IMG/VR virus record: IMGVR_UViG_3300015214_000033 | Location: 4,604 to 68,603 of that record | DNA from: a virus | Lineage: Duplodnaviria; Caudoviricetes | Direction: 5' to 3' (one strand) | DNA length: 64,000 nt | Shown: piece after piece, positions 1-64,000 of the stretch | Numbering within the stretch: the stretch's first letter is position 1 | How the letters are laid out: every line of letters begins with the position of its first letter | Made by a program: the position numbers and the translations under genes | The notes under the pieces: generated by a model | What the model was told of the DNA's origin: nothing | Seen by the model: the letters and a program-made list of their open reading frames with translations, nothing else | Databases searched by the model: none

Positions 1-1830
1 AATCTACAACCTGTTACTATTTCATATGATAGATTACCATTGAATCATTTAGTTTTAACAGATATTCAAGTTAAAGATAATAAAGGAAGAACATTAGAAG
101 TTATTTCAGATAGAGAAACTCTTGGTGAATGGGCTGATCAGTTAGAGATTGAAAAACCACCTGTATATTTTGAAGGAAAACTTACAGATACGCAGAAAGG
201 TAAGATTTTAGATTTTCTTAATACTCCGTATGATTCTTTATTGAAACGGTTTAAAACTGAAAGTTTCACATCATTTATATTAAAACTTCTTAATCCAGAA
301 CTATCTGGATCATTTCTAAATAACAGTTTAGATAAAGATATTGATGGGTTAATTTTTAGATTTGACGGAAAGGAAGCATATAAAATTGCAGATCCTGACT
401 ATATTCACAGAAAAACTAAAAAAGAACCTGAAAAACCTTCAGATATTTATAACTTGACAGTTGTGATGTTACAGGAATATATGATGTCATTAGATTTTGA
501 TAAAATCAGATTATCAAAAACAAGTTTTTCTGAACGTTATATAGAGTTTATCTGTAAAGTATTCAATAGATTTGTGCAGACACAATTATATAGAGAAAGC
601 TTTGAGGATATTGACTTTGAATTACCTCAATTTTTAACAAGAAGAGATGCTGAATTAAATTTTGAGTTTGTTAAAAATGAAAAAACTAGACGTCTATTAA
701 GAGATAGTAATACAAATCAAGAATTGTTTAAAATACTTCTTGCATCTATGCGTTCTCATAAGAAAAAAGCATCTGGTTTTTTCACAAAAGAACTAATTGT
801 ACATCATAATCAATTGGTTGATAAAATTAAAGATTATATCAACGGTAATATTAAAGAATCATTCTTCTCATTTGAAGAATTTAAAAATACATTTATCAAT
901 GAGAGTGAGGATTGGGATGAGTTTGGAACTTCATTACTAGTTGAAGCAGATGAGACAACTGAACCTGTCATGAAGTATGATGACAAAATTAAAGGTGGCA
1001 AGGGTGATAAAACAGACCCTGTAGATGTTGATGAAAACCAATTAAAAGTTGGTATTGCAGTAGAGATAGAACATACTGATAATCCAGTTACAGCAGAAGA
1101 AATTGCAATAGATCATTTGACTGAAGACCCCGAATATTATACTAAATTGATATTAAGTGGAATTGTAGATGAAGAAGAAGCGATACAATTAGCTAAAGAT
1201 TTATTAGGTATTGAACCTCCTAAAAACGATAAAGAATATGTAGAAGTAGAAGATAAATCAGAAAAACCTATGATTATGTCTGATAAACTTTATCTTGAAG
1301 CATTAACTAAAATATTTAAAAAACTATCGAATAAAACTGTAAAATGTAAAAAATCAAAAGATGTTTGTGTAATGAAAGGGAAATTTTTCCCATATCATAA
1401 TGGACACGAAACAGCTATTGCAGATGCTGTAGATGAAACGGGTGCTAAAGTATTTCTTATTGTTACAGATGAACTTGGAACAATTAAGAAAGAAATGTTA
1501 GATTCAGTAATGTCTGAAAACCCAAATATTTGTGGATATGTTTTTGCAAATACTCGTTCAAATAAAGAGATTAATAATGCATTATCAAATTCTGATAAAA
1601 AAGGACTTAATTTTGCATATTTTTCTGGTAATAATGATCAATGTGAAGATGTTTCTATACAAAATCCAGACATTCAATGTATACCATCAACTAAACATAT
1701 TAAAGTTGATTCAGTCATAAATAAAATTTTAGCAAATGATATTGCTGGATATAAGAAATTAGTTCCAAAATATTTGTATAACTATTTCTATAAAATAAAA
1801 AGTGAATTAGATGCAGTTAAAGACGTTTAA
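1..1830 (+). CDS. 5'-truncated multidomain protein with an internal DUF5661-like module and a C-terminal HxGH nucleotidyltransferase-like domain
   Basis: Frame is open from position 1 (NLQPVTISYDRLPLNH...). Internal GIAVEIEHTD...EIAIDHLTEDPEYYTKL resembles DUF5661; C-terminal KGKFFPYHNGHE resembles the cytidylyltransferase HxGH motif. Confidence 0.55.
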   Translation, partial: NLQPVTISYDRLPLNHLVLTDIQVKDNKGRTLEVISDRETLGEWADQLEIEKPPVYFEGKLTDTQKGKILDFLNTPYDSLLKRFKTESFTSFILKLLNPELSGSFLNNSLDKDIDGLIFRFDGKEAYKIADPDYIHRKTKKEPEKPSDIYNLTVVMLQEYMMSLDFDKIRLSKTSFSERYIEFICKVFNRFVQTQLYRESFEDIDFELPQFLTRRDAELNFEFVKNEKTRRLLRDSNTNQELFKILLASMRSHKKKASGFFTKELIVHHNQLVDKIKDYINGNIKESFFSFEEFKNTFINESEDWDEFGTSLLVEADETTEPVMKYDDKIKGGKGDKTDPVDVDENQLKVGIAVEIEHTDNPVTAEEIAIDHLTEDPEYYTKLILSGIVDEEEAIQLAKDLLGIEPPKNDKEYVEVEDKSEKPMIMSDKLYLEALTKIFKKLSNKTVKCKKSKDVCVMKGKFFPYHNGHETAIADAVDETGAKVFLIVTDELGTIKKEMLDSVMSENPNICGYVFANTRSNKEINNALSNSDKKGLNFAYFSGNNDQCEDVSIQNPDIQCIPSTKHIKVDSVINKILANDIAGYKKLVPKYLYNYFYKIKSELDAVKDV

Positions 1831-2200
1831 TGAATTTATATTTGAATCTTTACAAAGTAATACTACAAAATTAGAAAGTGCTATTGATAACAAGTTTGTT
1901 TGTATAATTGATTACAGAGGACTTGATAAAGGAAGCATTGAAAATGGTATACGTTATATTGAACCATATGTTTTAGGAACTAACAGATTAGGTAATACAG
2001 TTTTACGTGCATGGATGATTAAAGGAGTATCTAAAACAGGAAAGGTTGATCCTTCTTTAGTGCCAGGATGGAGATTGTATAGAGTGGATAGAATTTTTTC
2101 ATTGCAACAAACATTAACTGCAATTAAGCTGCCTCAGAAAGGATATAATATCGCTAGAGATGGTAAAATGAGTGAGATAATAGCATCAATTAAATTTTAA
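1811..2200 (+). CDS. Stand-alone WYL-domain protein with a CTS-like leader
   Basis: RYIEPYVLG...LRAW...WRLYRVDRI is the WYL pattern; N-terminus MQLKTFNEFIFES. Confidence 0.75.
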   Translation: MQLKTFNEFIFESLQSNTTKLESAIDNKFVCIIDYRGLDKGSIENGIRYIEPYVLGTNRLGNTVLRAWMIKGVSKTGKVDPSLVPGWRLYRVDRIFSLQQTLTAIKLPQKGYNIARDGKMSEIIASIKF

Positions 2201-2204
2201 AAGT

Positions 2205-2711
2205 ATGATAAAAACCTATTCAGAATTCCTTTTTGAATCACAGACCGAAGAACTAGTTTCATTTATTTCAGGTATAACTAGAACATATAATAACGATGTT
2301 TATCTTGGACATTTTATAGTTGAAGAAGAAAATAGAAAATGGAAAGAAATTAGAGATAATATTCAATTAAGACAAACTATAACATTTCCAGCACAATATC
2401 AAATAAAATTTATTCAAGATGATAAAAAATATAATGTTATCATTGAGTACAATTTCTCATTTTTTGGACAGAATGAATTGGACGTGCCTGATTCCAGCTT
2501 TGATGTGGATACTGAACGTCTAGGAATTGTATTAGATAATATTGAAATAAAGAAATTAAAGATTGTATCACAGTTTTTAAATGTCGATACGTCCAATATT
2601 AATGACAGATTAAAAGAAGAACTTGTTAGATTTTTAATTAAAGTTATGTCTAATGATTATGATATATTATCTGCAAATTTACAGACATTACAGCAAGAAA
2701 TATATGATTAA
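2205..2711 (+). CDS. Hypothetical protein with a CTS-like leader
   Basis: 168 aa ORF; N-terminus MIKTYSEFLFES. Confidence 0.7.
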   Translation: MIKTYSEFLFESQTEELVSFISGITRTYNNDVYLGHFIVEEENRKWKEIRDNIQLRQTITFPAQYQIKFIQDDKKYNVIIEYNFSFFGQNELDVPDSSFDVDTERLGIVLDNIEIKKLKIVSQFLNVDTSNINDRLKEELVRFLIKVMSNDYDILSANLQTLQQEIYD

Positions 2712-2729
2712 ATGTAAAACAATGCAATA

Positions 2730-3055
2730 ATGATAAAGAGTTTTAAAGATTGGTGCTTTTAGAGTGCAGGTCGAGTAAATCGATCTCAATTTTTATTAAC
2801 CAAAGAAGAGATTGAACAATGGTTGAAAGATAATACAGAAATTGGTAATTATGTTATTAATGATGACATGACAGTTGATGTTAAGTCAATTAAAAAGATT
2901 GAAGTTAAGTTAGTGGTTACTTTGATTGCGGTTCTTGTACATCATTGACGAGCGTTGAGCATAAAGTCAGTTGGTCAATTTTAGATGACTATATTTTAGA
3001 CAAAAACATTGGTGGTTCAAGACGATCAATGGCAAAATTAAAAAAAGGATTTTAG
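2730..3055 (+). pseudogene. Frameshifted, internally deleted LRR-type jumbo-phage protein
   Basis: Fragments in shifting frames: MIKSFKDW; KEEIEQWLKDNTEIGNYVINDDMTVDV; SGYFDCGSCTSLTSVE (repeat unit); C-terminus GGSRRSMAKLKKGF*. Confidence 0.6.
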
Positions 3056-3063
3056 ATATATAA
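3055..3063 (+). promoter_or_regulatory. GATATATAA putative late promoter
   Basis: Recurrent motif, 19 nt upstream of the ATG at 3083. Confidence 0.6.
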
Positions 3064-3082
3064 AAAAATTAAACATAAAATT

Positions 3083-3616
3083 ATGCCAAGCAAATCACAA
3101 TCGCAAAAAAAATTGATGTTATGGGCATTAGCATGTAAAAAGGGCGATGCTAAAAATTGTCCTAAACATGTTAAAGAATTAGCAGATTCAATGACAATTA
3201 AACAATTGGAAGATTATGTAAAAACAGATTCTGAAGATCTACCACAAAAAGTTAAAGAATCATTAGAGTTAAGTTTAGAACAAATGAATGAATCTGAATT
3301 AGAAGAATTGGATAAAATAGATGAATCTAATGGTTCATTTAGTGGTGCTACACGAGTAACAGTTTCAAATGTTGAAGGCATGGGTGATGTAACACCTCCA
3401 CCTCCAGGCGGAGTTGATAAAGGAAGTGTCGATGCATTTCCAAGTCTATTTACACCTAGTACATTTAAACTTCCAGGAAGTAAAAAGAGAAAAAATGAGA
3501 GACGTATCATGGATTTCGAACAATTTTTGAAACGTATAAATTATAGAACACATGATGATGATACTCAAACTGGATTAGGTAAAAATCCACCATCTAAAAA
3601 TAATCCATCTAAGTAA
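3083..3616 (+). CDS. DUF3008-like N-terminal domain protein
   Basis: MPSKSQSQKKLMLWALACKKG...ELADSMTIKQLEDYVKT resembles DUF3008. Confidence 0.55.
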   Translation: MPSKSQSQKKLMLWALACKKGDAKNCPKHVKELADSMTIKQLEDYVKTDSEDLPQKVKESLELSLEQMNESELEELDKIDESNGSFSGATRVTVSNVEGMGDVTPPPPGGVDKGSVDAFPSLFTPSTFKLPGSKKRKNERRIMDFEQFLKRINYRTHDDDTQTGLGKNPPSKNNPSK

Positions 3617-3631
3617 AATAACAATAAAAAT

Positions 3632-3814
3632 ATGAAAACATTTGACGATTTTTTAAATGAAGGTAGTGGAGATTTGAGTGATAAAGTATCTAAATTCATG
3701 AAAGATGTAATTGGAGAAAATGATGAAATTTTCAAAAAATTCATGAAAAAGAATGACATGAATCCTGCAGATCTTTCTGATTTTAAAGCATCAGTGCTTA
3801 AAAAACTTAAATAG
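3632..3814 (+). CDS. Small protein with a CTS-like leader
   Basis: MKTFDDFLNEG; 60 aa. Confidence 0.65.
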   Translation: MKTFDDFLNEGSGDLSDKVSKFMKDVIGENDEIFKKFMKKNDMNPADLSDFKASVLKKLK

Positions 3815-3828
3815 AAAATATTACATAG

Positions 3829-3855
3829 AGGGCTATTCATAATAGCCCTTTGTTG
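3829..3855 (+). terminator. Rho-independent terminator
   Basis: AGGGCTATT-CAT-AATAGCCCT stem followed by TTGTT. Confidence 0.75.
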
Positions 3856-3857
3856 TG

Positions 3858-3883
3858 TGAACTTTTGTGTATGTCATATATAA
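3858..3883 (+). promoter_or_regulatory. TGAAC-N16-TATAA putative promoter
   Basis: The same spacing recurs at 37108, 42952 and 50936. Confidence 0.5.
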
Positions 3884-3886
3884 TTT

Positions 3887-4493
3887 TTGTCTATGAATAA
3901 TTTTTGTGTATATTTTCATTATATTAAAAATGAATCCTGTCCATTTTATATTGGAATAGGGTCTTTAAAAAGACCTTATGATAAAAGACGATCTAAATTT
4001 TGGAATAATATAGTGAATAAATATGGTCAACCTATTATAAAAATAATACATGAAAACTTGTCATGGGATGATGCATGTAAATTAGAAATACAATATATTA
4101 AAAAATATGGACGTCGAGATATTGGTACAGGATGTTTAGTTAATATGACAGATGGTGGAGACGGAAGTACAGGTTATAAACATAACATTGATTTTATTAA
4201 TAAAATGAAACATATTAATAGAACTAATGATTGGAAAAATAATATAAAAAAATCATTGATTGGAAAATCACATTCTGCGGAACGTATTGAGAATAATAGA
4301 AATAGTCAAATTGGGTTACATAGTGGTTATAAAAATGCAAGAAGCGTTTTTTATACATTTCTTTCACCAGAAATGGGAAAATTTGAAGTATTTGGAAATT
4401 TAAAGAAGAACATAATCTCAGAAGTGGATTTTTAAAATTATGTAATGGTAAGATTGATGAGTATAAAGGATGGAAATTAATAGACAAATATAA
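3887..4493 (+). CDS. GIY-YIG-like homing endonuclease with a frameshifted C-terminus
   Basis: CVYFHY...FYIGIG...R and LVNMTDGGDG. After NLKK (~4405) another frame continues HNLRSGFLKLCNGKIDEYKGWKLIDK*, implying a small deletion. Confidence 0.7.
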
Positions 4494-4508
4494 ATAAATA
4501 AAGAAAGT

Positions 4509-4946
4509 ATGAATACACCAAAATTAAATTATCAGTTACTATCAGGTAATGCTAAAGATCCAATACGTGGTACAATAGGTTCTTCTGGGATAGATGTGTT
4601 TTCTCCGATAGATATAATAGTACCAAAACATGGTGATGTGTTAATTCCGTTAGATATACGATTCGAAATTCCATATGGATGGGATTTGTCTGTATATAAT
4701 AAATCGGGTATTTCAACCAAAAAAAAATTAATTAAAGGTGCAGAATTAATAGATTCTGATTATAGAGGAACTGTGCATATACATTTTTTCAATATGTCAG
4801 ACACTGATGTTGAAATAAATAAGGGCGATAAAATAGCACAATTAGTTATGCGTGAAGTTTGGATGGGAGAATTAAATAAAGTAGATAATATAGATATAAA
4901 TACTGAACGTGGTGCAGGAGGATTTGGATCAACAGGAACAAAATAA
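4509..4946 (+). CDS. dut: dUTPase
   Basis: SSGIDV, LIDSDYRG, GDKIAQLV and RGAGGFGSTG motifs. Confidence 0.95.
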   Translation: MNTPKLNYQLLSGNAKDPIRGTIGSSGIDVFSPIDIIVPKHGDVLIPLDIRFEIPYGWDLSVYNKSGISTKKKLIKGAELIDSDYRGTVHIHFFNMSDTDVEINKGDKIAQLVMREVWMGELNKVDNIDINTERGAGGFGSTGTK

Positions 4947-4953
4947 TAATAAT

Positions 4954-5472
4954 ATGATAAAAATATCAAAAAACCCAATACTTAATGACTCTAGAGGAAT
5001 GTTTTTTCCTCTAGACATTAAAGGTGAATGGACACAAAGCAATATTAGTGTTAGCCGTCTTTATGGAACATTTAGAGGTATGCATCACCAAACTGGTCAA
5101 ACTTCACAGAGCAAAAAAATCACAGTTATAACTGGAAAAATCATAGATTTTGTAGTATCTCTTAGAGAAGACTCATTCAGTGAAGCTCAATTTTTTGAAC
5201 TCCATCCTGGAGATACTATCGAAATTCCAAAAAATTATGCTCATGGATTTCTGACATTAGAAGATTATACTATGATTCAATATTTAGTAGATGCACCATA
5301 TTCTCCAACTACAGAAGTAAATATTCATTGGACATCAATACCTTTAATTAAAGAAGTTATAGATGCAGAGTGCCCACACGTAATATTATCAGATAAAGAT
5401 AGCAACGCAGTTTCATTGTCAAAAGAATTACACATGGAACGTACAGGTATACAATACACCTTAGACTTTTAA
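4954..5472 (+). CDS. rmlC: dTDP-4-dehydrorhamnose 3,5-epimerase (RmlC-like)
   Basis: DSRGMF, FRGMHHQ, QSKKITVITGKIIDFVV, IPKNYAHGFLTL and LSDKD. Confidence 0.85.
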   Translation: MIKISKNPILNDSRGMFFPLDIKGEWTQSNISVSRLYGTFRGMHHQTGQTSQSKKITVITGKIIDFVVSLREDSFSEAQFFELHPGDTIEIPKNYAHGFLTLEDYTMIQYLVDAPYSPTTEVNIHWTSIPLIKEVIDAECPHVILSDKDSNAVSLSKELHMERTGIQYTLDF

Positions 5473-5474
5473 TC

Positions 5475-5972
5475 ATGACTAGAAAACCTTATTTGTATCA
5501 AATGATGTCACGTATAGAAGATTGGTCAGAATATGCTGAACCAAAACATAAATATATGACTGTCAATAATTCATCATGTCATATGTCTATATTTCCAGAG
5601 TTTTATACAAATATAGAATCTATTAAACAACAACTTAAGATTGAGAAAGAAGATGCTATGACATATTCTATTACTTCAATTGTTTGGGATTTGTATAAAA
5701 AGAAAGCGTTGTATGTTTTTCATGAAATAGATAAACTTCCACGTACTACTTCAGAGGATATGGCACTCTATGAAAAAGAACAACAAGAGAAAGAAGAAAT
5801 AATTCGTAAACGTGAAGAAATAAAATTTCAAAATGAGAAATATGAACAACATATACGAGAGTGTAAAATGTTTATAGATCAAAAGGAAACGGAATATATT
5901 GAGTATGTTAAAGATTGTGCAGTTTTAGGTTATGATCCAAAACCGTTTTGGGAATTTGCCAGTTTTAATTGA
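5475..5972 (+). CDS. Hypothetical protein
   Basis: 165 aa ORF, in tandem with its neighbours. Confidence 0.6.
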   Translation: MTRKPYLYQMMSRIEDWSEYAEPKHKYMTVNNSSCHMSIFPEFYTNIESIKQQLKIEKEDAMTYSITSIVWDLYKKKALYVFHEIDKLPRTTSEDMALYEKEQQEKEEIIRKREEIKFQNEKYEQHIRECKMFIDQKETEYIEYVKDCAVLGYDPKPFWEFASFN

Positions 5973-6012
5973 TAGTGAACAACTTTTTTATATACATAAA
6001 ACTATTAAAGCA

Positions 6013-6711
6013 ATGAACTATCAATTAATATATGATCATCTGATATTGAGTCGTAAAGAAAGAATAAAAGATCCAAATATATACTATGAAATTCATCATA
6101 TTATATTGCGATCAATGGGTGGATCAAATTTACCAGATAATTTAGTATCATTAACTGCCAGAGAACATTTTATTGCACATTGGTTATTATGGAGAATTTA
6201 TAGAAATAAACAGACAGCATTTGCATTCTATGCAATGTGTTCGTGGAAAAATAATAAAATTCAAGGCAAAGAACGGTCATTTTCATCCAGAGGTTACGCT
6301 GAAGCAAGAGAAGCTCTTTCTAAAGTAAAATGGACACATTCTAAAGAGACTAAATGTAAGATATCAGAGATAAAAACTGGAGTAAAACTTGGACCTATTT
6401 CGAATCATAGGTCACAAAAGTTGAAACAATATTTTATAGATAATAAATATTTGAGAATATGTGTATGTAATGTATGTGGAAATACTTTTGAGATAACAAA
6501 AAAGAGCGCTAATAAAACAATATATTGTTCTAAAAAATGTGCAAGTAGTGTAACAAATAAGAACAAACGTATTATTGAGGTTATAAACAAAACAACGTAT
6601 GAAACATTTACTTTTGAATCTATTAGTAAAGCTGCTAAAGAACTAAATATTAATAGAAGTATAATTTATTCATATAAAGAACATCCTATTTATAAATTTA
6701 AAATAATATGA
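6013..6711 (+). CDS. HNH homing endonuclease with a NUMOD3-like motif
   Basis: YYEIHHIILRSMGGSNLPDNLVSLTAREHFIAHWLL; HSKETKCKISE. Confidence 0.85.
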   Translation: MNYQLIYDHLILSRKERIKDPNIYYEIHHIILRSMGGSNLPDNLVSLTAREHFIAHWLLWRIYRNKQTAFAFYAMCSWKNNKIQGKERSFSSRGYAEAREALSKVKWTHSKETKCKISEIKTGVKLGPISNHRSQKLKQYFIDNKYLRICVCNVCGNTFEITKKSANKTIYCSKKCASSVTNKNKRIIEVINKTTYETFTFESISKAAKELNINRSIIYSYKEHPIYKFKII

Positions 6712-8087
6712 TAGATATAGAACAGTTGAGTGACAGATTGAGAATTTCTTATTATGATGAATCTGGTCAGGTTGCATTAAAAGATATAGCAATACCAAAA
6801 GCTGAAAAATTTGCTTGGGAACCAGCAGGTTCATCTAGAGCAGATAGTAAATTTGTCAGTTGGGATAACAAACCTATTAAAAAGAAAAATTCATTCTTTC
6901 TTAATAAATTTAGAATTGAAGAATTTATGTTAGGTCTTCCTGATTATATTACAAACGAAGTGTATGATTTTCATCAACCAGAAGTTTGGTTTTGTGATAT
7001 TGAGGTAGAAGTTCAGGATTCATTTCCAGACCCTGAACAAGCTGCAACACCAATAACAACTGTTGCATTAGTAAATCCTAAGAATAAAGAAGTTGTTGTT
7101 CTTGGAGTTAAAGAACTTACAAATCAAGAAGTAAATGATATTTGTAAGAAAACAAATAAATACTTTGAACAATATAATCTAAACTTCACTCTCCAGTATG
7201 TTTGTTTTAAATCTGAGGCAGAAATGTTAATGACTTTAATGGAACATTATATCAAGAAAATTCCTCTATTGACAGGCTGGAATTTCGTTGGATTTGACTG
7301 GAAATATATTGTAAATCGTTGTCGACGCGTTGGAATTGATCCAGCTAAATGTTCTATTGCAGGTAAACTTATGGGCAAGGAAGAAATTCCTTTACATAAA
7401 GTGATTGTCGATTATTTGGAACTGTATAAAAAATGGGATAGAGTTGTAAAAATTAAAGAAAACAACAAACTTGATACGGTAGCAAATCAAGTTCTTGGAC
7501 TTGAAAAAATTAAATATAGTGGAACATTGATGGATTTGTATAATACAGATTTTTTCACTTATGTTTATTACAACATTGTCGATACAATCCTTGTTCATCT
7601 TATTGATGAAAAAATTAAAACGATGCAAACATTCTTAATGCTTGGAAATATTACAAGAGTTGAAGCATTAAAAGCATTTTCACCTATTTGGATGACTGAA
7701 ATTGTATTGGCTCGTGAATTTTATGCAAAAGGTAAAGTTGTGGCAGAAATGAATAAAGCCACAAAAACATCAGGATTTGAAGGTGCATATGTTAAAAAGC
7801 CAGAAGTTGGTCTACATGAACATATTGCTATCTTTGACTTTGCTTCTCTATATCCATCAACAATGAGACAGTGGAATATTTCTCCTGAAATGTATAAGGG
7901 TAAAAATGTTGAGTTAAAACCTGGTTGGATTAAAACAGCATCTGGTTCAGTGTTTGACAATAATTCTGATTCAGTTATGAGAACTATATTGGAGGATTTT
8001 TATGCTCAACGTAAAGTTGCAAAGAAGAAATCATTTGATATTGAAAAGGAAATTGATGAACTTGAACACATTCTTAAAACAAAATAA
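6708..8087 (+). CDS. Family B DNA polymerase, N-terminal part (3'-5' exonuclease plus motif A), gp43A-like
   Basis: CDIEVE, LTGWNFVGFDWKYI, YNIVDT, GAYVKKP and DFASLYPS. Ends in the fingers region before motif B. Confidence 0.9.
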   Translation: MIDIEQLSDRLRISYYDESGQVALKDIAIPKAEKFAWEPAGSSRADSKFVSWDNKPIKKKNSFFLNKFRIEEFMLGLPDYITNEVYDFHQPEVWFCDIEVEVQDSFPDPEQAATPITTVALVNPKNKEVVVLGVKELTNQEVNDICKKTNKYFEQYNLNFTLQYVCFKSEAEMLMTLMEHYIKKIPLLTGWNFVGFDWKYIVNRCRRVGIDPAKCSIAGKLMGKEEIPLHKVIVDYLELYKKWDRVVKIKENNKLDTVANQVLGLEKIKYSGTLMDLYNTDFFTYVYYNIVDTILVHLIDEKIKTMQTFLMLGNITRVEALKAFSPIWMTEIVLAREFYAKGKVVAEMNKATKTSGFEGAYVKKPEVGLHEHIAIFDFASLYPSTMRQWNISPEMYKGKNVELKPGWIKTASGSVFDNNSDSVMRTILEDFYAQRKVAKKKSFDIEKEIDELEHILKTK

Positions 8088-8213
8088 TGAGCATTTGGAG
8101 CGTATTTTGTTAAATATCCAATACCTACAAATCTTACGGTTGTACAACTTGATGCAGATGTTCATGCGGCAGATCATATATTAGCTATCGTAAAAGAAAC
8201 GATTAGTTTAGAA

Positions 8214-8222
8214 GATATATAA
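8214..8222 (+). promoter_or_regulatory. GATATATAA putative late promoter
   Basis: 20 nt upstream of the ATG at 8243. Confidence 0.55.
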
Positions 8223-8242
8223 GAAAAAGAAAATATTTTAGT

Positions 8243-8485
8243 ATGAGAACATATTCTAATGACATTCAAAAACTATACGAAGCTATAGGATACGAAAAAA
8301 TTGAAGTAGGTAAAACATATACTACTGAAAAAGGTGATAAAGTTGCTGTTAAAAATATTTATATAGATGCTACAAATGAAGATGCTGTAGTATATGCTGA
8401 GTATGAAATTGAAACAGTCACTGGAGAAAAAAGTACAGAAATTAATAGATATAATGTACTAGTAGATATTATACGCACAAAATAA
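8243..8485 (+). CDS. Small hypothetical protein
   Basis: 80 aa ORF preceded by the promoter motif. Confidence 0.6.
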   Translation: MRTYSNDIQKLYEAIGYEKIEVGKTYTTEKGDKVAVKNIYIDATNEDAVVYAEYEIETVTGEKSTEINRYNVLVDIIRTK

Positions 8486-8554
8486 TTCATGTGGGCTTTT
8501 TGATCAATTTTATTATAATTTTTTTATGATTTTTTTTCGAATCGACCATGTTAT

Positions 8555-8585
8555 AAGTCTGATATTCGTAATATCAGACTTTTTT
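8555..8585 (+). terminator. Rho-independent terminator
   Basis: Perfect 12-bp stem AAGTCTGATATT-CGT-AATATCAGACTT followed by a T tract. Confidence 0.8.
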
Positions 8586-8653
8586 GTTGAACAATGTTTT
8601 ATAAAAATACTCAAATGTGTTATCTTGTATAAAACGATTAAATTTTTTTTATT

Positions 8654-8983
8654 ATGAATAATACTTATGATTGGGTTCTTACAGGAACCAAACCAGTAAA
8701 AGAAGGAACTGTTCTTACAGAAGATCAGATTAAAGAAATGTTAGAAGTTGCATTTAAAGAAGGAAGTAAATTTCAATTATTTTTATGCGGAGCAATGATT
8801 GATAGAACTGGAACTTTGGAAGAAATGGAAGATGGTCTTAAATTAATAATCGCTGAGTCTGAAGATTATAAACCAGGAGACTATTGTATTATATCTTCAC
8901 ATGAATACGGAAGTTTGTTATTTATGCCAATTAAACCAGAAGAAACTCAATCTTTACTTACCCCACCAACAGCAGAAGCATAA
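8654..8983 (+). CDS. Hypothetical protein
   Basis: 109 aa ORF overlapping the next start. Confidence 0.6.
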   Translation: MNNTYDWVLTGTKPVKEGTVLTEDQIKEMLEVAFKEGSKFQLFLCGAMIDRTGTLEEMEDGLKLIIAESEDYKPGDYCIISSHEYGSLLFMPIKPEETQSLLTPPTAEA

Positions 8984-9414
8984 TGAAAGTGAAAATTTCA
9001 GCAGGAATATTATTTGTATTGAATGAAGAAAAAGTACTTCTTGTTCATGCAACTAATGCTAAATGGTGGTATCAATATGGTCCACCAAAAGGACATGTTG
9101 AAGATGGTGAATCTTTTGAAATTGCTGCTTCAAGAGAAACTAAAGAAGAAGTTGGCATAGATATTGATCCGAACCAATTAGATGAAATGATTACCATTGA
9201 GTATAAGAGCAAAAATGGTAAAAAATACAAAATTGTTAAATTATTCATCTATAAAATATCTTCTCTAGAAGAGATTGGCTTGGAGAATGACTTAATACCT
9301 TTTTCTATGTTACAGCACGAAGAAGTCGATCATGCTAAATTTATGACACTTGAAGAATGTGAAAAGAGAGTTTTACCAAGATTTTTACCTTACATTAAGA
9401 ATTACATTAAATAA
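8983..9414 (+). CDS. NUDIX hydrolase
   Basis: Nudix box PKGHVEDGESFEIAASRETKEEVG. Confidence 0.9.
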   Translation: MKVKISAGILFVLNEEKVLLVHATNAKWWYQYGPPKGHVEDGESFEIAASRETKEEVGIDIDPNQLDEMITIEYKSKNGKKYKIVKLFIYKISSLEEIGLENDLIPFSMLQHEEVDHAKFMTLEECEKRVLPRFLPYIKNYIK

Positions 9415-9419
9415 ATTAT

Positions 9420-11201
9420 ATGAACAGTAACGGAGAAATTGTAGCATTAGACGATTTTGAACACGTATTACTTAGACCAACAATGTATGTTGGTTCAGTG
9501 GATAAATCAGAAGAAAAGATTCCAATCATTAGAAATAATAAAGTTATAGTAGAATCTAGAGATATTTCTGTTGGATTTTACAAAATGATGATTGAAATTT
9601 TGGACAATGCATTTGATGAAGCAAAACGTCTTAAAGGACAGATGCCAAAAATAGAAATTCATTTTGATTCTAAAACAAATGGTGTAACAGTAGTTGATAC
9701 TGGTGGAGGATTTTTAAATGGATCAGCAGTAAATAAGAAAACTGGAGACACAAATGTTGCATCTGCGGTTACACGTCTTAGAGCAGGTACTAACTTTACT
9801 AATGACAATAAAGAAGAAAACCTTATTGGTACAAATGGAGTTGGTGCAGCATTAGTTAATATGTTGTCTGATGAATTCAGTATTACTACAATAAATTCAA
9901 AAGAATCATATACACAAGAATGGACACAGTTTGTTTCTAAAGGTCCTAAAGTAGAAAAAAAGAAAAGCGGAGTACAAACTGGAACTACTGTATTTTTTCA
10001 ACCACGCAAAGACATGTTTAAACGATGTAAGTGGGATAAAGAGTATGTTCATTCGATGATGATATTTAAACAATTCTTAAAAAAGAATGATCCTATAATA
10101 TCTGACTTGGAGTTTATTTGTACTTTTGATGGAGAACAACTTGATCTTGACGTTTCATTTGTACCTGAAAATAACTTTAAGATTGAAACAACTATTGGAG
10201 TTTTGTATGTGTGGGAATCATTTCCACAGTCATCTACAATATCATTTATTAATGGTGCAATATGTACAGGTATTCATCAATTAATTACAAGAGAATGGTT
10301 AAATGATGCTTTTGATTCTCCAGTTGCTCATAAGTTTTATGAATGTTTTTTCATGTTAAATCTTCCACCTAAAATTGTAAGATTCGGTGATCAAAATAAA
10401 ACAAAATTCGTAATAAATAGAGGAGAAATGACTCCGATATTAGAAAAAGCATTTTTTAATAAAATAAAGAGAAGTCTCAACCGTTCAGATATTTATGAAC
10501 CAATTTTAAGAAAAATTGCAGAATCTAATAAAGAAGCTGATGTTAAACAATTAAAGTCTGAAAAACGTAAACAGAAAAATAAAATTTCCGATAAGTTTTT
10601 TCCACCATCTACATCACCAGAGAATTTGTTTATTGTTGAAGGAGGATCTGCACTTGGTTCACTTATTCAAAAACGAAATCCAAAATTTGATGCAGTGTAT
10701 GCATTGACAGGAAAGATTAAGAATGCAAGAAAACTTTCTGATTTAACATCAAATGGAGAGATTATTGATTTGATGAATATTTTAAATCTCGATCCTACTA
10801 ATGACACAAAATGTAAATATGAAAGGATAATCATATCAACAGATGCGGATCCAGATGGTCACCACATATCATCTCTTTTAATCAATTTGTTTCACTTATG
10901 GTTCCCTAATGTTATTAGACAAGGTAGGTTATACGTCCTTAAAACACCTCTGATCTCAGTAAAAGAAAATAGTAAGATACATTATTTTTATACCAATAAA
11001 GAGTATACTACATTTGAGACATCTAAAAATGCTGTTATACGTTATCATAAAGGATTAGGATCTTTAAATAAAGAAGACTGGGAAGTTATTTTTGATAAAA
11101 TGCAATTATATAAAATAGTTGAAGATTCTAGAAGTGATCATATGATGAAAGTTGCATTTGGAGTTAATGCTGGCTTGCGTAAAAAGTGGCTTCAATCATA
11201 A
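9420..11201 (+). CDS. Type II topoisomerase ATPase/TOPRIM subunit (gp39+gp60, GyrB-like)
   Basis: EHVLLRPTMYVGS, EILDNAFDE, GTNGVGA, IVEGGSA and DADPDGHHI. Confidence 0.93.
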   Translation: MNSNGEIVALDDFEHVLLRPTMYVGSVDKSEEKIPIIRNNKVIVESRDISVGFYKMMIEILDNAFDEAKRLKGQMPKIEIHFDSKTNGVTVVDTGGGFLNGSAVNKKTGDTNVASAVTRLRAGTNFTNDNKEENLIGTNGVGAALVNMLSDEFSITTINSKESYTQEWTQFVSKGPKVEKKKSGVQTGTTVFFQPRKDMFKRCKWDKEYVHSMMIFKQFLKKNDPIISDLEFICTFDGEQLDLDVSFVPENNFKIETTIGVLYVWESFPQSSTISFINGAICTGIHQLITREWLNDAFDSPVAHKFYECFFMLNLPPKIVRFGDQNKTKFVINRGEMTPILEKAFFNKIKRSLNRSDIYEPILRKIAESNKEADVKQLKSEKRKQKNKISDKFFPPSTSPENLFIVEGGSALGSLIQKRNPKFDAVYALTGKIKNARKLSDLTSNGEIIDLMNILNLDPTNDTKCKYERIIISTDADPDGHHISSLLINLFHLWFPNVIRQGRLYVLKTPLISVKENSKIHYFYTNKEYTTFETSKNAVIRYHKGLGSLNKEDWEVIFDKMQLYKIVEDSRSDHMMKVAFGVNAGLRKKWLQS

Positions 11202-11210
11202 GATATATAC
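11202..11210 (+). promoter_or_regulatory. GATATATAC putative late promoter
   Basis: 18 nt upstream of the ATG at 11229. Confidence 0.55.
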
Positions 11211-11228
11211 AAAAAATTTATTTGTAAT

Positions 11229-12044
11229 ATGGAATCATTTGAGTTATTCTGTGAAAGTTTAAACTATAAAGAATTTGAATCAATTTTAGAATATGACACA
11301 AAAGATGTTAAACGTATAGATGACTTTTTTAAAAAGTCTGGAGGTAATATGGACAAAGTTATTAAGTTAGCTACACAAATGTCTAAAACTATTACAAATC
11401 CAACTAAAGCATTTAATCGCGGAGAAGCAGCAATTGATGTAATGAAAACTGGTGATCAACCAAATCCAGTAGCAGACATATTTTTTGCTCGCGCAAATGA
11501 ATTAGGTTATGATCCAGACAAGATTCCAGTTACAGTACCAAAATCACCAAAAACAGCCGATATGGAAGAGGAAATTGAAGCTGCTAAAGAAGATGACGAT
11601 GAGACACTTGCAAAAACAGCTCCAACTCCTAAAATAACTCGTGAGCCAAGTACAAAGCCCGCTAGTTTACTTCCTGTTGCTGAACAATATTCGTCAACAG
11701 CAAATCCTAAAACTGTTCCAGGACCTCATGGAGCAGGGACGCCTATTGCATATATAGGCTCACTTAATTTAGCAAACGGTAAATGTGGAAATTTTAATTT
11801 GTTTGATCTTGAACAAGGAACAGCTGAAGTATGGAAACTTAATGATGATGAACATATTATTGTTTTTAATGAAAAAACAACACCAGCAGTAGCAATAGAA
11901 ACACCATGTGGATTTTTAGATGCTTTAAATAAAAGAAACTATTTATTTTATGCTGAGCTTGTGGATTATATTGATTCACAAGATATGCATGCATTAATAG
12001 ATCTATATGGAGAAAAAATAAAAGCATATAAATATGAGTTTTAA
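11229..12044 (+). CDS. Hypothetical protein with a CTS-like leader
   Basis: MESFELFCES; 271 aa with a Pro/Ala-rich linker. Confidence 0.65.
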   Translation: MESFELFCESLNYKEFESILEYDTKDVKRIDDFFKKSGGNMDKVIKLATQMSKTITNPTKAFNRGEAAIDVMKTGDQPNPVADIFFARANELGYDPDKIPVTVPKSPKTADMEEEIEAAKEDDDETLAKTAPTPKITREPSTKPASLLPVAEQYSSTANPKTVPGPHGAGTPIAYIGSLNLANGKCGNFNLFDLEQGTAEVWKLNDDEHIIVFNEKTTPAVAIETPCGFLDALNKRNYLFYAELVDYIDSQDMHALIDLYGEKIKAYKYEF

Positions 12045-13242
12045 TATTAAATCATTCGATGAATTTATCAATGAAGATTTATCAATAGGTGTTTTTGGTG
12101 GTATAGAAGATTTTTTAAAACCACTATTTAAAAATGCAAAAGCAAATCATAAATTACTAAAAGGAATGCCAGAACTTAGTTCATGGCGAGACACTGATGC
12201 AACTTATCCATTAGATAAAACTAAAAAGATGAGACGACTAACTCCTGCAATAAAAGATTATGATTGGCGCTCATCGAAAAAACCATTGACAGTAGACGGA
12301 GTTGAATGCGAATTATTTTGTTTATTGACTGGAACTGAGAATGAATATGGCATGACGGTTGTTCCAGATATTTATAAAGATGATGAACTTGTACTCATAT
12401 TGGAATCTGAAGAAGCTATTCCAAGAGATAGCTTAAAACTTTTATTTGAAGATCGAATAATATCAGGTTCTTTTAAGGTAGCAGATAATGCAATTACTAA
12501 AGGATCTAAGTATAGCAAAAAGACATCGACACTCACTCAACAAACTATTCAATTTTATAGTCCAACAATTACTGTTATAACATATGAAATTGATGTTAAA
12601 GATGCAGTTACTATATCTTCTACTGATATTGAAAAATTACAATCATTCCAAGATTTAATAGCATTACCATTTGTTAAATATGCATCTACACCTATACAGA
12701 TAAAAAACGGGACATATGTGTTTGAATTAAATAAGAAATATATAATGCCTTTTAATATAAAAACAGGTAGGATATTTTTTAGTCAACCAAAACATGATTT
12801 TGCAGTGTATTCAACTGGATATGTTAGAAATTTATCAGGTTCGAGAGCACAACTAATGAAATTTAAATTTAATTTTGCTACTATAGATGGTTGGGATGAT
12901 GCATTTAAACGAGTAGCACAAGAATATGATATAGATACACTTAAAAAAGAAGGATGGTTTGGTCATAAATCAATATTTAATCGCAATGATCAAATGAATA
13001 TTTTAAGAACTGCTGCAAAAACTAATTTTGCAAATGCTACTAATGTTGAAGCTATACCACTTTCTAGAATTAAAGAATTTTTATCAGATGACTTAAAATT
13101 CACTAAAGCAGAGAGTGAAGAATTTGAAGAGTATGCAAAACATAGAGGTTTAAAATGGGCTTACATTACTCCGTTTATTGATGAAGAAACTGAGACTAGA
13201 AATAAACCTAGAATTAGAATGTCAGGCCTTAAAGGCCTTTAG
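12034..13242 (+). CDS. Hypothetical protein with a CTS-like leader and a basic C-terminal motif
   Basis: N-terminus MSFNIKSFDEFINE; C-terminus RIRMSGLKGL*. Confidence 0.65.
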   Translation: MSFNIKSFDEFINEDLSIGVFGGIEDFLKPLFKNAKANHKLLKGMPELSSWRDTDATYPLDKTKKMRRLTPAIKDYDWRSSKKPLTVDGVECELFCLLTGTENEYGMTVVPDIYKDDELVLILESEEAIPRDSLKLLFEDRIISGSFKVADNAITKGSKYSKKTSTLTQQTIQFYSPTITVITYEIDVKDAVTISSTDIEKLQSFQDLIALPFVKYASTPIQIKNGTYVFELNKKYIMPFNIKTGRIFFSQPKHDFAVYSTGYVRNLSGSRAQLMKFKFNFATIDGWDDAFKRVAQEYDIDTLKKEGWFGHKSIFNRNDQMNILRTAAKTNFANATNVEAIPLSRIKEFLSDDLKFTKAESEEFEEYAKHRGLKWAYITPFIDEETETRNKPRIRMSGLKGL

Positions 13243-13307
13243 GCAAAGTATTTTCTTAAACTCCATTATTTGTTATTTTTAATTATTAATTTTTAAACAC
13301 TACTACT

Positions 13308-14738
13308 GTGGCAAAAATACAAAAAGATAGAACGGTCAAAGAGACGCGTTTTGGTATTTCTAATCATATAAATATAAATTTTAGAGACTATGCATTATAT
13401 GTTTTAGAAAACAGAGGGATACCGTGTTTTTATGATGCATTAACAAATGTTCAACGTGTTTCATTAATGAATGCACCTAAGTCATTTGATAAAACTATTG
13501 GATTAATAGGTTCTTGTATTAAAGACGGGTATCACCATGGGGATGCTAGCTTAGCAAAAGCTATTAATAAATTAGCAAGACCTTTTGGTTGTGCTGAACA
13601 ACTATTACTTGGTGACGGTTTTTTTGGTACGCCAGTAAATCCAGACGCATCGGCATCAAGATATACTTCTGTTAAAATTAATCCTATGATTTCTAAAATT
13701 ATAGGTGAACACATGGTTCTGAATTATAAAAATGAAGAAAACCGGTGGGATTATTTGCGCACAGAAATACCAATTGGTCTATTAACTTCCGTTATTGGCG
13801 TTGCTGTAGGATATAAATCTACAATTTTACCAAGAAAAAAGGAAGAAATTGAAAAATTTTTAGATGGTAAAAAAGCAAATCTCACTCCATATTTTAAAGA
13901 TTTTAGTGGTAAAGTATCATCATATAATGGATTACAAAAATCATGGCTTATTGAGAGTAGTTTAGAAATAAATGATACATATAAAACTATTCGAATAACA
14001 AATATCCCACCTTTAATGAAATATAGTAGTTTCATTAAAAAATTATCAAAGATTCAAGATTATAATATAGAGTTTGTAATTCAAAATGATAGCGCAGATG
14101 ATGTTGATATAACATTGATTTATAAAAAAGGTGAAAGCTGGAATGATTTCAGAGAACGCATAGAAAAAATAACTAAAATTATTGTTACAGAAACAATGAT
14201 TTTTGTTAAAGATAGTTCAGTAGTAGAATATACCGATATTGCCGATTATTTAACGGATTATAAATTACATAGAGAACATGTCAGATTAGAACAATGTGAA
14301 TATGATCTTGTAGTATTTGATGAGAGATTAGAATTTTATAAAGCAAAATTGAAATACTTAAAATTCATGATCGCAAAAAAACGAACTGATGGAGAGATTG
14401 AAACATTTCTTACTCAATTTATTCAAACTATAAAAACTAAACTTGAAGGTATTCCACTAAAAGATCTTTCTCCACAAACAATAACAAAAACAGAAGAAAA
14501 GATTAAAGAAATTACCAATAACGTCAAGGAAACTACTGTATTGAATAAAACAATTCTTAAAAATATAATAGAATTAGAAAAAACAGTTGGTAAGAGTACT
14601 ACAACAAAAACTAAAGCTTCAATTAATTTGATGGATGAAGACTCTGATGATATTGATGGAATTGAACGTTTTAACTCTAGATCATATGATAAAGATGAAG
14701 AAACTGAAGATGAAAATGATGAAGATGAAGATGAATAA
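13308..14738 (+). CDS. Type II topoisomerase DNA-cleavage subunit (gp52, GyrA/ParC-like)
   Basis: GYHHGDAS and GFFG...ASASRYT (catalytic Tyr); acidic tail. Confidence 0.92.
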   Translation: MAKIQKDRTVKETRFGISNHININFRDYALYVLENRGIPCFYDALTNVQRVSLMNAPKSFDKTIGLIGSCIKDGYHHGDASLAKAINKLARPFGCAEQLLLGDGFFGTPVNPDASASRYTSVKINPMISKIIGEHMVLNYKNEENRWDYLRTEIPIGLLTSVIGVAVGYKSTILPRKKEEIEKFLDGKKANLTPYFKDFSGKVSSYNGLQKSWLIESSLEINDTYKTIRITNIPPLMKYSSFIKKLSKIQDYNIEFVIQNDSADDVDITLIYKKGESWNDFRERIEKITKIIVTETMIFVKDSSVVEYTDIADYLTDYKLHREHVRLEQCEYDLVVFDERLEFYKAKLKYLKFMIAKKRTDGEIETFLTQFIQTIKTKLEGIPLKDLSPQTITKTEEKIKEITNNVKETTVLNKTILKNIIELEKTVGKSTTTKTKASINLMDEDSDDIDGIERFNSRSYDKDEETEDENDEDEDE

Positions 14739-14754
14739 TTAAAATTGAATAAAG

Positions 14755-15270
14755 ATGAAACAGATTAAATTAAAAATGCATTCGTTGGTGGATGTTATTA
14801 CTAACTCATCTACGGTTATTTATACATACCAAGATGGATGCGAAAAACCTGCAAAAGAACTTATCAATGAAATGTTAAAGTTAACAGGTGAAACTACAAA
14901 AACAGCAGAAGATTTATTTTATTTTGGTGTATTTTTGGATGATGACGGCAGATATTTAGAGTATGCCTGTGATCATGGAATAGAAGGAGTACCATATCCT
15001 GACTATACATGGGATGATCCTAAACGTAAAGAATATGAAGCTGCAAATGATAAATGGGTTACAGATATTCAAACTTCTATTTTAAAGGGAGAAATTGAAC
15101 GTCCAGATTGGTTTAATCGTGCTAGCGAAGCACCTGATTATGGTTGGGAACCAGATACAGTTCTATGGATAGAACCTAAAGAAGGAACTGATGCAAAGTA
15201 TGCTGAATTTATTCAGAAAATTAGCACACTATTGAATGGTGTTTCAGCTGACGGTGGAAGAGATGGATAG
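14755..15270 (+). CDS. Hypothetical protein
   Basis: 171 aa ORF; DVITNSST motif. Confidence 0.6.
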   Translation: MKQIKLKMHSLVDVITNSSTVIYTYQDGCEKPAKELINEMLKLTGETTKTAEDLFYFGVFLDDDGRYLEYACDHGIEGVPYPDYTWDDPKRKEYEAANDKWVTDIQTSILKGEIERPDWFNRASEAPDYGWEPDTVLWIEPKEGTDAKYAEFIQKISTLLNGVSADGGRDG

Positions 15271-15613
15271 TACAACTGAGGAAATATCGAAACAAATTGA
15301 AGAAGAATTTTTTAAACTTTACAATTCTGGTGGAGATATTTCCTTTTTTATTTATTTCCCATACGATATAATTCCACCAAGGGTTCAGCAAATTTTAGAT
15401 ACATTTTTAATGGAGAGGGCGTATGATAAATTGAGTCATACATCACAAGAAGACTTGAATATTTTAAATGTATATTCTGACGACTCATTAAATTTAATTA
15501 TTGATTTAAAAGACAATGAACGTAAAAATCATTTTTTAGATGATTTAATAAATCATTTCTCTGATACTGAAGAATATGAAAAATGTGCAGCGATAAAAAC
15601 ATTTAAAAAATAG
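15263..15613 (+). CDS. Hypothetical protein with a UVR-like C-terminus
   Basis: Ends EEYEKCAAIK; ATG at 15263 overlaps the previous gene. Confidence 0.5.
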   Translation: MDSTTEEISKQIEEEFFKLYNSGGDISFFIYFPYDIIPPRVQQILDTFLMERAYDKLSHTSQEDLNILNVYSDDSLNLIIDLKDNERKNHFLDDLINHFSDTEEYEKCAAIKTFKK

Positions 15614-15668
15614 AACTAAAATATTCATTTGATTATAACATAAGATTATAATATTAAAAAAAATAACA

Positions 15669-16409
15669 ATGACAAAAATTAAATTTTCATTACATACACC
15701 TGATAAATTGACTTCATATATGAAGAAATTTTCATCAATAGAAAAGAGTTTACTTTTCGAAATAGCAGGTGATAAGATAATTGCAAAAACACATACACCT
15801 GATAAATCTGTTGTAAAAATAGGATCGGTATTAGTTACTGATATTATGGATGCAGCTTCATCAAACACAATTAATGACATTAAGATTGGAATGTATGCAA
15901 TTGACAATTTCATTGCAACATTTAAACATTTTGGAGATAGTGCGGTAACATTAGAAGTTGATTCATCAACAGTTGGAGCAGAAGAAATTGCAACAGAAGT
16001 AAAAGCAGTTTCCAAAAGCCTTAAAATCTCATTCCCTTGTGCAAGTTCAAGTCTTTTCAGATATATTGATCAAGCTCTCGCAACAAAATTGATAGACACA
16101 AAGGATGCATTATTTTCATTTAGAATTGATAAAGATACATTATCTAAAGTATCAGCATTATCGGGTCTTGATAATGACAGTGAAAAAATCTCAATTGTTT
16201 CTAAAAATGAACAAGCATTTTTTGAAGGAAAGAGTTTTGAATTAAATATGCCGGGTGTATCTACAGATGAAGATGGTGATATTTCTATCTATAAATCACA
16301 TTTCAGTTTTATTGACCGTGAAGATTCTGAAATCTTTGTGTTAGAGTCTAAAGTTATTATCAAATCGTTAGAATCCGACACTAGTATTATAATCGGAAAA
16401 GTAGAATAA
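15669..16409 (+). CDS. Sliding clamp (gp45-like)
   Basis: 246 aa; MKKFSSIEKSLLF...IGMYAIDNFIATF parallels the gp45 pattern LKNFATIN...AIYDLNGFL. Confidence 0.65.
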   Translation: MTKIKFSLHTPDKLTSYMKKFSSIEKSLLFEIAGDKIIAKTHTPDKSVVKIGSVLVTDIMDAASSNTINDIKIGMYAIDNFIATFKHFGDSAVTLEVDSSTVGAEEIATEVKAVSKSLKISFPCASSSLFRYIDQALATKLIDTKDALFSFRIDKDTLSKVSALSGLDNDSEKISIVSKNEQAFFEGKSFELNMPGVSTDEDGDISIYKSHFSFIDREDSEIFVLESKVIIKSLESDTSIIIGKVE

Positions 16410-16603
16410 TGGAAGTATTACAATTCATATTTAGTAGTTTTTGGATATGGCTTGGATGCTGTGTATTTTTATCAATGATAATTAAAGGCATATTTTATTT
16501 CTATAATAGAATGCTTAGACATATTGCAATTATGAAGCATGGTTATCCTGAAGGTTGTAATGCTGATGGAAAATTTAATAAACCTGTGAAAAATGACAAC
16601 TAA
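16409..16603 (+). CDS. Small membrane protein
   Basis: Hydrophobic N-terminal helix; 64 aa. Confidence 0.5.
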   Translation: MEVLQFIFSSFWIWLGCCVFLSMIIKGIFYFYNRMLRHIAIMKHGYPEGCNADGKFNKPVKNDN

Positions 16604-16624
16604 ATAAATAACAACTATAAAGAT

Positions 16625-16651
16625 AGGGAACCCTGAGTGGTTCCCTTTTTT
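16625..16651 (+). terminator. Rho-independent terminator
   Basis: AGGGAACC-CTGAGT-GGTTCCCT followed by TTTTT. Confidence 0.8.
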
Positions 16652-16698
16652 ATGTGAACTTTTCCGTCTGGTATCATTTAAATTTTAAACAAAAAACA

Positions 16699-17643
16699 AT
16701 GAATGATTCAATTAAAAATAATATTGAAGAAATGGTTTATAATGAACCAATGTTTTCAATTCTATGTAATGTAAAATCAACTTCAAGTAAACATATTGAA
16801 GTTGATACTCCTCGTATGACATATGGCAATGGTAATATGTCAATAGAAAAATTTAGAAAAGTTATTGAGTTGACAACAAAATCAATTTCTGCATCATATA
16901 CTAGACAACAGCAGGAGGCTATTGCAAAATTTGGAATTGATGTACAACATCAATTAATGTCTGTTTTATTAAATGGAGCTAGACAAACTATTTTTAAAGA
17001 AATTATTCAAAAAATGAATAATTATGGTGATATACGATATCACTCGTCGTATACATCTAAGGAGCTTAGAAAGGACAAGTTTTATAAATTTTTATATTCT
17101 AAATTCAAATTTTTATATTCATTATTTCCTATTCCAAAGGAATATAAAAAAATAATAGACTTATCCAAAGACACTAAAAATGTTGCAGAAATGCAACAAA
17201 AATTGATGCAAACAATTTTATCGGAATCACATAAGATTGCAACTTCTACACGTCTTGGACCAGCAACACATGCAATAGTTAATTGTAAACTTGCGACCAT
17301 TTTATCAGATTTACAAGAATATGTACATGATACTAATGGCAAAATTTCCACAGGAGGCATTCCATGCATTACTGGAAATATTGGCGGAATTACTATTATA
17401 GTTGATCCAAATTTAAGATGGGATGATGATAGTATATTATTATTCAGACAGTCAAATAAAGATGGAAATGGAATGTTACTGTCATATAATATAGAATCAA
17501 GCGATATTAAAACTGTTGAAAATGACGTCAATGAAGGAAGAATTGTATTGTATTTAGAAAACAATATAACATTTGCAGGACATGAAGATGACGCGCCAAA
17601 CTTTTATTCTAAAATTTATTTAAACACAATAAATCTAATATAA
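16699..17643 (+). CDS. Divergent gp23/gp24-like capsid-fold paralogue
   Basis: KSISASYTRQQQEAIAKFGIDVQHQLMSVL...IFKEII and HAIVNCKLATIL...GNIGGITIIVDPN align by eye with gp23 core segments. Confidence 0.6.
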   Translation: MNDSIKNNIEEMVYNEPMFSILCNVKSTSSKHIEVDTPRMTYGNGNMSIEKFRKVIELTTKSISASYTRQQQEAIAKFGIDVQHQLMSVLLNGARQTIFKEIIQKMNNYGDIRYHSSYTSKELRKDKFYKFLYSKFKFLYSLFPIPKEYKKIIDLSKDTKNVAEMQQKLMQTILSESHKIATSTRLGPATHAIVNCKLATILSDLQEYVHDTNGKISTGGIPCITGNIGGITIIVDPNLRWDDDSILLFRQSNKDGNGMLLSYNIESSDIKTVENDVNEGRIVLYLENNITFAGHEDDAPNFYSKIYLNTINLI

Positions 17644-17644
17644 T

Positions 17645-17956
17645 ATGATAGAAATTAACGAATCAAACATCGATGACACATTAGTGTCTGATCAATTAGT
17701 AATGATCGATTTTTGGGCTGAATGGTGTGGTCCATGTAAAATGCTTACTCCCATAGTTGAAGAACTAGCTACTGAGTATAAGGATAAAGCAGTAATTACA
17801 AAATGTAATGTGGACACAAATCCAAACATTGCTACTAAGTATGCAATCAGAAACATTCCTACTGTGCTTTTCTTGCGTAATGGTGAAGTGATAGATAAAA
17901 TAATAGGTGTTCAACCTAAACTAACATTCGAAGAAAAATTAAATGCTTTGCAATAA
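17645..17956 (+). CDS. trxA: Thioredoxin
   Basis: DFWAEWCGPCK and IRNIPT. Confidence 0.95.
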   Translation: MIEINESNIDDTLVSDQLVMIDFWAEWCGPCKMLTPIVEELATEYKDKAVITKCNVDTNPNIATKYAIRNIPTVLFLRNGEVIDKIIGVQPKLTFEEKLNALQ

Positions 17957-18276
17957 TGACTGAAGATCAACAAGAAGCATTTAATACAGTTAAAAAATTG
18001 AATGATATTCTATACGAGAAATACTCAACAAGTAAAAATCTTGATATAGATTATCTTCCAATTTTTTCAATTACATTTGCCGCACATTATTTTTTCATTA
18101 GTTTATCTATACCCGGAGCTCATGAAGGTCAGGAATTTCATATATACAGTTCAGAAAATAATGATAGGATGTATGATGAAGATACTGATAGTTATGAAAG
18201 TTTCGAAGTTTTTATTAGACGAAAACTTGATGAAATAACATACGATATTAACAAAATAAAAATTCCGAAGAAATGA
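17956..18276 (+). CDS. Hypothetical protein
   Basis: 106 aa ORF. Confidence 0.55.
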   Translation: MTEDQQEAFNTVKKLNDILYEKYSTSKNLDIDYLPIFSITFAAHYFFISLSIPGAHEGQEFHIYSSENNDRMYDEDTDSYESFEVFIRRKLDEITYDINKIKIPKK

Positions 18277-18632
18277 TAATGTCAGAAGAAACATATCTAG
18301 AGATGAAATCTCTTGTTCATCAATATGAGACTCGTATGAAGAATATAGAAGATTTGCGAAATAAAAAAATAGATGCTGTGAAAAATCAAAATTTTGAGTT
18401 GGCAGCAGATTTCAGGCAAAAAGAAAAAGATTTGATCGAGTCTACCGATAATGAACCGTATATAAAGAGTGTATCTTTAGCAGTTAAATTTACGTATAAT
18501 CCAAATTATGGAGATGACAGGATTTGTGAATGTGGTCATGAATACTATAGACATTTTGACACATATGAAGATATGGAAGTTGTCGGATGTAAATATTGTG
18601 GATGTTATGGATTCGTAGAAGAACAGAACTAA
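18273..18632 (+). CDS. UVR-motif protein with a Cys/His-rich C-terminus
   Basis: KKIDAVKNQNFELAADFRQKEK; CECGHEY...CKYCGC. Confidence 0.6.
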   Translation: MIMSEETYLEMKSLVHQYETRMKNIEDLRNKKIDAVKNQNFELAADFRQKEKDLIESTDNEPYIKSVSLAVKFTYNPNYGDDRICECGHEYYRHFDTYEDMEVVGCKYCGCYGFVEEQN

Positions 18633-18728
18633 TACTACAATATCATATAACAATATAATATATTAATTTAAGTTTTTATAAACAGTTATTAAAAGTGATT
18701 AAAAAAATTTTGATATACAAATAAGTAA

Positions 18729-18949
18729 AATTGAAGGAAGATGATAAGGACATCTAAACATAACATATCATTTGCAAATCAAAACAAAACTGATTTAATT
18801 GAACTTTATACTCAGACTATAAAGATCTATTGCAAACATATGTCTTAATGCAGATTATAATGCTGCATTAAACATACTACATAGAGGAGCATATGGTCCC
18901 TCTACCACAAAAACTTAATTTATAACTTTTTATAGAAATTAGTAATTAT
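18729..18949 (+). mobile_element. Miniature non-autonomous tnpB-derived element (internal deletion)
   Basis: Near-identical to both ends of 44760-45638. Encodes MIRTSKHNISFANQNKTDLI... joined out of frame to the tnpB C-terminus NADYNAALNILHRGAYGPSTTKT*. Confidence 0.8.
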
Positions 18950-18969
18950 AATAATTAACACAATAAAGT

Positions 18970-20145
18970 ATGAATTTTGAGTGGTGTAAAATAGACCCTG
19001 AAACTTCAACAAAAGAAGAATTAGAGGTTGAAATTAAAAGACTTAGAGATTTAGCAAACACATATATGAATGCTGAACAAGCAGTAAAGATCTTTATTAA
19101 CTCTGTATATGGAGCATGTGGTTCTCCGTGGTTTGCATTTTTCAATATGGATGTTGCAGAAGCAGTAACGTTACAGGGACAAGACCTTATCAAATATGCA
19201 GAACTGGTAGTTGATAGGTATTTCTTGAATTTTTGGCATAAAGATACTGAACTACATAAAAAGCTTGGTCTTACTAGAGTAGAAAAAGTTACAGGAACGA
19301 TGAATGTTTATTGTGATACGGATTCATCATTTGTGAGATTTTCAGAATTATTGGATAATTGTGATTGGAAAGGTACTCCTAAAGAATTTATTTTAAAGAT
19401 ATATGAAGTATTTTTATCAGACTATTTACAAAAATGTTTTGACATCTATGCCAAAAAACAGGGTACTGACAATGTACAATCTTTTGAACTTGAGAAAATA
19501 CTCGATTCAGGTGTTTGGTTAGCTAAAAAGAAATATGTATACAATACTGTGTGGAAAGATCCAGGTATTCATATAGATGCACTAAAAGAAATCACAGCAA
19601 AAGGTGTAGAAATTGTACAGTCATCATCTTCTCCTTATGCTAGAGCAACATTAAAAAATCTTTTAAAGTACATCTTTACTAAGAAGAGAGATTTTAATCA
19701 AGCAGAATTTATAGGTCTTCTTAAAAAATATAAAGAAGAGTTTAAACTAAAAAATCTTGAAGATATTTCTCATGCGTCTTCTATTGGAGATTATGACAAA
19801 CATGTACTTCAGGATAAAGATACACTTACGATTGGAAAGGGTTGTCCAATTCATGTAAGAGGCGCTGGAATTTATAATCATACTTTGTATAATTCTAAAT
19901 TTAGAAATAAATATGAAGCTATACATTCAGGTGAAAAGATCAAATATTATCATGTGAAAACAAAGGATGATGCAACAAATGTGTTTTCATATATTCCAGG
20001 GTCATTTCCTGTAGAATTTGCACCTCAGATTGATTATGATATGCAATTTAATAAAAGCATCATACAACCAATCAATCGATTTGTCGAAGCAATGGGATTT
20101 AGTCCAATAAGTTTCAATTTAGTATCATCAACACAATTATTTTAA
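18970..20145 (+). CDS. Family B DNA polymerase, C-terminal part (motifs B and C, thumb), gp43B-like
   Basis: EQAVKIFINSVYG, YCDTDS, KKKY and KGVEIVQS. Confidence 0.9.
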   Translation: MNFEWCKIDPETSTKEELEVEIKRLRDLANTYMNAEQAVKIFINSVYGACGSPWFAFFNMDVAEAVTLQGQDLIKYAELVVDRYFLNFWHKDTELHKKLGLTRVEKVTGTMNVYCDTDSSFVRFSELLDNCDWKGTPKEFILKIYEVFLSDYLQKCFDIYAKKQGTDNVQSFELEKILDSGVWLAKKKYVYNTVWKDPGIHIDALKEITAKGVEIVQSSSSPYARATLKNLLKYIFTKKRDFNQAEFIGLLKKYKEEFKLKNLEDISHASSIGDYDKHVLQDKDTLTIGKGCPIHVRGAGIYNHTLYNSKFRNKYEAIHSGEKIKYYHVKTKDDATNVFSYIPGSFPVEFAPQIDYDMQFNKSIIQPINRFVEAMGFSPISFNLVSSTQLF

Positions 20146-20146
20146 T

Positions 20147-20671
20147 ATGATAGAATTAGATAACATACCGTATGCAAAACCATACTCTCAAAAAATGCAT
20201 GAATTGTTGAGAATTATATCGAATGATTTGCATGATACGATATTGACATTACAACAATATCATGACATTATTGCTAACGATAATGTGATAATTATCAGCA
20301 CTCCAAATGTATATTTTGATTTGCAGACATTTGAAGTAACATGTGCTTCAACAAGTTATGAAAATATTATTACAATATCTGTTGGACCTGATATAATGTC
20401 ATTTAATAAGTTTATTGAAAAAATAAAATCTTGTGATGGAATAATGTTTATCTATCCAGTTTTTCATAAATCGGGTAGTGAATTAAGAGTTCGATATACC
20501 ATCATTCCATATAAACAAATACACGATCATATTTCACGACGTATTTCCCTTGATAGAATAAAAACTAATATGAATTTAAGTAATTCATATGAAGAAATTC
20601 AATCATATGTAAATTCTGATTTGTTTAAACATGATTGTGAAATTTTAAAATCGAATGTATGCCAAAAATAA
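20147..20671 (+). CDS. Hypothetical protein
   Basis: 174 aa ORF. Confidence 0.55.
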   Translation: MIELDNIPYAKPYSQKMHELLRIISNDLHDTILTLQQYHDIIANDNVIIISTPNVYFDLQTFEVTCASTSYENIITISVGPDIMSFNKFIEKIKSCDGIMFIYPVFHKSGSELRVRYTIIPYKQIHDHISRRISLDRIKTNMNLSNSYEEIQSYVNSDLFKHDCEILKSNVCQK

Positions 20672-20832
20672 CAGTATACATACCTGAAGAAGAGTTAGAT
20701 AGTTACTTAGTGTTAATGAATGATCCTGGTGATTATGAAGGACCACGAATACATTACAGTTTAACACCGTCAACACGAGAAGTTAGTTTAATTTTGACAT
20801 TAGATGAACTTGAAATATTAAAAAATCATTAA
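20659..20832 (+). CDS. Small hypothetical protein (57 aa)
   Basis: Read manually: MPKITVYIPEEELDSYLVLMNDPGDY...LKNH*. Confidence 0.45.
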   Translation: MPKITVYIPEEELDSYLVLMNDPGDYEGPRIHYSLTPSTREVSLILTLDELEILKNH

Positions 20833-20844
20833 AAACGTAAAATT

Positions 20845-21012
20845 ATGAAAAAAATTAACACGAGAAAGTTAAATCAGTATTTTAACAGTATGTCAAATTC
20901 TCCCGAGATGAAAGGATTTGTTCAGGATGCAGTTAATCGTTATCTAGTAGATGAAACTGTAGATGTTAAAATTATCCAATTTTTGGACGATTTAGCATTA
21001 CTAACCGAATAA
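20845..21012 (+). CDS. Small hypothetical protein (55 aa)
   Basis: Read manually: MKKINTRKLNQYF...LALLTE*. Confidence 0.45.
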   Translation: MKKINTRKLNQYFNSMSNSPEMKGFVQDAVNRYLVDETVDVKIIQFLDDLALLTE

Positions 21013-21028
21013 AATAAACGTAAATTAA

Positions 21029-22012
21029 ATGGCAAAACAAGTAAAAGAATTTTCGTTTAGTGACTTAGATAAAACACTAACGAAAGTGGATCCGTTAGGA
21101 TCCGTTATGACAGAAAATTCATTCTCTAAAATTGATGATTGGATTGGAACTGGAAATTATATGCTGAATGCACAATTAGGTGGTTCTATTTTTAAAGGAG
21201 CACCGAATTCAAGAAGTATTGTATTTTCAGGTGTTTCTGGTACAGGTAAAACATTTATTGTACTAAATTCAGTGCGAGAAATGCAAAAGAAAGGTTACTA
21301 TGTAATATATGGTGACTCTGAAGCTGCGGTAGATGAAACTACTATGATAAATTTTGGAATTGATCCTGCAAAGATTAGATACCAACCGTTTAAAACTGTA
21401 TTACAAGTTAGACACTTTGTTGCTAATCTTACAACAACACTTAAAGAGAAAAAAGCAGCTGGATATGATGTTCCAAAGATTGGAATGGTGTTAGATTCTT
21501 TAGGTAACTTGGCAACTGAGAAAGAGGTTACAGATGCTCATTCAGGTTCTGATAAACGTGATATGACTAAGCAACAAAATCTTAAATCATTGTTTAGAGT
21601 AATTACAACAGATTTAGCGGAATTAAAAATTCCATTTTACATAACAAACCATGTATATGCATGTTTGCATGGAAATACTTTAGTTGAAACTAAAGATGGT
21701 CAAAAATACATATCAGATATTAAAGTTGGAGACTACGTCCACACAATGGATGGATTAAAGGATGTTATTAATACATTTAAGTATGATAATGCAAAAACAT
21801 TAATCATTGAAACTGAACACGGAAATATTGAATGTACTCCAAACCACAAATTCATGGTTAAAATAAATAATACATTTGAATGGAAATGTGCAGAAGATCT
21901 AAAAATAGATGATGAGATTTTAAAAATAGAGAAGTTTGACAGCATAGACATGATATATAAAGAAAACCGGAAATATCATGGTTCAGAACTCATTTCTTTT
22001 AACATTGAATAG
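21029..22012 (+). CDS. uvsX: UvsX/RecA fragment 1: N-extein plus split intein N-part (IntN1, 21662-22009, 116 aa)
   Basis: Walker A GVSGTGKT, LDSLG and ...ITNHVYA|CLHGNTLV; block B CTPNHKF; stop at 22010. Confidence 0.9.
   Translation: MAKQVKEFSFSDLDKTLTKVDPLGSVMTENSFSKIDDWIGTGNYMLNAQLGGSIFKGAPNSRSIVFSGVSGTGKTFIVLNSVREMQKKGYYVIYGDSEAAVDETTMINFGIDPAKIRYQPFKTVLQVRHFVANLTTTLKEKKAAGYDVPKIGMVLDSLGNLATEKEVTDAHSGSDKRDMTKQQNLKSLFRVITTDLAELKIPFYITNHVYACLHGNTLVETKDGQKYISDIKVGDYVHTMDGLKDVINTFKYDNAKTLIIETEHGNIECTPNHKFMVKINNTFEWKCAEDLKIDDEILKIEKFDSIDMIYKENRKYHGSELISFNIE
21952..21960 (+). promoter_or_regulatory. GATATATAA motif inside IntN1, upstream of endonuclease 1
   Basis: 17 nt before the ATG at 21978. 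Confidence 0.55.
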
Positions 22013-23176
22013 TAAATTACTAACATATTTGCATTCTAAAAATATACTTACAGATGACCAATTTGTTGATTACATTAAAAACATGAATGGAAATTCAACA
22101 GTTGGTTTATCTAAAGTATTAAAATCAACGAATTCAATGTCATATGTATTTTCATATTTCAATGAAAAAATAACATCAATGAAAGAATTAAAAAACTTTG
22201 TTGATCATGGCTATATAGAAGATTTACAAGATATTTGTATATGTGGTAATATTAAAAATGTTAATAAGAAGTATTGTTCTCATTCTTGTGCAATGAAAAA
22301 CAGAGATTTGACTATTAGAGATGCTGCTGCATTAAAAAGTAAAAAAACATGGGATTCATATGATAATAATAAGAAAGAGCAAATTAAGCAGAACCGTATA
22401 AATGGTATAATAAAAAAATACGGTACAGATCATGTATGGAAAAATCCTGAGTCTATTGAAAAACGAAAAAAAAAACATGGCTTAAAAAATATGGAGTAGA
22501 TAATCCAAATAAAAATTCTGAACAAATAAAAAAAGTTAAAAATACTAATATTGAACGATATGGATTTACATGTCCATTGAAAAATCATGAGATTAAACAG
22601 AAAAGTATGCAAACTTTATTTACAAATTTTGGTGTTGAGAATCCAATGCATGTAAAAGATATTTGTAATAAAGTAGTAAAATCATCTATACAAACATATT
22701 TAGATAAATGGGGATTTGAAAATCCATTCAATAATCCTAAATTTAAAGAATTATGGTTAGAAAAATTTGAAAAAAATATTAAAAAGTCATTTTCATATAA
22801 AGATTATGTACTACCAAGTGGTCATATAATAAAAGTATAAGGATATGAAAATTATGCTATTGATTATTTGATGAATAATTTTAATGAGAATGATTTTGTT
22901 TTTTCTTTTAAGATTAAAAGATTTCAGTATGAGTATGAAAATAAAAAAAGAACGTATATACCAGATATTTATATTAAATCTGTAAATACTATATATGAAG
23001 TTAAATCCAAATATACATTGGATAAAAATTTAGATACTACTATTTTAAAAGCAAAATCAGTTATTGATTCAGATATAAATTTTAATTTATTATTGTGTAA
23101 TACAAAACAAATAAAAATATTGACATATGAAGAACTTATCGACTATAAAAGTCAAAAATATCAAAGAATCTTTTAA
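21978..23176 (+). pseudogene. Degenerate free-standing PD-(D/E)XK-type homing endonuclease with KYGVDNP-type repeats
   Basis: Frameshift at A10 (22466-22475) and in-frame TAA at 22838 (KV*GYENYAIDYL); YIPDIYI...EVKS nuclease core. Confidence 0.75.
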
Positions 23177-23579
23177 TTCTGTATATGATATTGAAGTAAA
23201 AGATTCAAAACACTATATTTTATCAAATGGTATAGTATCTCATAATAGTGTTGGAAGTTATGTTCCATCTAACATACAATCAGGAGGTTGTTTAGTTCCT
23301 GGAACATTAGTTAGAACACCAAATGGAACTTCTAAAATAGAAGATATTAAAAAAGGTGATTATGTGATGACACTCAATGGTGAAAAAGAAGTATTAGATA
23401 CCTTTACATTTAATGAAGATGATGCAAAAAAAGTATGGGAAATAGAGTTAGATAATGGTATTATTCATAGAGTATCTGAAGATCATAAATTTTTAGTTTC
23501 CACAGATTGGAAAAATCCATATTCATGGAAAAAAATATATGAATTGAAAGAAACTGATGAAATATATGCAATAAAATAA
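23127..23579 (+). CDS. uvsX: UvsX/RecA fragment 2: IntC1 (40 aa), 14 aa extein, IntN2 (96 aa)
   Basis: VYDIEV...GIVSHN|SVGSYVPSNIQSGG|CLVPGT...VSEDHKF...*. Confidence 0.9.
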   Translation: MKNLSTIKVKNIKESFNSVYDIEVKDSKHYILSNGIVSHNSVGSYVPSNIQSGGCLVPGTLVRTPNGTSKIEDIKKGDYVMTLNGEKEVLDTFTFNEDDAKKVWEIELDNGIIHRVSEDHKFLVSTDWKNPYSWKKIYELKETDEIYAIK

Positions 23580-23606
23580 GTCCAATCAAAAAGCTCATTG
23601 CACATA

Positions 23607-23615
23607 GATATATAA
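23607..23615 (+). promoter_or_regulatory. GATATATAA motif upstream of endonuclease 2
   Basis: Intergenic, 13 nt before the ATG at 23629. Confidence 0.6.
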
Positions 23616-23628
23616 AATAAAAAGTGCA

Positions 23629-24678
23629 ATGAGCTATAAATGGACTAAAGATTTTAAAAATAGAGATTATGTTGAATTTAAAAATTTTTTTAAAGAACAT
23701 AATAAATTATTTAACTTGAACATTAATAATGATGATAACCTAACGAATATTTCTAAAAAAATGTCTGATTTATTAATAAATGAACATTCATTTGGAATAA
23801 ATCAAATATTATCAACATTTAGATCTATTGCAAAAAATTTTAGTAATAAAACACGTAGTGATGTATGTATAGAATACTATAGATTTAGAGGTTATGATGA
23901 TGATTACGCATATAATCAAATTTCAGAAAGACAACGTCGCAAATCTAAATTAAGTATTGAATATTGGTTAAATAAAGGATATGATGAAATTTCTGCTAAA
24001 GAACAAGTAAGTATTTTACAATCTAAATTATCAAAAAAGAGAACACATAAGATTTTATCAGATGAAAACTATGCAAAAAGTATTTCTGCGTGGTCTATTA
24101 ATTACTGGATAAAAAAGGGTCTAAGTAAAGAAGATGCTGCGGAGAAAATAAAAGAGTATAATCCGTCATGTAGAAATTTTTATGATACTAGTATTGCATA
24201 CGAAAATGCTAAAAAAAGTATATCAAAACGAGTTAAAAAATTATGGGAAAATGGTGTATATGATGATAAAGTTAAAATGATTAACACTCGATATACATCA
24301 AAGCAGGAAAAATTATTTTTTAACTTGTTAATAAATGAAAAAGAAATCGATAATTTTATATATGAACCATTTGGAATAAATGTTAGATCTAATTCAGATG
24401 ATTTTTATTATGTATATGATGCATATATTAAAACCAATGATGGAATTATTTTAGTAGAATATGATGGAACATATTGGCATGATATTGATAAAGATTTTAA
24501 GCGAGATGATGTTGTGTTGAATATAAGAAAAGATATTATAGGAGTTATAAGAATAAATGACTTTTATTTTTATAAATATAATCAAACTTTAAAAATAATT
24601 ATAAATAGTATACAAGATGGAATTGAAAAAATTAAAAATAAAGAAACTAACAGAGTTATCTTATATGAAAGTGCATGA
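23629..24678 (+). CDS. Free-standing Vsr/PD-(D/E)XK-like homing endonuclease
   Basis: YWxxKGYxxxxA repeats; C-terminal YDAYI...VEYDGTYWHD. Confidence 0.75.
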   Translation: MSYKWTKDFKNRDYVEFKNFFKEHNKLFNLNINNDDNLTNISKKMSDLLINEHSFGINQILSTFRSIAKNFSNKTRSDVCIEYYRFRGYDDDYAYNQISERQRRKSKLSIEYWLNKGYDEISAKEQVSILQSKLSKKRTHKILSDENYAKSISAWSINYWIKKGLSKEDAAEKIKEYNPSCRNFYDTSIAYENAKKSISKRVKKLWENGVYDDKVKMINTRYTSKQEKLFFNLLINEKEIDNFIYEPFGINVRSNSDDFYYVYDAYIKTNDGIILVEYDGTYWHDIDKDFKRDDVVLNIRKDIIGVIRINDFYFYKYNQTLKIIINSIQDGIEKIKNKETNRVILYESA

Positions 24679-25342
24679 TATTTCTGTTAAAGATGTTGAA
24701 CATTATATTTTAGATGATGGAATTATTTCACATAATTCAGGAGCAATTTATAATGCATCTATCATTTTAGAATTTGCGAAAGCAGGATTGAAAGAAAATG
24801 ATAAAGAAGCTGCTGAACAAGGTCAACAAAAATCTGGTATCGTTGTAACTTCTAAAGTTGTAAAAAATCGTTTTGCAAGACCTCTTCCAATCAAGTTCCA
24901 TATCTCTTTTTATAAAGGTATGAATCCTTATGTTGGACTTGAAAATTATGTTTCATGGGAAACCTGTGGAATCGAGAGAGGTAAACTTATTGAGGAAATC
25001 ATAGAAGAACCTGTTTTCGAGGACGATGGAGTAACACCTGTAATTTATAGAGGTAAACCTAAGGTAAACAAAGTAAATACAGGAAAAATGATATTTGAGC
25101 CTGATCCTAAAGGTAAAAAGTTTGCTGTTAAACATCTTGGAAAAGAAGTTAAAAACATCTTTACATCAGAAGTTTTTACTGATGAAGTTTTACAGCAATT
25201 GGATGATGTTATCAGACCTATTTTTGAACTTCCAAAGACAATGACAACTGATTTTGATGAGTTGGAAGAAGCAATGGGATTCGATGATGACGATGATGAC
25301 GTTGATGAAATGGATGAAAGATTTATTCAAGATGAAGCTTAA
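24617..25342 (+). CDS. uvsX: UvsX/RecA fragment 3: IntC2 (40 aa) plus C-extein
   Basis: VHDISV...GIISHN|SGAIYNASIILEF...KNRFARP; acidic tail. Confidence 0.9.
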   Translation: MELKKLKIKKLTELSYMKVHDISVKDVEHYILDDGIISHNSGAIYNASIILEFAKAGLKENDKEAAEQGQQKSGIVVTSKVVKNRFARPLPIKFHISFYKGMNPYVGLENYVSWETCGIERGKLIEEIIEEPVFEDDGVTPVIYRGKPKVNKVNTGKMIFEPDPKGKKFAVKHLGKEVKNIFTSEVFTDEVLQQLDDVIRPIFELPKTMTTDFDELEEAMGFDDDDDDVDEMDERFIQDEA

Positions 25343-25604
25343 ATACAAATTTAAAGTCCATCAGTTGATGGACTCTTACCCTACATCGGAAGATGCACTC
25401 TTCGATATTATAAATTATTTGGAGACAATGAATAGAATTGATGAGGAGTGGTCCGATTTAGGAATCAAACCCGCCTTCCCACGGACACTAGATTTTGAAG
25501 ATGTTAAACTTTTATTAGGAGAATTGGTAGAATCAAAACATCTAACGTTCCGTGCCGGAAATGGCGCAAGAAATTATTATAAACTTTTAACAAATCCGTT
25601 CTAA
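25332..25604 (+). CDS. Hypothetical protein
   Basis: About 90 aa ORF between uvsX and the helicase. Confidence 0.55.
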   Translation: MKLKYKFKVHQLMDSYPTSEDALFDIINYLETMNRIDEEWSDLGIKPAFPRTLDFEDVKLLLGELVESKHLTFRAGNGARNYYKLLTNPF

Positions 25605-26908
25605 TGCAAAGTTCTCATTTAGAAAAAATATTTTATCATTATATTGATAAACGTCCAGAAATGGATGAAGTTGTTATGGCTAGATTCTATGATAATCCAG
25701 AGATTCGTATAGCACATGACCTTAGAAAAGAGTTCAGAAAAAAATATCAAAAAGCTCCAACCGGTGGTCAATTAAAACAACTAGCAAAACTCAAAAATTT
25801 AAATGATGAATTACCTGATGCAAATATTGATGCATTATATGATGAGAACTTAGATCAATATGATTTAGAATGGTTAGATCAAACAGCAGAAGCATGGATT
25901 GAGTTTAAAAACTTAGATGCTTCTGTTATTGATCTAGTAACATATTTAAAAACTACTAAAGTATCACCGGAGAATGTTAAAGATGTTGTACAAACTGCAA
26001 AATCTTTAATTAGTGAAAGAAATAATATCGACTTTCGATTTGACGCAGGTTCTGACTTTTATGATCCAGCATCTCACGTTCAACGTATAGCAGATAGATT
26101 TTCTACTGGTTATCCATATTTAGATACAGTGTTGGGTGGTGGATATTCACCAAAAACATTATTAGCATTTGCAGGTATTCCTAAAGTTGGAAAATCAATG
26201 TTTTTGTGTAATCTTGCAGCACAAGGAGTTAGAATGGGTTACAATACAGCGTACATTTCATTAGAAATGGCTGAATCAAAAATTATAAAACGTTTGGCAA
26301 CAAACTTACTTAGTATTCCTTCCGACGAATACAATATTAAATCAGAAGATCCTATTTATATTAAACAACGATTTAGTAATATTTCCACTGATGCATTATC
26401 AATACCAGGAGCTCTTAGAGTTAAAGAATTTCCAACATCGACTGCATCAGTTATAGATTTAGAAAATTGGCTTTTACGTGTAGAAGAAAATTTAGGTATT
26501 AAATTTCATATAGTTGCTGTCGATTATATCGGTATTATGAAAAACTGGAGAAATCCTAATACTGAAAATTCTTACATGAAGATCAAACAGATCGCAGAAG
26601 ATTTACGTGCAATGGCAATGAGAAACAATTGGTGTATTATAACTGCATCACAGTTTAACCGCGGAGCATTTAAAACAAACGATGTTGAACTTGAACAAGT
26701 TGCAGAATCTGCAGGTCTTATACATACCGTAGATGGTTTATTTGGTATCATTCAGGATGAAATGATGTATATGAACAATGAGTATTTTCTTAAATGTTTA
26801 GCAAACCGAGAATGTGGGTTTAAAAATTCAAAAAAGAGATTTACAGTTGCATATGATTATGCAAGAATTTCAGAAGATCCGAATACTGAGATCATAAATG
26901 CAAATTAA
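25604..26908 (+). CDS. Replicative helicase (gp41/DnaB-like)
   Basis: AGIPKVGKS, YISLEM, VDYIG, ITASQFNR and AESAGL. Confidence 0.92.
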   Translation: MQSSHLEKIFYHYIDKRPEMDEVVMARFYDNPEIRIAHDLRKEFRKKYQKAPTGGQLKQLAKLKNLNDELPDANIDALYDENLDQYDLEWLDQTAEAWIEFKNLDASVIDLVTYLKTTKVSPENVKDVVQTAKSLISERNNIDFRFDAGSDFYDPASHVQRIADRFSTGYPYLDTVLGGGYSPKTLLAFAGIPKVGKSMFLCNLAAQGVRMGYNTAYISLEMAESKIIKRLATNLLSIPSDEYNIKSEDPIYIKQRFSNISTDALSIPGALRVKEFPTSTASVIDLENWLLRVEENLGIKFHIVAVDYIGIMKNWRNPNTENSYMKIKQIAEDLRAMAMRNNWCIITASQFNRGAFKTNDVELEQVAESAGLIHTVDGLFGIIQDEMMYMNNEYFLKCLANRECGFKNSKKRFTVAYDYARISEDPNTEIINAN

Positions 26909-26917
26909 GAAAACGAT

Positions 26918-27427
26918 ATGAATAAACTATTTGATTTTGAAGACGAAGAAGAATTTGATGATGAAGAATTTACATCCAATGGAGGCACACGAGATAAAAT
27001 TTTTAACAATGATTTTAACATTGGAAATTTAGAATTTGAAAAATTTGAACATCTTCCACAAATTGACCAAACATATTCAGATAATTTACTAGGTGAATGT
27101 TATAATTCAATCGATTATGCGAGAAAACAAGCTTTAGAAGTGTTAATCGATGAATTTTTCAAAAAGACGGAATATACTGAATACTTAGAGTCAAAGAAAA
27201 AAATACCAAAACGAATTTTACCGTTAATATATGTTTCAATTGTTGAACAATTTAAAGGTGAAGAATTTACCCCATCTGAACGTTTTATTGCAATTGCTGA
27301 ATATTTTGGAATACGATATGAGATGTTATATGAAAACATTCCATCGTTGATGAGAGAAGCATTGGTCAGAGAATTGGATGAAACGTATGAGATATTGAAA
27401 CGTAAAGGTTTGAAAAAATTGTTTTAA
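26918..27427 (+). CDS. Hypothetical protein
   Basis: 169 aa ORF with an acidic N-terminus. Confidence 0.6.
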   Translation: MNKLFDFEDEEEFDDEEFTSNGGTRDKIFNNDFNIGNLEFEKFEHLPQIDQTYSDNLLGECYNSIDYARKQALEVLIDEFFKKTEYTEYLESKKKIPKRILPLIYVSIVEQFKGEEFTPSERFIAIAEYFGIRYEMLYENIPSLMREALVRELDETYEILKRKGLKKLF

Positions 27428-27428
27428 T

Positions 27429-28517
27429 ATGAAGAAAAATATCAATAGAATTTTTATGATTTCTGACACTCATTTGGGTGTCAGGAATAGTTCTGTAGAA
27501 TGGATGGACATCATTAGAGAATATTTCTATGATTTTTTAATTCCATTATTAAAAAAGGAAGCTAAACCAGGAGATGTGTTATTTCATTTGGGTGATCTTT
27601 TCGATTCACGACAATCATTGAATTTATTAGTCATGAATGAGGGGATGAAGATTTTTGAAGATATATCTAAAATACTTCCAGTGCATATTATATTGGGAAA
27701 TCATGACATCTATAAAAAATTCAGCAATGATATAAATTCAGTAAAAATACTAAACTGGATTCCAAATATTTTTGTTGTAGAAGAACCAATGATTATTGAA
27801 ACACAATCAAAAAAATTGTTTTTAATGCCATGGCGTGCAAATCATGAAGAAGAAACTGAATGTATTAAACAACATTCTGCAAATTACATGTTTTGTCATG
27901 CTGATGTTGCTGGATTAAAATTCAATAAGAAAGTTTCTGTTGAAGATGGAATTGATCTTGATGATATGAGTAAATTCGATAAAGTATTTTCAGGACATAT
28001 TCATTATGCTCAAAAACGAAAAAACTTTACTATGATTGGATGTCCATATCCACTTACTCGATCTGATATGAATAATACAAAAGGTGTTATATGTTTAGAT
28101 GTCAACTCGGGTGAAGAAGAATTTTTTGAGAATACCATGTCACCAAGATTCATAAGAGTAAATTTCGATAAATTGCTTAATATGGAAGAAGATGATGTGA
28201 AAAAAATGTTCAATAATAATTTTGTTGATGTACTGGTAGATCATAAATGGACACTCAACTTTCCATTCTCTACATTTTATGATGACGTAGTCGGATATCG
28301 TGTGTTAGAATTTATTCCAACAGTAAACGATGAAGATAATGAATATCTAATTGGAGGTGATGAAGAAATGGGTAAGATTGATATTGTAGAGCTATCTAAT
28401 AAGTTGATTCAGAACACTTCGCATAATGATAATATAAAAGATAAATTATTAAAAGTCGTAAAAATATTACATGCCAAAGTTAATAAACTTGATGGTGGCG
28501 ATAATGATGATGAATAA
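27429..28517 (+). CDS. SbcD/Mre11-like nuclease (gp47)
   Basis: SDTHLG, LGDLFD, GNHD, CHAD and SGHIH. Confidence 0.92.
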   Translation: MKKNINRIFMISDTHLGVRNSSVEWMDIIREYFYDFLIPLLKKEAKPGDVLFHLGDLFDSRQSLNLLVMNEGMKIFEDISKILPVHIILGNHDIYKKFSNDINSVKILNWIPNIFVVEEPMIIETQSKKLFLMPWRANHEEETECIKQHSANYMFCHADVAGLKFNKKVSVEDGIDLDDMSKFDKVFSGHIHYAQKRKNFTMIGCPYPLTRSDMNNTKGVICLDVNSGEEEFFENTMSPRFIRVNFDKLLNMEEDDVKKMFNNNFVDVLVDHKWTLNFPFSTFYDDVVGYRVLEFIPTVNDEDNEYLIGGDEEMGKIDIVELSNKLIQNTSHNDNIKDKLLKVVKILHAKVNKLDGGDNDDE

Positions 28518-28519
28518 CT

Positions 28520-28762
28520 ATGAAGATATTAAATGTAGAATATAGAAATTTTGGGTCATATGGAAATAGAACTGTTAAGCTAAAACTTCCAGATGACCCT
28601 GGATTTTGGCTTATACAAGGGAAAAACGGTCACGGCAAATGCGTTATGCCAGACACTAAAATTAAAATTAGTGTCAATAAGACAGAGTTAGAAAAAATTA
28701 ATACTTTTTTGAAAATATATAGATCAAAAAAGGGATTAAATGGCAATGGAAAACTGGAGTAG
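28520..28762 (+). CDS. SbcC/gp46 fragment 1: 40 aa N-extein plus short split IntN (28640-28759)
   Basis: YRNFGSYG...IQGKNGHGK|CVMPDTKIKI...*. Confidence 0.85.
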   Translation: MKILNVEYRNFGSYGNRTVKLKLPDDPGFWLIQGKNGHGKCVMPDTKIKISVNKTELEKINTFLKIYRSKKGLNGNGKLE

Positions 28763-29770
28763 AATATGTCCGGAATGTGGAGATACTATCATATATAAGA
28801 ATAAATATAAAATGAATTCTGATAGTAAAAAAGGCATTCTTTGTAAATTATGTAGAAAAAAATATAGAAAAAAAACATATTCATGTTTTAATAAACTTCA
28901 TTGGATAGATAAAGGGTATTCTGAAAAAGATGCTATAAAAAAGGTATTTGAAATACAATCTAAAATTTCAAAAAAACGAAAACCAGAAACACGTACTGGC
29001 AAAAATTCACCCTTTAAAAAGGAAACATGGATTGCAAAGGGATATTCTGAAGAAGAAGCAATAAAAAAATCAAGAAGCTTTAATAAACTTAATAAAGAGT
29101 ATTGGATTGCAAAGGGATATTCTGAAGAAGAAGCAATAAAAAATATTTCATTATTTCAACAATCGTTGGCTAAAAGGAAAAAAAAGAATGACGATATTCT
29201 ACCAAATCAATATAAATATTGGATAAAGAAAGGATATTCTGAAGAAGAAGCAAAAGCAAAAGTCTGTGAACGTCAATCTACATTTACATTAGAAAAATGT
29301 AAACAAAAATATGGTATAGAAAAAGGAACAATAATTTTTAATGAAAGACAACGTAAATGGAAACAGAAAATTTTCAATAAATACGGTTCAATTGCTAAAT
29401 CTACATCTAGTTATAATATTATGATTGCTGAAACATTGATGATAGAATATCCTAATATTTTATTTGGAAAAGATGAAAAATTCATATATGATAATGTTAA
29501 TGAAAGAGTATATAAATATGATATATGTGATCCTATTTCTAAAAAATAATAGAAATAAATGGAGATTTTTGGCACATGAATCCATATAAATATTCATGTA
29601 CAGATATAAATCCAGTAACAAAAAATATGGCTATCGATATATGGAATTTTGATAAAATTAAAATTCAATGTGCAATAGATCATAATTATACCGTATTAGT
29701 TATATGGGAATCTGATATAGTTAATAATAAAGATAAAATATTAGAAAAATGCAAGAATTTTTTGAAATAG
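28740..29770 (+). CDS. Free-standing Vsr-like homing endonuclease (frameshift at A6 29541-29546)
   Basis: CPECG zinc motif, four WIxKGYSEEEA repeats, and across the shift KIIEINGDFWHMNP...LVIWESD. Confidence 0.75.
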
Positions 29771-31686
29771 AATGTACACTTGAAGAGTTATATGAATATA
29801 ATAAACATGCTAATTCTATATATGATAATAAAATATATGTTAGTACAAAATTTGGAAAAAAATGTATAGAAAATATTGCATATACTGCATATAATGAACC
29901 TACTTTATCAATAAGAACAGAAACAGAAAAAAATATAAAAGTTTCTAATAATCATATTTTATATGATGTTAATGGTATTGAAATTAAATCAAAAGATTTA
30001 GAAATTGGAAATTATATAGAAACTACAGATGGATATGAATTAATAACATATATAGAATCGATTGGTAATTACGATTTAATGGATATACAAGTAGACGATG
30101 TTCATGAATATTACGCTAATGGTATTCGTTCACACAACTCAACAATATCTGATGTTATTAAATTTGCTATTTATGGAAGATTGGAGAAAAAGAAACTTCG
30201 CGATCTTGCAAACCGTTTAAATAAAAATGCATATGTTCATATAGATATGATTACCAAAAAAGGTAAACTTACTATTGAACGAGGTATAGAACCAAGCATA
30301 TTTGATGTTTGGATAAACGATGTAAAATTCGATAAAGCCGGAAAGAAATCTGTTCAAGATTATTTAGAAGAAGAAATTTTAGAGATGCCATTTTATGTAT
30401 TTTCTAATACACTTTCACTTTCAATAAATGATTTTAAGAGTTTTTTGACCATGAATAATCACGATAAGAAAACTATCATTGATAAAATATTTGGCTTACA
30501 AATGTTAAATCAAATGAGAGAACTTATCAAAGGTCAGATCAAAAAGCTTAAAAGTAATATGGATGCTATTGATTCTAGCATCTCTGCATTTGAACATAGT
30601 TTAACTACATCAACCACCGAATTAGAAACACTAGAAGAACAAATTAAACAGGATAAATCTGATAAAATAGTAAAGTTAAATGAACAAAAACTAATTTATG
30701 AAGATGGTTTAAGAAAGTGTTTATCCAATTTAGAAAAAATAGAAGCAAAATATACAGAGATTAGAAAATCAAAAGTATCTGTACAAAATTCTATTTCAGA
30801 TGATAGAAGAAATAAAGCTATTGCACAAGAGAAAATCGATCTATATAAAAACTCAAAATGTCCTGTTTGTGAATCTGATCTTGATACAGATTTTCATACA
30901 ACTATTTTAAAAGAGTATCAAAATGCGTCTATAGAACTTGATGAATCTATGGCTGCTAAAACAGAAACTCTAAATAAGTTAAATGAAAATCTTAAGAAAT
31001 TAGAAAGTCTTAAAACTGATACAGAACGAAATAGAGGCTCTATTAGATCTAAATTAAATTTAACTCAAAGAGAAATTGACGAGTCTAGTGAAACAATAGA
31101 TGACAAACAATTAGGCTCATTGCGTAAGATAATTAAAGATGCTAAAACAAACATCGATACAAATAAGAAAGCACATGTAAATACTCAAAAAGAAGTATCT
31201 TTCTATGGAATCTTGGATGAAATACTTGGAGATAAAGGAGTAAAACAACTCGCAATTAAAACAATTGTTCCACCATTAAATGTGGAAATTGGACGAATTG
31301 TAAAACATCTTGGTGTAGATCATAAAATTATTTTTAATGAAGAGTTTGATGCAAAAATAACTCACTTTGGAATTGAAGTTAGTCCAGAAACACTTAGTAC
31401 AGGTGAAATGAAAAAGGTCGATTTTGCAGTTTTACTTGCTGTTATAAAAATGATGAAGATAAAATATCCATATTTGAATTTGTTATTTTTAGATGAAATA
31501 TTTTCAAGTATTGATGGTGATGGACAGTATTATATTCTAAAGATATTAAGAGAAAGTGTTAAAGATTATGGACTGAATATATTCGTTATCAGCCACTATC
31601 CGTTATCATATTCCGAGTTTGATTATAAAATAGAAGTAACAAAAGCGAATGGCTTTTCGCAAATGGAAATAAAAACCGTAGAATAA
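29749..31686 (+). CDS. SbcC/gp46 fragment 2: long IntC (130 aa, to 30138) plus C-extein
   Basis: VSNNHIL (block B), LMDIQV...YYANGIRSHN|STISD; CPVC zinc hook, LSTGE signature and LFLDE. Confidence 0.9.
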   Translation: MQEFFEIECTLEELYEYNKHANSIYDNKIYVSTKFGKKCIENIAYTAYNEPTLSIRTETEKNIKVSNNHILYDVNGIEIKSKDLEIGNYIETTDGYELITYIESIGNYDLMDIQVDDVHEYYANGIRSHNSTISDVIKFAIYGRLEKKKLRDLANRLNKNAYVHIDMITKKGKLTIERGIEPSIFDVWINDVKFDKAGKKSVQDYLEEEILEMPFYVFSNTLSLSINDFKSFLTMNNHDKKTIIDKIFGLQMLNQMRELIKGQIKKLKSNMDAIDSSISAFEHSLTTSTTELETLEEQIKQDKSDKIVKLNEQKLIYEDGLRKCLSNLEKIEAKYTEIRKSKVSVQNSISDDRRNKAIAQEKIDLYKNSKCPVCESDLDTDFHTTILKEYQNASIELDESMAAKTETLNKLNENLKKLESLKTDTERNRGSIRSKLNLTQREIDESSETIDDKQLGSLRKIIKDAKTNIDTNKKAHVNTQKEVSFYGILDEILGDKGVKQLAIKTIVPPLNVEIGRIVKHLGVDHKIIFNEEFDAKITHFGIEVSPETLSTGEMKKVDFAVLLAVIKMMKIKYPYLNLLFLDEIFSSIDGDGQYYILKILRESVKDYGLNIFVISHYPLSYSEFDYKIEVTKANGFSQMEIKTVE

Positions 31687-31808
31687 TGGCAAATATTGAA
31701 AAATAGTATATTGAACAATGAAGAGTTAATAGATAAGAGAATAAAAATTTAATCGCGGATTTAGAGATTAGACAAATTAAATCAAAAGTAATAGATAGAT
31801 CAACACTA

Positions 31809-32210
31809 ATGCAGTTTACAATAGAAGACATAAAAGACAAAGATCGATTAGAACAAATGATTAAAAAGGAAGCTCTTTCTATTTTTAATTCAAAAAAAGC
31901 TAATGAAGCAAGAAGTTTAGACGATATTGAGTTTACTGTGCGTCAAGGTAAAATTGCTGAATTGTATTTGATAGAAAATTGTGGGTACAAAGAAGCAGAT
32001 AAAAGATGGCATGATTTGATAGATTCTCGAGGAAACTATATTGAAGTAAAAGCATACACTTTTAACGGAAGAGTTTTGGCTAAAAACACTCCTTTTGTGC
32101 AAAGAGATTTACATCGGTTAAGGAACGCAACTTGGAATGATTCTAAATGGTATATTTTGTTTAGATATGAAGATGGAATATATACATTGTTAGAAAAAAT
32201 CCAAATTTAA
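31809..32210 (+). CDS. Hypothetical protein, possibly PD-(D/E)XK-like
   Basis: GKIAELYL...HDLID...IEVKA. Confidence 0.45.
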   Translation: MQFTIEDIKDKDRLEQMIKKEALSIFNSKKANEARSLDDIEFTVRQGKIAELYLIENCGYKEADKRWHDLIDSRGNYIEVKAYTFNGRVLAKNTPFVQRDLHRLRNATWNDSKWYILFRYEDGIYTLLEKIQI

Positions 32211-32213
32211 TAG

Positions 32214-32390
32214 ATGAAGAAGAAACAGAGTGCAGAAGAACTTCGTGAAAGACAGCGAAAATATTACGAAAAGAATAGAGAAAAGTGGAACAAATACCAA
32301 AGGGAGTATAAAAAGAAAAGGTATGAAGAAGATTTAGAATATCGAGAAAAGACAAAGACATACCAGAAAAATTATATGAAAAACATATAA
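32214..32390 (+). CDS. Small basic helical protein (58 aa)
   Basis: Read manually: MKKKQSAEELRERQRKYYEKNREKWNKYQREY...*. Confidence 0.45.
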   Translation: MKKKQSAEELRERQRKYYEKNREKWNKYQREYKKKRYEEDLEYREKTKTYQKNYMKNI

Positions 32391-32409
32391 TAAAAAAGCA
32401 ACAACACAG

Positions 32410-33966
32410 ATGAGATTTAATGAACTAAATGATTCTGATATAGAATACATCAGAAAGATCTATTTTGATACTTCTATTAAGTGGGAAGATCGAATGACTC
32501 AATTGGCTACATTTATTGGAAAGAGTAGAAGAACTGTTTCTAATTGGTTAAAACAATTGAATATGACAGAAACATCCGAAGTTAAATCGGAACAATTTGA
32601 AGAAGCTAAATCAAAACAGTTAGATAAAACAAAAAAACGTTTTATCATAACATGGGCTCAAAACAATACTCCAGTACACAAGAAATTTTTAGCCAATATT
32701 GAAGCATATGCAGATTTTATTAATGCTGAAATTTCAGTAATTGCTGGAAGATATCGTAATCCAACTTCTTTAGTTCAATCTAGATCAATTAAAGAATCGT
32801 GGAAAGATGAATTACTTCCATATTTAGATGCAAATAGACATTACATTCATAAGTTTGTTTCTATTATGGCAGATATCAAAATACAGCCTACTGCTACAAA
32901 TCCAATGACAGGACTACGAGGAATGAGTGGTTTAAATTCATGTATTATTGGTTCACCTAAAGTACACATGGAAGTTGTTCCAGTTTTGGATAGTTCTAGA
33001 CCAAAAATAATGATGACTACAGGAGCAGTTACAAATAAAAATTATACAGACTCTACATCTGGTAAAAAGGGAGAATTTCACCATACATTTGGATTTGTTA
33101 TTGTTGAAATTGATGGTGATGACAGATTTTATGCTCGCCAAATAACTGCAAATACAAATGGAGATTTTACTGATTTATTTTATAAAGTAAAAGATAGACA
33201 AATCATTCCAAATAATAAGATTGAAGCAATTATTTTGGGTGATGTACATGTTGGTGATACTGATCCAGTAGTACTTCGAACTACAAAGGAATTAATGTCA
33301 AAATTAAAACCTAAATATACAGTGCTCCATGATTTATTTAACGGTTCATCTATTAATCATCATGAAGCAGATAATCCCATTATTCAATATCGTAAAGAGA
33401 TAACAAATGCGAATTCTTTAAAGACTGAAATTGATAATATGTTGGAATGGATTGATTCTATGAAACAATATAATTTAGTAGTAGTTAGAAGTAATCATGA
33501 TGATTTTCTTGATAGATGGATTTTAAAAGCAGATTGGAAAAAAGATGTGAAGAATTCATTAGAATACATGACATACACTAAATTACTTTTAGAAAATAAA
33601 GCACCAAAAGGACTTATTCCATACATTATTGATCAGAAATTTCCAGACGTTAAGACATTGGGAATTGATGAAAGTTTTAAAGTTAAAAATTGGGAACTTG
33701 GTGCACATGGCGATTTGGGTTCTAATGGAAGTCGTAGTTCAATTCTTCAATATAGACAATTAAGTAGCAAAATTATTGTTGGACATTATCATTCTCCACA
33801 ACGTAAAGATGGTGCACTTTCAGTAGGAACATCTACAAAATTACGTATTGGTTACAATAAAGGTGCAAGTAGTTGGATGAACTCTCATGTTATCATACAT
33901 GAAGACGGAAAAGCACAACATATAAACATTATCGATGGAAAATATACTACATTAGATGTCATCTAA
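32410..33966 (+). CDS. N-terminal HTH plus calcineurin-like metallophosphoesterase
   Basis: GKSRRTVSNWLK (HTH); GDVHVG, HDLFNG, SNHDD, HGD and GHYHSP. Confidence 0.7.
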   Translation: MRFNELNDSDIEYIRKIYFDTSIKWEDRMTQLATFIGKSRRTVSNWLKQLNMTETSEVKSEQFEEAKSKQLDKTKKRFIITWAQNNTPVHKKFLANIEAYADFINAEISVIAGRYRNPTSLVQSRSIKESWKDELLPYLDANRHYIHKFVSIMADIKIQPTATNPMTGLRGMSGLNSCIIGSPKVHMEVVPVLDSSRPKIMMTTGAVTNKNYTDSTSGKKGEFHHTFGFVIVEIDGDDRFYARQITANTNGDFTDLFYKVKDRQIIPNNKIEAIILGDVHVGDTDPVVLRTTKELMSKLKPKYTVLHDLFNGSSINHHEADNPIIQYRKEITNANSLKTEIDNMLEWIDSMKQYNLVVVRSNHDDFLDRWILKADWKKDVKNSLEYMTYTKLLLENKAPKGLIPYIIDQKFPDVKTLGIDESFKVKNWELGAHGDLGSNGSRSSILQYRQLSSKIIVGHYHSPQRKDGALSVGTSTKLRIGYNKGASSWMNSHVIIHEDGKAQHINIIDGKYTTLDVI

Positions 33967-33981
33967 ACATCAAATATAACA

Positions 33982-33990
33982 GATATATAA
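33982..33990 (+). promoter_or_regulatory. GATATATAA putative late promoter
   Basis: Immediately upstream of the gp15-like ATG at 33993. Confidence 0.6.
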
Positions 33991-33992
33991 AC

Positions 33993-34745
33993 ATGGCATT
34001 TAATCACAAGTATAATTCAGATGATGTAATAATTAGAGCAGCTATTGTTGGTCTAGTTAAAGAACTGAATAATAAGATAAATTTTGAAAATGTATGGGAT
34101 GATGATACGCGTGAAACTGTACAAGTCCCATTTTATTATTCAATGTCAGGAGATGAACGTTTCTTACAAGACGCATATGACAATTGGAATGATTGTTATC
34201 CTGATTTCATAGAAGGAAACACTGATCCTATTCCAAGAGGTCATATTCAATTAAATGGTGTTTCTATTGCGAGTGCAGAACTTACTAGCAGATATGTTAG
34301 AGGATATTATACAAAAGAAATTGATGGTGAGTTAAAACGGTTTAATTCGTATATAAATTCTATTCCACTTTCAATAGGTTTTACTTCTGAAATTTTATGT
34401 GATACGAGTATAGATTCATTTAAAATTGCCCAATCATTAATCCAGGAATTGTATAGAACATTAGTATTCAATGTTAATTTTAAAGGATTTAGAGTACCTA
34501 CACAAGCAGGATTCCCTGATAACTACAATATTGAAAAACTTTTTGAATTTACTTATGGAAATGAAGAACGTATAAAATTAACATTTGATATAGAGTTAAT
34601 GACATACTTACCTATTCCAGATCAAAAACAAGAGTTTTTTGCTGGAAATAGAATTGAACATTTTAGAACTACTATCAATAATGAATCATCAATAATTGGA
34701 CCTACAGCAGGTTTAACTGCACCTCCAGGCATCATCGGCATTTAA
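33993..34745 (+). CDS. Tail terminator / sheath stabilizer (gp15-like)
   Basis: VIIRAAIVGL...QVPFYYS...RFL, PIPRGHIQLNG and PLSIGFTSEI. Confidence 0.65.
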   Translation: MAFNHKYNSDDVIIRAAIVGLVKELNNKINFENVWDDDTRETVQVPFYYSMSGDERFLQDAYDNWNDCYPDFIEGNTDPIPRGHIQLNGVSIASAELTSRYVRGYYTKEIDGELKRFNSYINSIPLSIGFTSEILCDTSIDSFKIAQSLIQELYRTLVFNVNFKGFRVPTQAGFPDNYNIEKLFEFTYGNEERIKLTFDIELMTYLPIPDQKQEFFAGNRIEHFRTTINNESSIIGPTAGLTAPPGIIGI

Positions 34746-34774
34746 ACTTTCAAAGAATTGTTGATTCAAACATA

Positions 34775-34783
34775 GATATATAA
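34775..34783 (+). promoter_or_regulatory. GATATATAA putative late promoter
   Basis: 21 nt upstream of the ATG at 34805. Confidence 0.6.
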
Positions 34784-34804
34784 GAAAAATTAAACTTAAT
34801 TAAC

Positions 34805-36553
34805 ATGTTAAATTTAAAAAAGAGAATAAAATTTTTACAAGAAAATACTTCTTCTATTGAAGCTAAAGAAGTTTGTAAAGAAGTTTCTGAAAACTTTTTA
34901 AACATTTCAGATGCGCAACTATCAGAAGTTCTATTAGAAAAATTAGAAAAAATAGAAGATTCAGATAAATATGTTGAGAAGTTCATCATGGTAACTAAAA
35001 AAGTTAATGATGTGACTAACATTGGAATAACAGAAGGATTAAAATCATTAGGTGGATGTAAATATTTAGCTGTTGAAGATGTTAAAGAATCTACAATCAA
35101 ACATCCAGCTCTTTCATACACTTTAAGCAAAATAGAAGCTGCGATAGTTATGGAGAAAACTCCAGAATACATGTTAGTTGATTCAATGTTGGAAGCTATT
35201 AAACCTTTCACTTGGGACCCTGCAGTTGGAAAAATCTTTACTTCTATTAAAGAAAAAGCTGAATCTTTACATGAAAGTATTATTGTTGCAAGAAACATCT
35301 ATACTATGAGTAGAATGAAAGGTTCATTTATATATGAAGGAATTGTTGCAAAATTGGAAGAACACTTTGTTAATCCAACCAAAGCATCAAGAAGTAATAT
35401 TATTTCAGATCTTTCAAAATTGAATTTCACAAAAGAATCTAAATTACTTGCTGAAAGCTTGAAGAAAATTCATGCTGCTGAAGGTGGAATCCAATTAATT
35501 GCAGAAAATGGAAAATGTGAACTTAGTTCAGTATACTCTCCAGTTGTATTACATGAAGGCAAAGAAATAATTTATGTCAAAGGTAATTTTTATGCAAAAG
35601 AAGGAGATAAAGTTTCACAAGTAGTTGAAACTAAAACATTACCAGCAGAATTCTTAGAATTATGTAGAATTGTTTCTTCCCCAAATGTTATAATTAAAGA
35701 AGGCAAAATATCGTTCTTTGTTGATAAAAATAAAGTTGAAATATCAGAAAATGATAACGTTGTAAATGTTTTATTTAATGGTAGCAAAGTTCCTACTACT
35801 GATATTGCTAAACACATGGTTTCAGCAGGTTTCTTTAGAATGAATGAAGCACAAGTTGCATATGATGTTCAAAAAATTACCGAATCTTTTAGAAACATTT
35901 ATGAAATCGATTTTGCTAAAATGATTTCTTCTAGAGTTTATGAAGGAAATTATGTAACAATAATGAAAACTGATGATAATATCAGTATAGCAAAAATTGA
36001 TGAATCACAAAGATCAAATGAATTTTTCACAGACTTAAATGCATCACAGGCTCGTAAAATCGTATTAGAATATCTTGGGTATGACATTAAAGAATCATTA
36101 CAAGAATATTTAGAAAAAGATGAAAAAGAAGTATTGGCATTAAATGTTGAAAAAGTTGAAATTTCTAAAAACATTGAAATTGTTGAAGCACAAGTTGCTA
36201 AAATTGAAGATGCTGAAAGGGATGTAGTAATTAGAGATAACAATGAAATAAAAGAACTTAAACAAGTTCTTAAAGATGAATTATCAGGTCTTAAAGATCA
36301 GTATAGAGATATTATCAAAAAGATCAGAACATTTGAAAGTACTTCATCGGAAGCTGGATATGAGGCTAATGAACAAGTTAAAATTATTGAAACTGGAGAA
36401 TTGGCAACAATTTCATCAATAAATTCATCTAGAAATTCAGTTGTAGTAGTAACATCTAGTGGTAAATCAATTGAAATGCCAACAAATAAAATATGTTCAA
36501 TTGAAGATGACATCGAAATAGCAACTAAAGATTCCGACAAAAAAAAACAATAG
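34805..36553 (+). CDS. Large late coiled-coil protein (putative head/core component); continues by -1 shift at A9 36539-36547 into 36646-37068
   Basis: Repeated xxES motifs (IKES, LHES, LAES, ITES, TFES); the -1 frame is open from the A run to 37068. Confidence 0.55.
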   Translation: MLNLKKRIKFLQENTSSIEAKEVCKEVSENFLNISDAQLSEVLLEKLEKIEDSDKYVEKFIMVTKKVNDVTNIGITEGLKSLGGCKYLAVEDVKESTIKHPALSYTLSKIEAAIVMEKTPEYMLVDSMLEAIKPFTWDPAVGKIFTSIKEKAESLHESIIVARNIYTMSRMKGSFIYEGIVAKLEEHFVNPTKASRSNIISDLSKLNFTKESKLLAESLKKIHAAEGGIQLIAENGKCELSSVYSPVVLHEGKEIIYVKGNFYAKEGDKVSQVVETKTLPAEFLELCRIVSSPNVIIKEGKISFFVDKNKVEISENDNVVNVLFNGSKVPTTDIAKHMVSAGFFRMNEAQVAYDVQKITESFRNIYEIDFAKMISSRVYEGNYVTIMKTDDNISIAKIDESQRSNEFFTDLNASQARKIVLEYLGYDIKESLQEYLEKDEKEVLALNVEKVEISKNIEIVEAQVAKIEDAERDVVIRDNNEIKELKQVLKDELSGLKDQYRDIIKKIRTFESTSSEAGYEANEQVKIIETGELATISSINSSRNSVVVVTSSGKSIEMPTNKICSIEDDIEIATKDSDKKKQ

Positions 36554-36645
36554 TTGAAAGTAAAGATGAACCTGAATTAACAAACGTTAATCCAGAGTAC
36601 GTTAAAGCAATTATTTCAAAAGATTCTGATGAAGCATTAGCTGGC

Positions 36646-37068
36646 ATGGAAGTAGAAGTTAATGCTGAAGAATTTGCATCAAAAGGAGAAAATGATCTTA
36701 TATCTGTTAAAATAAAAGGTCGGGATGAACCAGTTTTAATCGAAAAGAGATTTATTAGTGTTGATATTCTTAGTAAAGATGACGATAAATCAACACAATT
36801 AAATGATGAAGAAGAAGGTTTAGAAGAAGGTTTAGAAGAATTAGTAATTAAAAATGAAGATCCATCAAGTTTAGAAGATATTGAAGCAAAACAACCTGAA
36901 AAAAGGCTACAATGGATTATAAAAATTGAAGGAAAATTAGAAAAAGCTATTAGTAATTTGACCGATGTTAAAGAAGAATTTGAAGAAGCAGCAAAATCTA
37001 CAGATATTATTGAAGCAGTTATAAATTCAGTAAAAGGTTTATTAGATTCAGTAAAAACTAAAGACTAA
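36646..37068 (+). CDS. Acidic C-terminal continuation of the 34805 ORF
   Basis: The frame is open back to the A9 run (TIVESKDEPEL...). Confidence 0.5.
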   Translation: MEVEVNAEEFASKGENDLISVKIKGRDEPVLIEKRFISVDILSKDDDKSTQLNDEEEGLEEGLEELVIKNEDPSSLEDIEAKQPEKRLQWIIKIEGKLEKAISNLTDVKEEFEEAAKSTDIIEAVINSVKGLLDSVKTKD

Positions 37069-37087
37069 CATATTTATTTACTTATCG

Positions 37088-37118
37088 AAAAAGGTTTGAG
37101 ATTTTCTTGAACCTTTTT
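37088..37118 (+). terminator. Rho-independent terminator (bidirectional-type)
   Basis: AAAAAGGTTTGAG-ATTTT-CTTGAACCTTTTT. Confidence 0.7.
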
Positions 37119-37133
37119 CTTGTTTAGATATAA
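37108..37133 (+). promoter_or_regulatory. TGAAC-N16-TATAA putative promoter for the gp55-like gene
   Basis: Exact motif and spacing, overlapping the terminator. Confidence 0.5.
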
Positions 37134-37155
37134 TAGTAAAATAACCACTCATAGA

Positions 37156-37503
37156 ATGGCTAAATATGTTAGTAATAAAGAATTACTTAAAGAAATTATT
37201 GAATCTAAAGAGCAAAGAGAATTAACTCCAAGAGCTATTGAGTTACTGTCAAAAATGATAGAAGAAATTTCTAAAGTTTTTAAATATAGAGCAGAAGAAG
37301 ATAGAGTAGATTGTCAAGCATTTGCAATGGAAGATGTTATAAAATATTGGGATAGATTCAACCCTGAAAAATCATCAAACGCATTTTCTTATTTCACACA
37401 ACTCATCAAAAACGGTTCAGCAAAAGGATGGAGACGTTTATATCCAATAAAATCATCAATGATGATCTCACTTTCAGGAGAACATGGAATATATAATATA
37501 TGA
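37156..37503 (+). CDS. Late-transcription sigma factor (gp55-like), minimal 115 aa
   Basis: YVSNKELL...RFNPEKSSNAFSYFTQLI matches the gp55 pattern FDPEKSxNPFAYFTQII. Confidence 0.8.
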   Translation: MAKYVSNKELLKEIIESKEQRELTPRAIELLSKMIEEISKVFKYRAEEDRVDCQAFAMEDVIKYWDRFNPEKSSNAFSYFTQLIKNGSAKGWRRLYPIKSSMMISLSGEHGIYNI

Positions 37504-37994
37504 AAAGAAGATTAAACATAAAAGATTTAGCTCCTAGAAAAGATAGTCCATATCAACAAGGATATTATAAGTTGATAAATCCAGTTAAATATTATGGCGA
37601 TCCTACAAAAATTATATTTAGAAGTAGTTGGGAAAAACGATTTGCATTATATTGTGATGTAAATGATCGAGTGCTTGCATGGTCATCTGAACCATTTGAA
37701 ATTCAATACCTTCACCCTATAGATAACGTAATGAAACCATATAACATAGATTTTTATGTTAAATTAGATATAGGTGAAGGTTCTTATGCTGAATATATTG
37801 TCGAAGTAAAACCAGAAAAGCAATTAAAAAAACCTAATAAACCAGTTGGAAGAATGACTGAGAAAAAAATATTGGGTTATAATGCAGCATTAAAAACATT
37901 TTTGATTAACGCTTCAAAATTTGCCGCTGCAAAATCATATGCAGAAGGTAGAGGATGGCAATTTATAATTGCAACAGAAAAATTTATAATGTAA
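37500..37994 (+). CDS. Head completion nuclease (gp4-like)
   Basis: GYYKLINPVKYYGDPTKIIFRSSWE...WSSE...EVKP. Confidence 0.88.
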   Translation: MKRRLNIKDLAPRKDSPYQQGYYKLINPVKYYGDPTKIIFRSSWEKRFALYCDVNDRVLAWSSEPFEIQYLHPIDNVMKPYNIDFYVKLDIGEGSYAEYIVEVKPEKQLKKPNKPVGRMTEKKILGYNAALKTFLINASKFAAAKSYAEGRGWQFIIATEKFIM

Positions 37995-38635
37995 TGAAAC
38001 CATCCAAAGTTTGGCAAGAAAATAGATTCAGAATAGATTTACGTCAAGAAACACGTAAATTTGAAAAGAGATTTAAACTTAAATCTAAATCAGTCATTGA
38101 ACCTGGAAAAGTGTACGCAATGAGATACTTACCAGATAATAATATTATAACTGATAAATTTCACATCACTCCTGTAATTTTAGCACTTGGACATTATGTT
38201 AATGATGGTCGTATATATGTGAAAGGAATAAACATATTTTATCTTAGCACACAACATGCTTTAAATGTGCTTGAGGACGCCTTTTTATCAATTACCAAGA
38301 AACCTATTACAAGAAATTTACACATTAATACAATTCATGATAAATATATAAACACGTTAGATTATAATTATAAGAATTTTGATGTTGACAGAATAGTTTC
38401 ATATTCTGAAATTGAACCTGAGATTTGGGGCCTTATTCCTCTTTTACATAAAAATCTTTTCGGGAACTTTAACATAGAAGCACTTATAAAAGATTATAAA
38501 AAAGAAAATAAAGTGGTAAAAAAACAACCTCGAAAAATAAAAAAAGAAACTAAATCAGAAACCAAAGGAGAAACTGTATCTGAAGTAATAACTAATGAAC
38601 AACCTTTGACGATGAGAGAAGTTTTTGAAGATTAA
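37994..38635 (+). CDS. DNA end protector (gp2-like), tentative
   Basis: PGKVYAMRY...PVILALG...GINIFYL; position between gp4 and portal. Confidence 0.5.
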   Translation: MKPSKVWQENRFRIDLRQETRKFEKRFKLKSKSVIEPGKVYAMRYLPDNNIITDKFHITPVILALGHYVNDGRIYVKGINIFYLSTQHALNVLEDAFLSITKKPITRNLHINTIHDKYINTLDYNYKNFDVDRIVSYSEIEPEIWGLIPLLHKNLFGNFNIEALIKDYKKENKVVKKQPRKIKKETKSETKGETVSEVITNEQPLTMREVFED

Positions 38636-38636
38636 T

Positions 38637-40211
38637 ATGGCAGGATTTATAGACAGATTTTCAAATAATGAAAATAAACTTTCGATGTCTAGTGCACTTA
38701 GACGACTATCATCACTTGGAATGAAAATAGATGACATGGTCATCAAACAATCTAGAGCAATTGGTGTAACTGAAGCTCAGCTTGGTGGACAAGATGTTTC
38801 TTCTAAAGATTTAATGTATGCATTAGCATTAGCAGATACATCACAAAAGAAATATATTCCAATTTTCGATAAAGATTATCCAACACGTAGAGATTTTTTA
38901 CGTAAATTTGCTCTTAATGCAGAAATTGATTGGATGATAACAACAGTTTCAGATGAAGCTATTTGTTATGATGACACTAATTATTTTTGTTATCCAAGTG
39001 TATCTCAATTAGATCTTAAAAAAGATATTGCTGAAGATCTTGATAGATATTTTAAGCAAATTTATAACAGATTTAATTTTGCAGATGATTTAACAGCATG
39101 GCAGTATTTCAGACAATTTTTGATTGATGGTGTACTTGCATTTGAAATTGTGTATGATGCAAAAGGAGATAATGTAATTGGTTTTAAAGAATTAGATCCT
39201 GCGAAAATGCAATCTGATGTTAAAAATGAAAATGGAATATTTAAAAAGGTTTGGTATTTATATCCAAATGAACCTTCGATGACAAGAATGCTATATGACA
39301 CGCAAGTTATTTATTTGTCATATGCTAGAGGTAATTTGCCATCTAGAATATCATACGTTGAACCATTAGTTAGATCATTTAATTTATTGAGAATTGTTGA
39401 AAATGCTCAAGTAATGTGGATGTTAATGAACTCTACATGGAGATTAAAAATGGTTGTACCAGTTGGTTCTAAATCACCACAAAAAGCAAGAGAATCTCTT
39501 GGAGAGATGATGGCATTATATAAAGAAGATGTTAGAATTGACCCAACGTCTGGAGAATTGAGTGTTGGTGGTCAACCAACAATGCAATATTATAAAAACT
39601 ACTTATTTCCATCTAAAAATGGAGAACATGTAGATATCGAAACACTTCAAGGTTCTGGACCTGAAATTAGTGAAAGTTCATTAATTGAATACTTCAAAGA
39701 TAAATTAAAAGAAGATTCTAAAATTCCATTATTACGTTTCGATAAACCTACAAATGGTGGTCAATTAACTGGAACAGCTGCATCTGGTGTAGATCGTGAA
39801 GAAATTAGATTCCACAAATTTATATCTAGACTTAGATCAGCATTTCAAGAAATACTTATTAAACCATTATGGGTACAAATGTGTCTAAAACATCCTCAAT
39901 TAGAATCGGATGAAATGTTTAGATCTTCATTAGGTTTGTCATTCATACAAGATAATATATTTGAAGAAATACGTCGTCAAGAAATATTAACTAAACGAAC
40001 CGAATTGATTAGTGCTTTACAACAAATACAAGAAGGAGATCAACCATATTTTAATACAAATTGGTTAGTTAGAACATACTTAAAATTAGATCCTACTGAA
40101 ATCGAAAATAATAAAAAGGCAAAAGAAAAATTTGCAAAAGAACAGGCTGCTAAAGAAGCCGGTGAAGGTGGAGAAGAAGACGCAGGTGAAGGTGGCGGAT
40201 TAGGATTCTAA
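38637..40211 (+). CDS. Portal protein (gp20-like)
   Basis: EIDWMITTVSDEAI, RQFLIDG, SYVEPLVRSFNLLRIVE and REEIRFHKFISRLR. Confidence 0.9.
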   Translation: MAGFIDRFSNNENKLSMSSALRRLSSLGMKIDDMVIKQSRAIGVTEAQLGGQDVSSKDLMYALALADTSQKKYIPIFDKDYPTRRDFLRKFALNAEIDWMITTVSDEAICYDDTNYFCYPSVSQLDLKKDIAEDLDRYFKQIYNRFNFADDLTAWQYFRQFLIDGVLAFEIVYDAKGDNVIGFKELDPAKMQSDVKNENGIFKKVWYLYPNEPSMTRMLYDTQVIYLSYARGNLPSRISYVEPLVRSFNLLRIVENAQVMWMLMNSTWRLKMVVPVGSKSPQKARESLGEMMALYKEDVRIDPTSGELSVGGQPTMQYYKNYLFPSKNGEHVDIETLQGSGPEISESSLIEYFKDKLKEDSKIPLLRFDKPTNGGQLTGTAASGVDREEIRFHKFISRLRSAFQEILIKPLWVQMCLKHPQLESDEMFRSSLGLSFIQDNIFEEIRRQEILTKRTELISALQQIQEGDQPYFNTNWLVRTYLKLDPTEIENNKKAKEKFAKEQAAKEAGEGGEEDAGEGGGLGF

Positions 40212-40228
40212 AAACTTCTAAATAAAAA

Positions 40229-40237
40229 GATATATAA
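40229..40237 (+). promoter_or_regulatory. GATATATAA putative late promoter
   Basis: 24 nt upstream of the ATG at 40262. Confidence 0.6.
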
Positions 40238-40261
40238 GTAAATAAAAAATAATTTTGTATT

Positions 40262-41086
40262 ATGGATATTAAGTCTTTCGAAGGATTTTTAAATGAATAT
40301 TATAATCCTGAAACTGGGAATGAAATTGTTCCTGGTAAATATGCACATTTAAATGCTCAATCAGAAAAAAAAGGTGTTGTTGTATATAAAGGTTCAAACT
40401 TAACTAAACCTGAAGATACATTTTCTTCAGCTACATTTCCCAAAGCAGCAGCAGAATGGCTTCATGATGGTGTAACTATGATTGCGATAACAGGGTTTGA
40501 ACATTCATGGTTTAAAAAATATGATCCAATAAATAGAGCAAATATAAATCCAAAATATCAATCAGAGTTAAATGGTACTTGGGGAGATACTTCTTTACCA
40601 CTTTTTACAGATGACCATCCTGATTATGAAGAAGTAAATTTCGATATTTATAAAGCTGAACCTAACACAATTGTAAATACAAGAGAAACTAAAAATGGAA
40701 AAGAAACACTATCTGGTGCTATCTTTTTAAGAGATAAAGATGGAAATGAATTTGCTATTCACTCACACATGTTAGATGATGTAATTAAAGGAGGCTCTAT
40801 TGAAGATGATGTAATTCCTGGTTCAACTTATATGATTGATAAAATGAGAGGAACTATTGTTAATTACATTAAAATGCCAGGAGAAAAAGAAGGTGTAATT
40901 GTTGTTAAACTTCAAAATGCTGCAAGAGTTAGATATTCACTTGCTGAATTTAGAGCAGCAAAGTTCCATAAACTTGATGAATCTGAAGAATCAGAAGAAG
41001 GATTAGAAGAACTGACTGAAGCAAAAGCAACTGTTCCAAGAGATGTTAATAAAGGTATCACAAAAGATCTTGGAAAAAAAAGATAA
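40262..41086 (+). CDS. Hypothetical protein with a CTS-like leader; a frameshifted coiled-coil continuation runs to ~41363
   Basis: MDIKSFEGFLNE; the -1 frame after A8 (41074-41081) reads KIIEAQKLTEELEKIQKEF... Confidence 0.6.
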   Translation: MDIKSFEGFLNEYYNPETGNEIVPGKYAHLNAQSEKKGVVVYKGSNLTKPEDTFSSATFPKAAAEWLHDGVTMIAITGFEHSWFKKYDPINRANINPKYQSELNGTWGDTSLPLFTDDHPDYEEVNFDIYKAEPNTIVNTRETKNGKETLSGAIFLRDKDGNEFAIHSHMLDDVIKGGSIEDDVIPGSTYMIDKMRGTIVNYIKMPGEKEGVIVVKLQNAARVRYSLAEFRAAKFHKLDESEESEEGLEELTEAKATVPRDVNKGITKDLGKKR

Positions 41087-41414
41087 TTGAAGCTCAAAAA
41101 TTAACAGAAGAATTAGAAAAAATTCAAAAAGAATTTGAAGAGAAAATTGAGCCAATAAGAAATACTTTAAATAAAAGCAATAAAGAAGTTATTGACTTAA
41201 TGAGAGAAATTGATGCAACACAATTAGTTGTTAAAAAGGTACTTGTTAAACTTGAACAGAAAAAAAGAAAGGAGGTGTCTTCGTGTGGACTAAATTTACC
41301 GGAGCAGCGGAAGACTTTATTGAAACTGCAGATACATTAAAAACTGTAGTTGAAGCAGCATAAAAATAAAAATAAAAAAAAACTATAACAAAAATTAAGA
41401 ATTTTTCAGATTAT

Positions 41415-41744
41415 ATGGATATGATTAATGAATCAATAGAATCAGATCCTAAAAAGTATACCATTGCAGTGGATATTGTTGCAGACATAAAAAATGGTAA
41501 ATTAGTAACTGCCGATGGAGAAGGACCTGCTGGTTATATCGAAAATCTTATAGCAGGACTTGACTATGATATTCTTGAAGAAGTGGGTTCTGGTGGTGGT
41601 TGGCCACACGTAGAATTTACTGGAACTAAAGCAGAATTATTACCTTTATTAAAAGGATTGGCTGCAGATCCAGATGTTGATGTTGAAAAAGAACTTGATG
41701 CATGGGATGGTAGTCATAAAGGATTATTAGAAATAATTGGATAA
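41415..41744 (+). CDS. Hypothetical protein
   Basis: 109 aa; the upstream in-frame sequence reads KIKNFSDYMDMINES. Confidence 0.6.
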   Translation: MDMINESIESDPKKYTIAVDIVADIKNGKLVTADGEGPAGYIENLIAGLDYDILEEVGSGGGWPHVEFTGTKAELLPLLKGLAADPDVDVEKELDAWDGSHKGLLEIIG

Positions 41745-41806
41745 ATATGATCTGGGTGAATCTGCACAATATACAAAGCAGATTCACACATAAAATAAAA
41801 AAATAT

Positions 41807-42487
41807 ATGATGATTAAATCTTTTGAAGAATGGAATGAACTTAATGAAGCTGCAAAGTATCATTTTGATTTTGAACATACAACATATACTATACATCAAT
41901 CAAAATCTGATCCATCTAAATTTGGAATTAAAAAAGATGGAAAATGGAGTATAACTGCTAGAGGTAGAATGTTCGATCCTAAGAAATATGACATGAAACC
42001 AAAAGAGTTTCTTGCATATATTCAAAGAGGTATTAAACATTTTAATATTATTGGAACAGTTGATCGTAAATCAGTATTTGAAAGTGAATGGAGACCATTG
42101 TTTAAGTATGAACTAAAACATAATACTACATTTAATAAGAAAAATATCATTCTAAAACTTCATTGTGGTAAACGTAATGCTTGGTATAATATACAAAAAG
42201 CAAAAGAAAAAGTCAATGAAAATGAACAAGACATTGAGTTTACTGATGATGAAAAAGTATATGAAACTGATTTCGGTATTGTTACGCAGATAAACGATCC
42301 TGGATTATACGACGAAACATATCAAGTGTGGTCTAAATGGGATGATGGCCAACTAGAATTTGAAGGTGGAACCGATGATTTAGAAGAAGCTAAAGAAATG
42401 GCCGATTCATTTACAAATGAAAGTGTAACATTGGAAGATACAGATACTTTATTTGAGTCCGATGGTCTATATGGATTTGAAGCATAA
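41807..42487 (+). CDS. Hypothetical protein with a CTS-like leader
   Basis: MMIKSFEEWNELNE. Confidence 0.65.
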   Translation: MMIKSFEEWNELNEAAKYHFDFEHTTYTIHQSKSDPSKFGIKKDGKWSITARGRMFDPKKYDMKPKEFLAYIQRGIKHFNIIGTVDRKSVFESEWRPLFKYELKHNTTFNKKNIILKLHCGKRNAWYNIQKAKEKVNENEQDIEFTDDEKVYETDFGIVTQINDPGLYDETYQVWSKWDDGQLEFEGGTDDLEEAKEMADSFTNESVTLEDTDTLFESDGLYGFEA

Positions 42488-42520
42488 AAAGTTGGATACG
42501 TAAAATAAAACAAAATTAGT

Positions 42521-42844
42521 ATGGAAAAAAGAATATCTACATACGACGAATTTGTTAATGAAATACTTTCAGCTATTCCAAACAAACAAACATCACAATC
42601 TGATGAAGAGATTCTTAGAGCGGCAATACTAGCAGAACTTGATGCTATTAATGTATATACACAAATGGCTGAAGTTGCAAAAAATCCTAAACTTAAAGAA
42701 ACGCTTTTAGATATTGCTAGAGAAGAAAAAACTCACATTGGAGAATTTGAAGAATTATTGAAACAATTAGATCCTGAGTATGTTAAAGAATTAGATAACG
42801 GCAAGAAAGAAGTTGAAGCTGGCAAACATGAAAATCAGGAATAA
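42521..42844 (+). CDS. Ferritin-like protein of the encapsulin-cargo (EncFtn/Flp) type with a CTS-like leader
   Basis: DEEILRAAILAELDAINVY...DIAREEKTHIGEFEELLKQLDPE; N-terminus ISTYDEFVNE. Confidence 0.8.
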   Translation: MEKRISTYDEFVNEILSAIPNKQTSQSDEEILRAAILAELDAINVYTQMAEVAKNPKLKETLLDIAREEKTHIGEFEELLKQLDPEYVKELDNGKKEVEAGKHENQE

Positions 42845-42922
42845 TTTACTCATCGCCAAAATGACGAAGGAGATAGCTTAGAGACAACACGTTCTCATCA
42901 ATCGCATTGCTTAAAGTTGCGT

Positions 42923-42948
42923 ACCCTACCTACGATGTAGGGTTTTTT
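42923..42948 (+). terminator. Rho-independent terminator
   Basis: ACCCTAC-CTACGAT-GTAGGGT followed by TTTTT. Confidence 0.75.
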
Positions 42949-42951
42949 ATG

Positions 42952-42977
42952 TGAACTAATCTCACTGTGTCATATAA
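42952..42977 (+). promoter_or_regulatory. TGAAC-N16-TATAA putative promoter
   Basis: Exact motif, 5 nt before the ATG at 42983. Confidence 0.55.
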
Positions 42978-42982
42978 ATTAC

Positions 42983-44725
42983 ATGGAAATTAATACAGAG
43001 CGAATGTTGGACCAGTATGTTCTAGAGACATATGGAGAAAATTTTAAATTTCGTCCACAACAAAAAGAAGTTATAATCGACATCATTAATTCATTTTATG
43101 ATGCAGAGTGTGATTTATATTTATTAGATGCACCAACTGGTAGTGGTAAATCTATAATTGCTATGATAGTTGCAGGATTTTTATCACATCAAAAAATGGA
43201 AGGATATATTTTAGCATCTGACCTTGCACTTCAACAACAATATGAAAAAGATTTTTCTCGATATAAATTGGATTGGGGCTCTATAAAAGGAGTTGATAAT
43301 TATTGGTGTGTAGCAAATAGTGAGCGATTTAGTTTAGGAGAATGTAGACTTAAAAATGTATCATATGAAAAGGCTGAGGATCTGGTATGTTTTCATGATT
43401 GTGGATATTTACAAAACAGAAGAAAGGCAATTCGTTCTTCCGTTTCATTATTGAATTATAGTTTTTGGTTAATACAACGAAATTATCTTGAACCAAAAAT
43501 GATTGAATCAGGGAAAGCAATTCCATTTCAAAAAAGAGATTTTACAATATGTGATGAGGCACACAAAGTTGTAGATATTGTACAAAATCATTTTAGTCCA
43601 CGTGTAGATGGTAAAGCTCTCGATAAATTAGACAATCTTAGAAAATGTATAAAGCGTTGTGGAATAAAAACTCCAACATCATCTTCTGTTAGAGTACGTA
43701 CAGTAATCAATAATTTATTTAAGGAAGATGATCAGGAACGTTTATATGCCTTATTAAAAGAATTTGAAATTCAACTGTTAGAATTTGTTAGTTGCACTAA
43801 AGCAATAAAAGAATATGTATCAAAAGAATTTCCTGGAAGCATACCTGTTCCTGGAGATTGGAGATACGCATTAGGTCTTTCTGATTGGGTTAAAGATATG
43901 CATTGTAAATTTGAAGATTATAATCATATCATTTCTCAAACAAGTACAGAATACATAATTAAAAATCCTAATCAAGATCAAGTAATTTTTAATTGTTTAG
44001 ATGAATCATATATGATGAATCGACATTTTCATGAACAATCAGGCTTTAAATTATTGATGACTGCTACAATGGGAGATGCAAAAACATTTTTAGATACTAT
44101 TGCTGCTAAAAATGCAAAGTATTTTAGAATGGATAACACATTTGATTTTTCAAATTCTCCAATTTATTATTATCCTAAAAAACGGATGAGTGCATCCGAA
44201 AAAGAAAATACATTGCCGTGGGCAATAAAAGAGATTCAAGCCATTTTAGAGGACAATAGAGACGTTAGTGGTATCATCCATAGTGGTTCCTATGAAATCA
44301 CACAAAGAATACATAATGCATTATCTAATGAAAATAAAAAGAGAGTTCTCATATATAAAGGAAGCGATGAAAAGAAAGAAACATTACAAACATTTGCAAG
44401 TTCTTCCAACAATATCATAATGGGTCCATCTTTACTTGAAGGTTTAGATTTAGCTCAAGATAAAAGTAGATTTCAAATATTTGTCAAGATTCCATTTCCT
44501 TCGCTTGGTGATAATTTTGTCAGTGCTAAGATGAATAGCAATCCTGTGTGGTATGATTGGAAAACTATCTCATTAATATTACAAGGTGTTGGTAGATCTG
44601 TTCGTTCTAGTGATGACTGGGCACTAACATATATACTTGATGGATGTTTAAGTGATTTGTTTAAACGATCAAGATCAAACTTTCCACCAGACTTTCAAAA
44701 ACGAATAGTACTTAAAGATATATAA
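42983..44725 (+). CDS. DinG/Rad3-family SF2 helicase
   Basis: DAPTGSGKS, ICDEAH, MTAT, LLEGLD and QGVGRSVRS. Confidence 0.88.
   Translation: MEINTERMLDQYVLETYGENFKFRPQQKEVIIDIINSFYDAECDLYLLDAPTGSGKSIIAMIVAGFLSHQKMEGYILASDLALQQQYEKDFSRYKLDWGSIKGVDNYWCVANSERFSLGECRLKNVSYEKAEDLVCFHDCGYLQNRRKAIRSSVSLLNYSFWLIQRNYLEPKMIESGKAIPFQKRDFTICDEAHKVVDIVQNHFSPRVDGKALDKLDNLRKCIKRCGIKTPTSSSVRVRTVINNLFKEDDQERLYALLKEFEIQLLEFVSCTKAIKEYVSKEFPGSIPVPGDWRYALGLSDWVKDMHCKFEDYNHIISQTSTEYIIKNPNQDQVIFNCLDESYMMNRHFHEQSGFKLLMTATMGDAKTFLDTIAAKNAKYFRMDNTFDFSNSPIYYYPKKRMSASEKENTLPWAIKEIQAILEDNRDVSGIIHSGSYEITQRIHNALSNENKKRVLIYKGSDEKKETLQTFASSSNNIIMGPSLLEGLDLAQDKSRFQIFVKIPFPSLGDNFVSAKMNSNPVWYDWKTISLILQGVGRSVRSSDDWALTYILDGCLSDLFKRSRSNFPPDFQKRIVLKDI
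44717..44725 (+). promoter_or_regulatory. GATATATAA motif upstream of the tnpB remnant
   Basis: Overlaps the helicase stop; 46 nt before the ATG at 44772. Confidence 0.4.
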
Positions 44726-44759
44726 ATATAATATTTTATAAAAAGTTAACTTATAAAAG

Positions 44760-45638
44760 AATTAAAGGAAGATGATAAGGACATCTAAACATAACATATC
44801 ATTTGCAAATCAAAACAAAACTGATTTAATTGATACTTTATACAGATCTATTGCAAACATATGTCTTGATGCAGATTAAATGAACAACTTCCACAAAAAT
44901 CGTTTTTGAGTAGTAAGGATCTTCCTACCGTTAATGACATTACACATTCACAATGGAAACAAATTGCTTATAAACAAGCTAATGAAAATGTTAAATCACT
45001 TATTAAGAAAATCAGAGACAAAACATTTAAAAAATATAAATACCTTTATGCAAAATGCATAAAAAATGAAGTTCATGAACACTTTACGTCAAAACGATTT
45101 AAGGAACTTAACATAAACTTCATTAAAAGAATACCTAAAATCAACATACAAAACATTTCTATTCCTATTGATGATCGCCTACTTGATACAGAAGCAAGGC
45201 AGTAAAAATTTTAAACAATCTTTAATAGAAAGAAATGATTTAATCAATTTTTATGTTAAAGAATTTGTAAAGACAGAACAACCTGATGTGGTAATGATAG
45301 AAGATTTAAAGAATGTAAAGCACAAGTCACCAGGTAAGATACACAAGAAGACAATGAACAAGATGCAACGTTGGTCATATGACAAGACGTTTGTGAAGTT
45401 GGGAGAACTTTCAGAAAACGAAGGTTTCGAGATACTGAAAGTTAACCCATCATACAAGTCAAACTTGTTCAAAGTGTGGCAATATTCATAAGGAAAGACG
45501 TAAAGGTGAACTTTATGAATGCATAAGTTGTGGTAATGTTATAGATGCAGACTTTAATGCTGCATTAAACATACTGTATAGAGGAGCATATGGTCCCTCT
45601 ACCACAAAAACTTAATTTTTATAAAAATTAGTAATTAT
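44760..45638 (+). mobile_element. tnpB: Degenerate tnpB (IS200/IS605- or IS607-type) element
   Basis: Fragments MIRTSKHN...; VMIEDLKNVK...QRWSY; VNPSY-shift-TSQTCSKCG...CISCG..DADFNAALNI. The RuvC-I region appears deleted, with a TGA at 44867 and frameshifts. Confidence 0.85.
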
Positions 45639-46254
45639 GATGAAATTTGATGAATTTATAAACGAAAAGAAAAATCATAAAGATTTACAATTCTGGATCG
45701 ATATGGATGGTGTTCTTGCGGATTTTGACAGAAGAATACGAGAAGATTCTAAATTTGTAGAAGCAATTGAAGAATTAGCATCATATATGATTGATAAGTA
45801 TGATATTAAAGTTGAAATTTTAGATGATGTTAGAGAATTTGCAAAAACTTCTAAAGATAAAAAATTCAAGAAACTTCACAATAAAGCTAAAGATGTTCTA
45901 TATAGTATAGCATCTAAGCCTGGATTTTTTATGGAACTTCATGAAATGCCAGATGTTATACAATTATTTCATACTGCTAAAGAAATTTCAGGTAAACTTC
46001 CACACATTTTAACAGCTCCAATAAACGATAAACAATATTCAAAAGATGACAAACTTGAATGGATGAATACACATTTTGAAGGTTTGTTTGACAGGTTTGT
46101 AGCTGACTATGAAAAATTCAATTATGCAAAATCTAAAAAAGATGTATTAATTGATGATCGCCCTAAGAATGTAACACTATTTAGAAAAGCTGGAGGTACT
46201 GCAATATTACATACATCTGTTGAAGATACGATACAAAAAATGAAGAACCTGTGA
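45637..46254 (+). CDS. 5'(3')-deoxyribonucleotidase (HAD) with a CTS-like leader
   Basis: IDMDGVLADFD, ILTAP and LIDDRPKN; N-terminus MMKFDEFINE. Confidence 0.85.
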   Translation: MMKFDEFINEKKNHKDLQFWIDMDGVLADFDRRIREDSKFVEAIEELASYMIDKYDIKVEILDDVREFAKTSKDKKFKKLHNKAKDVLYSIASKPGFFMELHEMPDVIQLFHTAKEISGKLPHILTAPINDKQYSKDDKLEWMNTHFEGLFDRFVADYEKFNYAKSKKDVLIDDRPKNVTLFRKAGGTAILHTSVEDTIQKMKNL

Positions 46255-48134
46255 TGAAATATACAATGAAGAATAGAAAACCGGCGCCTTCATTGCATAT
46301 CATTACTCGATGTACTAGACCTGAATATCTTTTAAAAGTTAAAGAAAGCGTTTTTAAAACATCTAAATGGAATGAACAGGTTTATTGGACTATAATATTT
46401 GATACTCGAATACTAAACAATCTGAATACTAATTTATTAAAAGAATTATTATCAGATCGTCGTATTAGAACAATATATAGAGAGTCTATTGAAGGTGATA
46501 TGGGTCATCAACTTATAAATGAAGTAATTGATGAAAAATTTGAACACTGGAATATTACTCCAATTGATTGGATGAATGAATGGATTTATATTCTAGATGA
46601 TGATAATAAATTACATGAAGACTTTTTAGATAGTACATTCGAATTAATACATGCAAACCCTGAATGTGCATGTTTAATTTTTTCTCAATTTGTAGGCGGA
46701 CAAGATTTTAGTGGAGTAGATATTCGTGTAGCCGATCCTTCTAATGTGAAAGTTGGAAAAATAGATATGGCTCAGTTTTTAGTAAAAAGTGATATTTTAA
46801 ATGAAATTAGATTTGTTTCAAATCGTTATGAAGCAGATGGAATATTTATAGTCGAACTGTATAATAAATATAAAGATCGTTTTATATTTGATAAAACAGT
46901 TTTATCATATTATAATCACTTTCGAAAAAAAACTTTGCCTTACTCGTTGCCACGCATATTTGTAAGTGGACAAAACGTTGGACAAATAAAATCAAATAAG
47001 CATAGTAATGCCGAAGCTGATGATTTGTATGTTATCAATACACATGACAAAAGCCTATTACATGACATCTATGAACATGATCCAGATTGTTACATAACAA
47101 TTGGTAAGAATTTTTCTGAATTTCCATTATTGAGCAGTTTACCTTTCGACTTTAGAGGAAGATGGATTCATTTAGAAAACTCGAATAATGTTGGTGAAAT
47201 AGCATACAATTGTTCTATGCAATCAATTTTAAATCACGATACATCGACATTAATAAGTGTATTTACTCCAGTTCATAATATAGGAAATAAAATATACAGA
47301 ACATATGAATCATTAAATAAACAATCATATCCAAATTGGGAATGGTCAATTGTTGATGATTCTACTGATGGGATAACAAGCAAATTGTTAAAACACCTTG
47401 CAGAACATGATCCTCGTATAAAAATACATTCATTCGAGAATAAAACAAAAGGAATTATTGGAGAAGCTAAATATAGAGCTTGTGTTTTATCAAGAGGTGC
47501 ATACTTGTTAGAGCTTGATCATGATGATTATTTGTTACCAGATGCATTGGAATTAATGTTAAAAGCATTTGAATCTAATGAAAATGCTGGATTTGTATAT
47601 TCTGACTGTGCTGAAATTGATGAGAATTTTAATACACTAAAATATGGAGAAGGTTTTGCGTTAGGATACGGCAAATATAGAACCGAAACACATCTAGGCA
47701 AAACATTTGAAGTTGCAATTGCACCAAATATTAATCCATTGACTATTAGGCATATTGTAGGAGTTCCTAATCATTTCAGAGCATGGAAACGTGATACATA
47801 CTTCACACTGAATGGACATAATAGAAGATTGAGTATTGCAGATGATTATGAATTAATTGTGAGAACTTTTTTGGAAACTCACATAGTAAAAATTCAACGA
47901 TGTTGTTATTTACAATTCTTTCACTCTAATAATTCACAAGATTCTACTAGAGCTGATATACAAAGAAGAGTTAGATCAATATCTCTAAATTATTCAAATC
48001 AAATACGAAATAGATTCGAAGAGCTTGGAAAAACTGATTGGGCTTATGAAAATAGTATTGCTACAAAGCCACGATATGGAGAAGAAGAATGTTATGTTAA
48101 TTCAATAATAGAAGTATGGAGTATATTGGAATAG
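46251..48134 (+). CDS. Two-domain GT2 glycosyltransferase
   Basis: YILDDDN; ISVFTPVHN...IVDDSTDG...LELDHDD...DDYEL. Confidence 0.85.
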   Translation: MMKYTMKNRKPAPSLHIITRCTRPEYLLKVKESVFKTSKWNEQVYWTIIFDTRILNNLNTNLLKELLSDRRIRTIYRESIEGDMGHQLINEVIDEKFEHWNITPIDWMNEWIYILDDDNKLHEDFLDSTFELIHANPECACLIFSQFVGGQDFSGVDIRVADPSNVKVGKIDMAQFLVKSDILNEIRFVSNRYEADGIFIVELYNKYKDRFIFDKTVLSYYNHFRKKTLPYSLPRIFVSGQNVGQIKSNKHSNAEADDLYVINTHDKSLLHDIYEHDPDCYITIGKNFSEFPLLSSLPFDFRGRWIHLENSNNVGEIAYNCSMQSILNHDTSTLISVFTPVHNIGNKIYRTYESLNKQSYPNWEWSIVDDSTDGITSKLLKHLAEHDPRIKIHSFENKTKGIIGEAKYRACVLSRGAYLLELDHDDYLLPDALELMLKAFESNENAGFVYSDCAEIDENFNTLKYGEGFALGYGKYRTETHLGKTFEVAIAPNINPLTIRHIVGVPNHFRAWKRDTYFTLNGHNRRLSIADDYELIVRTFLETHIVKIQRCCYLQFFHSNNSQDSTRADIQRRVRSISLNYSNQIRNRFEELGKTDWAYENSIATKPRYGEEECYVNSIIEVWSILE

Positions 48135-48346
48135 ATAAATCTAAATTAACTTATATAGGCAGTGAACGTTATATCATACGACGTGTAATGAAAGAAGAAA
48201 ATCTTCATGATGTTAATAAATGGAAACAATATTTAGGTGTAGAAAAAGCATTTAGAAAAGATGATTTGATTTATTTTTGTGATCTCATTCCTGATGCAAT
48301 AATTGTGACTGATGATGACGTGGAAAAACCTATTCTTGATAAATAA
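48116..48346 (+). CDS. Small hypothetical protein
   Basis: 76 aa ORF. Confidence 0.5.
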   Translation: MEYIGIDKSKLTYIGSERYIIRRVMKEENLHDVNKWKQYLGVEKAFRKDDLIYFCDLIPDAIIVTDDDVEKPILDK

Positions 48347-48363
48347 ATAAATGTTATTTTAAT

Positions 48364-48573
48364 ATGAGTGAATTATGTACTAAATGTGCTGATAAATATA
48401 ATCAGCCTATTGGAATTGATGTAGAAAAAATATTTGAAAATCTACAAGAAGGAGAAACTGAATCTGGATTTTATTGTGAAAGTTGTGGTTTGATTGCAAT
48501 TACACGAAATGATAACAACTTACAAGTAATGAGATCGAAAGATGATAAATTAGTTAACTGGGAAAACTACTAA
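48364..48573 (+). CDS. Small CxxC protein
   Basis: CTKC...CESCG. Confidence 0.5.
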   Translation: MSELCTKCADKYNQPIGIDVEKIFENLQEGETESGFYCESCGLIAITRNDNNLQVMRSKDDKLVNWENY

Positions 48574-48574
48574 T

Positions 48575-49180
48575 ATGGGAACAATTATAATGATAATAAC
48601 GGCATTATGTTTTGTGATTTTAATAGGAAGTATATACATTTTCTATATCAAATCACTACGCAGTACTGATATTAATAGCAATGACAATCAAGATCATTTA
48701 TTTAATTTTGAAATAAGTGGTGAAACATTCAAAACAAATGGTTTTTTTGTAACAATTGGAGACACTTTTTATATTAATGAGTATGAACTTACATATATAG
48801 GAACGTCAAAAGTTGATAATTCAGTAGCATTTCTTTCTACAGAATCATTAGAAACTTTCAGAATGGCCATAAAAAATGGTGCACAATTATATGATGCAAC
48901 AAGATATGAATTGAATGATACGATTCTGAGAGTAGAAGAATCTGTTGATTTAAGAGAAGTTGCAAAGAAATATCTTCTACAATATTCTGGTCTTAATGAA
49001 GAAGAAGCAAATCCTAATAATTTGTCTCAAATAAAAAATGTAGATGAAGATAAACCATTTGCTAAATTAACAACTCTTTCTAATGTAGAACAGAAAGATG
49101 CTGAACCAAAGAAAAAACTAAAAGATTTAAAAAAAGAAGGAAACCGAATTAAAAACACTCCAAAACCTAAAGACATATGA
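48575..49180 (+). CDS. Membrane-anchored hypothetical protein
   Basis: N-terminal hydrophobic helix. Confidence 0.55.
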   Translation: MGTIIMIITALCFVILIGSIYIFYIKSLRSTDINSNDNQDHLFNFEISGETFKTNGFFVTIGDTFYINEYELTYIGTSKVDNSVAFLSTESLETFRMAIKNGAQLYDATRYELNDTILRVEESVDLREVAKKYLLQYSGLNEEEANPNNLSQIKNVDEDKPFAKLTTLSNVEQKDAEPKKKLKDLKKEGNRIKNTPKPKDI

Positions 49181-49404
49181 ATAATATAACTAAACCAAAA
49201 GCCCCTCTGATGAGTGATTTACCATGGGTAGAATGTGAATGTGGAAATAACACATTTGATTCTAAAATGATGTTTAAAAAATGTTCTGCTATTTTAAGCC
49301 CATCAGGTAAAGAAGAACATGTTCCAGTTGAAATTGTAGTTTGCACAAAATGTGGAAAAATTCCAGAGTTTGTTGCTAAAAATTTAGGCATTGAAACTGT
49401 ATAA
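49177..49404 (+). CDS. Small zinc-ribbon protein
   Basis: CECG...CTKCG. Confidence 0.6.
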   Translation: MNNITKPKAPLMSDLPWVECECGNNTFDSKMMFKKCSAILSPSGKEEHVPVEIVVCTKCGKIPEFVAKNLGIETV

Positions 49405-49792
49405 TCAAAATCTAGGAACATTTCCAAATCTTTCCGATAAAGTTTTTAAACAAATAAAACATCGTTGTGACAATGGTACATCATGGGGAACACTAGATAA
49501 TGATGGAAGTTTAGATGTAGAATTAAACCATGTATGTTGTACTGTTACTGATTTAGAACGATATGGAGATACATTATATGGAACATTAAACATATTGGAT
49601 ACTGATAACGGTAAGCTTGTTAAGGCTTTAATAAATGCTGATGTTTCTATTGGAATTTGTGCCAGAGCATTGAGAGACAAAAATATTAAACGTAGAGATA
49701 TTATCACTAGAATATTTGGATGGGATTTATTCAGTAAACAGTGTAATTGTAGTGTAATAATTGACACAAATCATTTAGATATAATAATATGA
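49391..49792 (+). CDS. gp21/S80 prohead-protease-like protein lacking catalytic residues
   Basis: VTDL...LYGTLNILDTDNGKLVKALI...IGICARA mirrors IxxL...GKAKILxTPxGxIVKxL...LGVSSRG. Confidence 0.6.
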   Translation: MKLYNQNLGTFPNLSDKVFKQIKHRCDNGTSWGTLDNDGSLDVELNHVCCTVTDLERYGDTLYGTLNILDTDNGKLVKALINADVSIGICARALRDKNIKRRDIITRIFGWDLFSKQCNCSVIIDTNHLDIII

Positions 49793-49971
49793 ATAATACA
49801 TTTGGTCCAAGAATAAGTATTTCTTCACGTTATAGTTATAGAGGTCACGTTGATGCTAAAACGGGAGATGTGTTTATTGATGAAGATACACAAGAACTAT
49901 CGTTTTTACCAATGATGGCTGATCCAATTAACATTGACGATTTTAATCCAGAAATTGATATAATAATATGA
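49789..49971 (+). CDS. Small hypothetical protein
   Basis: 60 aa ORF overlapping both neighbours. Confidence 0.4.
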   Translation: MNNTFGPRISISSRYSYRGHVDAKTGDVFIDEDTQELSFLPMMADPINIDDFNPEIDIII

Positions 49972-50666
49972 AAAAAATTGCTGTAATTACTGGAGCGGGA
50001 GTATCTCGCGAAAGTGGAATAGAAACATTCCGTGATAAAGGAGGATTATGGGAACAATACGATCCTGCAATATATGCTTCTGCTAGAGGATGGAATATAA
50101 ATCGCGATAATATGAACGAGTTTTATAATCTACGTCGTGCAGAACTTGAAAAAACACAACCAAACTCGGCTCATTTTGATTTAGCAGATCTTGAAAAAAA
50201 TTATGATGTTACTATCATAACACAAAATATAGATAACTTACATGAAAGAGCTGGTAGCTCTAATATTATTCATCTTCATGGTGAACTTACCAAATTAAGA
50301 AATGATCAGGACCCTGTATATGAATTGACTGGAGATTCTAGTCATTGGATTGATATTAAATATGGAGCTCTTGATTTAGAAAAAAATCCAGATCTTAGAC
50401 CTGCAGTTGTATTTTTTGGTGAAGGTGTACCAATGATTAATAAAGCTGGATCAATTGTTGAAGAAGCAGATATTGTTGTAGTTATAGGAACTTCATTACA
50501 AGTTTATCCCGCTGCTGGACTATTAGACAGAGTGTATGACAAACCAATTTATGTGATAGATCCTGAGAGGCCGTCTAAGGACATCATGTTCGATAAGTAT
50601 ATAACTCATATAAAAAATACTGCGACTGCCGGTATGAAGGAATTATTAACTATTCTAAATAAATAA
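49968..50666 (+). CDS. cobB: Sir2/CobB NAD-dependent deacylase
   Basis: TGAGVSRESGIETFR, ITQNIDNLHERAG, HG, RPAVVFFGE and GTSLQVYPAA. Confidence 0.92.
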   Translation: MKKIAVITGAGVSRESGIETFRDKGGLWEQYDPAIYASARGWNINRDNMNEFYNLRRAELEKTQPNSAHFDLADLEKNYDVTIITQNIDNLHERAGSSNIIHLHGELTKLRNDQDPVYELTGDSSHWIDIKYGALDLEKNPDLRPAVVFFGEGVPMINKAGSIVEEADIVVVIGTSLQVYPAAGLLDRVYDKPIYVIDPERPSKDIMFDKYITHIKNTATAGMKELLTILNK

Positions 50667-50668
50667 AT

Positions 50669-50926
50669 ATGTTATCAGAACAAGAATTATATCATTTAGG
50701 GTTTGAACGAAATGATGTGTCTGCAGAAGAATCTGGAGACAAACCTTATTACTATTTCACATTACCTCTGATAGATAATGAATGTTTAATTTCATGTGAA
50801 AATAATGATACTAAAGAATATGATGTAGAATTATTTAACACACACGGGTTGGGTAAATGTTATACTCCAGAAGAAGTTAAAATTTTATATAAAGCATTGA
50901 TGAAAAAAAATCTCATCGAAATATAA
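50669..50926 (+). CDS. Hypothetical protein
   Basis: 85 aa ORF. Confidence 0.5.
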   Translation: MLSEQELYHLGFERNDVSAEESGDKPYYYFTLPLIDNECLISCENNDTKEYDVELFNTHGLGKCYTPEEVKILYKALMKKNLIEI

Positions 50927-50935
50927 AAAAAACAA

Positions 50936-50961
50936 TGAACTATTACTCGCGTTATCTATAA
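50936..50961 (+). promoter_or_regulatory. TGAAC-N16-TATAA putative promoter
   Basis: Exact motif, 5 nt before the ATG at 50967. Confidence 0.55.
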
Positions 50962-50966
50962 AATTC

Positions 50967-51668
50967 ATGAATAATTACTTTGACAAAATATATCTTTTGA
51001 ATTTACACAAAAGGCCTGAGAGATTAAAGATGTCTAAAAAACGTCTTGATTTTTTAGATGTTGAAGTAGATGTATTCAACGGTACAGATGGAAGTGTATT
51101 AAAACCTATTTGGGAAGCTTTCTATAAAACAAATGAATATTTTAAAAACCCATCGTATCTCGGATGTGCAATATCACATCTATCAATTTATAGAGATGCT
51201 CTAGATAATGGACATGAGAAAATTTTAATTATTGAAGATGACTGTCGAATAAATCGAAATTTAGATTCAATTTTTAAAATTTTTTCTACCTCCAACATTG
51301 AGTGGAATGAACTTTTATATTTAGGTTATATTCCTCTTTCCGATGATTGTACAATGTGGAATTATTCTCTAGTTAACAATTACATATCACAAAATATTTT
51401 TATAGCAAAAAATTTATGGGGACTGTATGCATATGGTATTCATGCTAATTTAATGTCTGAAATATTGGATGAGTATAACAATTTCTTTCCTATGGAATTA
51501 GACAGATATTTTGTGACAAAAATTCAACCTCGTAATAAATCTTTTGGAATTTCTCCACAAATTTTTTGTGCAGAAGATGGTCTCTCAGATAATTCAGGGG
51601 TATACGAAACATCAATGATGGACAGATCAATTGATGCAAGATTTGCAAAACAAACAGATTATATTTGA
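50967..51668 (+). CDS. GT25-family glycosyltransferase
   Basis: IYLLNL.KRPER, GCAISH, LIIEDD and LYLG. Confidence 0.85.
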   Translation: MNNYFDKIYLLNLHKRPERLKMSKKRLDFLDVEVDVFNGTDGSVLKPIWEAFYKTNEYFKNPSYLGCAISHLSIYRDALDNGHEKILIIEDDCRINRNLDSIFKIFSTSNIEWNELLYLGYIPLSDDCTMWNYSLVNNYISQNIFIAKNLWGLYAYGIHANLMSEILDEYNNFFPMELDRYFVTKIQPRNKSFGISPQIFCAEDGLSDNSGVYETSMMDRSIDARFAKQTDYI

Positions 51669-51676
51669 TATATACA

Positions 51677-52243
51677 ATGGAAATTAAAACAAATAAGCCT
51701 CGCCGATTTATATTAGTTGGTGCAGCAGCAAGTGGTAAAGATTATATGCGCAAACGATTTCAAGACATGAACTTCACATATGCTATTTCGTTTACTACAC
51801 GACCTCCAAGAGATGGGGAACAAAATGGTGTCGATTACTTCTTTTTAACCGAAACCGAATTCCAAAAAATGATAGATGATGATGAATTTTATGAACATGT
51901 TTCATTCAACGGATGGCATTATGGCACATCAAAGAAACAATTTGAATCAAATGATGTTTTTATCATGACACCATACGGCATCTCTAAATTAAAACCTGAA
52001 GATAGAGCAGAATCTTTTATCATGTATTTTGATATTCCGTTAGAAGTTCGAAAGGATAGATTATCTAAACGAAGTGATGCAGATAGCGTAGACCGCCGCA
52101 TTCTGGCAGACGAAAAAGATTTCAAAGATTTTGTCGACTATGACATAAAGATAACTAATTATAAGTTTGATGATGTATATTTAGATAAATTATTATTATA
52201 TACACATGGAAATTTACAAAATAACCAATATATTGAATGGTAA
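51677..52243 (+). CDS. gmk: Guanylate kinase
   Basis: GAAASGKD, TTRPPRDGEQNGVDYFF and YGT. Confidence 0.9.
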   Translation: MEIKTNKPRRFILVGAAASGKDYMRKRFQDMNFTYAISFTTRPPRDGEQNGVDYFFLTETEFQKMIDDDEFYEHVSFNGWHYGTSKKQFESNDVFIMTPYGISKLKPEDRAESFIMYFDIPLEVRKDRLSKRSDADSVDRRILADEKDFKDFVDYDIKITNYKFDDVYLDKLLLYTHGNLQNNQYIEW

Positions 52244-52341
52244 AATTTATATTGGCAAAGATTTCCCAAAAAGTAGTTCAAAAACGTCCAAACGCTATCG
52301 GATATATTTGGAAGAAACATTAAAAAAAATAATTTTAACAT

Positions 52342-55300
52342 ATGAGTTTAACAGAGTTTAATGATGACTTCAGTAAAGAAGTTTACGAACAAACCTACCG
52401 CTTCGGAGATGAAGACATCGATGGAACACATTACAGAGTTGCAGCAGAATTAGCAAAAGCTGAAAAAGATCCAAAACATTGGACTGAAAAATTTGCTTAT
52501 GCTTTGAGAAACTTTTCATTTGTACCTGGAGGTAGAATAACATCTAATGCAGGTACTGGTTTAAAAGGAACAACTTACATCAATTGTTTTGTTGATGGAT
52601 TTGTTGGTCAAGATCAAGATTCAATGGATAGTATAATGACTGCATTGAGACGCCAAGCTATGATATTGAAATCAGAAGGAGGATATGGATTTTGTGCAGA
52701 TGTTTTACGTCCTCGCGGTGGATTTATAAATGGTATTGGAAATGAATCTCCTGGTTCAATTAAAATGCTAGATATGTGGGACACACAATCAGAAGTTATT
52801 ACCGCAGGTAGTGGAAAAAAATCTACTCACAAACAAGCTAAACAAAAAATTCGTAAGGGTGCTCAAATGGTTACTATGTCATGTTGGCATCCAGATGTTG
52901 AAGAATTTATTACTGCTAAACAAACACCAGGAAGACTTACTAAATTTAATATGTCAGTATTGATTACTGATGATTTCATGAAAGCAGTTGAAAATGATTC
53001 TGATTGGGATTTAATATTTCCAGATTATGATGCTGCTAAAGAAGAATATGTTACTGTATGGGATAATGGTAATATTAATGAATGGGTTAATAAAGGTTTG
53101 CCAGTAAAAGTGTATAAGACAATAAAAGCTAAGGCTTTGTGGGATCTTATCATGAATTCTACATACACTAGAAATGAGCCTGGAGTTTTATTTATTGATA
53201 CTATCAATAAATTAAACAATTTGAAATATTGTGAAAACATAAACAGCACAAATCCATGTGTTATTGGAAGTACAATAGTTGCAGTTGCAGATGGCAGAAA
53301 TGGTGTGGATATTAAAACCTTAGCTGAAGAAGGTAAAGATGTGCCAGTATATGCGAAAGATGAAAATGGTATGACTGTTATCAAAATGATGAGAAATCCA
53401 AGAATAACAGGATATGAACAGGATGTGTATGAGGTATTATTAGATGATGGCACAAAACTTCCACGATGCACAGGAAATCACAAATGGAAAATGAAAGATG
53501 GTTCATATAAACAAACTATAGACCTAAATAAAGGTGATAGTATTAATATCACATCTAAATGGGGTTCTACGTGGTCAGAAATTATGGGTGAAAAAAGTAA
53601 TTCAAAATCACAACAATATTGGATGACTAATAACGGTAAATCTAATATATTTGAACATAAACTTATATATGAACAATTAACTGGTACTAAAATACCAAGT
53701 GGTTATGTCATCCATCATAAAGATTTTAATGGGTCTAATAATTCTATAGATAATCTTCAATTGATGTCAAAACAAGAACATGATGCATTACACGATATAT
53801 CAGGAGATAATAATCCAGTGAGAAGGTTTCCAGAATGTAATTGGATGAATAATCCAGAAATACAAAAAAGAGTACGTGATCAACACAGAGTTGGTAAACC
53901 ATTATCTGATATTACTAAGCGTAGAATAAGTAAAAAAATTAATGATTTACATAAAGATGAAAAATTTATAAAAAAAATGATTGATGGCATACATTCTGCT
54001 AGAATAGAAAAAGGCACAGAATGGAATAAAAAAATGATAGATACCAGACTAAAAAATAGGGAAATAAAATTAAAAAATCTGGTTGACGAGTTCCAATTAT
54101 TAACAGATTTAGAATGTTTTTATGATGGTCACGATATACGTGTTCATAAATCATGTGAAGAATGTGGTGCTGAATTTACTCCACTCTTTAATAGGAGAGA
54201 GCAGGCATATTGTTCACATGCATGCAGTATTAAAAATACTACAAGAAAAGCTGCGATTTCTAATAATAAAAGAGCTATTGAAAAAAAGTCTATTCTAATA
54301 GAGATTGGATATGATATATTTTGTAAATATACTGTAGAAAATAAACAAATTCCACCTAGGCGTTCTTTTGAAATGTTATTGAATGAGCATGAAATCAATG
54401 ATATACGAACACTTGGATTCTTTTCTTATAATGATATGGTTAAATATTATTGTGATAGATATAATGTAAAGTTTGAATCACCTAAAAAATGGTCAAATAA
54501 ACATCATAAAAGTATCGCAGAAGATCTTATTGAAAATGGAATGTTATGGAATCATAAGATAGTTTCAGTAAATTTAGTAGGTAAAGAAACAGTATATAAT
54601 GGCACTGTTGATGATGTTCATAACTTCGATATAATTTTTTCAGAAGAAAAGACTGCATCAGGAAGACCTAAATTTATGATGGCTAATAATTTGCAATGTG
54701 GAGAACAAATACTTCCAGTTGGTGGAGTTTGTTTATTAGGTTCATTAAATCTTACACAATTTGTGAAAGAGGATTTATCAGGATGGGATTATGATAGATT
54801 AGCTGAAATTATTCCAATTGCCGTTCGTATGATGGATAACGTAAATGATATAACATATGTTCCGTTACAAGAACAACATGATTCATTAATAAATAAACGA
54901 AGAATTGGACTTGGAGTTTTAGGTTATGCTTCTGCATTAATGATGATGAAAGTAAGATATGGTTCAAAACAGGCTATCAAACTTACTGATGATTTAATGA
55001 GTTTTATTTCTAATACTGCATATTCTACATCATCTGATTTGGCTGCAGAAAAAGGTTCATTCTTAAAATTTGATAAAGACGAGTATTTAAAAAGCGAATT
55101 TATTAAAGTATTAAAACCTGAGACAATAGAAAAAATCAAAAAACAGGGTCTTCGCAACTCTCATTTGTTATCTATACAACCAACAGGTAATTCATCAGTA
55201 TTTGCAAATAACGTATCTGGAGGTCTAGAACCATTATTTATGACAGAATATGTTAGAACTGCAATATTTCCATATCCACCTGAAGGGTTAGTATTACCAA

Positions 55301-56298
55301 AATCAATTGACTTTGGAAATAAAACATTTGTGAATGAAGGTACACAAGATTGGATGTGGGTTAAAGAAGGCGATGAAAACTTGTTAGTAACATCATTTGG
55401 AGATTATGTTTGGAAGGTAGATAAAAGTAGAGGTTTACTTAGAGAAACTGTTGTTAAAGATTATGCAGTAAAAGTTCTTGAACAAACTGGAGAATGGGAC
55501 CCTGATGCTGATTGGGCTGCAACATCTATGGAAATTTCTATTGAAGATCACGTCAATACAATGAAATCATTTTCAGTATTTATTGATAGCGCAATGTCTA
55601 AAACGGTAAATCTACCAGAAGATTACAAATATGAAGATTTTAAAAATCTTTATAAAGAAGTGTATGAAACTGGTACAATAAAAGGTGTAACAACATATAG
55701 AGCTGGAACAATGACTTCAGTACTTGCATCTAAAGATGCAAACATGAATAAAGATGTTGATTTAATACCTAAAACAAAAGCTCCAAAACGACCAAAAGAA
55801 TTACGTTGTGATATTCACAACGTAATGGTCGAAGGAAAATATTGGATCGTAATTATCGGTTTAATTGGAAATGATCCATATGAAGTATTTGCATTTCCTC
55901 GTACAGGTGTTCAAATACACAACAAATTCAAATCAGGTAAACTGATAAAAGTTAAAAGTGGAGTATACAATTTAGTGATAGGAGATGATGAAATTATTTT
56001 GGAAAATGTAGCATCATTGTTTGGAACAAATGAACAAGAAGCGCTTTCAAGAATGGTTTCAACGGCTCTTAGACATGGTGCTGACATCGGTTTTATTGTT
56101 GAACAATTACAAAAATCACAGGGAACTATTGTTCAATTTGCAAAATGTCTTGGACGAACACTAAATAAATATATCTCCGCAAACTCAGCAGTAGGTAAAA
56201 GAACACTTGATTGTGATGTTTGTGGTGGAAAACAAACACTTGTGATGAGAGAAGGTTGTTTCGTATGTAAAAATTGTGGAAATAGCAAGTGTGGTTAA
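52342..56298 (+). CDS. nrdJ: Class II (B12-dependent) ribonucleotide reductase with a cis intein
   Basis: PGGRI, NCFV, TNP|C...|CGEQ, CLLGSLNL and SIQPTG; C-terminal TSCPD-like and zinc-ribbon domains. Confidence 0.88.
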   Translation: MSLTEFNDDFSKEVYEQTYRFGDEDIDGTHYRVAAELAKAEKDPKHWTEKFAYALRNFSFVPGGRITSNAGTGLKGTTYINCFVDGFVGQDQDSMDSIMTALRRQAMILKSEGGYGFCADVLRPRGGFINGIGNESPGSIKMLDMWDTQSEVITAGSGKKSTHKQAKQKIRKGAQMVTMSCWHPDVEEFITAKQTPGRLTKFNMSVLITDDFMKAVENDSDWDLIFPDYDAAKEEYVTVWDNGNINEWVNKGLPVKVYKTIKAKALWDLIMNSTYTRNEPGVLFIDTINKLNNLKYCENINSTNPCVIGSTIVAVADGRNGVDIKTLAEEGKDVPVYAKDENGMTVIKMMRNPRITGYEQDVYEVLLDDGTKLPRCTGNHKWKMKDGSYKQTIDLNKGDSINITSKWGSTWSEIMGEKSNSKSQQYWMTNNGKSNIFEHKLIYEQLTGTKIPSGYVIHHKDFNGSNNSIDNLQLMSKQEHDALHDISGDNNPVRRFPECNWMNNPEIQKRVRDQHRVGKPLSDITKRRISKKINDLHKDEKFIKKMIDGIHSARIEKGTEWNKKMIDTRLKNREIKLKNLVDEFQLLTDLECFYDGHDIRVHKSCEECGAEFTPLFNRREQAYCSHACSIKNTTRKAAISNNKRAIEKKSILIEIGYDIFCKYTVENKQIPPRRSFEMLLNEHEINDIRTLGFFSYNDMVKYYCDRYNVKFESPKKWSNKHHKSIAEDLIENGMLWNHKIVSVNLVGKETVYNGTVDDVHNFDIIFSEEKTASGRPKFMMANNLQCGEQILPVGGVCLLGSLNLTQFVKEDLSGWDYDRLAEIIPIAVRMMDNVNDITYVPLQEQHDSLINKRRIGLGVLGYASALMMMKVRYGSKQAIKLTDDLMSFISNTAYSTSSDLAAEKGSFLKFDKDEYLKSEFIKVLKPETIEKIKKQGLRNSHLLSIQPTGNSSVFANNVSGGLEPLFMTEYVRTAIFPYPPEGLVLPKSIDFGNKTFVNEGTQDWMWVKEGDENLLVTSFGDYVWKVDKSRGLLRETVVKDYAVKVLEQTGEWDPDADWAATSMEISIEDHVNTMKSFSVFIDSAMSKTVNLPEDYKYEDFKNLYKEVYETGTIKGVTTYRAGTMTSVLASKDANMNKDVDLIPKTKAPKRPKELRCDIHNVMVEGKYWIVIIGLIGNDPYEVFAFPRTGVQIHNKFKSGKLIKVKSGVYNLVIGDDEIILENVASLFGTNEQEALSRMVSTALRHGADIGFIVEQLQKSQGTIVQFAKCLGRTLNKYISANSAVGKRTLDCDVCGGKQTLVMREGCFVCKNCGNSKCG
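53257..54696 (+). mobile_element. 480 aa intein with an HNH endonuclease and a C-terminal Gln
   Basis: NP|CVIGST, CTGNHKW, IHHKDFNGSNNSIDNLQLM, VYNGTVDDVHNF and ANNLQ|CGEQ. Confidence 0.88.
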
Positions 56299-56325
56299 AA
56301 TCCACACAATTGCTTTTTTCTCATA

Positions 56326-56334
56326 GATATATAA
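56326..56334 (+). promoter_or_regulatory. GATATATAA putative late promoter
   Basis: 28 nt upstream of the ATG at 56363. Confidence 0.6.
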
Positions 56335-56362
56335 GAAAAACCTAAAATAATAAAAATTTCAT

Positions 56363-58198
56363 ATGGAACAACGTAAAATAATGTCATATGCCGACTTTAA
56401 AAATGCTATCAATGAATCGAAGATAGATGAAGGTAAAGTTGGTGAGACAATTAAAAAAGCTTTAAAAAAGATTAAAGAATTTTTTATTGGTACAGGATCT
56501 CAATTTTTAAATTGTTTATTGCTGCAAGATAAAAATGATTTACCATCTGGAATAACATATATTCCATCAGCTTCAGATATTGAAGCATTGGCTGAACATG
56601 GCGATAAAATTGACACAGCTATTACATTAAAAGAAGGATTTGTATCAAAGTATAAAAATGGTATTTTAGAGTCGGAAAATGAAGAAGATCTTTTGACACG
56701 TAACTTTGAAAACATGTTTATGGCAACTTTTGAAGATGAGAAACTTGAATTAGATTACACTAATCAAGCTATTGACAAACAAGGTATAGGTACAGTTCCA
56801 AATGTTAGTGGAAAAATTTTACAAGCAAAAATAAACTTGTACATTAACGCAATTCAAAAAGGAAACACAAAAATCGCTCCTATTCATATTTGGGGGGCTC
56901 CTGGTATTGGTAAAACAGAAATTGTTACTTCTATTGCAGCACACAAATGGAAATTCTTTGAAGAAGATGACAGAATGATCGTAATTGATTTACGTTCTAA
57001 AAACGCTGAAGATTTCTTCTTACCATATATTAAAGAAGAAAAAGGAACTAAAGGAGAGTATAAATCAAGTTCATCTGCAAAAACTGATTTACTTCCATTA
57101 TATCATGCTCATGAAGGTGAAGCTGGTAATGATAGAGTAAATGGTGAAGATGGACGCGGTGGTATTTTATTCTTCGATGAAATGGCCAGAGCGGATGAAA
57201 CTGTTAAGAATGCTATCATGACATTATTTGATAACACTCGTTCAGTAGGTAACTGGAAACTTGGATCTAAATGGTCACTTTTAGCTTGTTCTAATAGACA
57301 AGACGATGAAGATGGTAATACATTCAACTGGAACACTGCAATCTCTGCACGTTTCCAACATTATAACTATTCACCTAAATTTGCCGATTGGGAAAAATGG
57401 GCACTGACTGCGAAACATAAAGTTAAAAACGCAGAAGGTGAAGAAGTAGAATCATTAATCGTACACCCACACATTTTACAATTCGTTAAATATTGGGGAG
57501 CAGATGCTGCTACATTCAAACATGGAGGTGGTAAATATTTCTTCGCAGGTTATAAAGGACAAGCAACAAGTGCAAACCCAAGAAACTGGGCTAGAGCATC
57601 TCAGAACTATATCGAACAAATGGAAGAAATTCAAAAATTCGGTAAAGGTAAAGGAGAGTATACTAAAGAAGAATATAATGATTTAATTGAAACTTCAGTT
57701 TCATCACTTGTAGGTGAAGAAGCAGCAAGAGAATTTGTTAATTTCGTTAACATGGTTGAAATGATTCCTCTTGAAGAAGTTGATTTAGTTTATACTAATC
57801 CAGCAAAAGCTCCATCACTTACTGATTTAGAAGGAAAACTTGCAGGAAAAAGTTCAGAAGTTGCATTACGTAAAGTAGCATTCATGATGTTGGTATCTGC
57901 ACATAAAGCAGGAAACGTTTTAACTGAAGATGAATGTACTAATGTAATTGACTGGTTGGTTGCTCAAAAAGATAATCAACAAGTAATGCCATTCTGGACT
58001 AACTTTAGTGAAAATGTTCACCCTTATTTAGATGAAGATTATCAAGTAGAACTTGGTACTTCAGAAGAAGTTAAAAAGGTTGAAGCAAAAGATCCACATG
58101 TACGTGAAAAAATAAAAATGAATGATTATTTCTGGGCTAACACACCAAAATCACCAGGTAATAAATTAGCTGATGGATACCCAGATATTTTTCAATAA
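56363..58198 (+). CDS. MoxR-like AAA+ ATPase with an N-terminal extension
   Basis: IWGAPGIGKT, ILFFDEM, ACSNR and NPRNW; leader IMSYADFKNAINES. Confidence 0.85.
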   Translation: MEQRKIMSYADFKNAINESKIDEGKVGETIKKALKKIKEFFIGTGSQFLNCLLLQDKNDLPSGITYIPSASDIEALAEHGDKIDTAITLKEGFVSKYKNGILESENEEDLLTRNFENMFMATFEDEKLELDYTNQAIDKQGIGTVPNVSGKILQAKINLYINAIQKGNTKIAPIHIWGAPGIGKTEIVTSIAAHKWKFFEEDDRMIVIDLRSKNAEDFFLPYIKEEKGTKGEYKSSSSAKTDLLPLYHAHEGEAGNDRVNGEDGRGGILFFDEMARADETVKNAIMTLFDNTRSVGNWKLGSKWSLLACSNRQDDEDGNTFNWNTAISARFQHYNYSPKFADWEKWALTAKHKVKNAEGEEVESLIVHPHILQFVKYWGADAATFKHGGGKYFFAGYKGQATSANPRNWARASQNYIEQMEEIQKFGKGKGEYTKEEYNDLIETSVSSLVGEEAAREFVNFVNMVEMIPLEEVDLVYTNPAKAPSLTDLEGKLAGKSSEVALRKVAFMMLVSAHKAGNVLTEDECTNVIDWLVAQKDNQQVMPFWTNFSENVHPYLDEDYQVELGTSEEVKKVEAKDPHVREKIKMNDYFWANTPKSPGNKLADGYPDIFQ

Positions 58199-58225
58199 AA
58201 TTATCTAAAAAAATAATTGATAAAT

Positions 58226-58963
58226 ATGTTTAATTTTGAAGATTTTCATTATCATAAAAAAATAGTAGATAAAATATATGAAAATGCTGCAGCAACAGGA
58301 GATCAAACTAGTGATTCTCCTGAAGTTGCTGCTATTAAAAAAGAAGCTAAAAAAACTATTGACCGTGTAATTGCGAGAATGGTATTAGCAGGCAGTCTTA
58401 AATTTTTCACCACTTGGATCTACAACGCAAGAATTTTATTTGACCCACCAGCATATTTTGGAATAAATACAATGGCAACCGATGGAACAGATATTTATAT
58501 TTCATCATTTTTTGTTGCCAATCTTATTAAAGAATTCGGAGAAGAAGTTGACGTTATCTTAAAATTTATTTTATGTCATGAAGTTTTACACATGGCACTT
58601 ATGCATGGACAACGTTTACGTGGAAGAAATCATGATCAATGGAATGTAGCTGGAGATTATGAAATTAATGATATTTTAATGTCAGATGGTTTTATAACAA
58701 AAGAACAAATAGAAAGAGCAAAAGGTCTTATAAATGATAAGTATCATGCAAAGTCAGCAGAAGAAATTTATAATGATGTTGATGCTAATGGAATGCCAGA
58801 TCCTCCAGGTGGAGGAGAACAACAACCTGTTGAAGTTGAAGTTGGTTCATATATTAAGATTAAAAAGTCTGGAAAATTTGGAAGAATTACAAAAATAAAT
58901 TCCAATGGGACATATGAATATGATCCAGTAACTGAACAAGAAGCTACACAAGCACTTTCATAA
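58226..58963 (+). CDS. DUF2201-N-like metallopeptidase domain protein
   Basis: TMATDG, HEVLH (HExxH) and WNVAGDYEIN. Confidence 0.8.
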   Translation: MFNFEDFHYHKKIVDKIYENAAATGDQTSDSPEVAAIKKEAKKTIDRVIARMVLAGSLKFFTTWIYNARILFDPPAYFGINTMATDGTDIYISSFFVANLIKEFGEEVDVILKFILCHEVLHMALMHGQRLRGRNHDQWNVAGDYEINDILMSDGFITKEQIERAKGLINDKYHAKSAEEIYNDVDANGMPDPPGGGEQQPVEVEVGSYIKIKKSGKFGRITKINSNGTYEYDPVTEQEATQALS

Positions 58964-58979
58964 AAAAAATTAATTAACA

Positions 58980-60050
58980 ATGATAGGAAGAAATGATTTC
59001 GATTTATTAGTACCCGGAAAAGGACAAAAAGGTCAGAGTCAAGGTCAAGGTGGAGGTAGTTTACCGAAAAATGTACTTCCATGGCCACCACAAAGCCAAG
59101 ATGATGAAAGTGGAGGCGGTGAAGGCGGTGAAGGTGAAGGTGAAGAAAAAGAAGGTGGAAAATCGCAAGGAAGTGGTGCTAGTGGAAAACAACAAAAACC
59201 TCAAAAAGGTGAAGGAAACTATTCAGCAGGTAAAGCTGAAGATGTTAAACAAGGAGAAAATTCTGCAGGAGCGTTGGGTGTTGCTGGAGCAATTACACCT
59301 GAACTTGGACGTAAAATACAAGAAGCACTTGGAGTTTCTCCAAATAAATTAAGTAGAGATGCAGTAGAAAAAATTGCTCAACAAGCAGCTGCTCAATTAC
59401 CGGAAGGTAAGAAAGGACAACATGGCTCTGAAGCTGGTTTATTAAAACGTAGAATTGCAGAATTATATGCACCACAAGTGGATTGGAAACAAGCAATGAA
59501 AACATTTGTTGGTAGAGCATTAAGCCCTGATAAAGTAGTACGTTTAAGAGATAGACGTCATCCTGGTTTATTTACATCACAAGGTCAGAAAAAACATGAT
59601 GCACTAGAAAAAGTAGTGTGTGCAGTTGATACCTCTGGTAGTATGGGAGATAGTGAATTAGCAATAATTTTGACTGAAATTAAAGCTATTGTAGAACAAA
59701 AGAACGTTAAAGAAATTGATATAATTTATTTTGATACTAAAATAGCTCCTTTAATTAGATTAAAAGGTAAAGGTGCCGTTAAAAAATATGATGGCAAAGG
59801 AGCAATTGGAGGCGGTGGAACTGAATTTAAACCTCCATTAGAAGAAATGAATAGATTATACAAAACAGAAAGTTTTGGAGCTGCTGTATTTTTAACAGAT
59901 GGAGATGCAGATTTAGATTTACCAAAACCTCAATATGCAGATAAATTTATATGGGTTATTATTGACAACCCTACATTCAAAGCTCCTTGGGGATTAAAAG
60001 TAATTCACATCACTAAACAACATTTAAAAGATATTTCAGATAGTATTTAA
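58980..60050 (+). CDS. VWA-domain protein with a Gly/Glu-rich N-terminal linker
   Basis: AVDTSGSM (MIDAS), GGGGTEF and FLTDG. Confidence 0.85.
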   Translation: MIGRNDFDLLVPGKGQKGQSQGQGGGSLPKNVLPWPPQSQDDESGGGEGGEGEGEEKEGGKSQGSGASGKQQKPQKGEGNYSAGKAEDVKQGENSAGALGVAGAITPELGRKIQEALGVSPNKLSRDAVEKIAQQAAAQLPEGKKGQHGSEAGLLKRRIAELYAPQVDWKQAMKTFVGRALSPDKVVRLRDRRHPGLFTSQGQKKHDALEKVVCAVDTSGSMGDSELAIILTEIKAIVEQKNVKEIDIIYFDTKIAPLIRLKGKGAVKKYDGKGAIGGGGTEFKPPLEEMNRLYKTESFGAAVFLTDGDADLDLPKPQYADKFIWVIIDNPTFKAPWGLKVIHITKQHLKDISDSI

Positions 60051-60070
60051 CAAACATAAATGATATAATT

Positions 60071-60331
60071 ATGACAAACATTGAAAAAGTAGCAGTAGAT
60101 TCAGTATTAAGTTTATTTATTGCTAACAACAAAGAAAAACTAGAAAGTTTAGAAGTAGTAAAAGAAAATTTTAAATTTGCTAAATCTGCATTAGGAAATG
60201 CAATAGGAGAATTAACCGATAATTTAAAATCAGATTTATCTGACATTATTGATGAACTTTCTCCAGAAGCAATCGAACATATAGAAACAACTCTAAGCAA
60301 ATCGCTAGGTGTTCCTACAAAAATAAAATAA
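60071..60331 (+). CDS. Hypothetical protein
   Basis: 86 aa ORF. Confidence 0.5.
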   Translation: MTNIEKVAVDSVLSLFIANNKEKLESLEVVKENFKFAKSALGNAIGELTDNLKSDLSDIIDELSPEAIEHIETTLSKSLGVPTKIK

Positions 60332-60339
60332 AATGAAAA

Positions 60340-61371
60340 ATGGATATTAAAAAATTTAATGAATTTGATGATGAACTGAGCGAAATGGCCAAAGTATATC
60401 CTTCTGGTTCATTTGTTAAAGTTGTTGGAGATATAGACGGTATAACAAGTACAGGTAGACTTAATGTTGGTTGTGGTACAAATTTTGCAAAATTTGTATC
60501 TATATTTCCATCTCAAGGAACAGATGAAGAAGATGGATATTTTTACATGGAAATTATTGGATCTGCAAGAGCATTCTTAGAAGGTAAAGTTTTAGTATGG
60601 AATAATAACATGTCTAAAAATCCATTATCTGCTGGTGGAGGTAGAACTACTAGAGATTCGGAAATTAGAATATCTATTGGTTTAGCTTCTCAACCAGGTA
60701 TTGAATGGAAATATATTCAACCAAATCTTAAAGAAATTCAAGATATGCGTGGAAAATCATTTTTCTTTTCTGGTAATGAAACATCTTTAATGGATACTGT
60801 AGGAAAACAAAAATCAGTAGACAGAGGAACATATTATTTTTCTGGAAACGTTATAAATTTCCAGTTAACTAAAGTTCATAAAGAACCTGTATTAATGTTA
60901 CAACATAAAGATATTAGCAAAGAAATTGTTTTTGTTAAATTATCTGATGTCTCATCATTAAAGGGAGAACTTGATGAGAAACAATATGAACATATTGCAA
61001 CATGGTTTTCTAAACAATTAAATATTAAGTTTACATGGGATAATGACAGGAAAAAATTCAACGTTAAAACTGTGTGGTTAAAATCAAATAATGAAAGTTT
61101 TGCAGATGGAACTAGCTCTTCTAAATTTGGTCCATTTTTCACAGAAAAACAAGCTCAAGAAGTATTAGATTTCATAGAAGAACAAGATCAGATTAATTTA
61201 TTCAAAAGTTTATCTGTTGATGTAGAAGAATCAAACTGGGGTATTACAAGAATGACTTTTGATCAACTTATTAAATTTGCAAAAGCAAATGGAGTTGAAT
61301 TTGATGCAGATACAGTATTATCAGGTGGCGAAACTCGTGTCAAAATGGGTAGATTGAAAAAAGGGTTTTAA
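60340..61371 (+). CDS. Hypothetical protein with a CTS-like leader and a C-terminal MGRLKKGF motif
   Basis: N-terminus MDIKKFNEFDDELSE; C-terminus ETRVKMGRLKKGF*. Confidence 0.65.
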   Translation: MDIKKFNEFDDELSEMAKVYPSGSFVKVVGDIDGITSTGRLNVGCGTNFAKFVSIFPSQGTDEEDGYFYMEIIGSARAFLEGKVLVWNNNMSKNPLSAGGGRTTRDSEIRISIGLASQPGIEWKYIQPNLKEIQDMRGKSFFFSGNETSLMDTVGKQKSVDRGTYYFSGNVINFQLTKVHKEPVLMLQHKDISKEIVFVKLSDVSSLKGELDEKQYEHIATWFSKQLNIKFTWDNDRKKFNVKTVWLKSNNESFADGTSSSKFGPFFTEKQAQEVLDFIEEQDQINLFKSLSVDVEESNWGITRMTFDQLIKFAKANGVEFDADTVLSGGETRVKMGRLKKGF

Positions 61372-61394
61372 ATTTTTAAATTAAGTATAAATTG

Positions 61395-61421
61395 AAAGGA
61401 GATCGAAAGGTCTCCTTTTTT
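61395..61421 (+). terminator. Rho-independent terminator
   Basis: AAAGGAGATC-GAAA-GGTCTCCTTT followed by a T tract. Confidence 0.85.
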
Positions 61422-61452
61422 ATTTCCAATTTCCATGTGTTATATTCCTACC

Positions 61453-62239
61453 ATGGAAATAAAAAAAATCTAAATCTTTCGACAATGGTAGTGTATATTG
61501 CCTTATATTAGATGATGGCAAATTAATTGAGACTACTGATACATATTTACCCTTTTATACAAAAGATGCAATAGGTAGAAAACAAAACACATTAACTACA
61601 TATGAAACTGGCGATCGTTCTGAGAGATGGATGATTGGAGTATCTGTCATGTCAGGATGTCCTGTTCGATGCAAATTTTGTGCAACTGGACAAATGAAAC
61701 GCTGGAGAAATTTAACCGCGAAAGAAATTGTCGATCAAGTTTTATTCATTTTGGATAAAAACCCAGTGTATGATCCGAAAAATTCAAAAGAGTTTAAAAT
61801 TAACTACACCAGAATGGGTGAACCATTTCTTAATATAGATGCAGTAAAAGAAGCTATTTATATTATTGATGGTTTAATTCCAAATGCTCACCATTACATA
61901 TCCACAGTTGGTTTAAAAAACAGCGATTTCTCGTGGATCAAAAAAAATGTTACCTTACAATTGTCACTACATAGTCTCGACGAAGAACACCGTGATTGGC
62001 TTATTCCTATGGGAGGGAAAATGTCAATTGAAGAACTTGGTCAAGTAAGAACTGAAAGTGATTTAAAAACAACAATTAATTTAACATTAGTTGATGAATC
62101 TGATTTTGATTGTAACAAAATCGTCAAATATTTTAATACTGAACGTTTCTTTATCAAACTTAGCCCGATTAATATAAATGAAAATTCAGACAATAACAAT
62201 TTAGGCAAAGGAGTAATCAAAGGAGTAAATTTAGTATAA
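61453..62239 (+). CDS. RlmN/Cfr-like radical SAM protein (frameshift near the start, A8 61461-61468)
   Basis: SVMSGCPVRCKFCATG (CxxxCxxC), RMGEPFLN, ISTVG and LQLSLH; the upstream frame is open from ~61469. Confidence 0.75.
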
Positions 62240-62526
62240 ATGGAACAAATTAATACATTAGATGAAGCTGTAAAATATCTCATTCCAAACTTTAAAGGAA
62301 TGGAGAAATATTTCGATGAAAAAACAGAAGATGAATTTGCTTCATTTTGTCATTCACAATTGAGCGGGGAATTGGGATGAGAATTCGTAATGAACTGAAT
62401 TTATGGGACGACAATAAACTAAACAAACATTTTAAAGTCGTTCATAATTGCAATCATCCAGATGACATGTCTGATTTAATAATTAGACAAATTTATAAAG
62501 TACAAATAAATGAAATAATTATATAA
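62240..62526 (+). CDS. DUF6794-like protein, frameshifted at G4 62366-62369
   Basis: Joined reading gives GIGMRIRNELNLW...HPDDMSDLII. Confidence 0.5.
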
Positions 62527-62527
62527 A

Positions 62528-63576
62528 ATGAAAGAATTTTTAGAAATTGAATTTTTTTCTAACACAATAGAAACATGGCTAATTGTGTTATCCATAATTT
62601 TTGGAACACTGACGTTTGGAAAATTATTAGCAAAACTTGTGAAAAATATATTTGCTAAACGTGCAGAAAAAACAAAAATAAAATTGGATGACATTCTCGT
62701 TAAAAATTTGAAAGATCCTATTATTTTGTTACTCATGATGATTGGTAACTGGATAGCAGCAGATGTATTAACTATGTCTGATGATATTACACATATGATT
62801 AACAATTCTTTAAAGTTTGCAATCATATTAAATATCATATGGTTAATTACGAGAGTATGTAATTCTTTAATAGAAGAATATATAATACCACTAACACATA
62901 AAACTGAAAGCGATTTAGATGATCATCTCATACCTATTGTCAAAAAGACTATTAATTCTATATTATGGATTATAGGCTTCATTATGGCATTGGACACGAT
63001 TGGATATGATGCTGGAGCACTTATTGCTGGGCTTGGAATTGGAGGTATTGCATTAGCAATGGCTGCTAAAGATTCTATTTCAAATATTTTTGGTGGATTT
63101 ACAATATTTACAGATAAACCATTTAAAATGGGTGATAGGATTAGAGTGGGTGGATATGACGGAACCATTGTTGAAATAGGTCTTAGAAGTTCACGATTAA
63201 AAACACTTGATGGAACATTGGTAACTATTCCTAATTCAAAGATGACAGACTCCATGGTAGAGAATGTTACTAGAGAACCTGCACGTAAAATTGTAGTTAA
63301 CTTAGGATTAACTTATAATACATCTCCAAAGCAATACGAGTTGGAATGAAATTGTTAGAAGATATTGCAAAAGGTAATGATAGTATAAACGATGATTTTG
63401 CAATTGGTGTCAATGAGTTTAAAGATTCGTCGATCAATCTTTTATTTGTATATTTTATTAAAACAGGAGAAGATATTCTTAAAACATTAACTGACACAAA
63501 TTTAGCAATATTAGAAAAATTTAATATGGCTGAAATTGAATTTGCATACCCAACTATAACTGTAGAACAAAAATAA
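62528..63576 (+). CDS. mscS: Small-conductance mechanosensitive channel; one gene split by a GG/GGG frameshift at 63343
   Basis: Transmembrane helices, LAMAAKDSISNIFGG, PFKMGDRI..G.DGTIVEIGLRSSRL and IPNS; the second ORF supplies the C-terminal domain. Confidence 0.85.
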
Positions 63577-63581
63577 AAATT

Positions 63582-63836
63582 ATGTTTTATACACCAGAAC
63601 AAAAAGGATTGTCACAATCAGAAATAGATGAAATTAATGAACGTCTATGGAAAGAAGCCAAAGAAACTGCAGACAGGCATTGTCCAGATTGTGGTGTTGC
63701 TCCCGGTGAAAATCATTTAGAAAATTGTGATGTAGCGAGATGTCAACATTGTGGAGGTCAACGATTTTCATGTGATTCAGTTGATACATGGGATGGTCTT
63801 TGGCCGGGAGTAAAAGAATGTTACGAGAAAAATTAA
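63582..63836 (+). CDS. Small Cys-rich protein
   Basis: CPDCG...H...CDVARCQHCG...C. Confidence 0.55.
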   Translation: MFYTPEQKGLSQSEIDEINERLWKEAKETADRHCPDCGVAPGENHLENCDVARCQHCGGQRFSCDSVDTWDGLWPGVKECYEKN

Positions 63837-63968
63837 TATGTTTTGATGATTGTCCAGGATTTCATGTTGGATGGTGTTCGGATGTACCATTAAGAGAAAT
63901 TCTAGAGGACATCAAACCAGTATACCAAATAAAAGATGTAAAAATCGATAAATAGTCATACATAATTC

Positions 63969-63996
63969 AGAAAGGGAAGCTGAAGTTTCCCTTTCT
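63969..63996 (+). terminator. Hairpin, probable terminator at the window edge
   Basis: AGAAAGGGAAGC-TGAA-GTTTCCCTTTCT. Confidence 0.6.
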
Positions 63997-64000
63997 TATG

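Follow-up and report, generated by a model that had tools for sequence, protein, structure and literature searches.

The uvsX recombinase gene of a large uncultured phage from landfill and groundwater is distributed over three ORFs, which together span 21029-25342 on the + strand of the window (the whole 64,000-nt stretch of DNA that was analyzed). We posit that two separate split-intein cassettes probably invaded this gene, such that three proteins would be joined by trans-splicing into one UvsX. A preliminary description of this DNA had proposed that uvsX is encoded as three polypeptides with two split inteins, and this is supported by the motifs, the collinearity with uninterrupted UvsX, an empty second site, selection and relatives. 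All the elements that it named lie where it had placed them:

21029..22012, + strand: ORF1, a 211-aa N-extein followed by IntN1 of 116 aa, ending in the double stop TAG TAA
21029..21661, + strand: N-extein of UvsX (211 aa), comprising Walker A and the RecA core as far as the presumed start of loop L2
21662..22012, + strand: IntN1, N half of split intein 1, 116 aa plus TAG TAA, with Cys1 and a block B Thr-x-x-His
21978..23176, + strand: HEG1, free-standing DUF7487 homing-endonuclease gene, a pseudogene here, with Pfam DUF7487 on all three pieces
23127..23579, + strand: ORF2, IntC1 of 40 aa, a 14-aa extein and IntN2 of 96 aa, ending in TAA
23127..23246, + strand: IntC1, C half of split intein 1, 40 aa, ending in His-Asn (Pfam Intein_splicing profile positions 119-155)
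23247..23288, + strand: middle extein, 14 residues, starting with the predicted Ser+1 nucleophile of intein 1
23289..23579, + strand: IntN2, N half of split intein 2, 96 aa plus TAA, Cys first (nt 23289)
23579..23646, + strand: RNA hairpin in the ORF2-HEG2 gap, predicted at -25.5 kcal/mol (z -8.1; none of 200 shuffled sequences as stable)
23629..24678, + strand: HEG2, intact predicted free-standing homing-endonuclease gene, 349 aa, with a helical N-terminal region and a C-terminal Vsr-like nuclease domain
24617..25342, + strand: ORF3, IntC2 of 40 aa followed by a C-extein of 201 aa
24617..24736, + strand: IntC2, C half of split intein 2, 40 aa, ending in His-Asn (Pfam Intein_splicing profile positions 122-155)
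24737..25342, + strand: UvsX C-extein, 201 aa plus stop, starting with the predicted Ser+1 nucleophile of intein 2

In each cassette, a free-standing homing endonuclease gene would separate the two halves of a canonical split mini-intein, and uvsX would have been invaded at two sites, by element 1 (21662-23246), with its now decayed DUF7487 endonuclease gene, and by element 2 (23289-24736), with an intact gene of the Vsr/EDxHD type. Of the three proteins made, IntN1 would pair with IntC1 and IntN2 with IntC2, and each pair is predicted to act by class-1 protein trans-splicing, in which the Cys1 thioester is attacked by Ser+1 and the terminal Asn then cyclizes. Either reaction could come first, the order being immaterial, and the end product would be one UvsX of 426 aa. 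We infer that the three ORFs are co-expressed, that each intein splices and that the halves do not mispair.

The host gene matches the PHROG profile of UvsX-like recombinases (E 4e-37), ORF1 scores 30.9 bits against the Pfam RecA cut-off of 27, and PDB structures of UvsX (7Z3M, E 1e-30; 9GBG) align with it up to about residue 213 of the N-extein, which itself shares 79% identity with P0012, an uninterrupted UvsX of 447 aa present on 43 contigs. The C-extein likewise has a PHROG recombinase match and is collinear with uninterrupted UvsX, and the 14 residues of the middle extein align without a gap with the same residues in the uninterrupted UvsX proteins P0012, P0013, P0016 and P0027. Joining the three exteins yields a deduced 426-aa protein with an intact P-loop that is 77% identical to P0012 and collinear with it, without a gap at either junction, in agreement with the earlier claim that removal of the inteins restores an intact UvsX L2-loop region. 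By our reading of the RecA motif, the middle extein would occupy the position of the DNA-binding loop L2, and the two insertion sites, 14 codons apart, would mark the start and the end of this loop.

All four intein halves have Pfam Hint or Intein_splicing matches, which answers the earlier suggestion of an intein-profile check. IntN1, whose first residue is Cys212 of ORF1 (nt 21662), matches the Intein_splicing and Hint profiles, and ORF2 matches Hint_2 above its cut-off by way of IntN2; the remaining Pfam intein matches do not reach the curated cut-offs, which is expected of half domains. In the PDB, both N halves find the gp41-1 split intein (6QAZ; E 8e-6 for IntN1 and 3e-7 for IntN2). The block B of IntN1 is Thr-Pro-Asn-His; that of IntN2, Ser-Glu-Asp-His, aligns with Ser-Glu-Glu-His of gp41-1. 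Both C junctions have His-Asn followed by Ser, with Thr in place of this Ser at site 2 in L001 and L011, two relatives of the locus. The canonical Cys1...His-Asn/Ser junctions previously described are thus confirmed by the motifs, and Cys1, the block-B His, the terminal His-Asn and Ser/Thr+1 are retained at both sites in every homolog examined. Both inteins possess the complete motif set of class-1 inteins with the Hint fold, and splicing itself is predicted from it. Other conserved features are the C-terminal tail of about 25 aa of IntN1, also seen in L001, and the start Met of each C half (that of IntC1 in P0002, P0003 and P0005, and that of IntC2 in L001 and L011).

Read-through between the pieces is not possible. 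ORF1, HEG2 and ORF2 each lie in their own frame, three frames in all; the frame of ORF1 contains 29 stops of all three kinds before 23300. The stretch 23577-23628 between ORF2 and HEG2 has stops in all three frames, as first described, and a single frameshift cannot restore the frame. Each of the three stop codons terminates long ORFs in the window; therefore, recoding does not explain the split. Reading the sequence by eye, we saw no Shine-Dalgarno-like sequence that stands out before ORF2 and ORF3, and none of the runs on record as RNA holds the locus.

The two endonuclease genes are of different kinds and in different states. HEG1, which also has a PHROG homing endonuclease match, has fallen into three pieces (21978-22499, 22577-22840 and 22868-23176), a detail missing from the preliminary description: an A-run near 22466 has grown by 2 nt, and a TAA interrupts the frame at 22838. 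An intact 398-aa allele is present in L006, L008, L009 and L010, contigs that are otherwise 99.9% identical, and other contigs show the 2-nt deletion and the T>C change at these breaks. This gene shares 35 nt with ORF1 and 50 nt with ORF2, leaving no non-coding gap next to ORF1, and shows no significant RNA fold. HEG2 overlaps IntC2 by 62 nt at its 3′ end and is separated from ORF2 by 49 nt; the predicted hairpin in this gap has an inner stem of 12 perfect pairs (23592-23603 with 23624-23635, the perfect inverted repeat I5), and its 3′ arm contains the HEG2 start codon. Among Pfam and PHROG profiles, HEG2 itself has no match, and Foldseek alone returns weak PD-(D/E)xK matches only. We recovered 289 relatives of it; among 40 of these, two match a profile (one MTES_1575 and one DUF559), and the Atlas leads for HEG2 point to DUF559. 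Its AlphaFold2 model (pLDDT 92.8) aligns by VIA-align with Vsr (1CW0; Z 10.1, rmsd 2.6 Å over 107 residues) and with I-Bth0305I (3R3P; Z 8.5, 93 of 98 residues). E227, D264, E277, D279, H284 and D293 are invariant or near-invariant, with E227, D264, H284 and D293 invariant or at least 90% conserved in the 40 relatives, and the His-to-Asp spacing of 9 equals that from H213 to D222 of I-Bth0305I. Based on this model, we predict that the C-terminal domain of HEG2 adopts a Vsr-like (EDxHD-type) nuclease fold and that the protein is a homing endonuclease.

The search for homologs that had been suggested recovered the same layout in independent contigs and in diverged relatives. Assemblies from JGI, ENA, NCBI and Logan contain 15 contigs with an identical middle ORF, and the five contigs that we fetched are 99.9-100% identical to the window over 4.4 kb and share its layout. 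In contigs of runs X11 and X13 (a biofilm run and a wastewater run), 23288 is joined to 24743 with only two Ser-Gly codons between them, which is a precise empty site of element 2. Among relatives, dN/dS is 0.07-0.11 for IntN2, 0.08 for IntC2 and 0.005 for the adjoining extein, values that cover intein 2, since the relatives of intein 1 available as DNA are at one of two extremes, 99.9% identity or saturation. The halves of intein 2 are, accordingly, under purifying selection.

Relatives carry one, two or three splits in uvsX. Some contigs have intein 1 only with an intact endonuclease gene, and the P0005 contig has intein 1 only with just a 61-aa ORF where this gene would lie. Conversely, L011 and P0014 have intein 2 only, with a HEG2 homolog (in L011, in the same position as in the window). 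Contiguous mini-inteins occupy site 1 in P0026 and L012 and site 2 in P0042, and the architecture of the middle piece recurs in P0002 and P0003 at 50-56% identity. L001 has uvsX in four pieces with three split inteins. In the third of these, the ORF at 2068-2349 ends in a 25-aa Cys-initiated tail after the P-loop Gly, and the long C half at 2410-2802 matches VidaL (6VGV; E 5e-15), which makes it an atypically split intein of the VidaL type (short IntN, long IntC). Both sites are recurrent intein sites of uvsX, and the window represents the far end of a common polymorphism.

An artifact of assembly or sequencing (a chimeric contig, for example, or an erroneous frameshift) might be suspected because HEG1 breaks at a homopolymer, where sequencing errors are common; its probability is vanishingly small, given the identical middle ORF on 15 contigs from independent assemblies and samples (with a shared layout in the five fetched), the multiple stops in all frames at the ORF ends and a layout common to diverged relatives. 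Selfish elements could instead be destroying uvsX, leaving no full-length active UvsX and a phage that uses another recombinase or the host RecA. HEG1 has already decayed in this strain, and about 22% of the phage genome is in hand, so that a second, intact recombinase gene may lie elsewhere. Moreover, uvsX is not strictly essential in T4, where it is dispensable for plaque formation, and a crippled gene could therefore persist for a while. We nevertheless consider such destruction improbable: unlike the adjoining endonuclease gene, the exteins and intein halves have no stop, frameshift or lost catalytic residue; dN/dS is low on the intein-2 halves and lower still on the adjoining extein; and relatives with intein halves only 48-68% identical still have uvsX in three or four pieces. 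The chance is slimmer still that the pieces assemble non-covalently, with the intein halves as docking domains. The fragmented NrdA of Aeromonas phage Aeh1 offers a precedent (PMC3045599): there, a homing endonuclease gene splits the phage gene, and the pieces assemble via interaction domains derived from a mobile element. However, pure docking would not need the catalytic residues that are kept at both sites, and two bulky Hint domains at the presumed L2 DNA-binding loop would make DNA binding unlikely.

Cross-pairing of the two related inteins would give off-pathway products. Their N halves share 46% identity and their C halves 51%, a likeness similar to that of the orthologous halves of the window and L001, and both inteins have the same charge polarity, with an acidic IntN and a basic IntC N-terminus. 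The earlier view that two mutually orthogonal pairs are needed holds as to the two pairs, but orthogonality is not visible in the sequence: with such identity and polarity, it is a requirement deduced from the layout. Significant cross-reaction, with extra products beside full-length UvsX, is on balance unlikely, though with an appreciable chance: IntN1 with IntC2 would yield UvsX minus the 14 middle residues, and IntC1 with IntN2 of the middle protein would yield a cyclic or concatenated 14-mer, the order IntC-insert-IntN being that of the donor constructs of engineers (PMC11185735). Split inteins engineered from one parent cross-splice, whereas strict orthogonality is seen for a pair at 35% identity (PMC12707363). 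Against extensive cross-reaction, two charged IntC positions differ consistently between site 1 and site 2 (Glu/Gln versus Ser/Thr; His/Lys versus Glu) and could set the pairing specificity, and diverged lineages retain the double state, so that whatever cost it has would seem to be tolerable. Further, the site-1 and site-2 inteins fall into separate groups: in the IntN tree, the site-2 inteins form one group (support 89/78), in which IntN2 joins those of other lineages, indicating that the two inteins were acquired separately.

The closest parallels are the fractured genes of Dassa, London, Stoddard, Schueler-Furman and Pietrokovski 2009 (PMC2677866), including gp41-1, gp41-8, NrdJ-1, IMPDH-1 and NrdA-2, in which a host gene of T4-like phages is broken by a canonical split intein; the preliminary description had mentioned such single fractures. 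As in those loci, all parts lie on one strand, the C halves have their own start Met and the N halves a stop, and between the halves lies a free-standing Vsr-like homing endonuclease gene (here HEG2) with a hairpin upstream, a region analyzed in that study. The intein halves of the window are most similar to gp41-1 of this set. Unlike the 26 loci reported there, which have one fracture each and in which uvsX is merely a neighboring gene, uvsX is fractured twice here and three times in L001 (three and four pieces versus two), has a 14-residue extein between intein halves, and has in HEG1 an endonuclease gene that overlaps both flanking ORFs with no preceding non-coding gap. The cultured T4-like Yersinia phage vB_YenM_TG1 (KP202158) has a split-intein uvsX with the insertion site of intein 2 and a related IntN (39% identical), but with one fracture only and a GIY-YIG endonuclease; its record annotates two 'RecA-like recombination protein' CDSs without mention of an intein. 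None of 50,697 phage records covers at least 80% of the middle ORF of the window. VidaL (PDB 6VGV, 6VGW) resembles the third intein of L001, a type absent from this window; in both, the P-loop Gly-Lys comes directly after the C half. It is named after its UvsX or helicase host from Lake Vida. In the literature passages that treat it, VidaL is a single split intein used as a tool and not part of a multi-split gene. Proteins with multiple inteins, such as DnaB of Mycobacterium smegmatis with two (PMC6195587), share with the window the presence of more than one intein per replication or repair protein at conserved functional sites; unlike the window, these splice in cis from one polypeptide and face no pairing problem. 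The preliminary description named no natural three-way case, and the literature that we searched likewise yielded no published natural gene with multiple split inteins. The arrangement would thus be a natural form of multi-piece protein ligation, which we found described there for engineered proteins only. These engineered systems of tandem protein trans-splicing or 'protein transposition' (PMC12707363, PMC7090010, PMC11185735) likewise use three segments, two split inteins and a middle construct of the form IntC-insert-IntN; they are designed, with inteins chosen and tested for orthogonality and usually used in vitro, whereas the window presents a natural counterpart with two related inteins.

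We found the uvsX recombinase gene of this phage (21029-25342) to be distributed over three ORFs, which we predict to be joined at the protein level by two split inteins. Intein 1 and the endonuclease gene HEG1 constitute element 1 (21662-23246), and intein 2 and the endonuclease gene HEG2 constitute element 2 (23289-24736). Every gene in the locus lies on the plus strand:

21029-22012, plus strand: ORF1 (327 aa), N-extein and N half of intein 1 (IntN1)
21978-22499, 22577-22840 and 22868-23176, plus strand: HEG1, a DUF7487 gene between IntN1 and IntC1, broken into three pieces
23127-23579, plus strand: ORF2 (150 aa), C half of intein 1 (IntC1), middle extein and N half of intein 2 (IntN2)
between IntN2 and IntC2, plus strand: HEG2, a 349-aa ORF
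24617-25342, plus strand: ORF3 (241 aa), C half of intein 2 (IntC2) and C-extein

ORF1 opens with the RecA/UvsX core (matched by Pfam RecA and the PHROG UvsX-like recombinase), along which the UvsX sequences of PDB 7Z3M and 9GBG align as far as about residue 213, and changes at Cys212 to a 116-aa intein N half that ends in TAG TAA. ORF2 combines a 40-aa C half with a His-Asn end, 14 extein residues and a 96-aa N half beginning with Cys, an arrangement that leaves this 150-aa ORF meaningless unless it is read as an IntC-extein-IntN piece. ORF3 comprises a 40-aa C half with a terminal His-Asn and the UvsX C-terminus of 201 residues, initiated by Ser. A profile search of each ORF, as proposed in the preliminary description, returned Pfam intein/Hint matches for all four halves, and both IntN1 and IntN2 match the gp41-1 split intein (6QAZ). 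ORF3 has no match among PDB sequences at E <= 0.01, and the collinearity of the C-extein was therefore established with metagenomic UvsX proteins. The three exteins together give a 426-aa product that is 77% identical to P0012, an uninterrupted 447-aa metagenomic UvsX found on 43 contigs, and aligns without gaps at both junctions with it and with three other uninterrupted homologues, which bears out the earlier claim that excising the inteins restores an intact UvsX region. Given the conserved motif C-terminal to them, we read the middle 14 residues as occupying the position of loop L2 in RecA-type proteins.

The preliminary description had also held that a single frameshift cannot explain the split, and this stands: no reading frame is free of stops in the gap at 23577-23628, the frame of ORF1 encounters 29 stops before 23300 with all three stop kinds represented, and ORF1, ORF2 and HEG2 occupy three different reading frames. 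Since long ORFs in the window end with TAA, TGA and TAG alike, the pieces are not joined by recoding or a single frameshift, and recoding or read-through as the cause of the split was rejected by this stop and frame analysis. A sigma-70 promoter scan gave no more sites than shuffled sequences, no terminators were found within the locus, and the regions surrounding the HEG1, ORF2 and ORF3 starts gave no significant fold. The description of UvsX as three polypeptides linked by two split inteins is confirmed as an observation and supported as an interpretation by the DNA and the comparison with relatives, from which we infer expression, splicing and faithful pairing. In the most likely working of the locus, three proteins would be made, the cognate intein halves would pair, and two class-1 trans-splicing reactions would then yield one UvsX; the sequencing runs listed for the locus include no RNA runs.

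The arrangement recurs across independent assemblies: 15 contigs from JGI, ENA, NCBI and Logan assemblies have an identical middle ORF, and the five that were fetched share 99.9-100% identity with the window across 4.4 kb. Several landfill and groundwater metagenome studies contributed the runs with most of the locus. The window belongs to a 68.6-kb virus record with an estimated completeness of only 22%, so the phage is probably large; the nearest relatives of its UvsX C-terminus are those of Lak and other huge phages, at about 35% identity. A megablast search with the locus as query gave no match among 50,697 phage records, and the suggested search for syntenic homologues in IMG/VR yielded no confirmed relative with the middle ORF as query.

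These near-identical contigs also show that HEG1 is intact, at 398 aa, in four of the five fetched contigs from other assemblies. In the window, the gene differs by 2 nt in the length of an A-run near 22466 (22466-22477) and has a TAA at 22838 (CAA>TAA), where T>C in other contigs restores a Gln codon. Both changes break HEG1, and hence two of the very few inter-strain differences disable this gene, while the adjoining intein halves are untouched. Searches with HEG2 gave no match in Pfam, PHROG or the PDB sequences; the protein has 289 relatives, and an alignment of 40 of these preserves a Glu, Asp, His and Asp set with the His-to-Asp spacing of I-Bth0305I. Foldseek with its AlphaFold2 model (pLDDT 92.8) returned weak matches only, and a wide VIA-align search related the C-terminal domain of the model to Vsr (1CW0, Z 10.1) and to the catalytic domain of I-Bth0305I (3R3P, Z 8.5). 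By the conserved residues and the modeled fold, HEG2 is a predicted member of the EDxHD family, which was discovered in fractured genes (PMC2677866). Its start codon lies within the 3′ arm of a hairpin with a perfect 12-bp stem (-25.5 kcal/mol, z -8.1); hairpin regions 5′ of endonuclease genes in fractured genes were analyzed by Dassa et al. (PMC2677866).

Relatives of the locus display further states of occupancy at both sites. Two contigs, one each from a biofilm and a wastewater run, follow the window from 21007 to 23288 and then jump to 24743, with six letters in between that make up two codons, Ser-Gly; by this alignment, they carry the exact empty site of element 2. Intein 1 and HEG1, the latter intact, are retained in both. 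Identity to the window drops from about 95% upstream of the site to about 85% downstream (24737-25290), and the Ser+1 codon of these contigs belongs to the other codon family, a pattern that fits co-conversion of the flank when element 2 arrived. As judged from gene tables and protein sequences, P0005 has intein 1 only, with a 61-aa ORF in place of the endonuclease gene, and its C piece is 96% identical over the shared part. The converse state, intein 2 only, together with a HEG2 homolog, is found in the contig L011 and the protein P0014, through which the state of P0004, taken from the same kinds of data, was later confirmed. Contiguous mini-inteins occur at site 1 (P0026) and site 2 (P0042), and two other metagenomes contain the middle piece with 50-56% identity (P0002 and P0003).

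Among marine contigs, a T4-like uvsX (L012:249-1771) combines the two forms: site 1 contains a contiguous mini-intein of 125 aa, and the intein at site 2 is split, with its halves only about 60 nt apart, such that one UvsX would require both cis and trans splicing; four others (L013-L016) are split at site 2, with an HNH endonuclease gene or without any. In one of these (L015:3270-3920), a gp41-type helicase ORF ends soon after a Cys that replaces the P-loop, an ending suggestive of the short N half in an atypically split intein; the helicase is uninterrupted in the related contig L014. The cultured T4-like Yersinia phage vB_YenM_TG1 (KP202158.1, 19461-22039) has its uvsX as two CDSs split at the intein-2 site and separated by a gene for a GIY-YIG homing endonuclease; both CDSs are annotated "RecA-like recombination protein", and an intein is nowhere mentioned in the record. 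In this way, split uvsX genes are filed as separate "RecA-like" or hypothetical proteins. By tblastn, Prevotella phage Lak-B5 (MK250024.1, about 519655-522077) contains an IntN2-like piece and, about 1.5 kb away on the same strand, an IntC2/C-extein piece, and the Lak-B megaphages may also have a uvsX split at site 2. The most fragmented version is on an 8.1-kb metagenome contig (L001:2068-6012), where uvsX comprises four ORFs and three split inteins: beyond the two inteins of the window, there is an atypically split intein in the P-loop, with an N half of 25 aa and a long C half that matches VidaL (6VGV, E 5e-15), an intein presumably named after UvsX or a T4-like helicase. The DUF7487 gene that accompanies the site-1 intein of this contig is intact (404 aa), and there is no endonuclease gene at the site-2 intein; the endonuclease-free gaps of the contig have no significant fold. 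Each site varies independently between empty, contiguous, split with an endonuclease gene and split without one, which makes the whole homing cycle readable from metagenomes for a single gene.

The halves of intein 2 have dN/dS values of 0.07-0.11 (IntN2) and 0.08 (IntC2) among L001, L011 and the further contig L002; such low values at a synonymous divergence of 0.3-0.7 indicate that they are maintained as working proteins. Within the window, inteins 1 and 2 are 46% identical in their N halves and 51% in their C halves, roughly the level seen between the window and L001 for orthologous halves (48-68%), and they have in common a charge polarity, in which IntN is acidic and the N-terminus of IntC basic. 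An origin of intein 2 by duplication of intein 1 in place was rejected, as the site-2 inteins of distant lineages cluster and the endonuclease families differ: in a maximum-likelihood tree of 26 IntN sequences, a branch supported at 89/78 and present in 90% of bootstrap trees has all 13 site-2 inteins on the same side. This grouping, together with the two endonuclease families, argues for separate acquisition of the two inteins through homing. Two charged positions of the IntC alignment differ consistently by site and are candidate specificity determinants.

Engineered pairs of one parent cross-splice, and a pair with 35% identity is strictly orthogonal (PMC12707363). A mismatch of IntN1 with IntC2 would remove the 14 middle residues, and one of IntC1 with IntN2 in the middle protein would cyclize or concatenate them. 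As the uvsX inteins are relatives, the locus could in principle yield more than one product, namely full-length UvsX, UvsX minus 14 residues and a cyclic or concatenated 14-mer in a ratio set by the divergence of the pairs, an outcome that we regard as improbable. Were it true, the clade would be a natural experiment in which split inteins of 46-51% identity are turning orthogonal in one gene, and such alternative products would be new for a natural system. If, instead, the pairs are orthogonal, these naturally co-resident split inteins, acting 14 residues apart on one protein, would be candidates for one-pot multi-fragment ligation and would help identify the residues that set pairing specificity between related inteins.

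Elsewhere in the window, the family B DNA polymerase is encoded by two genes about 11 kb apart (6708-8087 and 18970-20145), with genes for topoisomerase, a Gp23-like protein and thioredoxin in the interval. One contains the exonuclease domain and the start of the polymerase domain and the other the polymerase domain from profile position 147 onward; Pfam detects no intein half in these two genes. In the ribonucleotide reductase large subunit (52342-56298, 1318 aa), an intein profile matches roughly residues 315-762, a stretch that includes an HNH_3 endonuclease domain (439-481). An SbcC/Rad50-like ORF (29749-31686, 645 aa) shows weak N-terminal intein-profile matches (genome scan E 7e-7) and may have another P-loop intein.

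Like the loci of Dassa et al. (PMC2677866), this uvsX is a fractured gene, but it has two fractures, whereas their 26 loci have one each and mention uvsX solely as a neighbor. Several contiguous inteins per protein are known (PMC6195587). Our full-text literature search recovered single fractures in nature, tandem trans-splicing in engineered systems only and no natural multi-split gene, though specialists may know more. Such fractures can evidently stack within one gene, with two in the window and three in L001. We would regard the locus not as a new principle but as a probable natural multi-piece splicing system with related inteins and many states for comparison. Joining three segments through two split inteins is an established engineering design (PMC12707363, PMC7090010, PMC11185735), as is the IntC-insert-IntN construct (PMC11185735), and the middle protein, with IntC1, 14 residues and IntN2, has the layout of this engineered donor and would be a natural counterpart of it.

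Follow-up and report, generated by a model that had tools for sequence, protein, structure and literature searches.

A phage uvsX gene in three pieces, with two split inteins flanking the L2 loop

The uvsX locus and its three open reading frames

The DNA analysed here, called the window below, is a stretch of 64,000 nucleotides with a low GC content (29.5 %) that derives from an uncultured T4-like phage of landfill and groundwater. It carries a T4-like replication and recombination module with a split PolB, topoisomerase II, a gp41-type helicase and gp47/gp46-like nucleases. Within this module the gene of the RecA/UvsX type lies on the + strand and consists of three ORFs. ORF1 (21029-22012, + strand, 327 aa) encodes the UvsX N-extein and the N-terminal half of a first intein, IntN1, and then ends in a stop codon. 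ORF2 (23127-23579, + strand, 150 aa) is made up of the C-terminal half of the first intein, IntC1 (40 aa), an extein of 14 aa and the N-terminal half of a second intein, IntN2 (96 aa), again followed by a stop. ORF3 (24617-25342, + strand, 241 aa) joins IntC2 (40 aa) to the C-extein (201 aa). An earlier note on this DNA had claimed that the ORF at 23127-23579 contributes only 14 residues to the mature protein, with IntC1 before and IntN2 after them, and both its coordinates and its parse proved to be exact. Since ORF2 is open for only one codon 5' of its ATG and ORF3 for four, there is no in-frame read-through between the pieces.

The outer exteins are readily recognised as parts of a phage recombinase. 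The N-extein (21029-21661, + strand, 211 aa) extends from the Walker A region to the residues ITNHVYA. It matches Pfam RecA with 30.9 bits, above the cut-off of 27, and among proteins in the PDB it matches the phage UvsX/recombinase entries 7Z3M (E 1e-27) and 9GBG (E 2e-26), which identifies a RecA-fold ATPase core with its Walker A motif. Homologues of this piece occur in 49 loci. The C-extein (24737-25342, + strand, 201 aa) starts with SGAIYNAS and continues to a stop codon; in tblastn it matches 48 related loci.

The middle extein, SVGSYVPSNIQSGG (23247-23288, + strand, 14 aa), corresponds to the L2 loop of UvsX/RecA. In all of the 49 related IMG/VR loci uvsX is uninterrupted at both intein sites and reads continuously as NHxYA-x-[IV]GSYxPxxxxSGG-GGxxYNAS. 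In these loci the gap between the matches to the N- and the C-extein amounts to 14-15 codons reading [IV]GSYxPxxxxSGG, so the 14 residues of ORF2 are exactly the missing piece. When the homologous 14-residue stretch of one uninterrupted gene (L004) is examined with HMMER, it aligns to E. coli RecA IGVMFGNPETTTGG and also to the corresponding segment in 9GBG and 7Z3M, the phage UvsX proteins of solved structure. In the usual numbering the RecA segment is I199-G212, which comprises the core of L2 (195-209) and the GG that follows. The extein and its flanks thus align to the RecA/UvsX L2 region, with the DNA-binding loop followed by GG, and the identification of the 14-mer as L2, already proposed in the earlier note, holds on both counts, the filling of the gap and the alignment to RecA.

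Among GenBank phages, blastn with the locus found a single match (66 % over 9 % of the query), and ORF2 as a query found no match among viral contigs. The scan of the window for sigma-70 promoters returned 39 candidates against 39.8 expected, hence no enrichment. Shine-Dalgarno sequences are absent from every gene of this phage; the AT-rich leaders of ORF2 and ORF3, which have no such feature, are therefore normal here.

Two split inteins and the endonuclease genes between their halves

IntN1 (21662-22012, + strand, 116 aa) starts with CLHGNT, has TPNH as its block B and ends at the stop of ORF1; Pfam Hint and Intein_splicing match it at residues 208-299 of ORF1. Its counterpart, IntC1 (23127-23246, + strand, 40 aa), ends with GIVSHN. 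IntN2 (23289-23579, + strand; its 96 aa are encoded by 23289-23576, then comes the stop) starts with CLVPG and has SEDH as its block B, and IntC2 (24617-24736, + strand, 40 aa) ends with GIISHN, the start of this half overlapping the 3' end of the second endonuclease gene. On ORF2, Pfam detects the C-terminal blocks of Intein_splicing at residues 5-40 (covering profile positions 119-155, with 33.5 bits for the whole protein, slightly under the cut-off of 35.8) and the N-terminus of Hint_2 at residues 55-91 (31.5 bits, cut-off 28.4), while the C-blocks of Intein_splicing are also found on ORF3. The solved structure closest to ORF2 is the gp41-1 intein, 6QAZ. Both N-halves show the Cys1 and the block B [ST]xxH of class 1 (HINT) inteins, and both C-halves have the corresponding terminal HN with Ser at position +1. 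The inteins are split, their halves residing on separate polypeptides, with stops after IntN1 (22012) and IntN2 (23579).

The two inteins resemble each other. IntN1 and IntN2 are 46 % identical, IntC1 and IntC2 51 %. Over their last 26 residues the IntC tails share 62 % of positions, which is the top of the range of 19-62 % seen in eight double-intein proteins or genomes; in the same comparison, which is ungapped and rough with some tails out of register, mean identity was 36 % within genomes and 40 % between genomes. This unusual likeness for a co-resident pair, 62 % in the IntC tails, was counted against an ordered assembly of the pieces, as was the presence of IntC1 and IntN2 on one chain, where each is at high local concentration to the other. 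The charge polarity is also the same in both inteins, with acidic IntN halves (-7 and -5) and IntC halves that begin basic (+3 and +4 over the first 20 residues), so charge would not steer the two pairs apart.

A free-standing endonuclease gene lies between the halves of the first intein (HE1, 21978-23176, + strand). It belongs to the type known as DUF7487 or, in PHROGs, as 'homing endonuclease' (Pfam DUF7487, E 7e-13 and 1e-9; PHROGs 3339 and 15137). In the window HE1 is broken into three ORFs (21978-22499, 22577-22840 and 22868-23176) by a frameshift in a run of ten A near 22466 and by a TAA at 22838. Runs X4, X5 and X7 yielded contigs whose A run is 2 nt shorter (A8), and contigs from X4, X5, X7 and X9 have C instead of T at 22838; with both changes the HE1 of the window becomes a single ORF of 398 aa. 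HE1 is thus intact in sibling populations, and the damage, or an assembly error, is restricted to the contig of the window.

The gene between the halves of the second intein (HE2, 23629-24678, + strand) is likewise free-standing, is endonuclease-like, is intact and encodes 349 aa. A homologue with 53-54 % identity occupies the same position, between IntN2 and IntC2, in the related locus L053. HE2 gave no sequence match in Pfam, PHROGs or the PDB. Its fold model has a pLDDT of 53 and produces weak matches only (E at least 0.02), mostly to nucleases of the PD-(D/E)XK type, and inspection by eye of the C-terminal region reveals a DGxYWHD stretch, for which the EDxHD/Vsr-like family was considered. 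The nuclease nature of HE2 is therefore only hinted at by the model. Both IntC ORFs begin within the 3' ends of the endonuclease ORFs. Each endonuclease gene is also preceded by a GATATATAA motif, located 17 nt 5' of HE1 (21952-21960, + strand) and 13 nt 5' of HE2 (23607-23615, + strand); the window contains nine copies, all on the + (coding) strand, against 2.9 expected.

The differences between runs in HE1 bear on the possibility that a chimeric contig or frameshift errors mimic separate ORFs. The window does depart from the other runs in two places, a homopolymer (A10 against A8) and a single further base. These positions fall inside the endonuclease gene, however, and none falls in the uvsX pieces. 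Moreover, contigs at least 99 % identical, assembled in other studies from independent groundwater and landfill runs, span the stretch from IntN1 through HE1 and IntC1 to the extein as well as that from HE1 through ORF2 to HE2. As these contigs bridge the junctions, the three-piece layout is not an assembly artefact. Stops after the IntN halves and new starts before the IntC halves are, besides, the rule in relatives. An origin of the layout in assembly or sequencing is in consequence largely refuted and scarcely credible. A few read joints at the locus are weak and unreliable (21-22 nt on the shorter side, 85 % likeness): 23593 to 24621, which would delete the second endonuclease gene, 23168 to 24717, which would lead from IntC1 to IntC2, and 22921 to 24784.

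The frameshift and stop in HE1, together with the fact that uvsX lies in three pieces with selfish genes in between, could be taken to mean that repeated invasion has turned uvsX into a pseudogene and that the phage relies on a host recombinase or on another recombinase. Against this stands the condition of the uvsX pieces themselves: all three ORFs are open, every catalytic residue of the inteins is intact, and the exteins are conserved, the C-extein being 88 % identical, with no stops, to that of P0005, a relative without intein 2. The damage is confined to the first endonuclease gene, only in the window, with intact copies in the sibling populations. Since the layout has also been retained across many diverged lineages, as described below, we regard a dead gene as very unlikely.

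Intein states in relatives and recurrence of the layout

The relatives of this locus present the two inteins in a variety of states. Neither site carries an intein in the 49 uninterrupted loci. Intein 1 alone, in split form, is found in P0006 and in P0005; across IntC1 and L2 the identity of P0005 to the window is 96 %. Intein 2 alone, split and accompanied by an HE2 homologue, occurs in P0004/L053; intein 2 is also found split without an endonuclease (L055, L057) or split with an HNH endonuclease (L056, L058). Contiguous forms exist as well. L054 has a contiguous mini-intein at site 1 and a split intein at site 2, P0008 has a contiguous mini-intein at site 1 and an additional intein at the P-loop, and six proteins combine a split intein at site 1 with a contiguous one at site 2 (P0015, P0025, P0033, P0067, P0070 and P0079). 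Because these states are found both singly and combined, the two inteins come and go independently, and the double-split state of the window is one combination among many. The existence of genomes like P0005 further shows that intein 2 was recently gained or lost in this lineage.

The recurrence of the IntC-L2-IntN arrangement was assessed in a HMMER scan of 1.84 billion cluster representatives (50 % identity), which at E ≤1e-10 returned 155 proteins. The proteins inspected also numbered 155, namely the 150 listed by the scan and some earlier matches. The pattern was defined strictly as HN, then S/T/C, a micro-extein (8-15 aa, with G as its last residue), and a new intein beginning with Cys1. 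It was present in 26 of the 155 inspected, and two more (P0008 and P0045) were recognised by eye, giving about 28. Stand-alone middle ORFs similar to ORF2 (135-175 aa) account for 17 of these roughly 28 cases. In each of the 26 sequences that could be parsed, Cys1, the block-B [ST]xxH and the HN followed by S/T/C are retained. To judge from these sequences, the layout is widespread and under selection and no curiosity of a single contig.

The halves of the two inteins can be placed by their closest matches. The nearest relatives of IntC1 are the IntC halves at site 1 in other phages (56-68 % identity), those of IntC2 are site-2 IntC halves (62 % to L053 and 66 % to P0007), and those of IntN2 are site-2 IntN halves (P0002, P0003 and L053, 55-57 %). 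For IntN1 there are just two site-1 comparators, and the IntN2 of the window (46 %) ties with its best matches elsewhere. That IntC1, IntC2 and IntN2 are each closest to halves at the same site in other phages points to two old co-resident lineages and not to a fresh duplication.

Ordered assembly and the question of cross-pairing

We consider it probable that the locus is a doubly 'fractured' uvsX, that is, a gene expressed as three proteins which two ordinary trans-splicing reactions would join, each intein pair ignoring the other. Two related and distinct split inteins of the gp41-1 type, each with its own free-standing homing-endonuclease gene, would have invaded the DNA flanking the L2 codons, the conserved DNA stretches on both sides of the loop serving as putative homing targets. 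The gene would then be read as N-extein-IntN1, IntC1-L2(14 aa)-IntN2 and IntC2-C-extein. IntN1 would pair with IntC1 and IntN2 with IntC2, and the two trans-splicing reactions, in either order, would produce a seamless UvsX of 426 aa.

The fractured genes of Dassa et al. 2009 (PMC2677866) already combine a split intein with a free-standing homing-endonuclease gene that lies between its halves, and the inteins gp41-1, gp41-8, NrdJ-1 and IMPDH-1 are tested members of this group. The present locus agrees with them in the order of its parts on one strand (N-extein-IntN, stop, endonuclease ORF, IntC-C-extein), in the choice of a phage gene of DNA metabolism as host, in Cys1 and the +1 Ser, and in having gp41-1 (6QAZ) as the nearest structure. 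A free-standing ORF lies between IntN and IntC twice, HE1 being a homing endonuclease by family and HE2, a putative nuclease, being conserved at the same position in L053. Uninterrupted alleles that represent the homing target (the 49 loci) and alleles with a single intein (P0004, P0005 and P0006) are likewise available. However, the Dassa set (PMC2677866) lists no uvsX case, UvsX being there just a neighbouring gene, and it includes no gene cut twice by split inteins, whereas here two such units stand 14 codons apart and create a third, middle gene. The endonucleases also differ, HE1 being of the DUF7487 type and HE2 being without a recognised family.

Counterparts to the double arrangement come from the laboratory. 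Tandem protein trans-splicing by two orthogonal split inteins is an established engineering method (PMC7210297, PMC11168065, PMC12707363) and has the identical design: the components are an N-fragment fused to IntN(A), a short peptide between IntC(A) and IntN(B), and a C-fragment preceded by IntC(B). The middle constructs, for example IMPDH-1 IntC-extein-NrdJ-1 IntN, are laboratory twins of ORF2. The phage locus differs in being natural, with native junctions, and in using inteins that are 46 %/51 % identical, whereas engineers choose pairs of proven orthogonality.

A second engineered layout to which ORF2 had been likened in the earlier note is that of SICLOPPS. The likeness is real as far as IntC, peptide and IntN lie on one polypeptide, where the peptide supplies the +1 nucleophile and is followed by a Cys1 intein. 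It does not extend to the relation between the halves, which in ORF2 belong to two different inteins and are thus not cognate, their partners IntN1 and IntC2 being located on ORF1 and ORF3. SICLOPPS cyclises because its two halves are cognate, being those of one intein. The resemblance would have arisen incidentally, from homing that took place twice and independently at adjacent hot spots, with no cyclic-peptide device involved.

The L2 region as such is a known target of mobile elements. The RecA intein of Mycobacterium leprae and the I-Bth0305I group I intron in the recA of phage 0305phi8-36 (PMC3239194) are inserted into the same conserved DNA and protein region. Unlike the inteins described here, which are both split and bracket the loop, these elements are single and contiguous. 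A full-text literature search found neither a fractured uvsX nor any natural gene that two split inteins interrupt so as to leave a middle gene with a micro-extein. The fractured gene as a type of element is already known, and its double form around L2 is a variant for which we found no description in the literature.

The same parts could in principle be put together in another way, as the earlier note had suggested. If the pairs cross-reacted, IntC1 and IntN2 would release cyclo(SVGSYVPSNIQSGG), IntN1 and IntC2 would generate an L2-less UvsX able to poison filaments, and the ratio of the pieces would tune the recombinase. The 46 %/51 % identity of the inteins, their shared polarity and the Cys1 and +1 Ser at both junctions mean that the sequence permits cross-pairing, and the layout and its nucleophiles allow both cross products. 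The similarity of the IntC tails, the highest in the eight double-intein proteins or genomes, and the location of IntC1 and IntN2 on a single chain point in the same direction. The endonuclease genes with their own GATATATAA motifs may in addition permit ORF2 and ORF3 to be transcribed separately from ORF1. Where pairs are not orthogonal, engineers count cyclisation as a real and recognised risk (PMC11168065).

Sequence alone cannot decide on cross-pairing, and structure prediction gave no verdict either. A complex of three chains (the IntN1 region, ORF2 and the IntC2 region) scored 0.39, compared with 0.72 for a control in which ORF2 was replaced. In the AlphaFold2 model of ORF2 alone, built on an alignment of three sequences, the mean pLDDT is 52 and residues 27-55 are below 50, which makes it too uncertain as regards a contact between IntC1 and IntN2.

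The prior from tested inteins and the comparative data favour ordered assembly. Among gp41-1, gp41-8, IMPDH-1 and NrdJ-1, four related natural split inteins, none of 20 heterologous pairs cross-splices, including pairs tested in IntC-extein-IntN constructs (PMC11168065), and a further study found mutual orthogonality for 15 of 16 inteins (PMC7090010). That the layout has been preserved in about 28 diverged clusters speaks against a middle piece that is wasted or destroys itself. The affinity of IntC1, IntC2 and IntN2 to same-site inteins elsewhere speaks for a long co-residence of the two inteins and against a recent duplication. Close relatives with one intein or none manage without a switch of this kind, and no conserved feature suggests a role for a free L2 peptide. 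Taken as a rival to ordered assembly, the formation of real cross-products is unlikely, and a regulatory use of them is less likely still.

In a milder version the pairs would be partly orthogonal. A measurable share of ORF2 would self-cyclise to the L2 14-mer, or the pairing of IntN1 and IntC2 would give rise to a UvsX that lacks L2 and would cap or poison filaments. The ratios of the pieces, with ORF2 and ORF3 located behind endonuclease genes that have promoter-like motifs of their own, would in this manner set recombinase activity during infection. If true, this would be the first natural reaction of the SICLOPPS type and the first functional 'exon skipping' at the level of proteins; we consider it distinctly unlikely. 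We thus return to ordinary ordered assembly by orthogonal pairs, which we hold with good confidence: cross-talk between the two pairs would be low enough that the recombinase is produced.

On this reading of the locus as a doubly fractured uvsX, phages would have reached the design of tandem trans-splicing naturally, and they would have done so at the DNA-binding loop of an important recombinase. The family would also offer candidate orthogonal tools, namely intein pairs that have co-evolved, have native Ser/Thr junctions and very probably work side by side in one cell. It may serve as a natural test of how much divergence is sufficient for orthogonality, which here would be attained at about 50 % identity and with no charge swap. 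It likewise provides a clean system in which to ask whether nature makes intein-derived cyclic peptides or skipped proteins. Finally, since almost all states occur among the relatives (none, one or two inteins, contiguous or split, with or without an endonuclease), the whole life cycle of these elements may be legible at one site.

Variation of inteins and endonuclease genes in uvsX

Homing-endonuclease gene 1 of uvsX (window 21978-23176) is interrupted by a frameshift in an A10 tract near 22466 and by a TAA codon at 22838. At those two spots contigs of other sequencing runs carry A8 and CAA, which gives a single ORF of 398 aa, and because this intact allele exists the damage in the window must be either very recent or a contig error. 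P0005, a related Logan-derived protein, matches window 23127-25342 with 96 % identity over IntC1 plus the L2 extein and 88 % over the C-extein, yet intein 2 is wholly absent from it. The first 26 C-extein residues past site 2 are identical in the two, and the comparison is consistent with intein 2 having been gained or lost recently.

Intein sites in related recombinase genes

The P-loop is a third intein hot spot of the uvsX gene family. In the related loci L029, L043-L048, L050 and L052, uvsX carries an insertion of 0.5-2 kb near this motif (N-extein residues about 60-72) but has no interruption at the L2 sites, while in the related protein P0008 an intein C-end lies immediately ahead of the Walker A GK. 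A different arrangement is found in another related locus (L054:252-1771), where site 1 of a single precursor ORF is occupied by a contiguous mini-intein of 125 aa and site 2 by the N-half of a split intein, with an L2 extein of 13 aa between the two. The gap of 70 nt that follows is devoid of an endonuclease gene. Judged from its sequence, this gene would combine cis- and trans-splicing.

Promoter-like motif and phage distribution

The motif GATATATAA occurs nine times in the window (2.9 expected), always on the + strand (3055, 8214, 21952, 23607, 33982, 34775, 40229, 44717 and 56326). It usually lies 10-35 nt upstream of ORF starts, including those of both uvsX endonuclease genes, and is a candidate phage promoter motif. 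The phage occurs in metagenomes of landfill, groundwater, leachate, biofilm and wastewater from several studies (runs X1-X19); no marine sample is among them. The classic fractured genes (Dassa 2009, PMC2677866), in contrast, came from ocean sampling data.

Other split genes of the phage

The family B DNA polymerase is encoded by two ORFs about 11 kb apart, with topoisomerase genes located between them. The first (6708-8087) comprises the exonuclease and the beginning of the polymerase domain, the remainder of which is found in the second (18970-20145); neither ORF has a Hint match. A third split intein lies within the gp46/SbcC-like gene (27429-31686), its IntC region ending in ..GIRSHN|ST at about 30138. 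Between the pieces of this gene there is an endonuclease-like ORF (28740-29549). Repeats of the WIxKGYSEEEA type occur both in it and in endonuclease gene 2 of uvsX (35 % identity over 92 aa). Given the two split inteins of uvsX, at least three would have to function alongside one another in this one phage.

Follow-up and report, generated by a model that had tools for sequence, protein, structure and literature searches.

In the genome of an uncultured large phage, a gp46/Rad50/SbcC-like ATPase gene is present in two pieces, with the break inside the ATP-binding loop. This raises the question of how a single protein could be made from such a gene. The window analyzed here is the whole stretch of 64,000 nucleotides, and all positions refer to it.

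A gp46 gene in two open reading frames

Both halves lie on the same strand of one contig. The first open reading frame (ORF), 28520-28762, encodes 80 aa that read ...WLIQGKNGHGK and then CVMPDTKIKISVNKTELEKINTFLKIYRSKKGLNGNGKLE before a stop, whereas the second, 29749-31686, has its own start and encodes 645 aa, namely 130 intein residues ending ...EYYANGIRSHN and then STISDVIKFAIYG. An endonuclease gene (28740-29770) lies between the halves with its frames overlapping those of its neighbors. Directly upstream of gp46 is a gene for a gp47-like nuclease, the partner of gp46, and a gp47-like gene also precedes gp46 in L001, L007, L025 and L047. The features are as follows:

27429..28517, + strand: gp47/SbcD/Mre11-like nuclease gene (Pfam Metallophos, E 1.1e-10, above cut-off)
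28520..28639, + strand: N-extein, gp46 residues 1-40 ending GKNGHGK (Walker A); SbcC-like by phrog_77 (E 5.2e-5)
28640..28762, + strand: N-terminal intein part (IntN) with Cys1, block A CVMPDTKIKISVN, an amphipathic tail ...ELEKINTFLKIYRSK, 8 extra residues (GLNGNGKLE region) and a stop
28726..28731, + strand: A6 run in IntN; the close variant X8 has one A fewer, so that its IntN ends ...YRSKRD* at 32 aa
28740..29549, + strand: 5' part of the endonuclease gene, 269 codons, frame 0, collinear with the intact ORFs of L047 and L041
29541..29546, + strand: A6 run interrupting the endonuclease frame, which with a seventh A or after a -1 slip reads ...DPISKKIIEINGDFWH...
29543..29770, + strand: 3' part of the endonuclease gene, 75 codons, frame 2, reading IIEINGDFWH ... 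D..K ... YTVLVIWESD
29749..30138, + strand: C-terminal intein part (IntC), 130 aa, with alpha1 CTLEELYEY, block B S66..H69, block F YDLMDIQV and block G ANGIRSHN
30139..31686, + strand: C-extein, the remainder of gp46/Rad50/SbcC from Ser+1 on (NCBIfam Rad50 NF002244, E 5.7e-16)

The N-extein lines up with intact homologues at their N-termini and matches AAA_23 and SMC_N below their cut-offs. The Rad50 match of the second ORF begins at residue 130, corresponding to profile position 36. The C-extein holds ATPase lobe I, a coiled coil bearing the zinc hook CPVC, the signature motif, Walker B and the H-loop (SbcC_Walker_B and Rad50_zn_hook are weak matches). In an alignment of 20 split homologues C371, P372, C374, S550, G552, D582 and E583 were invariant and H616 was nearly so. 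When the C-extein was used in a tblastn search, 2459 phage records were matched.

The junction GK|S is exact, because uninterrupted homologues read straight through the site (...GVNGAGK then STVANVIKF in L001, and ...GKNGHGK then STLSDVIKFAVYG in P0156). Homologues that lack the insert are collinear across the site, and these include L001, L002, P0156 and 75 of the 80 nearest gp46 loci, from which the intein is absent. The original prediction, made from the sequence of this window, was that the gene is cut inside Walker A, behind GKNGHGK, and that the spliced product would read GKNGHGK-ST. The first ORF has 40 extein residues with that ending, and uninterrupted relatives read GK and then ST at the site. 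The ORFs also bear out an IntN of 40 aa counted from Cys1 (Cys1 and 39 more), a second ORF that opens with a 130-aa IntC carrying blocks B (VSNNH), F and G (ANGIRSHN), and an endonuclease placed directly after block A, away from the canonical endonuclease site.

The intein halves and the endonuclease gene between them

The marks of a class 1 intein found here are Cys1, the block B S-x-x-H, the C-terminal His-Asn followed by Ser+1, and similarity to solved inteins. Across the 20 split homologues H69 (block B VSNNH), S128, H129, N130 and S131 do not vary and S66 hardly does; in alignment A5 both S66 and H69 are invariant. Cys1 occurs in the four split relatives that are fully visible, in L007, whose intein is contiguous, and in five database N-fragments, whereas L145 and P0130 have Ser1 instead. 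An IntC profile searched against the PDB matched gp41-1 (E 4.9e-13), CatC (1.2e-10), VidaL (3.6e-7), NrdJ-1 and many more, and a profile of contiguous relatives matched NrdJ-1 (1.4e-10) and VidaL (1.5e-9). Curated models score IntC below their cut-offs (Pfam Intein_splicing, E 2.8e-4, 21.1 bits against 35.8; TIGR01443, E 0.029, 14.6 bits against 15.6). A weak IntC-like match elsewhere in L034 (E 0.03) was disregarded.

The opening helix of IntC lines up with alpha1 both in NrdJ-1 (TTIKEVVEIF) and in VidaL (TVQELRELY). By alignment only, this would place the break in the beta2-alpha1 loop, an S1-like position as in VidaL, whereas TerL inteins are broken behind that helix. The IntC starts of relatives fall at the same alignment position and are mostly Met. 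No strong Shine-Dalgarno sequence was seen by eye, unscored, ahead of the IntC start in this genome.

IntN is 40 aa long here, 31-32 aa in close relatives and 26-33 aa in relatives with the same tail motif, and the 72-aa protein P0151 ends ...YRSKRD. In the variant with five A residues, the IntN stop directly abuts the endonuclease ATG. Judged from these sequences, the 40-aa IntN ends in a frameshift extension of 8 residues caused by one additional A, seen in this genome and not in its relatives. The tail had also been considered as a diverged copy of alpha1, given its MAFFT co-placement in alignment A4 without a statistical test, and this idea was dropped.

A single endonuclease gene accounts for the ORF at 28740-29549 and the one listed from 29576. 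It runs through two frames, the second of which opens at 29543 and reads KIIEINGDFWH... The 5' part has a Cys-rich N-terminus and four W-x-x-KGYSEEEA repeats and gave no Pfam or PHROG match; intact ORFs are 374 aa in L047 and 338 aa in L041. The 3' part matches phrog_22677 (E 4e-13, positions 274-341 of 353) and is also supported by alignment A2. The frame is broken by -1 at the A6 run in this genome and in contigs X3 and X4, but is intact (A7) in X8, and the gene has lost one A from an A7 run and is probably decaying. The motifs IIEINGDFWH and D..K, read by eye, are Vsr-like. The counterpart in L025 has a weak DUF559 match (E 0.0032), the sole Pfam match among the pieces of this genome and four relatives, and ESM Atlas neighbors carry DUF559, NUMOD3 and Vsr, which is a lead only. 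A phmmer search of the 3' piece and a six-sequence endonuclease profile gave no match to 3R3P or Vsr in the PDB, and NCBIfam gave nothing useful. Taken together, the motifs, the L025 match and the ESM Atlas neighbors suggest a Vsr-like endonuclease. The nuclease C-terminus of L043 looked GIY-YIG-like by eye only, and this assignment was set aside as Pfam found nothing.

Three features of the locus had been missed by the original prediction: the endonuclease frameshift, the frameshift origin of the end of IntN, and the probable position of the break in the beta2-alpha1 loop.

Probable trans-splicing and the alternatives to it

It is very probable that gp46 is made as two polypeptides that are joined by trans-splicing, following the fracture of a mini-intein by a nuclease gene. 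The first polypeptide would be the 40 extein residues ending GKNGHGK fused to the short IntN, and the second would be the 130-residue IntC joined to the other 515 residues of gp46, from Ser+1 on. The two intein parts would associate into a class 1 HINT domain, to which IntN would give Cys1 and strands beta1-beta2 and IntC would give alpha1, the block B Ser/His, block F and the His-Asn at its C-terminus. The joining of GK to ST by trans-splicing would then restore the Walker A loop. The fracture itself would have arisen when a free-standing Vsr-like homing-endonuclease gene entered the beta2-alpha1 loop of the mini-intein, with that gene later losing one A of its A7 run. The split intein would be kept under selection because the phage needs gp46. 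It is also a sound deduction that ATP binding by gp46 should require trans-splicing.

A bolder proposal about the split is that the gp46 inteins represent a third natural topology, in which the IntN tail acts as a docking element for the small beta1-beta2 fragment. The tail motif ...F-L-x-F/I-L-K-N-K is conserved, and it is vestigial in minimal contiguous relatives. This proposal is tentative and rather unlikely. If it were true, at least 52 clusters (50% identity) would amount to a large natural library of split inteins that have a short IntN and a built-in affinity handle, and contiguous 167-residue forms like that of L007 would be re-fusions that followed loss of the nuclease gene.

The two halves might instead form a non-covalent complex through their intein parts without any splicing, for which a precedent has been reported in a fragmented phage ribonucleotide reductase (PMC3045599). 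However, C1, S66, H69, H129, N130 and S+1 are all kept, and a module that served association only would not need them. Additionally, the cut falls between the Lys and the Ser/Thr of the P-loop, so that, given the ABC-ATPase fold, an unspliced complex would be expected to carry a 170-residue domain in the nucleotide site. A complex of this kind is therefore highly unlikely.

An equally unlikely explanation is that insertion of the nuclease broke the gene and left relics, with the phage using host SbcCD or none. The endonuclease between the halves is itself frameshifted and IntN bears a frameshift tail, as might be expected of a dead gene. What argues against this is the state of the gene across dozens of lineages. 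Both halves are open and keep all catalytic and ATPase motifs at 40-60% identity, and the IntC ORFs of relatives share a start position, as described above. The variant P0160, in which 76 of the 515 C-extein residues differ (15%), has no stop and keeps the motifs. A gp46-type IntC followed by gp46 opens 52 of the 150 best cluster representatives. A nuclease-like ORF lies just upstream at at least 36 IMG/VR loci and both halves occur without one at 11, counts that refer to loci and not lineages since they include the same phage from several samples (for example L085/L086, L093/L094, L103-105 and L107-109; L085, L092, L098 and L130 repeat L047, L007, L025 and L041). They also include as split L146-L149, in which the Walker A pattern was missed and which, with about 200 in-frame residues upstream, may be contiguous. 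The intein is contiguous in L007, the nuclease gene is intact in L047, L043 and L041, and a nuclease-only remnant is left in L025. These forms (empty, contiguous, and fractured with a live, decaying or no nuclease) would fit a cycle in which a selfish element passes through such stages at a single site.

An artefact of assembly or sequencing, in which the true gene would be continuous with a contiguous mini-intein or no intein, is extremely unlikely. In its favor, there are indels between samples in the A-runs at 28726, 28827, 28855 and 29540, and an internal repeat breaks contigs at 29057-29114. However, the two-gene layout with both junctions was found in contigs X3, X4 and X8 from three independent, separately assembled metagenome runs of three studies (landfill, groundwater and wastewater), and the junction sequences are the same in all. 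Additionally, a nuclease gene of about 1 kb in other frames separates the halves, and the layout recurs in unrelated IMG/VR contigs and in database proteins. The check for one continuous ORF was run on contigs rather than raw reads, and none of the three was continuous; a continuous allele could exist as a minority, because contigs drop rare variants. X3 and X4 are near-identical to this genome, whereas the wastewater variant X8 is diverged (63 + 33 substitutions), with an extra A behind 29540 that X3 and X4 do not have and one letter missing at 28726. Contig X7 was left aside, as it covered 19 of 30 bins and its single joint (skips 843, side 22) resembles another organism or a repeat. Among the sequencing runs that carry this stretch, none is an RNA run. 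A megablast of 27400-32400 against the phage collection found no near-identical record. Repair at the RNA level, with the nuclease gene inside a self-splicing intron and a contiguous intein translated, is just as hard to credit: although Vsr-like endonucleases are known in group I introns too (PMC2677866, PMC3239194), an Rfam scan of 27500-31000 (E <= 1) matched neither a group I intron nor any other RNA family, the overlapping ORFs leave no non-coding room for an intron core, and the IntN stop and IntC ATG are at conserved places in relatives.

With trans-splicing retained as the preferred reading, the variants also bear on the history of the insert. DNA divergence from X8, which is about 15% upstream of 28555, drops to some 3-5% over the intein-nuclease cassette, and this might reflect a recent transfer of the whole cassette between phage lineages. 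P0160, which lies with P0151 on an X8-like contig of 18,321 bases, is identical to this genome at 127 of 130 IntC residues and 439 of 515 C-extein residues. That contrast was rejected as evidence of recent transfer, since the coiled coil (residues 259-484), which is variable in any case, accounts for 58 of the 76 differences in the extein.

Relation to known fractured genes and atypically split inteins

The split-intein layout in gp46 is real and is common in such large phages. It belongs to a known kind, that of fractured genes and atypically split inteins, and the host gene appears to be new. A literature search for inteins with SbcC, Rad50, gp46 or the P-loop found no paper on a gp46 host, and the main texts of two surveys (PMC4760082, PMC5050341), as far as available, have no Rad50 or SbcC, though their supplementary tables may list such inteins. 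The set is apparently undescribed so far. For protein semisynthesis and labelling there is demand for natural split inteins whose first half is short enough to be made by chemical synthesis. Few are named in the available papers (AceL-TerL, GOS-TerL, VidaL and PolB16) and more candidates are lacking (PMC13014065). The original prediction had called atypical split inteins rare; this agrees with the available parts of PMC13014065 and PMC11766414, but not with the sequence databases, where the gp46 family is common. The set to which this locus belongs is large and diverse, is housed by a new host protein and has Cys1/Ser+1 and an IntN whose core measures about 30 residues.

The arrangement of the locus resembles the fractured genes described by Dassa, London, Stoddard, Schueler-Furman and Pietrokovski in 2009, and most of all their terminase locus (PMC2677866). 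There, as in gp46, a phage DNA-metabolism gene is divided into two ORFs on one strand with a split intein at the break, and the halves are separated by a free-standing gene for a Vsr-like endonuclease whose frame overlaps theirs. The position of the break in the terminase gene is unusual as well, with a 122-residue IntC that has all N-terminal motifs but N1. The phage studied here differs from these cases in its host gene and in its frameshifted endonuclease, and gp46, SbcC and Rad50 are absent from the available main text of that paper. The endonuclease would resemble the I-Bth0305I/EDxHD family, members of which occur in fractured genes, in that the family combines an N-terminal repeated DNA-binding module with a C-terminal Vsr-like nuclease domain (PMC3239194). 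HMMER gave no match of the endonuclease to 3R3P, the solved domain of that family, or to Vsr, and the proposed kinship is drawn from the motifs, the weak DUF559 match of a relative and the ESM Atlas neighbors.

Among atypically split inteins, PolB16 OarG is naturally split at S1 into a 15-aa IntN and a 168-aa IntC (PMC10189870). Its host is a PolB gene and it is cysteine-less (Ser1/Ser+1); it is set beside the gp46 intein by its published description. AceL-TerL, GOS-TerL and the consensus Cat-TerL are hosted, like the gp46 intein, by a phage P-loop ATPase, and TerL inteins have an IntN of 25-37 aa and an IntC of 104-115 aa (PMC11766414). The C-terminal motif of Cat-TerL, ..YYTNGIVSH, compares with ..YYANGIRSH in the gp46 IntC. 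However, TerL inteins are split after alpha1 (S2; PMC13014065), and CatC aligns only from position 19 of the gp46 IntC profile, downstream of its opening helix. The +1 residue also differs, being Cys in TerL inteins and Ser in gp46. VidaL, which is naturally atypically split with a 16-aa IntN (PDB 6vgv/6vgw, cited in PMC13014065), is the best single-sequence PDB match of this IntC (E 0.0071). Its host gene differs from gp46, and the likeness is drawn from the intein sequence. The gp46 IntN (26-33 aa in relatives and 40 aa here) is longer than that of VidaL because a conserved amphipathic tail follows beta2. VidaL is Cys-dependent, as the gp46 intein would be, and it has alpha1 in its IntC and its break in the beta2-alpha1 loop (S1), where the alignment would also put the gp46 break.

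Gene layout and the extein junction

The source IMG/VR record is 68.6 kb long and 22% complete (CheckV), the window is AT-rich (26-33% G+C), and the closest gp46 relatives in the phage collection belong to uncultured phages of 462-636 kb. When the ORFs were re-read from the window, the coordinates and residues of the original prediction proved correct.

27429-28517, + strand: gp47/SbcD-like phosphoesterase gene (Metallophos, E 1.1e-10), directly preceding the four ORFs below
28520-28762, + strand: N-extein and IntN ORF, 80 aa, reading MKILNVEYRNFGSYGNRTVKLKLPDDPGFWLIQGKNGHGK, then CVMPDTKIKISVNKTELEKINTFLKIYRSKKGLNGNGKLE
28740-29549, + strand: nuclease ORF, 269 aa, from ORF reading
29576-29770, + strand: ORF, 64 aa, from ORF reading, within the 3' frame of the nuclease
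29749-31686, + strand: IntC and C-extein ORF, 645 aa, whose first 130 residues end in ANGIRSHN, then STISDVIKFAIYGRLEKKK

The claim that a gp46/SbcC gene is broken in its Walker A loop is supported by two homologues that are collinear across the junction. The intact homologue in LR756500.1 (L001) reads ...LLTGVNGAGK and then STVANVIKFLLYGKVDG, and P0156, a database fragment 58% identical to the first half, reads ...GKNGHGK and then STLSDVIKFAVYGKLENKKLKD. The match of the NCBIfam Rad50 model to the 645-aa ORF opens at residue 130 and at position 36 of the profile (E 5.7e-16), and tblastn matches H2 and H3 to phage gp46 genes start at residue 131. The C-extein retains the zinc hook (C371, P372, C374), the signature (S550, G552), Walker B (D582, E583) and H616, all invariant among 20 homologues except for H616, which is nearly so. 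The extein junction is exact.

The IntN stop (TAG, 28760-28762) and the IntC start (ATG, 29749) are separated by about 1 kb in other frames. The ORFs overlap and leave no space for a self-splicing intron between the halves, and 27500-31000 had no Rfam match at E <= 1. Among the matches listed, 19 public runs contained part of the stretch and 8 contained half or more of its words, and Logan contigs were compared for four runs. Contigs from X3 (landfill) and X4 (groundwater), neither of them from the likely source study, covered 30/30 bins and have two substitutions in common, with one extra 1-nt deletion at 28827 in X4. X7 covered 19/30 bins, and X8 (wastewater) is a diverged variant of the same layout, whose two long pieces differ from the window by 63 and 33 substitutions. 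Both junctions singled out for checking in the original prediction (28735-28765 and 29745-29775) are unchanged in X3 and X4, and no continuous ORF across the site was found among the contigs of the four runs, though rare variants would be missed because these data are contigs and not reads. The gp46 gene and its intein are truly split.

In a comparison of 28300-30300 with X8, divergence was about 15% upstream (28334-28555, 38 differences listed) and low across the cassette, where no more than 25 differences are listed for 28556-29047 and 33 for 29103-30300. The drop may be the trace of a recombination border some 85 nt 5' of the intein site.

Intein identity and position of the break

The curated intein models alone are only suggestive, since Pfam Intein_splicing matched IntC at E 2.8e-4 (21.1 bits, cut-off 35.8) and TIGR01443 at E 0.029 (14.6, cut-off 15.6). 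With IntC as a single query the best solved relative was VidaL (E 0.0071). A profile of eight IntC sequences had 39 matches in PDB (E <= 1), almost all to inteins, including gp41-1 (4.9e-13), CatC (1.2e-10), NrdJ-1 (2.3e-7) and VidaL (3.6e-7), and a profile of five contiguous relatives matched NrdJ-1 (1.4e-10), gp41-1 (6.6e-10) and VidaL (1.5e-9). The splicing residues are present (Cys1, block B S66 and H69, block F D109/L110/D112, H129, N130 and Ser+1), and alignments show the majority of them to be invariant across the family. The PDB profile matches and kept catalytic residues bear out the prediction of an atypical split intein with a short IntN and a long IntC. Its sequence marks the element as a genuine natural intein of the atypically split kind, placed in the Walker A loop of a Rad50-like ATPase of the phage, and we infer both that protein splicing occurs and that it is necessary.

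The IntN of the window is shorter than its ORF implies. N-fragments in the database have 71-72 aa; P0151, at 90% identity, finishes in ...FLKIYRSKRD, and P0152-P0155 end in ...YRSKL or ...YRSKE. X8 lacks one A of the 28726-28731 run, which yields the exact ending of P0151 and a stop that directly abuts the nuclease ATG. The GLNGNGKLE tail of the window thus arises from a frameshift that carries IntN on into the nuclease gene at its 5' end. The true length of IntN is about 31 residues. It is 26-33 aa in 35 IMG/VR loci with an N-fragment found by script, the exception being one Ser1 form of 56 aa (L145). Ser replaces Cys1 of the same gp46 intein in L145 (1630-1920; GNGK, then SLIPST...) and in the database protein P0130 (GNGK, then SLINST...), and these variants may be cysteine-independent relatives.

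Natural atypical breaks fall after beta2 (S1: VidaL, PolB16) or after alpha1 (S2: AceL, GOS TerL), according to PMC13014065. The head helix of IntC (CTLEELYEY; consensus TLxDLYDF) aligns with alpha1 of NrdJ-1 (TTIKEVVEIF) and VidaL (TVQELRELY), so that by comparison with these inteins the alpha1-equivalent helix lies in IntC. CatC, which is the IntC of the consensus TerL intein, can be aligned only from profile position 19, downstream of this helix, and L114 (142 aa) and P0042, the contiguous relatives with the shortest inteins, have a single helix there, aligned with that of IntC. By alignment the gp46 break appears to be S1-like, lying before the alpha1-equivalent and not after it as in the TerL S2 inteins (AceL, GOS). 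IntN carries an extra conserved amphipathic tail (...FLEFLKNK, ...FLKIYRSK).

The nuclease gene between the halves

The predicted endonuclease gene between the halves is present, but as one gene in two frames. Frame 2 is open from 29543 (KIIEINGDFWHMNPYKYS...YTVLVIWESD), and the 269-aa and 75-aa pieces are collinear with intact ORFs at the same place in L047 (374 aa) and L041 (338 aa), meeting in this alignment where ...YDICDPISKK is followed by IIEINGDFWH. The ORFs between IntN and IntC are a single, broken nuclease gene. The frame break falls at an A6 run (29541-29546) at which the X8 contig has one A more and a single frame, while X3 and X4 are without the extra A. The window's lineage therefore has an endonuclease gene with a frameshift. 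Low-level -1 slippage on this run is possible. One-base differences between samples (X8, +A at 29540 and -1 at 28726; X4, -1 at 28827; X7, +A at 28855) affect four A-runs in and around the gene (29541-29546, 28726-28731, 28827, 28855). Homopolymer indels seem to be degrading the gene in several populations, or else these are errors of low-depth contigs. A near-perfect internal repeat (tggattgcaaagggatattctgaagaagaagcaataaaaaa twice) lies within the gene at 29028-29132. In each of the four runs it interrupts the assembly at 29057-29114, and only short contigs span it.

The 3' piece matches phrog_22677 (PHROG, E 4e-13), and its short counterpart in L025 matches DUF559 weakly (Pfam, E 0.0032). 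As leads only, DUF559, NUMOD3 and Vsr occur in ESM Atlas neighbours of the L047 nuclease, whose C-terminal part is matched there by one DUF559 cluster at a listed TM of 0.80. Because HMMER connected the nuclease neither to Vsr nor to the solved domain of I-Bth0305I, it is called Vsr-like by architecture and motifs and not a proven EDxHD member. Repeats similar to its N-terminal W-x-x-KGYSEEEA repeats also occur in ORF 23887-24162 of the window (tblastn E 6e-8; W-x-x-KGY/L-S/D-E-E).

The nuclease ORF between the halves of L043 (2971-4029) has the N-terminal repeat region common to other nuclease ORFs and a C-terminal part that differs (...FLYLIKIRLGG..YYKIGITGKS...), is GIY-YIG/T5orf172-like by eye and had no Pfam match; it may represent a catalytic-domain swap on one DNA-binding module. 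In L025 (3664-4044; = L098, L102) the halves enclose a single 126-aa nuclease-only ORF, which has the motifs IIEFQGSKFH...LLYVWDTD and lacks the repeat region. AATATATAG occurs at 28714-28722, inside the IntN coding sequence and 18 nt 5' of the nuclease ATG, as the sole match to [AG]ATATATA in 28001-30200, and is compared with GATATATA, a candidate late-promoter-like motif.

Relatives and known systems

A HMMER search with the 130-aa IntC found 219 cluster representatives at E <= 1e-3 (26 at E <= 1e-10), and classes were assigned to the best 150 of 219 with profiles from a 20-homologue alignment. Among these 150, 52 start with IntC followed by gp46, 20 are contiguous with the intein internal in gp46, 45 start with IntC followed by another or too-short extein (many terminase-like), 31 have it internal in other proteins and 2 had no profile match. 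The intein was present in 5/80 nearest gp46 loci in IMG/VR (best 80 of 544), and no IntC-like sequence was found in the other 75, 3 of which are truncated by the end of a contig. Of the five, L007 is contiguous (721 aa), the nuclease gene is intact in L047, L043 and L041, and L025 has the nuclease-only ORF described above. An IntC-profile scan of loci (best 80 of 103), sorted by script and with several duplicates of one phage, gave 6 contiguous gp46 loci, 15 with other exteins, and split loci with both an N-fragment and a nuclease-like ORF (23), the nuclease-like ORF without an N-fragment found (13), the N-fragment without a nuclease-like ORF found (11) or neither found, some at contig ends (12).

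In L103-L105, L126 and L154 (split) and L125 and L136 (contiguous), the intein lies at a Walker A motif that follows some 400 residues of a long ORF. With roughly ten times the length of the one in the window, their N-exteins are perhaps SbcD-SbcC fusions. About 200 in-frame residues precede the IntC-like part of L146-L149 (2865-5705), with no match to the script's Walker A pattern.

A literature search, covering main texts, found no published report of an intein in SbcC, Rad50 or gp46, which does not prove absence from print. These hosts were not mentioned in the main text of two surveys (PMC4760082, PMC5050341) as covered by a term search, and the terms are absent from the main text of Dassa et al. 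2009 (PMC2677866). New relative to the first reading are the break in the nuclease gene and the variant in which that gene is intact, the IntN frameshift tail, the S1-like position of the split and the census of forms.

Fragment lengths of known atypically split inteins, from the sources cited
AceL-TerL: IntN 25 aa, IntC 104 aa (PMC11766414)
GOS-TerL: IntN 37 aa, IntC 115 aa (PMC11766414)
Cat: IntN 30 aa, IntC 104 aa (PMC11766414)
VidaL: IntN 16 aa, IntC not given (PMC13014065)
PolB16: IntN 15 aa, IntC 168 aa (PMC10189870)

The element sits in a fractured-gene layout with a probably decaying homing-endonuclease gene. In Dassa et al. 2009, fractured genes with split inteins are described together with a new Vsr-like endonuclease family, and one terminase locus is broken at an unusual point, with an IntC of 122 residues. 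Compared with that locus, the IntC of the window has 130 residues and its host is gp46.
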